A stretch of DNA of 64,000 bases from the NCBI RefSeq assembly GCF_009914755.1, contig NC_060927.1; one strand, given 5' to 3'. Shown here one piece after another: positions 1 through 64,000 of the stretch (the stretch's first letter is position 1; each line of letters starts with the position of its first letter). Both the position numbers and the translations under genes were made by a program. The DNA is from the human T2T-CHM13v2.0 reference genome, Homo sapiens. The notes under the pieces were generated by a model. The model was not told the origin of the DNA. It saw only the letters and a list, made by a program, of their open reading frames with translations, and did no database searches.

Positions 1-231
1 TTTGACATTCAGTTGCTGGGCAAAAGTCTTCCCAGAAGGTTTTTTTTTTTTTTTTTTTTTTTGTAAGGTTGTGGTGGACTTTGTGCAAGGTTGTGTTTTT
101 CACTGAGTTTTTATGATAGTTCTCTTATCAGGTATGTGTGCATGAGAACCGTCTCTCCATGGCATTTTCTGGTTCCATTTGTCATGGTGTGAAACACAGG
201 TGACTCTATTTTGTTTCTGACAGCTTTCACA
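1..231 (-). mobile_element. ERV1-class (MER34/MER39-like) LTR fragment, runs off window start
   Basis: Reverse complement begins TGTGAAAGCTGTCAGAAACAAAATAGAGTCAC, resembling MER4-group LTR 5' ends; subfamily from memory. Confidence 0.55.
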
Positions 232-495
232 GTCACAGGGTTTACCCACGTAGACAGAAAGGGAATGACCTAAAATGGAGCTTGGCTCCCAAATGATTTT
301 CCTCAATCTCACCATTTGTTTCCAGAATAAGGAAAAAAAAAAAAAAAAGGTATGGTTTTGCCAAAGGAAAGAAAGCTCCTTTCTTCGCTCAACTAATACT
401 AATTGCTCTCCCTGTTTTCCTCTCTTTCTGATCTTATCAGAGGCAGACAAAAACTAATTTAAGAAATCTTGTGCCAGGACCTACTCATACTCTAG

Positions 496-615
496 GCAGA
501 GGTTCTTAAAGTTCACTGCACAATAAAATCTATTAGTGCCGTACTAAATTATACCAATTATCCGCCCTTACTCCTCCTTGTTAAATCTTCTGAGGTGGAT
601 TTCCAGCAAAAGTAA
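496..615. mobile_element. Possible MER5-like DNA transposon fragment, probably split by the following L1
   Basis: cagaggttcttaaagttcactgcaca resembles the MER5A start; highly diverged. Confidence 0.3.
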
Positions 616-1489
616 TTTTTTTATTGATAAAAAATAATTGTACTTATTTATGGGATAACTGCGATCTTTGATACATGTATACAATGTGTAATGGTCAAAT
701 CAGGGTACTTAGGGTGTTCATCATCTCAAACATTTACCATTTTATGTGTTGGAAATATTTCAAATCTTCCTTTCTAGCTATTTTGAAATATGCATTACAA
801 TATTGTTAACACTAATTACTCTACTGTGCTATTGAACACTAGAACTTACTTTTTCTATGTAATCCAGCTCTCTTTAGACCTCAAAATCTTCCAAGCCACT
901 GGTAACCATCCTATTTCATTTAGCATAATGTCCACCAATTTTACTGATGTTTCTGCAAATGACAAAATTTCATCTCTTTTATGGCTGTATAAGATTCCAT
1001 TGTGTATATATACCACATTTTCTTTGTCCATGCATCTGTTAATGAACACTTCGGTTGATTCACTACTTTGGCTATTGAAAATAGTGCCACAATAAATATG
1101 AAGGTGAAACTGTCTCTTCAATATACAGATATCTCTTTTTTTTTAGAATATATACCCAGTAGTAGGATTGCTGGATCACAGGGGTATATATGTTTAGTTT
1201 TTGGAGCAATTTCAATACACTGTGTTGCAATGGCTGTACTAATTTACATTCCTACCAACCGTGTACCAGTGTTTCCCTTTCTCTATGTCCTTGCCAGCAT
1301 GCGTTATTTTTTGTCCTTTTGATAATAATAATAGCCATTTGAACTGGAGTGAGATGATATCTCATTTTGATTTGTATTTGCTTGATGATTATGATGTTGA
1401 GCAATTTTTCTTATACTTTTTGGTCATTTGTATATCTTCTTTTATAAAATCTCTACTCAGGTCAATTTTTTGTTTTAAAATTATGTTTA

Positions 1490-1496
1490 TATACAT

Positions 1497-1555
<59 letters not shown>
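1490..1555. repeat. Compound (CA)n(TA)n microsatellite
   Basis: Direct reading. Confidence 0.95.
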
Positions 1556-1556
<1 letters not shown>

Positions 1557-4500
1557 CTATTGAGTAGTTTGAGTTTATATATTCTGGATATTAACTCCTT
1601 GTCAGATGTAGAGTTGGCAAATATTTTCTTTAATTCCATAGGTTGTCTCTTCAGTCTGCTGTTTCCTTTGCTGTTCAGTGCATTTTAGCTGATGTAATTC
1701 CATTTGCCTACTTTTGCTTTTGTTGCCTATGCTTTGAGATCTTATCCCCAAAATAATTACCCAGACCAACGTCCACTAGAATTTCCTCTATGTTTCCTTC
1801 TAGTAGTTTATATTTTCAGGTGTTGGATTTAAGGCTTCATTCCATTCTGAGTTGTTTTTCATATAAGGTCAGAGATAAAGGTCTAATTTTTGTAGACCCC
1901 TTCTGTATATGGATATTCAATTTTCCCAGCACCATTTAATGAATAAAGTATTCTTTCCCCATGGTATGTTCTTGGAGGCTCTGTTAAAAAACAGTTGGCT
2001 ATAAATGTGTGAATGTATTTCTGCGTTCTCTACTCTGTTCCACTGGTTTATTTATCTTTGTTTTTTGCCAGCACCATACTATTTTTCTTACCATAGCCTT
2101 ATTGTACATTTGGAAGTCAGAAAATGTGACACCTTTTACTATAATTCTTCTTCTTCTTTTTTTATTTGGCTAGGATTTCTTTGGCTATTTGGGGTCTTTT
2201 GTGGTACCATATCAAATTTAGGATTTTTTTTTATTTCTGTAAAGAATGTCATCGGTATTTTGACAGGAAAATCATAGAATCTTTAGATCACTTTAATATG
2301 GACATTTTAACAATATTAATTCTTCAAATCTATGAACATGCATATATTTTCATTTTTTGTGCACTCTTCAATTTCTTTGATCAATGCTTTATAGCTTTTA
2401 TTGTAGAAGCATTTCCTTTCTTTGATTAAATTTACTCCTATGTATTTTTTACAGCAATTATAAATGAGATTGTATTTTTTATTTCTTTTTCTGATTATTC
2501 ACTGTCAGTATTTAGAAATGCTATTGATTTTTGCACGTTAATTTTATATCCTGCAAATTTAATGAATTTGTTTATCAGTTCTAACAGTGCTTTGGTGGAG
2601 TCTTTAGATTTTCTAACTATAGGATCATTGTGTTTGTGAACCAAGATAATTTTTCCCGGATCGTAAAGGAAAGGCTTTAATTTTTCCCTATCTTGTATGA
2701 TGGAAGCTGTGGGTTTCTTATATATACTTTTATTGTCTTGAGGTAAGTTACTTCTATACCTGGTTTGTTGAGGGTTATTATCATTAAGAAATGTCAGATG
2801 TTATCAAATGCTTTTGCTTTATCTATTAAAACTCATATAGTTTTGGTTATCAATTCTGTTAATGTAATATATCCTGTGTATTGATTTGCATAAGTTGAGC
2901 CATCATTTAATCCCTGGAATGAATCTAACTTGATCAGAATAAAAAAATTTTAATGTGTTGTCGAATTTGATTTGCTAGTATTTTGTTGAGGATTTTTTTC
3001 ATCTATGTTCATCAGGAATATTGACCTGCAGCTTTCTCTTTTTGTGTTTTTATTTGGTATTGAAATCAGGATAATTCTGGCCTCATACAATAGTTTGGAA
3101 TTTTCTGTTCTTCAATTTTTTAAAAACAATTTGAGTAGAACTGATATTAGTTCTTTAAATGATTGGTAGAATTTGGCAGTGAAGTCACCAGATCATTGGC
3201 TTTTGCTTGATGAGAGACTTACTACTGCTTCAATCTTGTTACTTGTTGTTGGTTTGTTCAAGATTTTAGTTCGTGGTTCAATCTTGATAGGTTGTATGTG
3301 TCCAGGTATTTATATATTTCTTCTAAGTTTTCCTATTTGTTGACACATAGTTGTTCATAATGGTATTTAATGTTCCTTTGATTTCTGTGGTATCAGTTGT
3401 AATATATCCTTTTTCATTTCTGATTTTATTTATTTGTGTCGTTTTTCTTTTTTCTTGGTTATTCTAGCTACAGGTTTATCATTTTTTAAATCTCAAAGCA
3501 ATTTTTTGCTTTTTTGATCTTTTGTATTTTGTAGTCTTAAATTCTTTTGCTTTACTCTGATCTTTATTATTTGTTTCCTTCTAATAATTCTGGGTTTAGT
3601 TTGTTCTTGCGTTTTTAGTTCCTTAAGGTGTATTGTTAGATTGTTTATTTGAAGTCTTTCTATTCTGTTGATGTAGGTGTTTACTGATATATACTTCCCT
3701 CTTAGGATCACTTAGTACACCATAAGTTTTATTCTGTTGTGTTTCCATTTTCATTTACCTCAAGAAATTTTCAAAATTGTCTTTGTAATTTCTTCATTTC
3801 CCCATTCATATTTCAAAAGCATGTTTAATTTCCATGAATGCATATAGTTTGCAAAGTTCCTTCTGTTGTTGATTTCTAGTTTTATTCCACTGTGTTTAGA
3901 AAAGGTACTTGGTATAATTTTGATTTTTTAAAAATTGTTAACTCTTGTCTGGGGACCTAAAATATGGTCCATCTTTGGCAATGCTCCATGTGTTATTGAG
4001 AAAAACGCATATTTTGCAGCCGTTCAAGGCAATATTCTGTAAATGTCTTTTAAGCCTATTTGGTCTGGAGTGTAGTTTAACTCTCATGTTAATTTTCTGT
4101 AGAGGTGAATTGTGTATTGATGAAAGTTGGTTGTTGAAGTTCCCTATTATTATCATACTGCAGTCATTTTCTCTTTTTTGTTCTATCAATATTTATTTTC
4201 TATATTTGGGTGTTCTGGTACTGGGTACATACATATTTAGAATTGTTATATCTTCCTGTGGAATTAACCACTTTATCATTATATAGGGAACTTTTTTGTT
4301 TCTTTTTATGTTCTTTGACTTGTAGTCTGTTTTATCTGATAGAAGTATAGCTAATCCTGCTATTGTTTTCGTTTCCACCTGCATGGAGTGTCTTTCTTCA
4401 TCCCTTCTATTTGAGTCTGTGAGTGACTTTTTAGGTGAAGTGTTTCTTGTAGGCAGCCTATAGTTGAGTCATTTTATTTATTTATATTTTTAATTAACAA

Positions 4501-4967
4501 ATAATAATTGTTTATATTTGTGGGGTACATGGCAGTATTTCAATATGTACATTGCATAGTGATCATATAGAGAAATTTGCATATTAAATACCTCAAATAT
4601 TTGTTATTTCTTTGTGTTGGGAACATTTCAATATTCTCCTTTTAGGTATTTACAATTATATAATATATTCTTGTTAACTATGGTCATCTTACATTGATAT
4701 AGAATACTGTAATTTATTCCTACTGTCTTGCTGTAATTTTGTATCCTTTAGCAATTCTCTTCCAATCCCACCTTTTCCCCATCCTTCCCAGATTGTATTA
4801 TCTTTAATTATATGAGATCAATGTATTTTAGCTGTTAAATAAAAGTCAAATAAAAGGGAGACCATGCCATGTTTACCTTTTCGTTCCTGGCCTATTACAC
4901 GTTACATAATATCCTCCACTTCCATTTATGCTCCTGCAAATGACAAGATTTTTTTCTTTTTTAAGGC

Positions 4968-5053
4968 ATATATATATATAAAATATATAACAATATATAA
5001 TATATGTTATATAAAATTATATATATAATAGATAATATATATTATATATATAA
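4968..5053. repeat. AT-rich (TA)n-like low-complexity tract
   Basis: Direct reading. Confidence 0.9.
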
Positions 5054-6556
5054 TGTTTTCTTTATTCATTAACCCATTGATAAACACTTAATTTGATTCA
5101 CTATTTTGGCTATTGTGAATAGTGTTGCAATAAACATGGGAGTGGAGACATTTCTTCAATCTAATGATTTTCTTTGGATAGATTCCCATAGTGGGATTTC
5201 TGGATCATATAGAAGTTCAATTTTTAGTTATTTGTGAAAATTCCATACAGTTCTCCATAGTGGCTGGAGTTTACATTTCTACCAATAGTGTTCTATTTTT
5301 TCCACATTCCTTCCAGAATATATATATTTTTTATAATAGCCATCCTAACTGAGATGAGATGCTATCTCATTGTGGCTTTGATTTTCATTTTCCTGATTAG
5401 TTATGTTGAGCATTTTTTCATATGCCTGCTGGCCATTTGTATGTCGTCTTTTGAGAAATGTCTCTTCCTATCATTTGGCCATTTTTAGATTGGATTATTT
5501 GTTTCTTTGCTGTTGAGATCTTTAAATCCTTTGTATATTCTGAATGTTAACCCTGATCAGAAGAGAAGTTTGAAAATATTTTATCCCAGTGTGTAGGTTG
5601 TCTTTTCACAATGTTGACGTTTTCTTTTCTGTGCAAAAGTTTTTTAGTTTGCTACAGTTCCATTTGTTCATTTTTGCTTTTACTGCCTGTGCTTTTAAGG
5701 TCATATTGATAAAATCTTTGCCCAGAAAACACTTCTTAAGTGCTTCCCCTATATTTGTTTCTAGTAGTTTTATAGTAGTTTAATCATTTGAGGTCTTACG
5801 TTTAGTTCTTTTATTCATTTTGATTAGATTTTTATATAGAGTACCAGGTGGGGGTCTAGTTTCGTTCTTCTGCATATGGATACCCAGTTTTTCTAATATT
5901 ATTTATTGAAGAGACTGTCACTTCCTCACAAATCTGATTGGCACCTCTGTTAAAATTAATTTACTATAGATATAAATTTATATAATCAATTAATTAATTA
6001 GATTACTTTTATGTGTCTTTTGTTCCATCAGTCTATGTGTCAATTTTTATGCCAATATCATACTGTTTTTATTACTACAGAATTTAATATATTTTAAAGT
6101 CTTGTAGTTTGATACCTCCAGGTTTGTTCTTTATACTCAGGATAGCTTTGGGTATTCAGGGTCTTTTTTGGTTCCATAAAAATTATAGAATTATTTTGTC
6201 TATTCCTGTGAAGAATGCCATTGGTGTTTTGATTGAGATTGTGATGAATCTACAGATCACTTGGGTAGTATTTTCATTTTAACAATATTAATTTTTCTGA
6301 TCCATGTGCAAGAAATGTCTTTTCATTTGTTTGTATCTTTTTTTTTTTCTTTCATCAGTGTTTTTTTCTTTTCCTTGTAGAGGTCTTTCAACTCCTTGGT
6401 TAACTTTATTCCTACATCTTTTATTTTATTTTTTGTGGCTACAATAAATGGGGTTGCCTTAATGATTTCCTTTTTAGCTTGTTTTTCATGTATAGAAGTA
6501 TTACTAATTCCTATGTATTAATTTTGTGTCCTGCAAACCTACTGAATTTGTTTATC

Positions 6557-6690
6557 TACATCTTCATTTGCATGGAATATTATTTGCCAAAATTATAGCA
6601 GTGATTGGTTTATATATATACATCTTCATTTGCATGGAATATTATTTGCCAAAATTATAGCAGTGATTGGTAATTATAGCAGGGATTGGT
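6557..6690. repeat. Perfect 53-bp direct duplication (period 62) plus a partial third copy
   Basis: tacatcttcatttgcatggaatattatttgccaaaattatagcagtgattggt at 6557-6609 and 6619-6671; aattatagcagggattggt at 6672-6690. Confidence 0.95.
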
Positions 6691-9600
6691 TTCTTTGCTG
6701 TGCAGGACCAGAATTACAGCCAATCCTGGGCTCAAGCTCCACATGGCTGGAGTTGTGGCATTCAGAAACCCATGTTGGTCTGGCATAATAAAAATGAAGC
6801 CCTAGTGCTGTAAAGGTGCATTGGCTACTGGCCCCCAGAGCAGCATGCACTCCAGAGATGGCTCTGGATTTAAGATGGGGCCATGCTAAAGAAGATTGGC
6901 TCCCTGGAGGTGGGGCAGGGAGTGCACACCTGTGCTTTTAATCCCGGACAATATTGTGTAGTCCCTGGCAATTCTCCAAATTGGGTTCAGGTCAGTGGGG
7001 ACTGTGAGACTCTTTGGTTTTAAGTATTGTAATTATTCGTAGGGGTATTGGAGGCTTGTGGGGGTCTTCTGTTTACCTTTTTCCTGCAATGGGATATTCC
7101 TCCTGACTTCAAGCAGATCCAATCTGGGTGAGACAGACAAGGGTGCAGAAGCTAAGCTCCTCCATGCTGCTCTCTTAGACTTCCAATAACCACAGGTACA
7201 TTTTCACTCTTCCAGTGCAATCCAGCACTCTTCCTCTGATACTCTAGTCAAGTCATAGCTGTTTATTTATTGCCTGTTCCTTTCTTGTGAGGGACAATAA
7301 ATGCCAGACATTTCTAGTCAGCCATGTTGCTGGGTCTAATTTTACAATCTGTTTAGCTCATATATGTCTTTTAATTGAAGAATGTAGTCTATTTAAAGTT
7401 ATTATTGATATGTAAGGATTTGCTACAAAATTTTGTGGTTTTCTGGGTGTTTTATATATCGTTCCTTCCTTTTTCTTCTCCCACTCGGTTCCTTTGTGGT
7501 AAAGTAATTTTCTTTAGTAGTCTATTTTGATCCTGTGCTATTTATTTTTAGTGTTTTTATTATGGATTCTTGCTTTGTGGTTATCATGAGGCTTATCATT
7601 TCTTTATCTCTCTTTCATGTCTAAAGAATATCTTTGCTAGGTACAGTGTTCTTGGTTGCCAGTATTTTTGCTTCAGCACTTTGGACAAAGAATCTCACTC
7701 ATTCCTGGACTGCAGGATTTGTGCTGAGAAATCTGCTGAACGCTGCATTGGGGCTCCACTGAATGTAATGTATTTTTTTCTCTCTTGCTGATTTATTTCT
7801 TGTCTTTCATTTTTGCTAATTTGATTATAATTTGCCTTGAGGATTTTCTCTTTGAGCTGTATTTGGTTGGTTACCCCCACCTTCCTGTACTTACGTGGTG
7901 GTGTATTTCTCCGGATTTAATAAATTTTTAGCTATTTTTTCTTAAGTATGCTTTCTAGGTCTTTTTCTTGCCTATCGCCTTTGGGAATTCCTATTATGAG
8001 GAGTTAGTTAGCTTGAGTGTTGCATAATTATCATAGGACTTCTTAATTTTTATTAATTCATTTTTTTCCTTTCTGCTTCTCTGATTTGCTAATTTCATGT
8101 GTTCCGTCTTCAAGATTGTTAATTCTTACCTCTGTTCAAGTGTGTAGTTGAAGCTTTCTAATGAGTTTTTAAATTCAGTTATTTTATTTTTTATTTCTAG
8201 TATTTCTATCTTTTAACTGTTTGTGTTTCATTGTCCAATTTATCAAATTGTTCCTTGGGTGTTTTAAAGTTTCAATTTATACTTTCTTGTGATTTCCAAC
8301 TTTTTAAAAATTATTCTGGATTCTGCAACATCTTGTAGATCTTCTATTATTCTGGGTCCATTGCTTGACACTCTTCGTTTCTTTTTTTGTCATATTTTCC
8401 TGAGTTTTTACAATCTTCTTATCTTTATATTGATACCTGCGTATCCAAGGAGACATCTACCTCTTCCAGTTTTTGCAGGTGTTTTATGATGGTATAAGGT
8501 TTTTACTACTTAGGATTGGAATATAAATGCTGACCTGTTTCTTGTCATCCTGGGGAGAACTTTTGGTGGTCATGGCACTGGAGCCAACCGATTGGACTGC
8601 CATTGTTTCCTGGTCTGGGGAAGACTTGTAGTTAACACTGAATCTTAAATTCTGCTTTGGACCTTAATTGCTTCCCTGTAATTGTTTTATGGTTTGGAGG
8701 AAACTTATAATATGCGTCTGAACTTTGTTTCTGAACTATATTGCTGCCATGTCATTGTTTTCTAGTCTGAGGAAGACTTAAGCAGAAACCAGAACTTAAT
8801 ACCAACATCTTAGTTGTTTTTGCATCAGGAGAGGTATCAACATAAGCTCCTGGACTTTGTGCAAAATCTGGTTAGGAATTCAGTCCTTCTCACAACTTGT
8901 GCCCCTTGCACAATTATGGCACTGAGTAGTCTCTTTTGAGTGATGTCACCAGTGATCAGAGTGCAGCTGTCAATATTTGTGCACCTGTTAATGTTCAGTG
9001 TTTAACCCCAGGTGGTTCAGCCCTCCTGGAACTCCCAGTGGTTCCCATGGTACAGAACCAGAGTGGGCTTTCTATGAATTTTCGCATACCAATGGAAATT
9101 TTACACTTGTACTTCTAATTCCCTCTTCTCACCTTGGAAGCATTAGGCCTAGAGAAATTTTCTGCATGTGACATTATGCTAGCTTGAGGGAGAAGGGACA
9201 GTATGAAACTATCATTTTTCTTACCAGTCATGGTAATTCTGTGGGCCTGGAGGTTCTTCCACCTCTTCCCTGAGTTCTGGTAAACTCAGCATAGTTTTCT
9301 TGTCTTTGAATATTTTTGTGGAAAGAGTCATGGTGAAGGATCCTCTATTCCACCATCTCGCTGATGTCAATTGGTCTTTTTAAGACCAGCAAATAGTTCT
9401 AAGGTGTGTAATACACTCACACGTACACAAAATTTACAAAGACTCATCAATACAATGGATATCAAATGTAAATTTCTACTTCATGAGAAAACATTAAATC
9501 TCATATTCTTAATTCATGGTTTAAATAGTGATTTAAACTGAGTAAAACTTTTAAAGTATAAGTTTATACATGATAAGATTGTGCATAATGAAATGATAAT

Positions 9601-10570
9601 AATAATCCCTTTATATGCCTGTATTCAAGATATTCTCCAAAGCAGAACAAGCCTTTGTCCATCCCACTAATCTATACAAATATAAACCCTGTTAAGATAA
9701 CTCTAAATTATGAGAGGAGGAAGGGCAATGTTTGTTGTAAAGAAAATAGGAAAACTATATCTTTAGTCTTAAAATGTAATACTATTTTAAGGGATTCTTC
9801 AATTAAAAGCATTATTTTTATAAAAATAATTACTTGAATCTATAGAAAATATGTGTTATAATAATGTTTGAACAATTACACTTTGACAGATTAATTACCA
9901 TATTACATAATACCAAAAATTATTTTAAATTAAAATAATTTTATATTATAGGTTAGTATTACATAAAATGCTCAAGCTGATGTCTAATATTTACATATTG
10001 ATAGATACAAATTTATTTGGTGAATAGAAATTAGAAGATTGACTATAAGATATTTTAAAATATATTGATATTTTAAAAATAAGTAATCAAATCTTGTTTC
10101 AAATCAAAATTAGTATAATGCAATGCAACCTCAATTTAATTTAACTACATTTAGTGATTGTCCAAAAAATAATTCTCAAATTAGAAAAAAATTGTTTTTT
10201 ATATATATTAGTGTTGTGTGTGTTTGTGTCTGTGTGTATCAGTAATATTGTATTTCTACTTATGGCAAGATTGTCATAACTTTTATTTTTAAAATCACTC
10301 AAAATATTCTTAATATATTGTTACATTATAATTATAAATAATGGTTATATGTGACATTTAAATTTTACTTATGACATTATCTTCAATTTGACTTATTTCT
10401 AAATACTTGGAGTAGAAATACTTTGTTTTTTTATCTTCTATTAGAAGAATAGCAGATGCTTCTAAAAAGCAACTGTCACTTTCCCTGTATTTCGTATGGC
10501 ACAAGTCTCATTATTATGTGTAAAATTTATTTTCAGCAGTATGCATAACTATCCTTAAACAAGCATCTAG

Positions 10571-10906
<336 letters not shown>

Positions 10907-11106
10907 TAGCAGACATAAGACACTTATAAATAGGAGTATAAAAGGCATAATTAGAGTTTCAGGTAATAAATTTAATTATCACACAAACACTATCAAGAAT
11001 ATTAAAACTATTAACAAATTTGAGAGAGAAATCTTATGCACATATTATGTTCAATTACAGATTAAATCAATATGTCATTTTTAGCAGTATGCATAACTAT
11101 CCCTAA

Positions 11107-11446
<340 letters not shown>

Positions 11447-12394
11447 AAATTATTTTTAAATTCAAAGTTTTAAAGAATGGTAGCTCTAAATCTAAGAACA
11501 TAAAACTCTTAAAACTATTCTACTTACTTTCCTTTCTCTCAATAATATTTAGAACTCATGACATCAAGAAACTTACAACAGAATTGGCTTACTGGAATAA
11601 AGCAGCCAAATAGTTAATATGCTTGCTTCTGACTCTTCTCTTGTGTCTTGGTAGCTGAGAGGTGCATTCCTATGATAGTTGGAACACCACAGTCCCTTTA
11701 ATACTCTAAGCAGTAAATGCTTCCAAATTGCATTTTCCTTTTGACTCTAACCACCTGACCCTTTTCTGGGCCACCAGAGCTGTCCATCTTGTTTTTTGGT
11801 GTAATCCTCATATAACCACACACTACTTCCTACCAGTGCTGGCATTAAGGTGACATGAATTTGCACCTCTATTTCCAATCTTTGAACTGGATGGCAATCA
11901 TGTGTTTATAAATTCCTTACAAATATCAAAGGTATAACAAATTGTTATCTCATTCAGGAGAGGCAAAGATATATCTTTATTTTGGTGATAGGATAATTCT
12001 AAATCTTCAAAAGGAAATCGAGGAGATAAAATTTTTCTTTGCTAATTGTGACTGCTTCTTAAAAATCATTTTTTGTTATATGATTACATCAAAAATTCCC
12101 TCTTTATGGTGCCTCACAAATATCCATCCCAAGCTGCAAAATTTATGAATAAGAAAGAACTGTAACACATAAACAGAAAAACTAAGTGCTCACTCTTTAC
12201 TGTGAGATATGTTTGTAATAAGGCTGAAAATATGGAGATAATAGTACTGGCTTGGTTAGGAAAAAGGGAGAGAGAGAGATTAACTTTCAAAAATGACCTT
12301 AATCAACAAAGGGAAAATGCAAAGACATTCCTTGCAGAGAAGTAATATGCAGAAAATGGTTAGCTGCATACTCCTGGCATGGATAAAAACTTTT

Positions 12395-12760
12395 AATATT
12401 GGGTTGTCCCAGGGCTTATTACTTAGTCCTATTTTCTATGTATACTCAATCCCTTTGTGATATATCTGGTCTCATGTCAGTAAATACATTTATGTGCCCA
12501 TGATCTTCATACCTTTATTATCAACTCTCGACTTAATTATTCAATGGCCTTTTCTGCACATCCACTTGAAGGTCTAAGTAGCAACTCAAACATAACATGC
12601 TAGATTGGCTCTATTCACATTGTTTCTTACCTTAGTTGATGGAAATTCCATCAATCTATTTGTTAAACTGAAAAATTTCAAATTATTATTGCCTTTTTTT
12701 CTCTCCTCCAAACTCTACAACAAATATGTCACAAAATCAGCCCCATCATATTCCTGTGTT
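12395..12760 (+). mobile_element. LINE-2 fragment
   Basis: gtcccagggct...ccacttgaaggtctaag...actcaaacataacatg resembles the L2 consensus. Confidence 0.55.
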
Positions 12761-13509
12761 TTTTTCTCTACCTCCCCAGTATCCTACCACACCTTCAATC
12801 TTCTGGGGCAATTCCCCTTCATTCAGGAAATCCCACTCAAGAACGTTTTGCAGAATAATAAAATTAAAACTAGCCTCGGACAATTAAAATTTGAATCCTG
12901 TTCTCACCTCACCTGAAATTCATGTCAACACCAAAGGTTTTCCTAAAGTTAGAAAGACAGATTTAAATTCACAACTGAGCTCGGAAATCTATTGGATATG
13001 TGTTACTTGGGATAGCTTCATCATTATCATTTAATTCATCTTCTACTGAGTAATTTTATGGGGAGAAATGAATAAATAGTAAAGCTAGCAAGATATAATC
13101 AGTCCTCCACAATATCCAAGAATTACTAGATATGGAAATAATACTTGATAAACAGCTTAAAAGACTATTTATAAAATTCTCTCCAATATCATATTGAAAA
13201 AATATATAGTCTAGCAAGTAAGAAAAACAGTGTACCAAGTATTAGTATTAACATTAAAAATAGACTTCTAAGCTTGAGGAAATGTCATCAATTGATTAAG
13301 ATGCAATATATCACAATAGTCAGAATGGCTATTATTAAAAAGTCAACACATAACAGATGCTGATGAGGTTGTGGAGAGAAAGGAATGCTTATACACTGTA
13401 GGTGGGAGTGTACATTAGTTCAACCATTGTGGAAGACAGTGTGGCAATTCCTCAAAGACCTAAAGACAAAACCCAACAATCCTATTACTGTGTATATATC
13501 CAAAGGAAT

Positions 13510-15779
13510 TGATATGGTTGGTCTGTGTCCCTACCCAAATCTCATAGTGAATTATAGCTCTCACAATTTCCATGTTTTGTGACAGGGACCCAGTAGGAGG
13601 TACTTGAATTATACAAGTGGGTCTTTCCTGTGCTGTTTTTCATGATAGTGAATAAATCTCATGAGATCTGATGGTTTTATAAGAGGGAGTTTCCCTGCAC
13701 AAGTTCTTTTTTCTTTCCTGCCTCCATGTGCGACATGCTTTTCACCTTTTGCCATGACTGTGAGGCTTCTCCAGCCATGTGTAACTGTGAGTCCATTAAA
13801 CCTTTTTCTTTTGTAAATTGCCCAGTCTCAGATATGTCTTTATCAGCAGCATGAAAACAGACTAATACTGTAAATGGGTACCAGTAGACTGGGGTGCTTC
13901 TAAAAAGATACCCCAAAATATGGAAACGACTTTGGAACTGGGTAACAGGCAGAGTTTGGAACAGTTTGGGGGGCTCAGAATAAGATAGTAAAATGTGGGA
14001 AAGTCTGGAACTTCTTAGAGACTTGTTGAATGGCTTTGAACAAAATGTTGATAATTATATGATGACTAAATCCAGGCTGAGGGTCTCAGATGGAGATAAG
14101 GAACTTGTTGGGAACTGGAGGAAAGTTGACTGTTGTTATGTTTTATCAAAGAGACTGGTGGCATTTTGCCCCACCCTAGAGATTTGTGGAACGTTGAACT
14201 TGAGAGAGATGATTTAGGATATCTGGTGGAAGAAACTTCTAAGCAGCGTGTATTCAGGAGGTGATTTGAGTGCTGTTAAAGGCATTCAGTTTTAAAAGAG
14301 AAACAGAACATAAAAGTTCAGACAATTTGCAGCCTACCCATGTGATAAAAAAGAAAATCCCATTTTCTGAGTAGAAATTCAAGCTGGCTGCATAAATATG
14401 CATAAGTAATGAGAAGCTGAATGGGCACAATGTCTCTAGGGCATATTAGAGACCTTTACAGCAGCCCCTACCATCACACGCCTAGAGGCCTAGGCAGAAA
14501 AAATGGTTTTATAGACTGGGCCCAGGGTCCTGTGCTGTGTGCAGCCTAGAGATTTGGTGCCCTGCGATCCAGTCACTCCAGCCATGACTGAAAGCAGCCA
14601 AGGTACAGCTCGAGTCGTGGCTTCAGAGGGTGCAAGCCCCAAGCCTTGGCAACTTGCATGTGTTGTTGGGCCTGCGGGTACATGGAAGTCAAGAATTGAG
14701 ATTTGGAACTTTCTCCTAGATTTTAGAGGAGGTATGGAAATTCTTGGATGGCCAGGCAGAAGTTTGCTGTGGGTGGGGCCCTTATGGAGAACTTCTGCTT
14801 AAACAGTGTGGAAGTGAAATGTGGGGTTGAAGGCCCCACAGAGAGTCCCTACTGGGGCACTGCCTAGTGGATCTGTGAGAAAAGGGCCATTCTCCTCCAG
14901 ACCCCAAAATGGTAGATCCACTGACAGCTTGCATTGTGTGCTTGGAAAAGCCATAGACACTCAATGCTAGCCTACAAAAGCAGCTGGTTGTGGGGCTATA
15001 CCCTGTGAAGCCACAGAGTCAGAACTGCCCAAGGCTGTGGGAGCTCACTTCTTATATCAGTGTGACCAGGATGTGAGACATGGAGTCACAGGAGATCATT
15101 TTGGAGCTTTAAGATTTGACTGCCCCACTGGATTTCAGACATGCATGGGGTCTGTAGCCCCTTTATTTTGGCCAATTTCTCCCATTTGGAACAGCTGTAT
15201 TTTCCTAATGCCTGTACTGTCAATGTATCTAGGAAGTAACTAACTTGCTTTTGATTTTACAGGCTCATAGGTGGAAGGGGCTTGCCTTGTCTCAGATAAA
15301 ATGTTGGATTGTGGACTTCTGAGTTAATGCTGAAATGATTAAGTCTTTGGATGACTGTTGGGAAGGCATAGTTTGTTTTGAAATGTGAGGACATGAGATT
15401 TGCCAGGGGCCAGGGCAAAATTATATGGCTTGACTCTGTTCCCGCCCAAACCTTATCTTGAATTGTAACTCCCATAATTCCCACGTGTTGTGGGAGGGAC
15501 TTGGTTGGAGGTAATTTAATTATGGGGGTGGATATTTCCCGTACTGTTCTCATGGTAATGAATAAGTCTCACGAGATCTGATGGTTTCATAAGGAGGAGT
15601 TTCTTTGCACAAGTTCTCTTCTCATGTCTGCTGCCATGCAAGACATGCCTTTCACCTTCTGCCATGATTGTGTGGCCTCCCCAGCCACGTGGAACTGTGA
15701 GTGCATTAAATCTCTTTCTTTTGTAAATTGCCTAGTCTCACGTGTGGCTTTGTCAGCAAAGTGAAAACAGAATAATACA
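13510..15779 (+). mobile_element. Complete THE1 (THE1B-like MaLR) provirus: LTR 13510-13869, internal 13870-15420, LTR 15421-15779
   Basis: TGATATGG...TAATACA-type LTRs; internal start gtaaatgggtaccag; purine-rich tract before the 3' LTR; 5-bp TSD ggaat/gggat. Confidence 0.95.
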
Positions 15780-16232
15780 GGGATATAAACCATTCTATTA
15801 AAAAGACACATGCATGTGCATGTTCATTGCAGCACTATTCACAATAACGAAGACATGGAATCAAACTAAATGGCCATTGATGTTAGACTAGATAAAGAAA
15901 ATGTGGTACATATACATCGTGGAATACTATGCAGCCATAAAAAACTAGATCATGTCTTTTGCAGGAACATGGACGGAGCTGAAGTCCATTAACCTTAGCA
16001 AACTAATGTAGGAACAGAAAACCAAATACTGCATAATCTCACTTATAAGTTTTAGCTAAATGATGAGAACACCTGGACACATAGAGGGAAACAACAAACA
16101 CTGGAACTTTGAAGGGTGGTGAGTGGGAGGAGGGAGTGGATCAGGAAAAACAACAAATGGGTACTAGGCTTAGTACCTGGGTGATAAAATAGTCTTCACA
16201 ACAAAGCCCCATGACACAAATTTGTTGATGTG

Positions 16233-16303
16233 TTAGGTTGGCACAGAAGTAATTGCAGTTAAAAATAATGGCAAAAACTGCAGTTACTTTTGCAACAACC
16301 TAA
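16233..16303. mobile_element. MADE1 (Hsmar1-derived MITE)
   Basis: TIRs ttaggttggcac...gcaacaacctaa; inserted in the L1 3'UTR. Confidence 0.85.
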
Positions 16304-16362
16304 TAACAAACCTGCACATGTACCTGTTAACTTAAAATAAAAGTTCAAAAAAATGTACTGTA

Positions 16363-16680
<318 letters not shown>

Positions 16681-18164
16681 TTAAAAATTTAAATTAGTGT
16701 GAAAAATCACTGATTTGGAATAACTAAAATAAATAGATGAAATTGTAGAATGAATGCTAGAAAATTAGCACTCAAAATTAACTAATGTCATTATCAGTTA
16801 GGCAATAACCATTACTCCTAAACCTGCCCTCTAAGACTTATAAAACGAATTGCTTCTGTATAATATTGAAGACTAGGCCTTATTCAACAACTTGGTAAGA
16901 TAATAAGAGCAAAACCCTTAGAAATCTGAATTATCATCTCAAATTATTGACTAAGTTACCTGATCATTCTACTAAGGTAGAAGTCAAAGAAGGTCTCAGA
17001 CACATTATAAACACTTTTTTAGAAAATATTACCTCTTGTCCTGTCCTTGTAATAGACTATTCTCTGGTAAGAAGGCTTACTGTGGAAGATTATAATTTGT
17101 ATAATTCCTATGGGCTATGAACAAAATAATCAATATTGTTTGCCAATGGTTTGAAACCTCAATATATACTATTTAGTGCCACTTGAAGCAAAAATTTTAC
17201 TCTGACAGTATGTTTTCATTTACTTAATGTTACAATTGATATGGATATCAAGTGTTATACAAATTCACATGGTAAAAACAAATACCCTTGAACATCAATG
17301 AGTCAACATTTTAATAGCCCCATCATATGTTTTTTCCTAAATTTTAAATTAGAAAGTAGCAAGTAATTAGTTTCCTTGTAGATACACATTGATTTGATAA
17401 GGGGACATTAGTTTTTTACTTCTCTGACATGAAGAAACTTGTCCAAGCTGAGTATAAAGAGAGGGCTATTCAAATCCATCCTTCAAAATAAAATTAAAAT
17501 CATTCTTAGGATCCACTGGCTAGTACAGACAATGGATTCCAATATATTCTGAAACTGAATTACTTTTATATAATTTAACTAGGCTTCATGTATTGAATAT
17601 GCTTCCTTATTATCTTGAAACTGAGTAGGCCTTTAATAAGGTTTCTCCATGAACCTCCTACGATGGGTAATTCTGATTACCAAAAAAACTTTTTTATTTA
17701 TATGTTTATGAAAGAGAAGTATTTTGGCATCATATTATACTATGCAAACCACACTGACTGATATTTTTATAAAGGGGTTACTTATAAAACATAAAGATGG
17801 GTTCATTGGGTTGTTCAAGGATGCTATTAGAAAGCCACGAGATTTTAGGTCAAATTAAGATGATGAAAACCTCTGCAATGTACCAACCTCTAAAATCCAG
17901 GAGATATAATGGGGTAAAAATAAGATGTTCAACTAGTAAAATCAGATAAATTGGCCACAATTTGTACAAAATGAAAGAAAATATGTCCAGTTTATATTTC
18001 CCTAGTAACTCATACTATCTAGGAAAATAAGTATTTTAGAAGATAGACTAGATATACAGAAAGATGACTCCAGGGTGTGGTTGAAAGGTTCTATGAGAAA
18101 GGCACAAAATTTGGGTCTAAAGTAAGTAACCCTCCAGAAACCTTCAGATTGACTATATAAACAG

Positions 18165-18531
18165 TGATATTTTTTCGCCATGTCCTCACTCAAATCTTAT
18201 CTGGAATTGAAATCTGAATTGTAATCCCCACCTGTGGAGGGAGGGACCAGGTGGGAGGTGATTGGGATCATGGGGGCAGCTTCCCCCATGCTATTATCAT
18301 GATAGTGAATGGGTTCTCATGAGCTCTGATGGTTTTATAAGTGGCAGGTTCCACACACCCCTACCTTACCTGCCTCCATGTAAGACATGGCTATTTTCCC
18401 TTGTGTCATAATTGTAATTTCCCGAGGCCTTCCCAGCCATGTGAAACTGTGAATCAATTAAACCTCTTTTCTTTATAAATTTATTTAGTCTCAGGCAGTT
18501 GTTTATAGCAGTGTCAAAATAGAGTAATACC
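18165..18531 (+). mobile_element. MaLR solo LTR (THE1D/MST-like)
   Basis: tgatat...taatac termini; exact 5-bp TSD aacag. Confidence 0.88.
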
Positions 18532-21500
18532 AACAGCTATATAATGAATTATGAAAATATTCTGGTCATAATCCTCTTAATCTCAGAAAAAAATTTTGTT
18601 GAAGAAGGTGTTAGATTTTGTGTCCTTCTTTGAAATGTATCCACTTATTTGCTAGCATTAGAAGTAGTCACTTTACTACAAGCATCATCCATGAATTCAT
18701 GAAGATGTGTTGCCATACAAAAATGCTGCTAATGCTATTCTAAATCTTCTGGGAAAGTGGACAAAAATTAAGGTTCTATTATAATAGGCTAAATTTTAGA
18801 ATTCCTTGTACTACCTTCATCAAATATTTTCTCTTAGCTCTCATGACTTTTCATTCTTCCACATGTGGAGTTCGCAGACTTTCCTTTCTTTGAAGTGATG
18901 GTGGCTGTTCCATTCATCTGGAAAAAATAAACCAATCTTACAATCTGTTATAAGCAAATATGGCTTATTATTGTAAGAGACTGAAGCATACACTTAGTAT
19001 CATTATTAATGTGTGCATTTGGATTTTCTATAACGTCTTCCCAAGTCACTACTTAATGAACTAAATTCTGAACAACTGGTCTTCTGGCTTTCTGGAAGAA
19101 CAAAGGAAATGGGCTCTTGAATCATGAGGGAAAAGCCCTATTGTGCCTATTGACTATGGTCAAACTATGTGGCATATCATTAAATTTACATATTAGCTCC
19201 TCAAAGAAGAATATAATACTTACATACCTAAATATATCTCGGAATTATTAACATGATGAAAATTATTATGGGAAACATAGATATTTCAGTGGTCTCCTTA
19301 TATGTGGTTCTTAATGTGTCATATTGGGTTTGGGTTCTTTTCTCTTGACATAATCCAGGAATGCTTGGCTCCTTGTTTAGCAGTGAATGACAAAACTCTG
19401 GAGGCAATCCTCTTTTTAGTGTGCTCTAAGGTATGCTCTCTAGAGTTTTAAATCTTGCTGTGCAACTGGTCTTTGACTAAATTCCCTAAAGTTGTTGAAA
19501 TGCAAATAATTATCAATGTAATCAATGACAAGTAAAACAATTAATCAAATAAAATAATGGTTGATTATTTGCCCCCCTCTAATAAAAAATAACCAAAAGG
19601 GGAATCTGAAAATTTAGAACTGAACTCAGTAAAATAGCTTCCAGACATTTAAAATGTTTTTTCATGTTATACAGTCCCTACAAATTAATTCTAACCAGAT
19701 AATTTTATTTTTAAACATTTTCATGTTATTTATTTGTAATTTTTAATGTCCCATTAATATTGTTTTGCTTATAATTTATAAGCTAAACAGCAGAATGTAT
19801 AACATAATTAATGACCCATCTGTGTTTAAAGTTTTTGATTATACTTTTAAAGCTTTATTGCTGAGTAACCTCTTTTAATATGAATAATATCGGTTTTCTG
19901 ACTTTTTCTCTCAATTCCAGTTTTCCATAAATAAACTTAAAATATAAAAAATTACCTTGTTTTGGTTTCTCATCTGTGTTTTAAAATTAAATGTACTTTA
20001 TCTAGGTAGTATCCCTTAAAAAAAAACAGTGCTTCCTCTCAATTTGAAACATTTAATCTAAAGTGAGAAATTCCAAATTTCTTTTCCCCTCTGTCCTTTT
20101 CCCTGGGTTGGCATTAGACATTCAGATACATGTGTCTGGTCTTTGGGCAACATCTTTCCAAAGTTACATCACCTGAAATAAATAAATTAAAAAAATAATT
20201 AAACTGTATGTAATTCTCATCTCTCCTTACCTTACTATACAATTAATACTGAAACGTCTTCATCCTCATCTTATCAACCATTTTCACTTTCATTCTGCAT
20301 CTCTTGGAGCCTACTCTTGCACAATCACAGTGCAACTCAAATATGCCAGCTACTTTGCCCATTTATTTCTGTATGTTACCCTTAGTAACATTTGAAAATA
20401 TGATCACTCACTCTTCTTCTCAGAGGAATACCAGAAACTCGATAGTGCTTATTTAAAGTCATACATTGCCACTCTGACACACTGGTCTGCCACACAGCCA
20501 TGTCTACTTTATTGATTTCATCCCATTGTAATATGCGGAAAGCCTGAGAGACTACCACTCTCCAGAATTCCAGAAAGGAAACAGGATATAGGTCTTTTCT
20601 TTCCTTAATTCCCCGAATTTCCTGGAGGTCTGGTTATCTAGGAAGTGGATTTAATCTCGGGGTTGGGGCAGAAATTGCATGCCTGTTGACAGTGATTCGT
20701 AACAGCATCTTTTCCCCTTTTTCTTCCAACTTTTTCAGGTTGCAAAGCTTGGAGGCTTTTTATACAGCTGTGTGTATATGTTTGTGGGTTTTGTTTGTTC
20801 ATCCTTCTGTGTGCATATGCTTATGTGTGTGTATAGTGGGGGTGGTAATAGAGAATGGGAAGCTAAACTGGTTTTTCCAGATTCTGCTTCCATTTATATT
20901 TATAGCTTATATTATTCCTGGGTGACAACCAGGTTTGTTAATTTATTTACTTTAAAAGGAAAACAAGAATTAACATTTAATTTTATGTTTTCACCTGGCA
21001 GTTAGACCCTGACATATTTCAATGAATGACACATATCCATATATCTCTTCACCCAGTGTAGAGAATAAACTTAGCCAATGTTTTGAAGAAACTATTATCC
21101 CCTTAACATACACCTAGAATAAATATTGTTATTGTCTACACCTATATCTACAGAGCAGTGTGAACGCCTTAATCGTGCTGTACTTTCTGAGATGCAAAGC
21201 ATGACCTGTGCATAACTTTTTGCCTATCCTCTTTTGTATCTGTGTGTTTTAGCACCCTAATATATGTATAGCAATTAGTCTATATGTACATATTTGAGTA
21301 TTGTGTGTGGAACTATTTTGTGGTTGCCTTAAGACATGCGCATACATATGCACATGCATGGATTAGAGCAATGATACTCAAATCATTTGTATAAATGGCA
21401 TCCTATGAAATATTAACATCATTGTATTAATGTAGTATTATTGAGCAAATTTATTTACAAAAAGACAAAAATTATTATAATTAAATATCTCAGCAATATC

Positions 21501-21539
21501 TTTCAGCTTCTATAAATATATCTACAGGTTTTTCACTGT

Positions 21540-22930
21540 TTTATTTTTTTTAATGGGCAAATAGAAGTTATATATGTTTACGTGTATAATATAATGTTTT
21601 GATATACATCTACATTGAGAAATGGTTTAAATCAAGCTAACACATTGATCACCTCATGTAGTTATTTTTCGTGGTGAGGACATTTAAAATTTCCAAGTGT
21701 ACATTAACTATAGTCACCACTCAGTAAAATAGATCTCCAGAGCTTATTCCTCCTGGGTAACTGAAACTTTATCTTTTGACTGTCATCTCTAAACCCCTCT
21801 CTTCTCCAACTCCTGGTAACCGCTTCTGTGAATTAAACTGTTTTAGATTCCACATAGGAGCGAAATCAAGGAATACTTGTCTTTTTGTGCCAGGATTATT
21901 TCATTTAACACAGTGTCCTTCAGTTTCGTCCATGCTATCACAAATGACAAAATTTCCTTCCTTTTAAAAGCCAAATAGTATTCTTTTGTATATAAATGAC
22001 ACATTTCAAAAATCCATTAATCAGTTGATGAACATTTAGATTGATTCCATATCCTGGTTATTGTGAATAATGCTGCAACGAATATTTGAACATAAGAATA
22101 CAGATCTCTTTTTGACCTAATGATTTTTTTTTAGAGACAGAGTCTCACTCTGTTGCCCAGGTTGGGGTGCAGTAGTACGAACATAGCTCCCTGCAGCCTC
22201 AAATTCCTGGGCTTAGGGGATGCTTGAGCCTCAGCCTTCCCAGTAGCTAACACTACAGGCTCATGCCACCCTACCTGGCTATTATTGAATTTTTATTTTT
22301 CTAGAGACAAAATCTTGCTATGCTTACCAGGCTGGTCTCAAACTCCTGGTGTCAAGCAATTCTTCCACCTCATCCACTCAAAGTTCTGGACTTATGGGTG
22401 TCAGCTACCATACTCAGCTAACATACAGATTTTATTTCCTTTGGATATATACACAGAAGGGTGATTGCTGGGTTAATATGGTAGTTCTAATTTTAATTTT
22501 GTGAGGAACTTCCATACTGCTCTTCATCAGGGCTGAAATAATTTGCATTCTCACAAACAGTGTGCATAGGTTTTCTCTTCTCCACGTGCTTGTAAACACT
22601 TATTATCTTTTGTCTTTTTGATAGTAGCCATTATAACAAGTGTGAGTGATACCTTATTGTGGTTTTAATGTGTATTTCCTTGATAATTAGTGATATTGAG
22701 CATTTTAAAATATACTTGTTGACAATTGGTATGTTTTATTTTGAAAAATGTCTATTTGAGTCCCTTATCCATTTTTTTAAAAATCAGGTTGTTTTCTTGC
22801 TATCAGATTGTCTTGGTTCCTTATACATTTTGGATATTAACTCCTTATAAGTAGTATCATTTGAAAATATTTTCTCCCATCTTATAGGCTGCCTCTTCAC
22901 TCCGTTGACTGTTTCCTTTGCTGTACAGAG
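21540..22930 (-). mobile_element. L1MA/MB 3' fragment interrupted by an Alu
   Basis: Antisense L1M 3'UTR and ORF2 tail motifs (attgctgggt...atatggtagttcta; ggatattaactcctta). Confidence 0.8.
22124..22419 (-). mobile_element. AluJ
   Basis: Diverged Alu dimer with catagctc...gcagcctcaaattcctgggct. Confidence 0.88.
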
Positions 22931-23730
22931 ATATTACACTCCTTATTCAGTCACTTTAGCATTGAGTTACTGCTTGAATTTTTACTAACCTGATTACACA
23001 CTCTATATGTGCACATGAGGCAATGTTCTTGCTTCTATTACTAAAAATGCACTATTTGTTTGGACCCAAATTGAGGTGATTGTGCATGACTAGATTCACA
23101 CCTGAAATAATATTAAAGTATCTCTACAAATACATTTTTTGTCTTCCTCAGTTTAAACTCTAGTTTGTCAAAACCTGTAGATCAGTTGGAAAAGGTTTTG
23201 AAACAGCAGTGAACTTCAGCATACAAATTGAGAACATTTACAGTATGCAAAAACGTATTAATTTTCTATTTCACCTACAGCAGTAAGATATCACAGTCTT
23301 ACAAGTAAAAAAATGAGTAAACGGACCTAGATAATTGTCAGAGCTTTTTGGTTTTTCTTTTTCTTTCTTGTCTGTGAAGAACATTATCGAAAAAATTCTC
23401 TACTATCACTTGTCACATTTACTATACCAACAAAAGTAAAGGTATAGTCTGATAATAAGACAGTTCTATAAACTAAATATATAGCTTTAAAAATAGTGCT
23501 ATAAAAATGTATTACTTATTACTTTTATGTTTTTTTCCTCATTTGCAGAGAGGACTAGTAAAAGATTATCTGTAAAACATTAGTTGGTTGTTAAATCTTT
23601 GACCACACAAATAGGACACCTGATTTTAGAATCTTTTAGTAGAAAGAGAGGAAGAAGTATAAGCTTAAAACTCTGCAGGCATGAGTAATAATATAAAGGC
23701 CAGTGTAAATGGACCAATAGTATTTTAGTA

Positions 23731-23811
23731 TGAGGTTGGTGCAACAGTGATTGCATTTTTTTGCCCTTGAAAGTAACGGCAAAAGCTGCGATGACTTTTG
23801 CACCAACCTAG
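23731..23811. mobile_element. MADE1 MITE
   Basis: aggttggtgcaa...ttgcaccaacct TIRs flanked by TA. Confidence 0.88.
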
Positions 23812-24601
23812 TAATTCTTGATTGGATTATATGAAAATCTACGAATGAGTTTTACCAATTACCCTGCACTGCATTACATAGAACAATTATACTAATATGC
23901 CACTCTTCATTCTAAAGCCTTACTTAAATTAGAAAGCAGTGCCTCCTCGGCATGTAAGTGATCCATGAAAGTTTAATATATGTACGGCAGCAATAAGAAA
24001 GACGCGACAGTAGAAATCCTATAAAGGCTATTAAAAAGGGAGGAGAAGCAAAACAAATGGGCTTTCAAGACTTATAATCCACATCATACTCATTTATCTT
24101 TTTGTTATGTTCAACAAGTCAATCCAGATCTAACATACACATTGATAAAAATTAGATTTATAAAGAATTAAAAATGCTATTTAGATCTGTGGGTGCTGTT
24201 ATGTCTTATTCCTTTTTGTTTTAACTAATGAAGATAGAGCCCTCATTAGAATGGATTAGTAAGCTTGCATTCACGGTCTGTTCATGTAAGAGATAATTCA
24301 GCCCTGGTTCTTTAACAGACGGAGCTGTACTAGGGTGCTGCTATTTACATTTATGAACGAAGGTTCATGAACAATGGTATTTCTCTTGTTCTTTTCAAAC
24401 AGCTCCCTAGTGATGCGATGGTGACACATTACAATCTGAAAGGATACTCTTTGAGTTTGGAGAATAGTTACCAAGCTAATGTTAACAGCACGGCTCAGCA
24501 TCACAGGTAATATTTTGGGGTGGTTTAAGTTGCAAATTTTTTAAAATCGAATATAAAACTGAAAACTAAGCACAAAAATGCTACAAAGAAATTACCAACA
24601 A

Positions 24602-24795
24602 AAGTAATAACAAACACTTTCAGAGCATTTAGTGTACATCACTGTTCTAGGTAGTTTACGTCAAATTTCTTTCTCTAATATATTTTGGCTTAAGTTATGT
24701 TATTACCCAATTTTACAAAGACACCCTGGTAGAAAGTGGCAGTGTCAGGACTTGAACTTAAATAGGTTGATGCCAAAGATTGTGCTCTGAATTAA
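24602..24795 (-). mobile_element. MIR fragment
   Basis: ttattacccaattttaca...aagtggcag...ggacttgaac resembles antisense MIR. Confidence 0.55.
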
Positions 24796-26188
24796 AACAT
24801 TAAATTGCTTCTTTTCTGTCATGTTTCTAGGATTCTATTCAGAATATCAAAATAGTTAAAATGCCCAACTTTAGTTATGTACAGTAAATGCAAATTTCTG
24901 TTCTTTTAAAACTATGTGAAAAAAGAAACATATGTATATTAATTGTTAGGCCAGCATGTCTTATGTAGCTTTGAAAACTGAAGTAATTTAAAATAATAGC
25001 TTTTCTAGCCATATATTTTTCATATTGACTTGTTTTTAACAGTGTATTCTTAAAGGATATCCTTAGGGATATTTCTTTAGATAATATTTGCCAAAAATTG
25101 TAATTTATTCCAATACAAGTAAATACAATTCCCCCCCATAGGTGCCTTTATCACTAATGTGTATATTGTGTGTGATCTATAATTTTAATGTATTCTTTGA
25201 AGCAGTAATCTATTTAGTGTATTCTATGTGTACAACTCAAATTCTGAGTGCACTAGGTGTTCAAATTGGCGTGAGTAGTGAAGGATAATTGTCAGCACGA
25301 ACGTTTCATAGGTAAAAATGTAATTTATTTTGTAAAGCTGCTTGATTACATGTATACCTGGAAAGGGAGATAGTTGCTTACTTCTAAAGATTTAAGGACA
25401 TGGAGCCATAAAGTTTGCAATATTTATTCATATTATTAAATCATTATTGTGTCAAAAGTCTAAGTATACATTTTGATGTGTTTTTGAATGTGTATCTGTT
25501 TTAGAATCATTTAATATGGCAGAAGACTAGCATATTGCTAAATTCAAAACCATTATCCTATAACCAGAAAAATATAGTGTCCTTCTCAATAATCTCTATC
25601 CATAATAGTACACTTCTTTAACTCACTCTTATCATTGGTCTTACATTTATTCATCTCTATTTTCACCTAACCACACATTTAGCTAGAACAGCTTGGTAAC
25701 CAGCAAGATCATATCCTCTAGGAATTTTGGTCAAAAGAGAACAGAAGAGGGATAAGAAGAGTAATCTCTAGAATTTATTTCTAGCCATGAATCTTCTTCT
25801 CCCCTTTTTTGAATCAGCTTGATACTACTTCAATTACAATTTTCTCTTTCTTCTTTGTCTTTATAAAAAGCTGTTCTCTGTTGTAAAGACCTTTGCTTAC
25901 CAAACCATGAGACTGTAAACAAAGCTCTTAACAGACTGCACCTATTTCCATAAAATAATGGCCAAGAGGAATTGAAAACCAAAAGCTACTGGGTGTTAAT
26001 TCGTGAAAGAGAAGATATTGAGCTTCATAAAATGCCAACCCCGCATATAATTTATGTTAAACATAAATACTTGGATTTTAGGTTAATATTTTTTGGTGAG
26101 ACAAGACATGTCATATCAGGGACTGGGAAGCCCCAGAAAGATAAATAATTAGTTACAGTGTCTTTGTTTTAAGAACTGGAATTTGTCA

Positions 26189-27022
26189 GTGATGGTGAGC
26201 ATTTTTTCATGTGTTTTTTGGCTGCATAAATGTCTTCTTTTGAGAAGTGTCTGTTCATGTCCTTCGCCCACTGAGAAATGCAAATCAAAACCACAATGAG
26301 ATACCATCTCACACCAGTTAGAATGGCATTCATTAAAAAGTCAGGAAACAACAAGTGCTGGAGAGGATGTGGAGAAATAGGAACACTTTGACACTGTTGG
26401 TGGGACTGTCAACTAGTTCAACCATTGTGGAAGTCAGTGTGGCGATTCCCCAGGGATCTAGAACTAGAAATACCATTTGACCCAGCCATCCCATTACTGG
26501 GTATGTACCCAAAGGACTATAAATCATGCTGCTATAAAGACACATGCACACATATGTTTATTGTGGCACTATTCACAATAGCAAAGACTTGGAACCAAGC
26601 CAAATGTCCAACAATGATAGACTGGATTAAGAAAATGTGGCACATATACACCATGGAAAACTATGCAGCCATAAAAAATGATGAGTTCATGTCCTTTGTA
26701 GGGACATGGATGAAATTGGAAATCATCATTCTCAGTAATCTATCACAAGGACAAAAAACCAAACACTGCATGTTCTCACTCATAGATGGAATTGAACAAT
26801 GAGAACACATGGACACAGGAAGGGGAACATCACACTCTGGGGACTGTTGTGGGGTGCGGGGAGGGGGAAGGGATAGCATTAGGAGATATACGTAATGCTA
26901 AATGACGAGTTAATGGGTGCAGCACACCAGCATGGCACATGTATACATATGTAACTAACCTGCACATTGTGCACATGTACCCTAAAACTTAAAGTATAAT
27001 AATAATAAAATTAAAAAAAAAA
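26189..27022 (+). mobile_element. Young L1PA (~PA3/4) 3' insertion with 5' inversion (26189-26272 antisense)
   Basis: 18-bp TSD aagaactggaatttgtca at 26171-26188 and 27021-27038; ORF2 C-terminus 26425-26802; poly(A). Confidence 0.95.
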
Positions 27023-27969
27023 GAACTGGAATTTGTCAAGAAGAATTTTCCTACTGTATCATCAAACTTACTATGTGTTGATATTGGCACTCTTGCTAAC
27101 AAAAAGTTCTGTAGTATCTTAGAAGTTATAAAGAACTTGAAAATTGCAAAGTGCAAAATACTAGTTTTCAATTTTGACCTGTATTTGAAATATTTATTGT
27201 AACTTTTTTGAATTATTGAAAAAATTATTGAAAAAAATTCCTAATGAAATTTTTTGAAAAACCCTGATACATTTCTCTGCATTCGTAGAATGAGAAAATT
27301 AACAAAGCACTAAAAGATAATTCAAGCAGCAATATGTAAAGTAAGTTCATAAGTAGGCCAACTCTGAGTACATGCTCAGTATTACACACAAGATAAAGGA
27401 CAATGTTTTGTTTTCACCTAAAGGCATTCTCATACAGTGACTTCGAATTAATCGTTATGTCCACTGAAAATCCTTTTCACTATATACATACAGCTAATTT
27501 TTGGAGAATTCCCATGGACATATAAAGTATTTTAAGCTACCACAAAGAGAATAGGTTCAGTTATATGAACTTCTGAAGAAGTTTCAGGCATTGAGACAGA
27601 GGAAATTTATCCAAAACACCCTGCTTAACACATGTGATTAGCTGTGAAGTTATTTTTATTTCAATTTGAAAGCTGTTTATAACAATGCTTTTCTTTAAAA
27701 TCTAATGACTCCCCTGGAGATCCCTTATGGTCTTTGGCCAACAGACTAGTTTATTAGAGATAAACTCATATCTTTACACAAAGTTGATTCAAACAATAGG
27801 ATCATTGTGAAATGAAGCCAATGATAGGTGTTAAAGGAGACCTAAGATTTAGAAGAGAAAAACATACTGTCTTAATAAAAAATGTAAAATCAATACAGGC
27901 ATATTTTGCCAAATACATAGTTTTGTCCAAACATCACTGTAATCAACAATGAAAACATAAAGTTGGAAC

Positions 27970-27970
<1 letters not shown>

Positions 27971-28006
<36 letters not shown>
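27971..28006. repeat. (TG)18 microsatellite
   Basis: Direct reading. Confidence 0.97.
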
Positions 28007-28008
<2 letters not shown>

Positions 28009-28701
28009 GTACAAAGGACTCTGCAAGCTTATGAATTCAGTTTAAAAAACTTTTAGCTATGGTTTAGTAAAGAAAAGACTAAGTAGAAAAATTGTCAAGT
28101 TGCATAAAAGATTTTATGTTGAAGAACACAGGCTTCTTTGCTAGATAACAGCATAGTAAAATCAAAGGGAGCAATTTGGAGAAAGATTAAAGTCATTAAA
28201 AAATGATGCTGCATACAGTGCGTAGGAAAGCTAGAAGAATTAATGATAAATTCATGACAAACATGGAATAGATCGAACATTTGCGTATAGAAAAAACAAT
28301 TTGATGAAAATCATGAATAAATAGGTCAGTGATCTCTCAACTAAGATAACCTGTGACAACCTACATTCTAAGGTTACTACCAGAGAGCTAGGGAGGCTAG
28401 CTTCTCTCTCTGACCCTACTTCAGGGAAAATTCTAAACAACAATATTTGCAGCTTCAAAAACTATGTTGGGATTTGACTCAAATTTATGAATCTATGATC
28501 AGGTCAGGTCAGAATATGCTGAGTTGTATTGATCAGTTTACGATATAAAGACTAAAAGGAAATGAGTTTCATGCCTAAACATTTGAAAGCTCAGTACTGG
28601 AATGTTAGACTCAGAGACAACTAAGTCCTGAAAAAAAATTAAAAAAAGATTAAACACTACCTTAGAACAGCATGAGATACATTTATAAACTCTCCACACC
28701 A

Positions 28702-29219
28702 TGTGTTTGTTCCTATTGCTGCTGCAACAAATTAAATTACCGCAAACTTTAGGGTCTAAACCAACATAAATGTATTATCTTACCATTCTGAAGATCAGGA
28801 GTACAAAACTGGTATTATTCAACTAAAGTTCAGGTGTTAGAAAGTCTGGTTTCTGCTAGAGGTTCTGATGAGAGAACCTATTTTCTTGCCACTTTTCTGC
28901 TTCTGGTGGCCATATGTATTTTTCTGTGGCTTCTTCTTCCACCTTCAAAGTGGTTGCAACCACTTTGAAGAGGTTGGAACTCCAGCCTCTACTTCAGTCA
29001 TCATATCACCTTGCCCTTTGCCTCTGATTCCTCCAGCACCCCTCTTATAAGAAACCTTGTGATTATATCAGGTCCACCTGAATAATGCATATTATTTGCC
29101 TTTCAAAATCCTTAACTTAATCACATTTGCCAAGTCCCTTTCATACTATAAAGATAACATTCTCTGGTTCAAGGGGTTGTGATGTAGACATATTTGGGAG
29201 CCATTATTTAGCCAACCTT
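28702..29219 (-). mobile_element. MLT1-family MaLR solo LTR
   Basis: cctattgctgctgcaacaaatta...aaatccttaacttaatcacatttgccaagtccctt...gccattattt. Confidence 0.75.
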
Positions 29220-29263
29220 ACTTATAGACCTATACAACCTATATACCACAATCCGTAGAACAG

Positions 29264-29265
<2 letters not shown>

Positions 29266-29295
<30 letters not shown>
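29266..29295. repeat. (TG)n microsatellite
   Basis: Direct reading. Confidence 0.95.
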
Positions 29296-29298
<3 letters not shown>

Positions 29299-30099
29299 CA
29301 AATTCATAAGTTCATATTTTAATAACAATAAATATTATTCAAAATTTATATCCCATTTCTGGGCCACTGCATTGAACCTAACCCTTTGAGGATAATTGAC
29401 ATATATTTTTAAATTTAAAGATTAGAATATGGTATTAACCATGAAACTCAGATAGATATGTATGCATTTTAGGAGGGCATTGCAGTGCTCTAGTACACTG
29501 TAACAAAATACGTTTTTATATAGTATAACCTTAGGAAAAAAGGAGAAATCAAGCTTTTACTTATGCCTTTTTCAGTGAATTCCAAGTTTATTGGGTCATA
29601 AATTGCTAGGATAAAGTCAGACATTGTAAGTGAAAATAGGCAGATTTTTCTCTAATCATTGCTAATGAATTCCTAAAACCTCTTAGAAAACAAACTGAAG
29701 AGAAATCCGTAGGGAAAATACTTCAGATAATTCATCTGAGATATCAATAGAATAGTTGATGAGTTCAAGTTTTGGTTCACTATCAGGACACGGAAAGGAC
29801 GCTGCCAATTCTCTAACTGCTATTGTGATCTTTTCAAGTTAATTTAATGTAGTTGAATCATGCTTGAATTAATTATTGCCAAGTTCTTTAGAAAAAAATG
29901 CTATTCTCGTGATTTAATGGTATAAGGTTGGAGGGTCCCTGAAAGAAGGAAGACACTTGCAAATAAAATTAACACCATCATTTTCTGTGTGTGAATATTT
30001 TGATATTCATTATCTATTGACACTATAAAACCAAATAATAAGAACAACAACAACAAAAACAATTCTTGGAAGGCCAAAGTGGTATATAATAATAAATCA

Positions 30100-30400
30100 T
30101 TTACTTATCTAGGGTGGTTAGCTAGGAAGTAATCTTGCCTGAGATTGCTCACACGTCTGGCTGTCAGTGGATCTGTCAGTTGACATTAGCTGGGACAAAT
30201 GGGACAATTTGACTCTGATCCATGCATTTCTTACCCTTCAGCAGGTTAGCCTGGGCATGACTTCAGGATGGCAGAGGCACAAGAAAGCAAGCAGGAAGAT
30301 ACAAGTGACCTCCCAAACTTTTTCGGGTGTTGAGACGAACAACGGTCAATATCCAAAGCAAGTTTCAAGTCTAAATCTGGAGGCACAGTGAGAATGAACA
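30100..30400 (-). mobile_element. Old MLT1 (H/J-like) LTR fragment
   Basis: cttcagcaggttagcctgggcat...atggcagagg...aagaaagcaagc motif. Confidence 0.5.
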
Positions 30401-31403
30401 ACAAAATTATGAGCCGTTAATTCACTCAGTATAGGACATCCGAAAGCCAGAAAATGTGCTTGTATAAATTTGAACATTTGCTTTAATGAATTTATAAAAA
30501 TTAATTAAAAATACTCAAAAAATGTTTTAAGGTCACAAGCAAAAAGCATCTTTTCATAAAATGATGATAAAATATAGAATTCTACGCAGATTGCTTTTAC
30601 ACATATGTGGTAAAATAATTTTGTTTCCATTTCAATTTAACAAAATATGACCCCCATATTGAATCTAATGACAAATTTTTACATTTAAAAATGCCTTAAA
30701 ATGTTCATTAATATCATAATACATCATGTGGATATTGAGGATATTAACAAACCTGAAAATGAAATAAGACTTCTCCCCTGTCTGTTTCAAAACAAACTAA
30801 ATTTAATATAATATTACTTACTTAATAAAAATTGAATGACTATTGTTGATTATACCTATTTTGCAAGTGCTTAAGTTTGTTGTAGTTGGTTCATTTAAAT
30901 AAACCAATTTTCAAGGCTTTTAGAATTCATATAATGGAAATTTCAGTTTAGCTTTCTCAGGTATTGCATTTCCTACACATCTGTTATTTCTTTCTGAAAA
31001 AATACAGTATTTTTTAGTATTTCTCAAAACAAGCATAATGTGGATCATGCACAACACAGCTCATTACAGGCAGTATTTCATTGTATAGAAATATGTGATG
31101 ATTTCAGCATTCCATCCTTGTTCTTTCATTCACAAAAATATATTGAATATGTGCCTCTTCTACATTCTGGGAATATAGCAAAGAACAAAACAAAGTAAAA
31201 ACTGGTATTATTTCCAAATATATGTTTTGAATTTGGTTTGGTTAACTAAAATTATTGTATTTTTGTCTTAAATTTTAATCATTTTTATATACCTTTAGAC
31301 ACTATTTTAAAAACTGTGAAAAATAAATATTTTAACTTTATAAGTATACAAGTGTGTTTTATCTCTCACTCAAAAGTTATATAAGTAGGAATCCCTCCAT
31401 TAG

Positions 31404-31808
31404 GGTGTTAATCCATTCTTGCACTGCTATAAATACCTAAGACTGGAAAATTTATAAACAAAGAGGTTTAATTGGTTCATGGTTCCACAAGCTGTACAGG
31501 AAGTGTGGCAGCATCTGTTTCTGGGGAGGCTTCAGGGGTATTTTACTCATGGCAGAAGGTAAAGCAGGAATAGGCATCTACATGACAGGATCAGGACTAA
31601 GACAGAGACAGAGTGGTGCCACATACTTTTAAACAACCAGATCTCATAAGAACTCTATTATGAGAACAGCACCAAGGGGATGGTGCTCAGCCAGTCAAGA
31701 AGGATCCACCCTCAAGTGCCAGCCACATCCCATCAGGCCTTACCTCCAACATAAGTAATTACAATTGAACATGAGATTTGGGTAGGGACACAGATCCAAA
31801 CCATATCC
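31404..31808 (-). mobile_element. MSTA-like solo LTR
   Basis: Ends gagatttgggtagggacacagatccaaaccatatc; TSD attag/gttag. Confidence 0.88.
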
Positions 31809-33156
31809 GTTAGGTAGGAAAAAGTAAAACTATTTTTACTAAAGCCTCAGTTTAAAATTAATGAATTCAAATTGCTACACATCTTCCTCAGGTAATACTT
31901 ATTTCTTTTTACCTCCTTGAAATTAGAAGCTGGAAGAGACTAGTCTTATAGTGTCATTGCAGCCCAGGATTGCTTCACTCCACCTCCAACTATTCTATTT
32001 CTTCATGGAATTATTTGTATAGAATAACACAGATGTAGAACTGGATAAACATCGCTCTTCACCATACTAGCTGATTGCCCATCTTTGTCAAAGAGGTGAA
32101 TACAAATATGTAACGTTACTAAAAAGCCACTTGTGTCTGAGAGGCTCTGTGCACCTTTAAGTAGAGTTCACAGGAGTCACAAACTCTATATAAATGACGT
32201 TAAAGTCATTTGTGGTCCCTTTCACTTTCTGTGACGATTTTGCTAAGATTTATAATCCCACTGTTTGGAAGCCAACCTTCTTGACTATTCAATGCATAGT
32301 AAGATAAATTGCTATTTTTCTTTACCAATGAAAGGAGCTGCCTTTTAATTTTCTACATCCAGGCTGTGACACTAGCTTTCAAATCTTTTTCATTTTGTTT
32401 TGTTCTCACTTTTTTTTTTCCCTAGAAACTATTCTTGGCACAGATACTTGTTTCACAGAAGTCCCATAAGATGTTGCATTTTACTGAATAAGGTTAAACA
32501 ATACATCACACTCAGGAAATTTGTATTGTAACAGAAACATCCTATTTTTTAATGTCTTTGTAACTAGACCTACTCAATTCCTCAAAAAGAAATAAGGAGT
32601 GTAGAGGAAAGGCAAAACTCTGAGGCTTGAAAAACTAAACTCTGAGTTGTCCATTATACAATTATTTATTAAATATTCTTAAGAACCTTTGAGAAAGACT
32701 TTATTTAACCATCCAAGCTACAACAAACTCAACTACCTGCAAAACAGGAATAATAAGAAAAGCCATATCTACAGAGACGCTGAGAATTTGAATAAGAATC
32801 ATCTCCATAATCATTGTAAAAACTGCTTGAGTTCTTTTGGGGAAGAAAAGTGTATTCAAATTGTGATACTAATATGAACTTCTGAGTTTGAGGAGTTTGT
32901 AACTATATTTAGAAGTTAGTCCTTGAATTATTCTTTAGCTTCCGTCCAAGCACTGGAACCATTTTTTTTAAAGCCATTTCTGTTTTGTACCAAACCAGAG
33001 ACCTTTCCAATCATGGGGTTTAAATGAAGTCGATATTAATTATATGTCTTTGAATATTTTTAAAGAGAAAGAATGCTAGTATAATCAGTCAAGGGCCAGG
33101 TCACAGACCACTTCACATACATTGACTGCCACCATAAAGAGGGAAGCTCTTCATAA

Positions 33157-33240
33157 AAATATCATGTGAAAGGATGGCTGTTTCATGATATTTTCAAATA
33201 TCTTGTGAAAGGATGGCTGTTTCATGATGGCTGCTTCATG
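33157..33240. repeat. Short tandem duplication (period 39) with a partial third copy
   Basis: aaatatc(a/t)tgtgaaaggatggctgtttcatgat twice, then gatggctgcttcatg. Confidence 0.9.
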
Positions 33241-34683
33241 TTTTAAACATAAACTGTTTTAACTTGGGTCCTCACATAATCTATTTGATCATTAGTACAA
33301 TAGGATAATAATAAATCAACTGACCAATATATTCAGGCACAAATTATACAGATGTTCATGCCAGTCTTTGGAGCAGTTTATTGTTAGATAAATCATATAT
33401 ATGGGAAAAGTAAAATAGAAGGCTGACAAGAGGGCAAGTGTGTTAATAAAAATGAGAGTTAATTGTAGCTGTGAAAAACAAGGGCGTGAGAGCCGTCAGA
33501 AAGTAAAAATAAAATCTCGCAAGTAATAAAAGAAAGCATGTCCCTATGGTATTCATTGTGAAATGTAGGACTAGTCAATCAAATCAATTTTGGTTTGCTA
33601 AAAATATAAACACTTAAAATTTCAATTTAATTCAAGATTTTCTTCTAAGTCCAAAATTTTTTTTCTTACATATTAGGCATTTAAACAGCTTATCTTACTC
33701 TAATTTAAACATGCTGCTTTAAAAACTTTTTTATTAAGGAATCTAGCATACTTAGAGCTGAAAATAATATTTCTGCCAGGGTATGCAAAGGAATACTGTC
33801 CTGAACAGTGCATTACAGTGTTTCATGCGAAGTGAAAGTCACAAAATGCCCAGCATAGCATCTTCTAGAAATACAGCATTTGTTAGACATAGATTGATAG
33901 CAAAAAAGAAATGAATACATATTCTCCCAGGGAATTAGAGCATCTGCAATACAGCCTGAGAGAAAGATAAACAGTTGCAGAGCCTGACAAATTTTTTCTG
34001 ACAAGCATATGATGAAATATAAGAAAGTTTGTCTAGGTCAAAAAGCCAATACTTCCTTCAACAAAACCAAACATCACAGAAGGATGGATAGACCACAAGA
34101 TCAGATATATATGACTAATTTTCTAATTTTCAAAATCAATTAAAAAATCTCTTTGTCCTGGAGGTAAGTACTCATGCACACTTGATGTCAGATCCTAAGA
34201 ACTTCTGTGAGAATTCCTAAGTATTATCCTAATCAATTTTGAACTGCATAGCCTGTCAAGGTTTTCCTTCCTGTAGTTGAATCTGAGAATCTATGAATCT
34301 GTAAAACTATAAACTGATGCTGATCTGACTCTTTCGAGTTTAATATCTAAGCTGAAATGTGTAATTTCTGAACCATGCATGTTGATAATGCTAATTCAAT
34401 TTACTCACTTGACAAACCTCATGATCTCAGGAAATCTTTTGATTTATGAGACACTGAAATGCCACATTTAAACAAGTAGGCATTGCTTGTTGTGAGATTC
34501 TGCTAATCTTTTTACATACTAATCATTCTACAATGTTGTCTACAAAATTCACAAATTCCAGATAATTATTATATATGTAGCAACACCCCTTACTTGAATA
34601 ATAGTGTATTTATGAAACTTGAGTGGCTTACAAACTCTTCTCTCTTCTTAGAACTTTTTCATTGATACTGGACATTATATAAA

Positions 34684-34737
34684 TTTTTGTCATTACTTTT
34701 AATGGCAAAAATCACAATTACTTTTGCACCAGCCTAA
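34684..34737. mobile_element. Partial MADE1 (one TIR)
   Basis: cattacttttaatggcaaaaatcacaattacttttgcaccagcctaa. Confidence 0.8.
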
Positions 34738-35263
34738 TAAAGTACTATAATTCTAGGTGAAGTAAGACTTTAGATATGTTTGTGATCTGAGGTTGTAATA
34801 ATCATATCAGTGGCTTTGGCTGTATGTCGTAGCCATGTTTTTAAATTCTGTTTATTTAAGACCATAGACTTCACTGTGTTGTTGTCTTCTTTTATTACTT
34901 CATAGGGGCATTTAAATAGATTGATATTCATTTTTTTAGAGAAAACAACTTTTTGGTAAGTGGATAGTTTCTTCTAAGAATTACTCTTCTTCAGTTATAA
35001 TTATTGCTTATTTCTTTTCTTCTATAATAGATATATAAAGACATGAAATTAATAATATAAACCAAAGCAAGTACATATAAGTGAAGTATTTCTGAACCAT
35101 TAGGTACTACCTGTTTTTTGAGGTAAGTGAATCATAATATTAAAAGCTGAGTTTTACTATGCATATATTACAAAAAAAATCTTTTTATGGAAATTACTAA
35201 GTTAACATCATCACTATTTTCTCAGACTATCTCATTTCTGAAATTGCAATTTTAACTTGTTAG

Positions 35264-36176
35264 TGTAAAACAGAAACTGTCTGCAGCAGGTCTCAAGCAA
35301 TTAGAGGTTTATTTAGCCAATGTTGAGAACACCCCTGGGGATAAAAACATAAATCACAAGGTGTATTAGTCCATTTTCACGCTGCTAATAAAGACATACC
35401 TAAGACTGGGCAATTTAAAAAGGAAATAGGTTTAATGGACTTACAGCTCCTCGTGGCTGGGGAAGCCTCACAATCATGGTGGAAGGCAAGGAGGAGCAAG
35501 TCACATCTTAAGTGGATGGCAGCAGGCAAAAAGAGAGTTTGTGCAGGAAAACTCTGCCTTATAAATCCATGAGATCTCATGAGAATTATTCACTATCATG
35601 AGAACAGCATGAGAAAGACCTGCCCCTATCATTCAATTACCTCCACCAACTCCCTCCCATAACATGTGGGAATTCAAGATGAGATTTGGGTGGGGACACA
35701 GCCAAACCATATAACGGGTGTCTATGACCTGTGCTTTTTCCAAAGCAGGTTGTGGGAACTTCAGTATTTAAAGGAGAAAGAGCAAGCAGGAGGGAAGAAA
35801 TAGAGAGGGAGGGCAGGCAGTGAAACAAATGGTTACATTCTTGTGAGACCCTGATTAACCTCATTAAATCTACATTTTTTTTTACATGCGAAATAGCAGA
35901 GTAGAAGAAAAGGTCAATTATGCATTGTCTCCTGCTGAGTAAAGTTACATATTACATCAGATAAAGTAAACATGTTAAAAGAGGGAGCAGAAGAAAAAGT
36001 CAGTTATGCATTGTCTCATGCCCAGTAAAACTACATTTTACATAAGATGAAGTAAGCAGGTGAAATTACAGCTATCTGGGAACAAAAGGAAGAAGTATTG
36101 GTGACTCAGTTCTCAGACTTAACTTTCCCTTTGGCATAGCAACTGTGGGGCCCCAAGATTGTATTTTTCTTGCACA
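35264..36176 (-). mobile_element. MER4-family ERV1 solo LTR, interrupted by a THE1 LTR
   Basis: TG...CA termini; 4-bp TSD ttag; minus start TGTGCAAGAAAAATACAATCTTGGGGCCCC; internal ~85-bp imperfect tandem repeat at ~35900-36065. Confidence 0.8.
35362..35714 (-). mobile_element. THE1 solo LTR nested in the MER4-like LTR
   Basis: tgtattagtccatttt...gggtggggacacagccaaaccatat. Confidence 0.92.
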
Positions 36177-36820
36177 TTAGAAACTTATTTTCCATACTCA
36201 TTCCCCAACATTAACTAATATTGGCATTTGGTAGACTGTATTTCAGTTGATACCATGGGTCTAACAAATCATTGAATATTAATTTTAACATATTATTAAA
36301 ACTAAGGGCACTGTCTTTGGAAAACATTATCAAATAGGTAAACATGGCAAATCAAAAGAGATTTTAGAAACACCTGCACTACTTCCAAATTTTCATAGTT
36401 TCCAGTGGTGTGAATAGCCTCTCAGTGCAAGCTGATACTGTAATGCTACTTCTCAGCAGTAGCTGTAGACTAATGATATGAGAAAGACAGAGTATGCAGG
36501 AACTATTTGAATGCATTAAGCCACTTTGAAATAAAACAGAAAAAGACCAAATAATAGAACTCTTCTATTACAGACTTGAAAATTCCTTCTAAGATCATTT
36601 TGATATTTTCACTTTTTCTTTTACAGATATTTTAAAATTACATTGGAATTTTTATGGACATGCCGTGTGTATAGTAAGAAATCATATATTCAATCATACT
36701 TTCTATTCTTAATATTAAAGGTGCTTTTCCAAAATACATTTCTATATTTGAAAGCTGCTGATTTGAATATGCAATTAAAATCAATTTAGGGAAGCAGGGT
36801 TTATTTGATGAAACACTATC

Positions 36821-37406
36821 TGTTGGAGAAACCAGCCCCACACCACCCAGCGGGTACTCCGAGTCCGGAGGAGACAAAGGAGTTAGAAAGAGACAGAAGA
36901 AGCGTTTAAAAGGCATGTCCAGGGGACCTGAGCTTCGGAGCCTTGCTCAGGGCCCAGAGCTCTCGGGCTCCACCCAACTTATTGGTTTACAAGCTCTTTG
37001 TTCTTAGGGCAGATGGGAAGGGGAGGAAGGGATGAGGAAAAGGATTAATCAGTGAAGGAGAACTGGTGAGTCATTCGGTAAGATGTATAGCAGTGGCGGT
37101 TTCTGTGAATTTCCTTGAGCAAAGGTGTGTGTCTAAACTACCTAAGATCTTCAACTTATCAGGACTGAAACGGGTGGGAGTGGGTTTCAGGAGGAGCCAA
37201 AATGTTTGATTATACTCCCTGCTTCAAGGGAGTGTTATCTCCCCCAGCAACCTGTGGAACGCCGCTGAGCGGTTATGCTCTCGGGGCATAAAGACATGAA
37301 GGCAATAAGGAGACTGTTCTCCTCAGAGGCCGCCCATGGCTTCCCATGGGTGTCTCACACAGGGGAGACCAACTCACCTGGCACCCCAGAAACTCTCTTT
37401 CCCACA
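36821..37406 (-). mobile_element. ERVK-class solo LTR (LTR14B-like, HERV-K14/HML-1)
   Basis: Minus start TGTGGGAAAGAGAGTTTCTGGGGTGCCAG; TG...CA ends; TSD ctatc; CpGs retained. Confidence 0.8.
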
Positions 37407-40400
37407 CTATCTTTGCCAGTGGAAAAACTAGCAATTTCAACTGGAACTGTTAATTTTATATTTACTGTTTGATCATTCACCCTAAAACATGAAAGTTACC
37501 TTCAGTACTATCATCAGTTCATAAAATCTTCACTAACTGGTCTAACCTATTCTTCCATTTCCTGCTTCGTTTATCTTTACATCAAAATATATTGTATGTT
37601 TATTTAATTTCTGTATCCCTTCAGGAAATTTAAGTTCAAGAAAGCAGGAAATTTGTGTATAAGTACTGTATCTATCATGGGTGCCCAAGAAATAATATTG
37701 GAATCACTTCCCTGGTTGAAACAGTCCATCTGGGAGTCAATATTTACTTTAAAAATATTACCTAACAATTACTTCAGATTATAATACTTTTTTACAAAAA
37801 TAATGTACTCCTCATAAAACAAAGTTTATTTTGTATGCAAAATGGTGATTTACTACTAATTTTGAAAGATTTGTTCTATTTTCAAGCCATCCAAGACAAT
37901 GTTGAAATAATAGGCAGGATATAAAAAGAAGACATGAAAAATGAACAATATATCTTTCATTATTTGTCGAATAATCAACTGTATTATAGCAAAGGGTGTC
38001 CTTTATTATTAGTTTCTCAGTGAATATTGTGCCAACAAGGACAGATGGCCAAGCAACACAGACAAACATCTGGCCACCTGGAGTGGTGTTCACTAGAGAA
38101 AACTATGGACATAGAATCAGTAGCAGGTGACCTACTCTTGGCTTTACCATAACAATCCAGCAAATCAGACATTAGACCCAGAAATCATGGCCATTCTCCC
38201 TGTTGAGAGCAGGCTAAGGATATAAGAACAATATGGTCTGACCTCTGTCCTGGCAGCTTACAGTTGTGGTTGACGGTAGCACCATGCTTCTCATGTTGTG
38301 CTCAGGTGTTAGAGCCTTGTGGACAACCTGACACTGTAGTGGTAAAATGTACTGTATTTCCCCATGTTCTGGTGTAATTGGATATAAAGTGTGGGATGGA
38401 AGTACCAGCATCAATGTGTAATGTCTGACAAGGACTAGATGGTTTTCTTGGAGCACTATAAGAAACTATTTCCTTTCCTTGAAGTGGAACCCATAGAGGA
38501 TGAATTTGGGACAAGTTAATCTTCACCACTCAGCAAAATATAAAATTGGTGATGTTACTACATAGGAATAAAGACGGAAGCTTTTGAAAAAGCAATGAGG
38601 CTTGAAATAGAGGAAGTCAAAAAGTAGGCTATGGAAAATTTTACAAATATTACACATATGAAAACTTAGAGAATATTTTTTAAATTTGCATAAATCTTAG
38701 CAATTTGTATTCACTTACTAATAAAGTGTTATTTAAAAACAATTTTCTGATTTAGTAAGAAAAAATACATTTTGATCAATTATTCTGGATGATAATATAA
38801 ACTATGCTTTTTTTCCTCTACTCGGAAAATAATACATATAATAACATTTAATTAAAAGTGCAAAAAAGTGTCAAAAATACGTAAAGTTATTAAGTAAAGC
38901 AAATATGTTATTTTTATGGACTTCATGAAGTTCGTAGTATTTATAAAACTTTTAAAAATTTATAATTTATCATGATACATCATTTCATTTCAAATAGTCA
39001 CACTCATATTTAATTTGGTAACTTAAATTCTTTATTAATTTTTAAAGGGATATCCCCAAACCTGGAATTACCTCTGTTAGTAAGTACTTTTAAAAATAAT
39101 AATTTCAGTTTATTTGTAGCTAAAATTTATTTTATACAATCTGCTTTTAGTAAAACTTTCACTTGTTAACATGTACACCAAAATTCAAAAAACAAGGCCA
39201 GATAGGCCTTTTTATATTGTATTGAATAACTAATTTCTCTGCTCACCATCAGAGTGCAATATTCTTTAATACAGTCACCTTGAAATTGAACTTGTACTTT
39301 TCTATTTTATCTAAGATAAGAAATAAGGCTGTCACATATATCACGTTCAACCTACCTTAGTGTAAAGGATAAAGGTTATATCATCTCAGAAATGAAAATG
39401 TCAAATATCAGAGTTAGGTTCAATTATCTCTGAAAATAAATTTCTATAAATGGGCATTTGATAATAGTGAAATTCACAGAATAGAATTATAAACAGTTCT
39501 GGTTTTTAAATCATCTTTGAAAAGGCATATACTACTGTATACATTTCAGATGAATAACATAAAAAGCAAACACATGAAATTCATTAATACAGAACAAATT
39601 TAATTAGATTGTTTAAAAGTCATAGGCGTGTATTTTCTTCCTCAATGTATATTTTCGGTTAAAAAATAAGTATAAAAATGCTTATACAAGAATTATAATT
39701 CCAAATTAATAGCAAATCATCAGGCGCTAAGTTCTAGGAATGTGTGCATAATATACAGTCATTTCTTTCTATTTTAATATTGAGTTAAACATTTTAATGG
39801 ATTGGTAATTTCCTTCTATGCTGAGTCCTGTTTGCTTCCTCAAATGGAGTATTAGAAATTAATGAGGTAGTATCTGGTGCTTATGGCACTAAATAACCTA
39901 CTCCCTTTGCCTTATTTGTCTTCACAAATAAGTTACATATCCAGAGTGTCATCTTTCAATTATAACAGTTACTTTGATACTCAGGAATCACTATATATTC
40001 AGGTAAGCTTAAAAATTACAAAATAATAATTTTAAAAAAACCTTGAAGAGATCTCTGTAGGGTCCCTGAGCATTTCAACAGTTGAGGGGCATAAGTAGAA
40101 TGAATTAGGACAGAGGGACTTTCCAGCTCATGGGTACTGCTGGCACAATGTGTGTTGCTTAGAGTACCTGGAGTCTTGAATGTCCCCTGGCCAAAGATTA
40201 GACACAATAATGGCCGTGCTGTGAAACGAAACCCGTTTTGTTGTGTTTGTTTATTCTCTTTGATTTAATTACTTAAGCATTTGTGGAATTTTGAAATTCT
40301 TGAGAGAAAGATCTCCTTTATTACCTACCTCAAACAATTCAATTCCATAAATACTTTATTAAAGATATACTATATTTCTAGACTTACACTGAAGGTTGGA

Positions 40401-42006
40401 AAACTAGTTGACTGTGCATCTGTAGAAATCGGAGTCAAGAAAGAAAGCATGTTAATATTAATGATATTATATTCAACATTAAAATATCAACACACTATTG
40501 ACAATATTATCATATAAAATATTAATAGTATAGCTAGTACCTGAGTAAATGATAATAAATTTGGAGTTGCTAAAAAAATCAACCCTAGGTGTCAAATAAA
40601 TTAAAAAGTAAACAAAGGAATTAGGGCAACATATGGACCTTATCTTTTCTGGCTTAGTGCACCCATACAAATTACTTTATTACTTATTATAAACGAATAG
40701 AAATATCAATCTCTAAAATAGTCATTTTCAAAACACACTCTTAAACATTTAAATGCAATTGCATGAAATTTAGCTTAGGTTAAATATTGCTAATTTCTAG
40801 TTCCACAGTTCCAGCATAATAATTGAACAAGTAAGTCGCTTGAGTTGACTTAGGATAAATTACATAAAATGTCTTACAAAGACATTTGAAACACACTGAG
40901 GCTTCTATATAATGAGAAAAACAAATTTCCTAGAAAATATTTCTCAACATTTCTGAAACCCTGATTAAATGTGTTAATCAAAGAATGCTAAAAACCAGTG
41001 GAGTCTTCTACATTGACACACCAGGCATCTAATTTAGAATAATAACTACATGTCTTTCTTACTTCACAGCTTAATGAACAATAAGACGATTTATTCTAAA
41101 GCACATTCATTTCCTGCATTTCAAGTACAGCAGGAATAAAGAAAACCATTTATGTTTGTTGCATGTTAATATATTTACTGTCCTCTGCACCCAATCACCA
41201 TGGCAAATAAACAATTCTATTTCCCCCAGCGGTATTATGTTATGAGATCAGACAGCTTAATATTAAGACAAATAATATTATTTGAATTAATTATTTTTGG
41301 ATTCCCCAAGCTACTAAATGGAACTAATTCTTTACCAAAGATCAGAAGAGATTAATTATTTGGCACAAATGGCTAAGCTAGGGGATTTGGATCCTCAGAG
41401 ATATCCTTACCCTGGAAAAAAATATCGTGAAAGCATTCCAGGAGCTTCAGTGAGATTATTTCCCATCATAAAAATAGGCTTAGATGTTGCATACATCAAG
41501 AATTGTTAATACAAAGTAAGTAAAATTTTTCTACTACGGTATTACTCAATGTAGCCTACAGAGGAGCAGGCTAAGTTTGCAATTCATAAACCAGTTCTTT
41601 TATATCAGTTATTAATTTTAGGTGTTCATTTTATTCAGGAAAATGCTACATACAACTCATCTCAAATGTACCATGGAAATAAGTAAGGCCTGGGTGATTC
41701 TCTGGGCATCTCAATTGACCACGATATTGGAGAGTTGGAGGAGTTACCATCATGAATAGCACAGAGCACATGTTGTATTTTCTTCAGTGAGAGTTTGTGG
41801 TTCTAGATATTTATTGTTGTTGAAAATATCTGTCTTAAAATACAGCATATCCTACAAAACCCTGTTTTGATTTAGTTAGATAATAATTTGAGTTATAACA
41901 CTTTTAAAGTAATTTGTAGGATTTAAAATAACTTACCAATCTTACGTTAATAGCAACAGATTCTCAATGGTAAAGGGAGAAAAATTATATATTAAAAATC
42001 TCAATA

Positions 42007-43126
42007 CAGGATTGTCTTGGCTATGCAGGCTCTTTTTCATTTCCATATGAACTTTAAAGTAGTTTTTTCCAATTCTGTGAAGAAAGTCATTGGTAGCTTG
42101 ATGGGGATGGCACTGAATCTGCAAATTACCTTGGGCAGTATGGCCATTTTCACGATATTGATTCTTCCTATCCATGAGCATGGAATGTTCTTCCATTTGT
42201 TTGTGTCCTCTTTTATTTCATTGAGGAGTGGTTTGTAGTTCTCCTTGAAGAGATCCTTTATATCCCTTGTAAGTTTGATTCCTAGGTATTTTATTCTCTT
42301 TGAAGCAATTGTGAATGGGAATTCACTCATGATTTGGTTCTCTATTTGTCTGTTATTACTGTTTAGAAATACTCGTGATTTTTGCACACTGATTTTGTAT
42401 CCTTATCAAAACCACAATGAGATACCATCTCACACCAGTTAGAATGGCCATCATTAAAAAGTCAGGAAACAACAGATGGGGGGGTTATGGAGAAATAGGA
42501 ACCCTTTTGCGCTGTAGGTGGGAGTGTAAATTAGTTCAACCATTGTGGAAGACAGTGTGGTGATTCCTCAAGGATCTAGAACTAGAAATACCATTAGACC
42601 CAGCAATCCCATTACTGGGTATATACTCAAAGGATTATAAATCATTCTACTATAAAGACACATGCACATGTATGTTTATTGTGGCACTATTCACAATAGC
42701 AAAGACTTGGAAACAACCCAAATGTCCATCAATGATAGACTGGATAAAGAAAATGTGGCACATATACACCATGGAGTACTATGCAGCCATAAAAAAGAAT
42801 GAGTTCATGTCCTTCGCAGGGGCATGGATGAAGCTGGAAACCATCATTCTCAGCAAACTAACACAGGAACAGAAAACCAAACAGCACATGTTCTCACTCA
42901 TAGATTGGGATTGAACAATGAGAACACATGGACACAGAGCGGGGAACATCACACACCGGGGCCTGTCAGGGGGTGAGGGGCTGGGGGAGGGATAGCATTA
43001 GAAGAAATACCTAATATAAATGACGAGTTTATGGGTGCAGCAAGCCAACATGGCACATGTATACATATGTAACAAACCTGCACATTGTGCACATGTACCC
43101 TAGAAATTAAAGTATGATTAAAAAAA
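42007..43126 (+). mobile_element. L1PA (~PA6-7) with 5' inversion: antisense ORF2 42007-42403, sense 3' end 42405-43126
   Basis: TSD aaaaa(t/c)ctcaata; minus ORF 42037-42387 ([22 protein letters not shown]); plus ORF 42672-42914. Confidence 0.93.
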
Positions 43127-44409
43127 CCTCAATATAGTGATAACAGATAACTGTTACTTAATTATTCTAAATAAAAATTGTATAATTTTAACAAGAGTCA
43201 CAGATAGTTTTCAGTATGACTTTAGTACAAAGGAAAATGAACAATTAAAGATTTTTTTATTTCCCAGAATATGTGCATTTGAATAAATAGTTTTCAATAT
43301 AAATAATGTCATAGTCAAAAGCATAGTTGATAATTTGGATATTAGTAAGAAAAGGAAACAAAAAACAAAAATATAGCAACTCAAAAAACATAATTTTTGA
43401 ATTATGTTTCTAATACCTCTTGGCTTAATTTTTCAGTGTAAATTATTTTATTTTCCTGTTTAAATTTATTCATCTATAAAATATGCATTTAATAATTTAT
43501 TCATCTGTAAAACATTACTATTCCAATATAGTCTTAAATACATCACAGAAAAGCTAACTGGACTAAGGTTTGATATCAGTGCCTTCTAGTTTATGCTTTT
43601 CATTTGAAAAATGAGACACTGGAGATAGATCTATTTAAAATATTTAGTAAAATATCTTATGAAACCATTTGAAATTGCGAACCAGCTACATAGCAGAAAA
43701 AAATTTTCATATATATATTTTTTACATATGTATACATATATAGTGCTTAGACCCTCGAACAATTTGAATCTGTAGACACACTTTCTAGCCTCCAAGTAAA
43801 TTTTGAAACCCAGGGGAGTGAATACCCAGCAGATGGCTACATAAACATAGCACTCAGATAGTTGAGTAGTTCCTTTACATTGCCATCTGCCTTGTAATCC
43901 TTTCAGAGATTGAAATCTTTCAACTATAAAATGTTCTGCCAAGATTTCAGAATGCCCATCAGCTTGACTAACAGGTAAGAAGAAATCTGCAATGGATAAA
44001 ACATTCCTTAATATAAATTTTCTAGAAAAAAATTAATATATTTAAAATTAATTAAATGTATTATTATGTCAAGCTTTAGTAGAACAATTGCACTTACAGT
44101 CACATAGCCATCTGCTAGTATTTGCATAGTCATACCTCCTGGGTTTCAAAAACTTATTCCACAAAGATCACAGTGTTTGTCAGTGTACTTGCACACCTGT
44201 CAATCAGTTCTGGTCTCTAAATATGCAGAAAATAAATGTAGGGCAGAGGAGAAATCGACTTAGGTTTCTTAATGTGTCAAAAGTGATTCATAATTCCAAT
44301 CAATGATGAAACAGAGCATTTTAGATTTCTTTATTATACTGGTTTTTATTAATTTAAGACACTAAAACCATTTCTAATGTTTGTTTCTATATTATTTTAA
44401 AACAGGTGA

Positions 44410-45030
<621 letters not shown>

Positions 45031-45469
45031 ATATATTTTTTAAATGGGGGAAAATATATCTTTCCATGCAAAATATGTACTAAGAGTTATTAATGATTGT
45101 TAATATGAGAATGTTTTTGATATCTATTGTACTATCTACTCAATATATATATATATTTTTTTCTATAATACAAGGATATATGTAAACATATATGTATTTG
45201 TTTATTCTATAAAACTAAACCAGGATATGACCCTGACTGTTCTAAAATTGGAAAGTCGTAGGCATCAAGCACTGTATTTAAATTTGTGAGTATGTATGTG
45301 TATATGTGTGTGTTTATGTGTATGTGAGTGTTTGCATATATACAAACTACAAACATTGTCCAGTAATCATTTGCTATTTTTTGTTCCTAGAAACCTGCAC
45401 AATGAAAGGGTAAAAAAGGATTTGCAATGAAAATTACAAAATAATTAGAATTCGATAGTAATAAAAATG

Positions 45470-46907
45470 TACATCTAGCTAAAGAGTATTCATAGGCAAA
45501 TTTAGAGCATTGATACCTGCATTAAAAATGAGAATAGATATAAATAAAAAGAAGTTAAAATAAAATAGCATATTTAAATCCAAGTTTGTAAGATAAATAA
45601 AACATGAGAAAGAAACTTAAAAAACAAAAGTTAGTTTATTAAAAAATAATAAAATAATAAAACCCTAGAAAATTGCTCAAGATTAAAAAAAAAAAACCAC
45701 AAACTATCAATATCAGGAATGAGACAAAACCACCAACGTGGATCTTACATGTTAAAAAGCTGGTGAGAAGATACGATGGGCAGCTTCATTACAACTCATA
45801 AATTTCACAATTTAGCTGAAGACAACCAAGTCCTTAACAAATCCAACTTGGCAAAACAATACATAAAGAGATAGAAAAGCTATATTGTTACATATCTCTT
45901 ATATAAGTTTGAACTATAGCCAAAAACCTGCAAAGAATTTCCAGGCCCAGATGTCTTTACTGGTCAATTCTTCCTAATATTTGTTTGAAATAATGATGAC
46001 AATCTTATACAACCTTTGCTGGAAAACAAATAAAAGGGAAATACAAACCGATATCATTTTATGAGCTCATGCAGAATTTAGGCTTTATAAATCAAACTTT
46101 AGAAAGAATATTATAAAAAAGCAAAATTATAGGGCACTATCTCTCATGAGCTAGCCATAAAAATTCTGTGCAAAATTCTGTGCAAGAATATAGAAAAATG
46201 ATAAAAATTAATCAATACACTTTACCTCTTTAATAGAATAAATGAATAAAAAAGTACTCATTTCAATAGAGGCAGAAAAACAGTTGACAGAAGTAAATAT
46301 CCATAAAATATTTATAAAATAAATTATAAAAAATTACAGATTAAATGAAATATTATTAATTTAATAAAGAGTATACATATAATAGTAACTCATAGCTAAC
46401 ATCATACTTAATTATGAAATATTGAACACTGTCCCTTTGAGCTCATGAACAACTCAAAATGTTAATTATAATTATTTCTATTCAAATTATCCTTAACGTT
46501 CATTAAGATAAGAAGAAAAAAATGTATAAAAGCTGATTTTAGAAGGATAGATATTTACAGTAATTACAAATGACATGATTTTGTAATAGAATAATTCAAA
46601 AGAATCTACAAACTTTTAAAAGTAAAAAATAAAAGGTAATAAGTGAATAAGGAATTTAGCAAAGTCCCTGAGCAATATTCAAAACATTTAACTTTCTATT
46701 AACAGCTAATAATTAGAAAGTAAAACTTTATAAAAATCTACAAAGGTGTTAAATCTTTAGATTGAAATTGAAAAATATTGGAGAAAAACTAAGGAAGCCC
46801 TATAGCATGGAAGGATATTGTATTTATATATTTATAGATTGGATGATCCAAATCTGTTATTATTCAGATTTCTGCATTGACACAGAATACACACAGACAC
46901 ACAAGTA

Positions 46908-46943
<36 letters not shown>

Positions 46944-47620
46944 TATACACAATTATATATGTTTTACATATAGCTGTGCATACATATGTGTGTATATATA
47001 TGTACATATGTATATATATGTACGCACACAGAGAGGGAGAGAGAGAGAGACATTTATTTTAAGGAATTGGCTCATATGAATGTGAAGTCTGACAATTTGA
47101 CAATCTGCAGAGCAGACTGGCAGACTGGAGACCCAGGAAGAGTTGATGTTGCAGCTCAAGTCCAAAGATAGTGTAAAGGTTGAATTTCCTTATAAAATTT
47201 GATTACAGTATCCATTTGTGATATACTGCATATCTCTATTATGAAATCTTACTGGGAATAGTTACTAGTGTCTTTATATCTATTGAGATTAGATAACCAA
47301 TTATAGAAGCTCCAGGATCATTTCAAAACACTCATCCTAAGGTTCTTTTATTCTAAAACCAATCTCAGTACCAAGATGCCAACCCATCTCAGACTATTAT
47401 TTGGAGTCAATATAAGTTTAAGAAGAAGCTCAGAATGTTTTCTGTTGTTTTGGAGATAAACAAATTAATTCTGAAATTTATGTGGAAAATGCAAAGTTAC
47501 TATAATAGTCTAATAGTCTTAAAGAATAACAAATTTGAGAAATCATGATATAAGGTACAAAACTTAATATAAGGATACAATTAAGACAATATGATTTTTG
47601 CATATGGGTAGATACCAGAA
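45470..47620 (+). mobile_element. Ancient L1M ORF2 fragments
   Basis: ccaggcccagatgtctttactggtcaattc; tttcaatagaggcagaaaaa; caaatgacatgatt; aattctgaaatttatgtggaaa. Confidence 0.7.
46855..47190 (-). mobile_element. MLT2-like LTR fragment containing (TA)n/(GA)n microsatellites
   Basis: atttattttaaggaattggctcat...ctggagacccaggaagagttgatgttgcagctcaagtcca. Confidence 0.7.
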
Positions 47621-47669
47621 AAATATATATAATATATATTCTGAGTGTGAGTATGGTTGGATATTCATA

Positions 47670-48060
47670 TTACACATATCTTTTCCCACTGCATTGCTTA
47701 TAGTTTCATACTCTTAATGGTTTATTTTGATTAACAAAACTCTGTAATTATAAAACAGCCCAATATGTTGATCTTTTACTCTATGATTAGTGATTTTTGT
47801 GTTCTGTTGAAGACACAAATTTTTGAAGAGAATCCCCTTTATTTTCTTTCTATTAGCATTATTATTTTAACATTCACATTGGTCTGTCATTAATCTCAAA
47901 GTATTTATTTACATGTGTGGTTTAATATGGTGGTCATGGTTTCTGGGTTTGTTTTTGTTTTTGTTTTGCTTATAGATGTCCAATTGATACAGCACTATTT
48001 ATTTCAAAAGGCAATGCTTTTCTGATGAATTGCAGAGGTGTCTGTGCCACAAAGTAGGCA
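47670..48060 (-). mobile_element. Ancient L1M antisense fragment
   Basis: gatgtccaattgatacagcactatttatt. Confidence 0.55.
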
Positions 48061-49739
48061 ATACCAATGAGCAGACTTCACTTATGTTCTGGATAAATAA
48101 AAGCCTACACAAGGAGCCTTGAACCATAGGATACCCACAACCAGTGTGAGTTGTGCCCCTTCTGAGGTAGCTTGATGAATTATTTTTAGAAATTTTCCTT
48201 AGTAATATGGTGTGAGCTTGAGGTTAAAAGAATAAGGGAAGATTAAAGAGATTAACTTATTCAGTTCAACTTCAGTTATTCACTCTGATTTCTTTCCTAG
48301 TTCTCAAAACTTCTCCCTCATAACTCTGTACTAGAGAGTCTCCCCATGAGTCTGCTCTCAATTTGAATGTAAACACTTGAGGGACATATCTGGGTTTCAA
48401 TGCCTTCCTCTCTAGGTTTCGTACCCAAGGTTCTCTTTTGTGTGTGTGTGTTGTATTGTGAAATGATCGTATTGATACAAAACCTCCTTTGTGTCAAGTG
48501 TTGTGGGTTCAGAACTTTTTCCTACTATTTCCATAGAGAGGTTGGAAATTGAAAAATATGAGATTTAACTTGAATAATATATTGGATATTACCACATTTT
48601 AAATGAAATTTTGTGATTAATAATTATTTGTTAAATCAATTCTTCTTGATGTATTGTATGCTAAAACACACTGGTTGATTTTTGAAAGTTGAGAATCTAG
48701 GAGTTGACGAGATATAACAGGATACATATAACATTCCTGATAAAACAAGAAGTACAAACAACCATAAAAAATATAGTCCTTGAAGAATAACCTTATACAT
48801 ATGTGAACATAATTTTTTAGTTAATTGAAATAATATTAAATGTTATTTGCTTATTTATCTAAACTTCTTTTGAATATTAGGATAAGCATACTCATAGTAG
48901 ACAATTGCAAAAATATACTTTGACAAAATCTCTAGATTATTAAAAATGAGTTTTGTTGCTTAAAGGTCAATTGCAATTTGTAAATGTTTACATACTTCAA
49001 AGTGAATGCTTTCTAATTGATTGCCATTTAAAAAGTATTTTACTATGAGAGCTATTTGGTTTTTGAGTTGCTTTACTTTGATGTATTTTAAAAAATCATC
49101 TTTCTTATCTGTTTTATTATTTCCTTTATTTTTTGTATAGAAACACTGGTTTAAATCATTGAAGTAGCTTCACTACTACTAATCAGAACTAAAATAATTA
49201 AATATCTAGCTATTTATCCCGGAAATGCACAAAAAAGTGTTACACTCTGACTCAAAATCCTCAAATAGGCCATACACTTCATTAGATATATATTAGAATA
49301 TTTCCACCTACTGTATACTTCTCCTTATTTGTGTAACATTTTTGCTGCATTATTGGTAGATAGCCTAAAAATATATGCTCATTGCAAATACTATTTTTAT
49401 TTGTTTGATGCTTTTTGTTAAAATAATAACACTAAAGATTATGGTGGAACTTTCAAAATTATATTTTTTAAAATACATACGTTTAATAGATTGAAACATG
49501 AATAATAATTTTAGAATGCATATTTTAGATTTTTTTTTGACTGGTCATGTAATAAAAAAATATGAAACGGTATTACTACATAAAAGGACCAATGTTTGGT
49601 GTTATACCCAAATCACCTATAATTGAAAAAGAAGAAAAATCAATCAAACGAACACCAGATACCCATTTTAAAAAGTCGAAGTAATAGTGTTATAATGAAA
49701 TAAAAACAATAGGCTCTCAATTGTCCTAGAAGAGATTAA

Positions 49740-50340
49740 TATAACTGGGCTGGGATATACTTTAAGGAGGTGATTTATTGGTTTAAGCGAGATAAGAAGT
49801 GTTTTGAAGGCATTTTCGTAGAAGAGAAAAATGGGAAGGCATAAAAGTTTGAAAGCAATGAAGAACAAACAGAAAAAAACAGTTTTATTGAGGGCACAGC
49901 GGAAGTTAAAATGGCTTAATAGTGTGTGTGCATATAGGAATGGGGATTGAGGTGGGCACTGTCCATTTTGTAACCGGAAATGAATTCAGTGAGCAACACA
50001 GTAACAGTAAATATATTTCAATAAAGAAAAATATGACATAAATCTATGTGAAAAGCAAAGAATAGCAGCACTGAGAAAGAAGAATTGGAGTAATGAGAGA
50101 AAGGGTATTGAAAAAAAAGCATGAAGCTATATTATCCCTATTCTGGTGAGATATACGGGAATCTAAATTAGAGGTGACAAAGACAATGGATAGAATTTAT
50201 TGATCAGTTTGAAAAATATTGCCTATGAAAAACTTAACAATTTGAAAACTGTGTGAATGTAGATAATGAGCAAAAAAGAGGAGTCAAAAATGTCTCCTAC
50301 ATTTTGATCCTTACTGATAATGGTAGTGCATTTTATAGGG
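49740..50340 (-). mobile_element. Probable LINE-2 fragment
   Basis: gaggagtcaaaaatgtctcc and other purine-rich antisense-L2-like motifs. Confidence 0.4.
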
Positions 50341-50549
50341 AGTCTAATTAGATGGCTTCACACTTGAAGTTGGTGAAACCATTATTATCCTACACTGTTT
50401 AGCTATTTTAATTATTACTGCTACAATTTATGAACACTGCACTATAAAGTGTATAGAAATGCATTACAATCCATATTGTCTTGAATATTTTACTGAAAAA
50501 ATAAAGAATAGATGGCAAAGTCAGCATGTAAAAATAATAAAGATAACAA

Positions 50550-51200
50550 AAATTGATTCCCACTCTCATGGTACTAACCAACATAAACCCAACTGTGTAT
50601 GATTAAACATTTAACTGTAAATAATTAAACTTAAAACTATTGGAGAAAACTGTAATAAAAGAGATGGTATTTGACATAAGATATAAAAACATTGACATAA
50701 TTTTTTTTAATTAAAAGGGAAACAAATGAGGTCTCTTCATGTTACATACTAGAATACATGCAAGGTGCATTAGAAAGTTAAATTTTAAAAATAATAAAAT
50801 TTATTTGATGGGTATAAGCTTTGAAAATTTAAAAACCATGTGACAAAGAACAAAGTATAATAATAATTATGAGTAGATGTAACTGCATATAATTACATTT
50901 GTAAATATTAAAAATGAAATTAAAATACATTTGGTAAACTGAAATGAATTATTTTATAAAAATTATAATGAAAACTTTGTAGTCTTAATATAACAGGCAC
51001 AAACAAATAAATTAGGAAAAAAAATTGTGGCAAAAGACATCAACAGACTAGTCACATAAAAGAAAATACATATGAGTAATAACATTTGAAATGTTTTCAA
51101 AATAAGTGAAATAATGAGTAATCTGTTTGCTTATTAGGAAAACATTTCCAGCTGGTAACACTTAAAACTATACACATTGCACACAAACAGACATTCTTAA
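50550..51200 (+). mobile_element. Ancient L1ME-like fragment
   Basis: tggcaaaagacatcaacagac...aaagaaaatacatatgag. Confidence 0.45.
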
Positions 51201-52201
51201 GGTCTGCTGTCAGAAGAAAATGTTTGATAAAATTTAAAGTCTTTTTGAATGAAAATTATAAATCCCTTATATTTCCAACAAGATTTTAAGAAACATATCT
51301 TGAACATTAGAAAATATCTTGAGGCTGTACTTATAATTTTAAGATAAGAATACTGTCAGAATATTTTAATTCTGCAGATATAATAACAGCTCACTTAATT
51401 TACATGAACAATATTTTCTCTGCAATGTAAAAAATTGATACAAAAAAGTAAAATATAGAAACATTAAAATGTCATATATAATTATTGGAATTATGAGTAA
51501 ATTTTTTGTATCTTGCTGTTTTTGCAACTGTTGTTGTTCACTGCTAGATTTATTTACTACGCACAGTATATACCAGTTTGTCAGCTATTTTGCATATGTA
51601 ATTTCGTCTGATATTCAAAAACATCCTAACATCCATGCACAATATATATCATTCCTTCTTTTGCAAATGAGTAAAATAAAAGCAGTGGAAAATATTTTAA
51701 TCTAGTATTATCTTACTTTGAAACCTATGTTCTTTATACTCTCTCTGGCATTTTCTGCTTTCCTTTATTTTCTGGATATTCTATATCATTTTTATGAAAA
51801 TGAATGTCTATTGAATATAAAACACCTACCATGTGTCTCAAATGGTCCTAGACTCTGCAACTCTATGTTGCTGAACATAGTTTCAAAGCAGATTTGGAAC
51901 AGCAAAAATTGTTTTAACTAATTAATATCAGGGACACAGTTTTTAAAACCTTATCTATTTAATCATTTAAGTTTAATTCAATTTAAACCTTATCTGACTA
52001 CAGACAAGAAACATTGACTCTAACAAGGTGAAAGAATTCACATATCCTTATCTAAATTTTTTTAACTTATCATTCCATATTTATCTGAATTCCATTGTTT
52101 CTAAGAATTAGGATCCTAAGTCCACTTCACAGCCCAGACCTAAGATTAACCCCTTTACACACATCTCCACTGTGCTTTGAGTTAATCCAAAACACTGCTT
52201 C

Positions 52202-52497
52202 AGCCACGTTCTGTGGCTCATGCCTGTAATCCCAACACTTTGGGGGGCCAAGATGGGAAGATCGCTTGAGCTCAGGAGTTAAAGATCAGCCTGGTCAACA
52301 TGGCGAAACCCTGTCTCTACAAAAAATACAAAACTTAGCCTGGAATGTTGGTGCGTACGTGTAGACCCAGCTACGCGGGGGGCTGGGGCAGGAGGATCAC
52401 CTGAGCATGGGCGGTCAAGGCTGCAGTGACCCAAGATTGCACCACTGCACTACATCCTGGGTGACGCAGCAAGACCCTGTCTCATGAATAACAGAAA
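52202..52497 (+). mobile_element. AluJ(b) with TSD aaa(a/t)cactgcttc, apparently within an old LTR-like segment (~52000-52680)
   Basis: Alu dimer with J diagnostics; duplicated flank. Confidence 0.88.
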
Positions 52498-55173
52498 TCA
52501 CTGCTTCCTTTATACTTTACCTAAACTTCGCCTCTCTCAAAAATTCAAAAAATAACCCTGTCTCTTTCTTTGCTTGGTGAGAGGCTGCACTTTTGTGTTT
52601 TTGCTTGCCCATGCAAGAATTAAATTCAACCATTCCTTTTTAAAAAATGTGTTGATTTATGATGTGACAATTGGGAGTTTCTACAGAGATATTAACTTGG
52701 AAATCTTTGCCCCATGGAACATTGGGGTTTCTGATATTAACAGTACATGTTCTCAGAGCCTTTTGTATTCCTGATCCAGGTGTCTTTGGTCATTTCATGT
52801 TAAATTAGTTATTTAAAGGTAATTTAAATTCTAATCAATATTTACATCTCTTGCTACTAAATTTAGTAAAACCAATTTTATTAACTGAGAATTTAAAGGA
52901 CACCTCTGAGATTATTCCTCTGATTTATCTCTTTAGGGAGCTCAAGAGGTAAGCCTCTGCTTTACTAATACTTTTTATCTTTTTTTCTGTTCATTTAGTA
53001 TAAAATGAAGATAAATGTACCTTTTTGTTGATCTATGGTTTCTTTTTCCTGATTGTCCTAATTTTCATGGGGCTTAGAAAATAGCGCTAATTTTTAAAAT
53101 ATTTTTCTACTTTCCTCTGTGATACAAGTAAATGGGTCTTTCTAGACTGGCAGGTGCCCCTCTCTGAGCTCTGTATCCATGTAGAGATGCTCTATCCTGA
53201 TGGTCTAGATTTGACTCATTATTATGATTAACATAGTAAAACTTTGTTTCCATATTTCAGTGGCAAACATATTGCAGTTAATAATATAATATACTCTAAA
53301 AATATATTATAGATAATAGTTACAATTATTTGCATGGTGCTGATGGAAATGTCCAAAGTTTAGGAAATTTTTAACAGGTTCCACTAGAAAGTGGCTAAAC
53401 TGACTTTCCCTTTTTTTGTGACAAAATTGTATTCATCTAAGTTTCCCTTCCTTCTTGCAAAGAGAATATAATTAGCCTTTTACAGTGGACTGTGACTAGC
53501 TCTAAATCTGTTCATAACCAACTTTCTTTCATACTCTTTCTCTTTGGAAACTTGGAGCTTAATTTCTAATAAAAATTACCTCATCATGTGCACCATATTG
53601 CAAGATCTAGTCTAGATAATTATATACAATATAAAATAATTATTATTTGCATTATAAGGCCTCTTAAATTTTTTGGAGATTACATGCTAATTGGTGTATA
53701 GATAATACTAATAAACATTCCCATACATTTTAAATTAAAACATAAAAACATAGGACCAGGGTGGAGAAATAACCAATACATCAAATGATTTAATTTTACT
53801 AAAATATGTTTCTGTTGTAGCTGAAGCTCTGAGTCAAGTTAGTTGTGTTGGTTGCTAAGTTACAAGACAAGGAGAAAAACTGAAATTCCAGCACTTATTT
53901 TTAAAAACTCAAGTTTTGGGATTCCCAGGCAAGATGGCTGAATAGGAATAGCTCTGGTCTGCACCTCCCAGCGAGACCAATGCAGAATTTGGGTGATTTC
54001 TGCATTTCCAGCTGAGGTACCCTGCTCACTTCATTGGGACTGGTTAGACAGTGGGTGCAGTCCAAGGAGGGTGAACAGAAGCAGGGTGGGCATCACCTCA
54101 CCTGGGAAGAGTAAAGGGTCAGGGAACTCCCTCCCCTAGCCAAGGGAAACCATGAGGGGCCTGGATTTTAAGCACAAAACTGAGAGGCCATTTAGGCAGA
54201 CACTGAGCTAGCTGCAGGAGTTTTTTCTGTTTGTTCGTTTGGTTTTTTTCATACCCCAGTGTCACCTGGAGCGCTAGCGGGACAGAACCATTCACTCCCC
54301 TGGAAAGAGGGCTGAAACCAGGGAGCCAAGTGGTCTTGCTCAGTGGATCCCACTCCCATGGACCCCAGCAAGCTAAGACCCCCTGGCTTGAAATTCTCAC
54401 TGCCTGCACAGCAGTCTGAATTCAACCTGGGACACTCGAGCTTGGTGGGAGGAGGGGTGTCCACCATTACTGAGGCTTGAGTAGGTGGTTTTCCCCTCAC
54501 AGTTTTAACAAAGCCACCAGGAAGTTCAGACTGGGTGGAGTACACCACAGTGCTGCAAAGCCCCTTTAGGCAGACTGCCTCTCTAGATTCCTCCTCTCTG
54601 GGCAGGGTATCTCTGAAAGAAAGGCAGCAGCCCTAGTCAGGGGCTTATAGATAAAACTCCTATCTTCCTGGGACAGATCACCTGGGGGAAAGGGCGGCTA
54701 TGAGGACACCTTCAGCAGACTTAACATTCTTGCCTGCAGACTCTGAAGAGAGCAGCGGACCTTTCAGCACAGCGCTAAAGCTCTGCTAAGGGACAGACTG
54801 CCTCCTCAAGTGGATCCCTGACCCCAATGCCTCCTGATGGGGAGACAACTACCATCAGGGGTCAACACACACCTCATACAGGAGAGCTCTGGCTGCCATC
54901 TGGTGGGTACCCCTGTGGGACAAAACTTCCAGAGGAAGGAGCAGGCAGCAATTTTTGCTGTTCTGCAGACTCTGCTGGTGTTACCCAGGCAAACAGGATC
55001 TGGAGTGGACCCCCAGCAAACTCCACCAGAAATGCAGAAGAGGGGCCTGACTGTTACGAGGAAAACTAACAAACAGAAAGCAATAGCATCAACATCAACA
55101 AAAGGACGACCATGCAAAAACTCCATCCACAGGTCACCAACGGCAAAGACCAAAGATAAATAAATCCATGAAG

Positions 55174-56194
55174 ATGAGGTAAAAGCAGCACAAAAAGGCT
55201 GAATATTCCAAAAACCAGAATGCCTCCTCTCTAAAGGATCACTACTCCTCCCCAGCGAGGGAACAAAATGGGGTGGAGAATGAGTTTGACAAATTGACAG
55301 AAGTAGGCTTCAGAAAGTGAGTAATAACAAATTGCTCCGAGCTAAAGGAGCATGTTCTAACCTAATGCAAGGAAGCTAAGAACCTTGCTGAAAGGTTAGA
55401 GGAATTGCTAACTAGAATAACCAGTTTAGAGAAGAACATAAATGACCTGATGGAGCTGAAAAACACAGCATAAGAACTTTGTAAAGCATACACAAGTATC
55501 AATAGCCAAATTGATCAAGCGGGGGGAAAGATTATCAGAGATTCAAGATCAACTTAATGAAATAAAGCATGAATACAAGATTAGAGAAAAAATAATAAAA
55601 ATAAATGAACGAAGCCTCCAAGAAATATGGGAATATGTGAAAAGACCGGCCTATTTTGATTGGTTTACCTGTAAGTGATGGGGAGAATGGAACCAATTTG
55701 GAAAACACACTTCAGGATGTTATCCAGGAGAACTTCCTCAACCTAGCAAGACAGGCCAATATTCAAATTCAGGAAATACAGAGAACAGCACAAACATACT
55801 CCTTAAGAAGGGCAACCCCAAGACACATAATCGTCAGATTCGCCAAGGTTGAAATAAAGAAAAAAAATGTTAAGGGAAGCCAGAGAGAAAGGTCGGGTTA
55901 CCCACAAAGGGAAGCCCATCAGACTAACAGCAGATCTCTCCAGAAACCCTACAAGCCAGAAGAGAGTGGGGGCCAATATTCAACATTCTTGAAGAAAAGA
56001 TTTTTCAACCCAGAATTTCATATACAGCCAATCTAAGCTTCATAGTTGTAGGAGAAATAAAATACTTTACAGACAAGAAAATGCTGAGAGATTTTGTCAC
56101 CACCAGGCCTGCCTTACAAGAGCTCCTGAAGGAAGCGTTAAATATGGAAAGGAAAAACCAATACCAGCCACTGCTAAAACAAAGCAAAATGTGA
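55174..56194 (+). pseudogene. Disrupted L1 ORF1
   Basis: LENTLQDVIQENFLNLARQANIQIQEIQRT...TPRHIIVRFAKVE; stops and frameshifts. Confidence 0.9.
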
Positions 56195-56257
56195 AGACCA
56201 TTGACGCTATGAAGAAACTGCATCAACTAATGGGGAAAATAACCAGCCAGCATCATA

Positions 56258-60158
<3,901 letters not shown>

Positions 60159-60234
60159 ATTTATATAACATATAATTTATATATATATTTCTTTATATGT
60201 TTATATATTATAATATATAGTTTATATATAATAA

Positions 60235-61470
60235 ATTGTGTCTCCAAATTTAAGCTAGGTGAATTAATTCAAATTAGTGAACCACAATAGACATCTCTAG
60301 TACATTGCAATGAAAATTTTTGGTACTTAGAGGTAATCTTGTGATTAAAGTTGTGAGAAATAGAAAACACCTACCTGGTGAGAAAGACATTTTAAAAGGT
60401 AGTGCAGAAGCCTACAAAACCTAATAAATTTTTTCTCAGTTTTTCCTTACTTTTCTAAAAATATGTTTTAAAACATTCTATGAAGGATAAATGCACATTG
60501 GCTCACTGTGATTTAACCTATATAACATATTGCTATTCATGAGGTGAGTAGATCCTCCAACATGTTCCTTGGGGATGAATTTGTCCTTCCTTTTAATCTT
60601 TATGAAGTTAAGATTTGTTTAAACATACTATAAAGCAGGAATCATGATTTGTGCTGAACCCTAAACTCGTAGGATGTACTATCTAGGCAGTACTTTTGAA
60701 CTGTGATGGTTGAATATGATTTATATATTAAATTCATATTTATTTATATGTTTATATATTATATAGTTTATATATGTATTTTATATATAAATATTATATG
60801 TAATTATATATTAAATATATATAATTATATATAATATATAAGTATATAGTTTATACATAATATATTTTATATATAAATATTATATATAATTATATATTAA
60901 ATATATAATTAAATATATAAACAAATATATATAGTTTATATATGATATATAAACATATAAATAAATATGAATTTAATATATAAATCATATTCAACCATCA
61001 AAGTTCAAAAGTACTGCCTAGATAGTACAACCTACTAGTTTAGGGTTCACTACGAATCATGATTCCTGCTTTATAGTATGTTTAAACAAATCTTAACTTC
61101 ATAGAGATTAAAAGGAAGGACAAATTAATCCCCAAGGAACATGTTGGAGGGAACTACTCTCCTCTTCAATAGCAATATGTTATATAGGTTAAATCACAGT
61201 GAGCCAATGTGCATTTATCCTTCATAGAATGTTTTAAAACATATTTTTAGAAAAGTAAGGAAAAACTGAGAAAAAATTTATTAAGTTTTGTAGTCTTCTG
61301 CACTACCTTTTAAAATGTCTTTCTCACCAGGTAGGTGTTTTCTATTTCTCACAACTTTAATCACAAGATTACCTCTAAGTACCAAAAATTTTCAGTGCAA
61401 TGTACTAGAGATGTCTACTGTGGTTCATTAATTTCAATTAATTCACCTAGCTTAAATTTGGAGACACAAT
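60235..61470. repeat. Long AT-rich inverted repeat (arms ~60235-60765 and ~60939-61470)
   Basis: Manual comparison: about 19-20 differences over ~530 bp; ends attgtgtctccaaatttaagctagg / cctagcttaaatttggagacacaat. Confidence 0.98.
60761..60944. repeat. AT-rich minisatellite spacer, period ~84 bp
   Basis: atatagtttata at 60761, 60844 and 60929. Confidence 0.85.
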
Positions 61471-61789
61471 ATTTCTTGAGAGAATATAAACTTAAAAAAT
61501 TATAATATTCTCACTAATAATCATGAATCATTGTAAACATTGAATTCAACGTATACCTACCTGCATAGTAAAATCTTCTATAAATTCCAGAAATCATTTT
61601 TTAAAAAGGGATGAGAAGTAAAAAAATACCTCTATGTTTCATTTTAAAAATCTGAGGACACCTTTGAAATACATATTTAAGATAAAAATCCTATTCAAAC
61701 ATCAAAGTTCAAACTTACTGCCCAAATACCAAAATTTGGCCTACATTTGCAATTAGCCAAAAACTATAAATAACCAAAATACCATCATA

Positions 61790-62930
61790 TGGTAAATAGT
61801 TGAAATATTTTATATGTCAATACAATGAAAGAATACTCAGCAATGAAAGAAACAGACTACTTGTGTAAGTAAAAATACAAATCAATATAAAAAATTTGTA
61901 CCTCTAAAAGAAGCCAGCAAAATAGGGTACATATGGATGATTGCAATTAAGTCAATCTATAGAAAAACAAAATTAAATCTGTGGTGATAAAATACGAATC
62001 ACACATTGACTGGCACTGAGATTTGGGTATAGGCATTGACTGGGACAAGGCATGAGAAAACTTTTACAGATGGCTGAAATATTCAAAATTATTATCCTGA
62101 AAATATTACAATTCTTTACACAATTACATGAAGATATGCATTTTTCAAAAAATCTATGGCATTAAAAGTGTGTATTTTATTTCATGTATATTAAAAAGCT
62201 TGATTAAAAAAGCATAACATGCCACACACACACACACAAACATGCATCAAAATAGCTAAACTAAAAGGAAATTAAAATACAAAAAACGAGATTCTCACGG
62301 ATTGATGATAAAGGTAGAAATTAGTACATCAACTTTACACTGTTTGGATATATCTTATGAAGCTAAATATATGCGTACTCTCTGGCTCAATGTTTACACT
62401 CCCAAATATATAATCAACAGAAGGGAGATCATACATTCACCAAAATACATGGAAAAGAATGTTTATTGTACCACTAACTATATTCACCAAAATCTAGAAA
62501 CAAGCCAATTGCATGTCAACTGTGGAAAGAATAAATGCATCATGGTATATTCAATGAAATTTAGTACTATATAACAATTAGAATAAACAACCTGCCACTC
62601 TACTCCACAGCATGTATGTATATTATAAACTTAATGGTGCCTATTTTTAAAAAGACAGAAATAAAATAACAATATATATTCTACTTCATATAAAGCTCAA
62701 AAACTATTTTATAACAGGCTGAATAATTGTTACACACAGCAGGGTAATAATAACTGCAGGTGGGCACACAGGCAATTTTTGTATGTTGCTTCTGAGCTGA
62801 ATTTATACAGCTGAATACACTGAATGGAGTGTATTTGTCTTTGGATAATTCATAGAAATATACAATTACTAATTGTGCACTTTCTATATGTAGATTATAA
62901 TTTACAGTTCAATAAAATGTTTGCTAAAAC
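61790..62930 (+). mobile_element. Two ancient L1M(C/D/E) 3'-end fragments
   Basis: caatacaatgaaagaatactcagcaatgaaag; gaataaatgcatcatggtatattcaatgaa; tgtgcactttctatatgtag...caataaaa. Confidence 0.65.
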
Positions 62931-63874
62931 AAACTAGCAGTGCTTCACACATTCAAAGGGAGGTGAGACTAGTGTATATCACTGTTTTTTGAGAAACTTG
63001 TCTATCTTACTAAGTGAACCTTCTTGAAGTCTGTATTTCCAGAAGTATTTGAAGAAAACTTAATAAATTCATTCCAGAAAAGTGTTTCATAGCATATTTG
63101 GGAACATTCTGTGTTAAAGTACATTTGTTTATAGTCTGCAGAATTTTAATTAGTATCTAATAGTTAATATGCACTTAGATTTTAAATAGATAATGCATTT
63201 ATTATGGAAAATATTATTTTCTAGAGAATGCCTGGAAATATATATTATAAGCAGCTGCTGTAAAGCATTTTTCTATTGTCTGGGCTTAGTAGCCTGTATA
63301 AGCATAAACACCATAAATTCCATTCAGAATGTCTGTCACATTACTGTCCAAATAAGATGATATATTTTGCTTTATTGTTATGATTAGTGTTAAAAAATAG
63401 ATGATGTTATTTTAGATGAAAAAAATCTACTTTAGGGTTAAATACCAACTGTATCTAATAAGGTGTTTTTCAGCGAGTTTCAAGAATAGGCTTTCCCTAG
63501 TAACCAGTTCTTAAGATCACACAGAAGATGGCATACCTGGCAAAGGAAGGCCAGACATTCCTGTTCATAGTGAACAGCTATGATTAAAGTATTTCTCTTA
63601 AATAGAATTATGATGAATAAATAGAAGGGAATCTTTTATTCAGTTACAATGGAAATTTAATCTATAAGAATCTGGAAAATTATTATCTTTCAGAGTTGTT
63701 TGAATTATACTGATAAATGAAGTAAAATCATTTTTAATTGAAAAGATCTTTGAAAGCTAGAAATGAAACCAATTTGTTAACCATTATTTATACTAGTGTT
63801 TACCACAAACCAGTACATTCTACCTTTAAAAGTGAATAGTGCATCACCATTTAAACAATTTTTTAAAAAATAAA

Positions 63875-64000
63875 CAGAGATGGGGTTCTCTGTTGATCAG
63901 GCCAGAGCACAATCATTGTCTGCTGCAGCCTTGAACCCCTGGGCTCAAGTGAGCCTCCCATATTAGTTTCTCAAGTAGCTGGGACAACAGGCATATACCA
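63875..64000 (-). mobile_element. AluJ-like fragment running off window end
   Basis: gcagccttgaacccctgggctcaagtga...gtagctgggaca. Confidence 0.8.

What the first reader, a model, noticed from the sequence alone, without database searches (positions are those of the whole stretch)
60235..61470. ~1.24 kb AT-rich palindrome (PATRR-like) built from apparently non-TE DNA
Seen: two ~530 bp inverted arms about 96% identical, separated by only ~175 bp of almost pure A/T. I recognise no transposon in the arms and no TSD around them. Known: long inverted repeats with AT-rich centres (PATRRs) can extrude cruciforms and act as breakage/translocation hotspots, and closely spaced inverted repeats are depleted in mammalian genomes. 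Inference: this is a fold-back inverted duplication that may be a fragile or inversion-polymorphic site. If transcribed it would yield ~500 bp of dsRNA (ADAR/Dicer substrate).
Basis: partly seen in the sequence, partly recalled or inferred. Interest (0 to 1): 0.8.

Follow-up and report, generated by a model that had tools for sequence, protein, structure and literature searches.

The report
Old inverted duplication with AT-rich spacer
This is a real 1.24 kb inverted repeat of single-copy human DNA around an AT-rich spacer in a chr3 gene desert; it is laid out like the palindromes that cause recurrent translocations but is too degraded to be expected to behave like them.

Summary
The inverted repeat is real. 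Arms 60235-60759 and 60945-61470 (about 525 nt) differ by 18 substitutions and 1 indel, about 96% identity. They flank a 185-nt spacer that is about 95% A/T.

- **Not a transposon:** the non-AT part of the arm occurs in CHM13 only as these two copies, and there is no target-site duplication.
- **Not an assembly fold-back:** the arms have diverged by about 4%.
- **AT core:** it is generic AT-rich minisatellite-type DNA that matches at least 401 other places in the genome.

The locus meets two of the three layout features published for translocation PATRRs: an AT-rich centre with non-AT ends, and a second AT-rich tract on one side. It fails the near-perfect, spacerless, over-90%-AT criteria.

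The calculated cost of hairpin formation is +122 kcal/mol per strand. Published values for PATRR11 alleles are 8-20, and an idealised perfect version of this locus gives +5.

My best reading is an old local inverted duplication, roughly 10-40 My by arm divergence, probably seeded at the AT tract by a fold-back or template switch. It is now largely inert. Fragility, polymorphism and dsRNA are untested.

One side observation is unexplained: the differences between the arms are rich in transversions (6 transitions, 12 transversions).

The parts
60150..60234 (.). AT-rich tract abutting the outer end of the left arm. [quoted passage not shown]
   Evidence: GC is 0.12 in 60150-60249. TRF finds arrays at 60162-60230 with periods 2, 12 and 21. 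The tract is no closer to the local core than to AT tracts elsewhere: 55 of 384 control pieces score at least as high.
60235..60759 (+). Left arm of the inverted repeat. 60235-60712 is single-copy, GC 0.32; 60713-60759 is its AT-rich inner end.
   Evidence: The genome search finds only this copy and its inverted partner.
60760..60944 (.). AT-rich spacer of 185 nt, GC 0.05. It is locally hairpin-prone but is not a demonstrable continuation of the palindrome.
   Evidence: Its fold-at-centre score is 47, against a control mean of 53.7 (sd 8.9); 213 of 270 controls score at least as high. The MFE structure shows several small local hairpins here. The longest pure (TA)n run is 4 units.
60945..61470 (-). 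Right arm of the inverted repeat. 60945-60991 is the AT-rich inner end; 60992-61470 is single-copy.
   Evidence: It is 96% identical to the left arm in the whole-genome search (E 7.5e-222).
60713..60991 (.). The whole AT-rich core (inner arm ends plus spacer): minisatellite-type DNA with an 86-bp period.
   Evidence: TRF gives period 86 with 2.4-2.7 copies at 84% matches. The core matches at least 401 places genome-wide at about 73-80% on both strands (1786 candidates, 40 scored). It coincides with the NCBI-masked stretch 60712-60992 (hub table).
61667..61728 (+). Older partial third copy of the junction between the AT core and the inner arm end. It is in direct orientation relative to the right arm.
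   Evidence: It is 82% identical over 62 nt to 60963-61024, with whole-genome E 2.4e-7. A weaker 63% similarity extends over 61495-61728 against 60789-61024.

Best explanation
This is a fossil local inverted duplication with no present function. About 525 bp (478 bp of single-copy DNA plus the edge of an adjacent AT-rich minisatellite-type tract) was copied in reverse orientation across that tract. The result is two arms around a 185-bp AT-rich spacer.

**Most likely origin (inferred).** A replication or repair error occurred at the hairpin-prone AT tract. A 3' end stalled or broken inside the tract snapped back on short AT-rich inverted homology. It copied the flanking unique DNA backwards for about 0.5 kb, then returned to the original template. 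This is a fold-back or template-switch event of the FoSTeS/MMBIR type.

**Since then.** The arms have accumulated about 4% differences. In the CHM13 allele the centre is asymmetric.

**Present behaviour (inferred).** The duplex should stay in B-form under physiological conditions. The arms could still pair as a roughly 525-bp imperfect hairpin when the region is single-stranded, for example on the lagging strand or after resection. The realistic consequences are length variation in the AT spacer and rare local deletion, not a recurrent translocation hotspot.

**Shown here:** the structure, the single-locus arms, the generic AT core, the non-palindromic spacer and the energetics. **Inferred:** the mechanism of origin, the age and the present stability.
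For: - **Structure and dimensions:**
- **Arms single-locus:** 2 of 2 whole-genome matches are the two arms. The same tool reports 70-75% identical old repeats for other queries, so the negative result has some weight.
- **Not mobile:** no TSD longer than 4 nt even with boundary shifts of up to 4 nt, and the longest stop-free stretch is 46 aa.
- **Arms genuinely diverged:** 18 substitutions and 1 indel. K2P is 0.0386, which gives about 16-39 My at 1.2e-9 to 0.5e-9 per site per year (the rates are recalled).
- **Core is generic AT-rich DNA:** at least 401 matches on both strands, 86-bp period.
- **Spacer is not a decayed palindrome:**
- **Energetics:** the hairpin cost is +122.1 kcal/mol per strand for the whole locus and +54.2 for the core alone, against +5.2 for an idealised perfect palindrome built from the left half.
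- **Published comparators:** PATRR11 alleles have costs of 8-20 kcal/mol, and asymmetric alleles rarely translocate (PMC3197554 passages). PATRR22-quasi, with a 9-bp spacer and 4 mismatches, neither extrudes at physiological conditions nor is unstable in E. coli (PMC1851657 passages).
- **Yeast Alu inverted repeats:** a spacer change from 12 to 100 bp gives 300-fold less recombination, and a drop from 100% to 94% identity gives about 15-fold fewer rearrangements (PMC10164571 passages).
- **Error-prone replicative repair:** BIR/MMBIR is described as error-prone with template switching (PMC4352052 passages). This fits the clustered arm differences at 60538-60554 and 60650-60654.
Against: - No outgroup or second human haplotype could be examined. 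The age, which arm is the original, and the stability are all inferred.
- The AT-seeded origin rests only on adjacency. The left AT flank is not specifically related to the core (55 of 384 controls score at least as high).
- No enrichment of inverted duplications near AT tracts was shown. There were 4 qualifying IRs in about 218 kb around 38 AT tracts, against 0 others in about 73 kb of window plus downstream DNA. By my Poisson arithmetic P(0) is about 0.26.
- Divergence may overstate the age if part of the differences arose at birth. Gene conversion between the arms would understate it.
- The energy figures use ViennaRNA DNA parameters, while the PATRR11 values were made with mfold. Only the order of magnitude is comparable.
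- An AT-rich spacer melts easily, so large-bubble (C-type) extrusion is not strictly excluded.
- No Dfam/RepeatMasker search of the arm was possible.
Confidence: 0.7

Rival explanations
1. It is an unrecognised, currently active PATRR-type fragile palindrome at 3p12. Some human alleles would carry a symmetric centre, extrude cruciforms, break at the centre and take part in translocations or local rearrangements. On this view CHM13 happens to carry a stabilised asymmetric allele.
For: Two of the three published common layout features are met: an AT-rich centre with non-AT ends, and a second AT-rich tract on one side. Known PATRRs are size-polymorphic, with symmetric and asymmetric alleles. The core is minisatellite-like with an 86-bp period, so length variation is plausible. 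The single-strand hairpin is very stable in absolute terms (-577.9 kcal/mol).
Against: - The arms are 96% identical with mismatches spread along them, which points to long persistence without homogenisation.
- The centre is a 185-nt non-symmetric spacer.
- Overall AT is 74%, against >90% for PATRRs.
- The hairpin cost is 6-15 times that of PATRR11 alleles.
- A much milder central asymmetry abolishes extrusion.
- No PATRR or translocation at 3p12 turned up in the literature searches. The listed PATRR sites are 11q23, 22q11, 17q11, 8q24, 4q35.1, 1p21.2, 3p14 and 9p21.
Confidence: 0.1
2. It is a fold-back or MITE-like DNA transposon, or a pair of TIRs of a known element.
For: Long terminal inverted repeats with a short interior look like a fold-back element.
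Against: Only 2 genome matches exist, and both are the arms. There is no TSD and no coding potential. The arms are not masked in NCBI's file (hub table). The core is generic AT-rich DNA, not an element interior.
Confidence: 0.03
3. It is an assembly or read artefact, that is, a fold-back chimera.
For: Palindromes are a known product of chimeric library molecules.
Against: A fold-back copy would be identical to its template. These arms differ at 18 substitutions and 1 indel, with distinct flanks on each side. No read-level data were available.
Confidence: 0.02
4. It is a transcribed hairpin locus that yields long dsRNA, as an ADAR or Dicer substrate or an endo-siRNA source.
For: If transcribed, the arms would form a stem of about 525 bp with 18 mismatches.
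Against: No gene is annotated in the window or within 100 kb (hub table). There were 0 Rfam matches at E<=1 in 59800-61900. No expression data were available.
Confidence: 0.05

Closest known systems
Translocation-associated palindromic AT-rich repeats (PATRR11, PATRR22, PATRR17, PATRR8)
   Same: Both have an AT-rich centre, relatively non-AT-rich ends, another AT-rich tract on one flank and no homology to other palindromes (features quoted). The arms here are also unique to the locus.
   Different: - PATRRs are 190-600 bp, >90% AT, nearly perfect and spacerless.
- This locus is 1236 bp and 74% AT. Its arms are 96% identical and it has a 185-nt non-symmetric spacer.
- Its calculated hairpin cost is 6-15 times higher.
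- No translocation is known here.
Closely spaced inverted Alu pairs and long inverted repeats (quasi-palindromes) studied in yeast
   Same: These are imperfect inverted repeats of a few hundred bp whose instability falls steeply with spacer length and divergence. They can still act when single-stranded.
   Different: The arms here are not interspersed repeats but a local duplication of single-copy DNA. The spacer is AT-rich minisatellite-type DNA.
AT-rich minisatellite or '(TA)-rich' tracts, the class that includes rare fragile-site repeats (named from memory: FRA16B, FRA10B)
   Same: The core is 95% AT, has a tandem 86-bp period, is quasi-palindromic and resembles hundreds of other tracts.
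   Different: It is short (279 bp), with no long pure (TA)n run (maximum 4 units). No reference fragile-site sequence was compared, so membership is untested.
Inverted duplications made by fold-back priming or template switching (FoSTeS/MMBIR; DUP-TRP/INV-DUP events)
   Same: It is an inverted copy next to its source. The arm differences are clustered, which is compatible with error-prone synthesis.
   Different: Those events are kb to Mb in size, recent and pathogenic. This one is 0.5 kb, old and fixed (at least in CHM13). No junction microhomology can be read without the ancestral sequence.

Membership tests
PATRR (translocation-associated palindromic AT-rich repeat) | [quoted passage not shown] | tested here: not met
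   Arms are about 96% identical (18 substitutions and 1 indel). The 185-nt centre is no more palindromic than generic AT tracts. Total length is 1236 bp.
PATRR (translocation-associated palindromic AT-rich repeat) | More than 90% AT overall | tested here: not met
   GC is 0.261 over the whole locus, i.e. 74% AT. Only the 279-bp core reaches 95% AT. The criterion is quoted.
PATRR (translocation-associated palindromic AT-rich repeat) | [quoted passage not shown] | tested here: met
   GC is 0.04-0.11 in the centre and 0.25-0.38 in the arms.
PATRR (translocation-associated palindromic AT-rich repeat) | Another AT-rich region flanking one side | tested here: met
   60150-60234 has GC 0.12 and abuts the left arm. 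There is none on the right.
PATRR (translocation-associated palindromic AT-rich repeat) | Lies at breakpoints of constitutional translocations, with breaks at the centre | not testable with these tools
   No report at 3p12 appeared in three full-text searches. The known sites are listed.
PATRR (translocation-associated palindromic AT-rich repeat) | Extrudes a cruciform from supercoiled DNA in vitro | not testable with these tools
   Only a calculation was possible: +122 kcal/mol per strand, against 8-20 for PATRR11. One search shows that small central asymmetry blocks extrusion.
DNA transposon / fold-back element / MITE | Multiple dispersed copies in the genome | tested here: not met
   2 of 2 matches are the two arms. 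The sensitivity of the tool is shown by the 70-75% hits.
DNA transposon / fold-back element / MITE | Target-site duplication flanking the terminal inverted repeats | tested here: not met
   The longest flanking direct repeat is 4 nt, and only with shifted boundaries in AT-rich DNA.
Long inverted repeat formed by local inverted duplication | Two adjacent inverted copies of otherwise single-copy sequence with a short spacer | tested here: met
AT-rich minisatellite-type tract (core only) | Tandem periodicity, extreme AT content and many similar tracts genome-wide | tested here: met
   Period 86 with 2.4-2.7 copies at 84%, GC 0.054, and at least 401 matches.

The most novel reading that the evidence does not exclude
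The locus records how PATRR-type palindromes are born and decay. On this reading an AT-rich tract seeds a roughly 0.5-kb fold-back duplication made by an error-prone polymerase. The transversion-rich, clustered arm differences (6 ts : 12 tv here; 10 : 25 pooled with two similar ~96% inverted duplications beside AT tracts on chrX and chr9) would then be either the birth scar of that synthesis or the footprint of selective repair of G.T/A.C mismatches when the arms pair in vivo. Some human haplotypes may still carry a symmetric, breakage-competent centre.
Probability: 0.1. Interest if true: 0.6.

Novelty: new member of a known kind. Interest (0 to 1): 0.3.

Why it matters
Long, closely spaced inverted repeats are among the few sequence motifs that can break human chromosomes, and only about a dozen PATRRs are characterised. 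This locus has the PATRR layout in a degraded state. It is therefore a natural negative control or 'fossil' for asking what makes a palindrome dangerous: symmetry, identity and AT content. It also bears on how such palindromes arise next to AT-rich tracts. By itself it is an ordinary, probably inert structural relic in a gene desert. It would matter more if ape and pangenome comparisons showed symmetric alleles, or a mutation scar dating from its formation.

Tried and rejected
1. **Palindrome extension beyond 60235/61470.** BLAST joins 60205-61508 at 91%, but the extra flank similarity is at chance level.
2. **Centre as a decayed palindrome.** Rejected: 213 of 270 generic AT pieces are at least as self-complementary.
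3. **Left AT flank as a specific relative of the core** (a split tract). Not supported: 55 of 384 control pieces score at least as high.
4. **Mismatch clusters as local template-switch (quasi-palindrome) events.** No donor was found; the best matches elsewhere are 14 of 25 and 12 of 17.
5. **Continuation of the 3'-truncated L1 downstream of the repeat.** None was found in 61471-74000. The probes taken from other L1 copies matched only 56933-57828 and AT-rich DNA, so the test is uninformative about an insertion.
6. **Rfam.** 0 matches at E<=1 in 59800-61900.
7. **Enrichment of inverted duplications at AT tracts.** The substitute control, window plus 10 kb, is too small to decide.
9. **Two papers wanted for comparison.** Neither the paper on the evolution of the NF1 intron palindrome nor the census of human inverted repeats is held. 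What I say about that literature is recalled.
10. **Band-level context.** 3p12 is listed as an evolutionary-breakpoint band without a fragile site (PMC1794428 passages). This is too coarse to bear on a 1.2-kb element.

Full report
**Observation.**
- The repeat finder gives inverted arms 60235-60555/61150-61470 (321 nt, 97%) and 60554-60781/60923-61150 (228 nt, 93%). These are one arm pair interrupted by a 1-nt indel.
- A gapped alignment of the two halves of 60235-61470 has 582 matches, 29 mismatches and 14 gap columns.
- The non-AT part of the arms (60235-60712 against 60992-61470) is 96.0% identical over 479 columns. It has 18 substitutions and 1 indel in 478 aligned positions.
- Perfect pairing runs a further 46 nt into AT-rich DNA, to 60759/60945.
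- In genome coordinates the repeat is chr3:83,698,235-83,699,470 of CHM13. Arm against arm has a whole-genome E-value of 7.5e-222.
- The ends are sharp. The extra 30-38 nt that BLAST adds on each side is at chance level: 949 of 2000 shuffles and 247 of 1000 composition-matched window pieces reach its score.

**Anatomy.** From left to right:
- An L1 fragment in sense orientation ends near 60156.
- An 85-bp AT-rich tract follows at 60150-60234, GC 0.12.
- The left arm is 60235-60759.
- The spacer is 185 nt at 60760-60944, GC 0.05.
- The right arm is 60945-61470.
- Ordinary DNA with no AT-rich tract lies to the right.

The 279-bp AT core (60713-60991) has an 86-bp tandem period, 2.4-2.7 copies at 84%. 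It is the stretch NCBI masks (hub table). Arm GC is 0.32 and whole-locus GC is 0.26.

**Not a transposon and not an artefact.**
- A whole-genome search with the 478-nt arm found 2 candidates, both scored: the arm itself and its inverted partner.
- The same tool reports 70-76% identical old interspersed repeats for the right flank and for arms at two other loci. The negative result is therefore meaningful, although it is not a Dfam search.
- There is no target-site duplication. The longest flanking direct repeat is 4 nt, and only with shifted boundaries.
- The longest stop-free stretch in an arm is 46 aa.
- A fold-back read chimera would have identical arms. These differ at 19 positions.

**The AT core is generic.** A query spanning the whole locus gave 1786 candidates. 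The 40 that were scored yielded 401 matches. Apart from the locus itself, the 150 matches that were listed all fell within the core (query positions about 607-895), on both strands, at 73-80% identity. The left AT flank is no more similar to the local core than to AT tracts elsewhere: 55 of 384 pieces from 38 other loci score at least as high.

**The centre is a spacer, not a decayed palindrome.** Folding the central 185 nt about its middle, with a floating centre, scores 47. The mean for 270 pieces of AT tracts from the 38 other loci is 53.7 (sd 8.9), and 213 of the 270 reach the observed value. The single-strand MFE structure pairs the arms and leaves several small local hairpins in the centre. 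The longest pure (TA)n run is 4 units in the core and 5 in the flank. This is therefore not an expanded (TA)n tract.

**Energetics and comparison with PATRRs.** I used the measure of the PATRR11 study, half the duplex energy minus the hairpin energy.
- This locus costs +122.1 kcal/mol per strand. The core alone costs +54.2.
- An idealised perfect palindrome built from the left half costs +5.2 (ViennaRNA DNA parameters).
- Published PATRR11 alleles lie at 8-20 kcal/mol (mfold), and asymmetric alleles rarely translocate (PMC3197554, passages).
- A PATRR22 construct with only a 9-bp central spacer and four nearby mismatches neither extruded at physiological conditions nor was unstable in E. coli (PMC1851657, passages).
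- For inverted Alus in yeast, widening the spacer from 12 to 100 bp lowers recombination 300-fold. Lowering identity from 100% to 94% lowers rearrangements about 15-fold. Divergent, widely spaced repeats still act when single-stranded (PMC10164571, passages).

[quoted passage not shown] Reviews add >90% AT and no spacer. This locus meets the second and third features. It fails the first, the AT-content criterion and the spacer criterion.

**Age and substitution pattern.** K2P distance between the arms is 0.0386. That gives 16-39 My at 1.2e-9 to 0.5e-9 per site per year (the rates are recalled, not computed here).

The differences are 6 transitions and 12 transversions, 7 of which are A<->T or C<->G. 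There are clusters at 60538-60554 (4 transversions and the indel) and at 60650-60654 (3 changes).

Interspersed-repeat pairs in the window plus 10 kb, treated the same way, give:
- 375:280 for all differences;
- 299:255 for non-CpG differences;
- 107:75 for non-CpG differences in pairs with GC of 0.40 or less.

Fisher's test of 6:12 against 107:75 gives p=0.047.

Two other local inverted duplications beside AT tracts give 1:9 and 3:4. Pooled 10:25 against the baseline gives p=0.0014. Part of the chrX mismatches lie in low-complexity DNA, so this figure is soft.

No local template-switch donor explains the clusters. If clusters are counted as single events (my arithmetic: about 13 events, 2.7%), the age falls to roughly 11-27 My. 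I leave the spectrum unexplained. Error-prone replicative synthesis at birth is one candidate, since BIR/MMBIR is described as error-prone (PMC4352052 passages). Selective repair of transition mismatches when the arms pair is another.

**Origin.** The inner 46 nt of each arm and the whole spacer are AT-rich tract. The outer end of the left arm abuts a second AT tract. This fits a 3' end inside a hairpin-prone AT tract snapping back, copying the flanking DNA in reverse for about 0.5 kb and returning to the original template. Either arm could be the original. The two versions predict different one-arm ancestors. Only adjacency supports the model, because the specific-relatedness test failed.

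A 62-nt older copy of the core/arm junction lies 704 bp downstream in direct orientation to the right arm: 61667-61728, 82%, genome-wide E 2.4e-7. The region therefore had an earlier duplication history. I could not fit that into a single model.

**Is the structure recurrent?** I fetched 38 distinct loci from the matches listed, about 218 kb in all.
- 0 of 38 show a self-palindrome with non-AT ends.
- 4 of 38 have an inverted pair of at least 150 nt and at least 85% identity within 3 kb:

| Locus | Position | Arm alignment | Identity | Spacer |
|---|---|---|---|---|
| L012 | chrX 35.196 Mb | 492 nt | 96.3% | 791 |
| L027 | chr9 31.44 Mb | 464 nt | 96.1% | 1258 |
| L031 | – | 310 nt | 92% | 722 |
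| L036 | – | 783 nt | 88.6% | 2011 (round an AT tract) |

The chrX and chr9 arms are also full-length only at their own locus. In the 74 kb of window plus downstream DNA, only the palindrome itself qualifies. With 4 in 218 kb against 0 in about 73 kb, no enrichment can be claimed. The matched control loci could not be fetched.

**Literature.**
- Three full-text searches found no PATRR or palindrome described at 3p12.
- The review I read in passages lists PATRR sites at 4q35.1, 1p21.2, 3p14 and 9p21, besides those on chromosomes 11, 22, 17 and 8.
- 3p12 appears only as an evolutionary-breakpoint band without a fragile site.
- Section 4.3 of PMC7999016 was read whole. For PMC4057610 I saw only the abstract and outline.
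- Supplements were not consulted.

**Verdict.** The allele in hand is a diverged inverted repeat with a 185-bp spacer, not a near-perfect palindrome. Published behaviour of far better palindromes predicts that it is stable. It is a new, individually undescribed member of a known kind, of modest interest. Its main value is as a candidate for ape and pangenome comparison.

Noticed in passing
window 61667-61728 (and weakly 61495-61728): An older partial third copy of the junction between the AT core and the inner end of the right arm, in direct orientation. It is 82% identical over 62 nt, with genome-wide E 2.4e-7. Similarity stops abruptly at 61728.
   Followed up: partly
window 60235-60712 vs 60992-61470; L012:2993-3478 vs 4270-4759; L027:1-460 vs 1719-2175: Arm-to-arm differences are rich in transversions: 6:12, 1:9 and 3:4 (ts:tv), pooled 10:25. 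The local repeat-pair baseline is 107:75. The cause is unexplained.
   Followed up: partly
window about 59438-60156: A sense-strand L1 fragment ends 3'-truncated exactly where the AT-rich flank begins. No continuation was found in the next 13.8 kb. This suggests the AT tract and inverted repeat sit at an old rearrangement junction.
   Followed up: partly
L012:2993-4759 (chrX:35,196,058-35,197,824 CHM13): A second inverted duplication of otherwise single-locus DNA (alignment of 492 columns, 96.3% identical, spacer 791). One AT tract lies outside the left arm and another lies just inside the right arm. The layout resembles the locus studied here.
   Followed up: partly
L027:1-2175 (chr9:31,443,391-31,445,565 CHM13): An inverted duplication (464 nt, 96.1%, spacer 1258) whose right arm abuts a 1.2-kb AT tract. 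The left arm reaches the edge of the fetched stretch and may be longer.
   Followed up: partly
L036:1068-4620 (chr1:160.07 Mb CHM13): GC-rich inverted arms of about 780 nt, 88.6% identical, bracket a 290-bp AT tract with a 2-kb spacer.
   Followed up: no
window 61745-61860: An old interspersed repeat begins just after the third junction copy. About 8 genome matches at 73-75% were listed. The family is not identified.
   Followed up: no
window 58142-59028 and L003 (window-equivalent 65001-65897): Inverted L1 pieces, 81% identical over 900 nt, lie on either side of the palindrome about 6 kb apart. They are not centred on it.
   Followed up: no
L004, L009, L014, L018, L024, L031, L035, L037: Several of the AT-rich tracts that resemble the core are kilobases long, with GC of 0.12 or less over 3-4.4 kb. 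They are far larger than the 279-bp core here.
   Followed up: no
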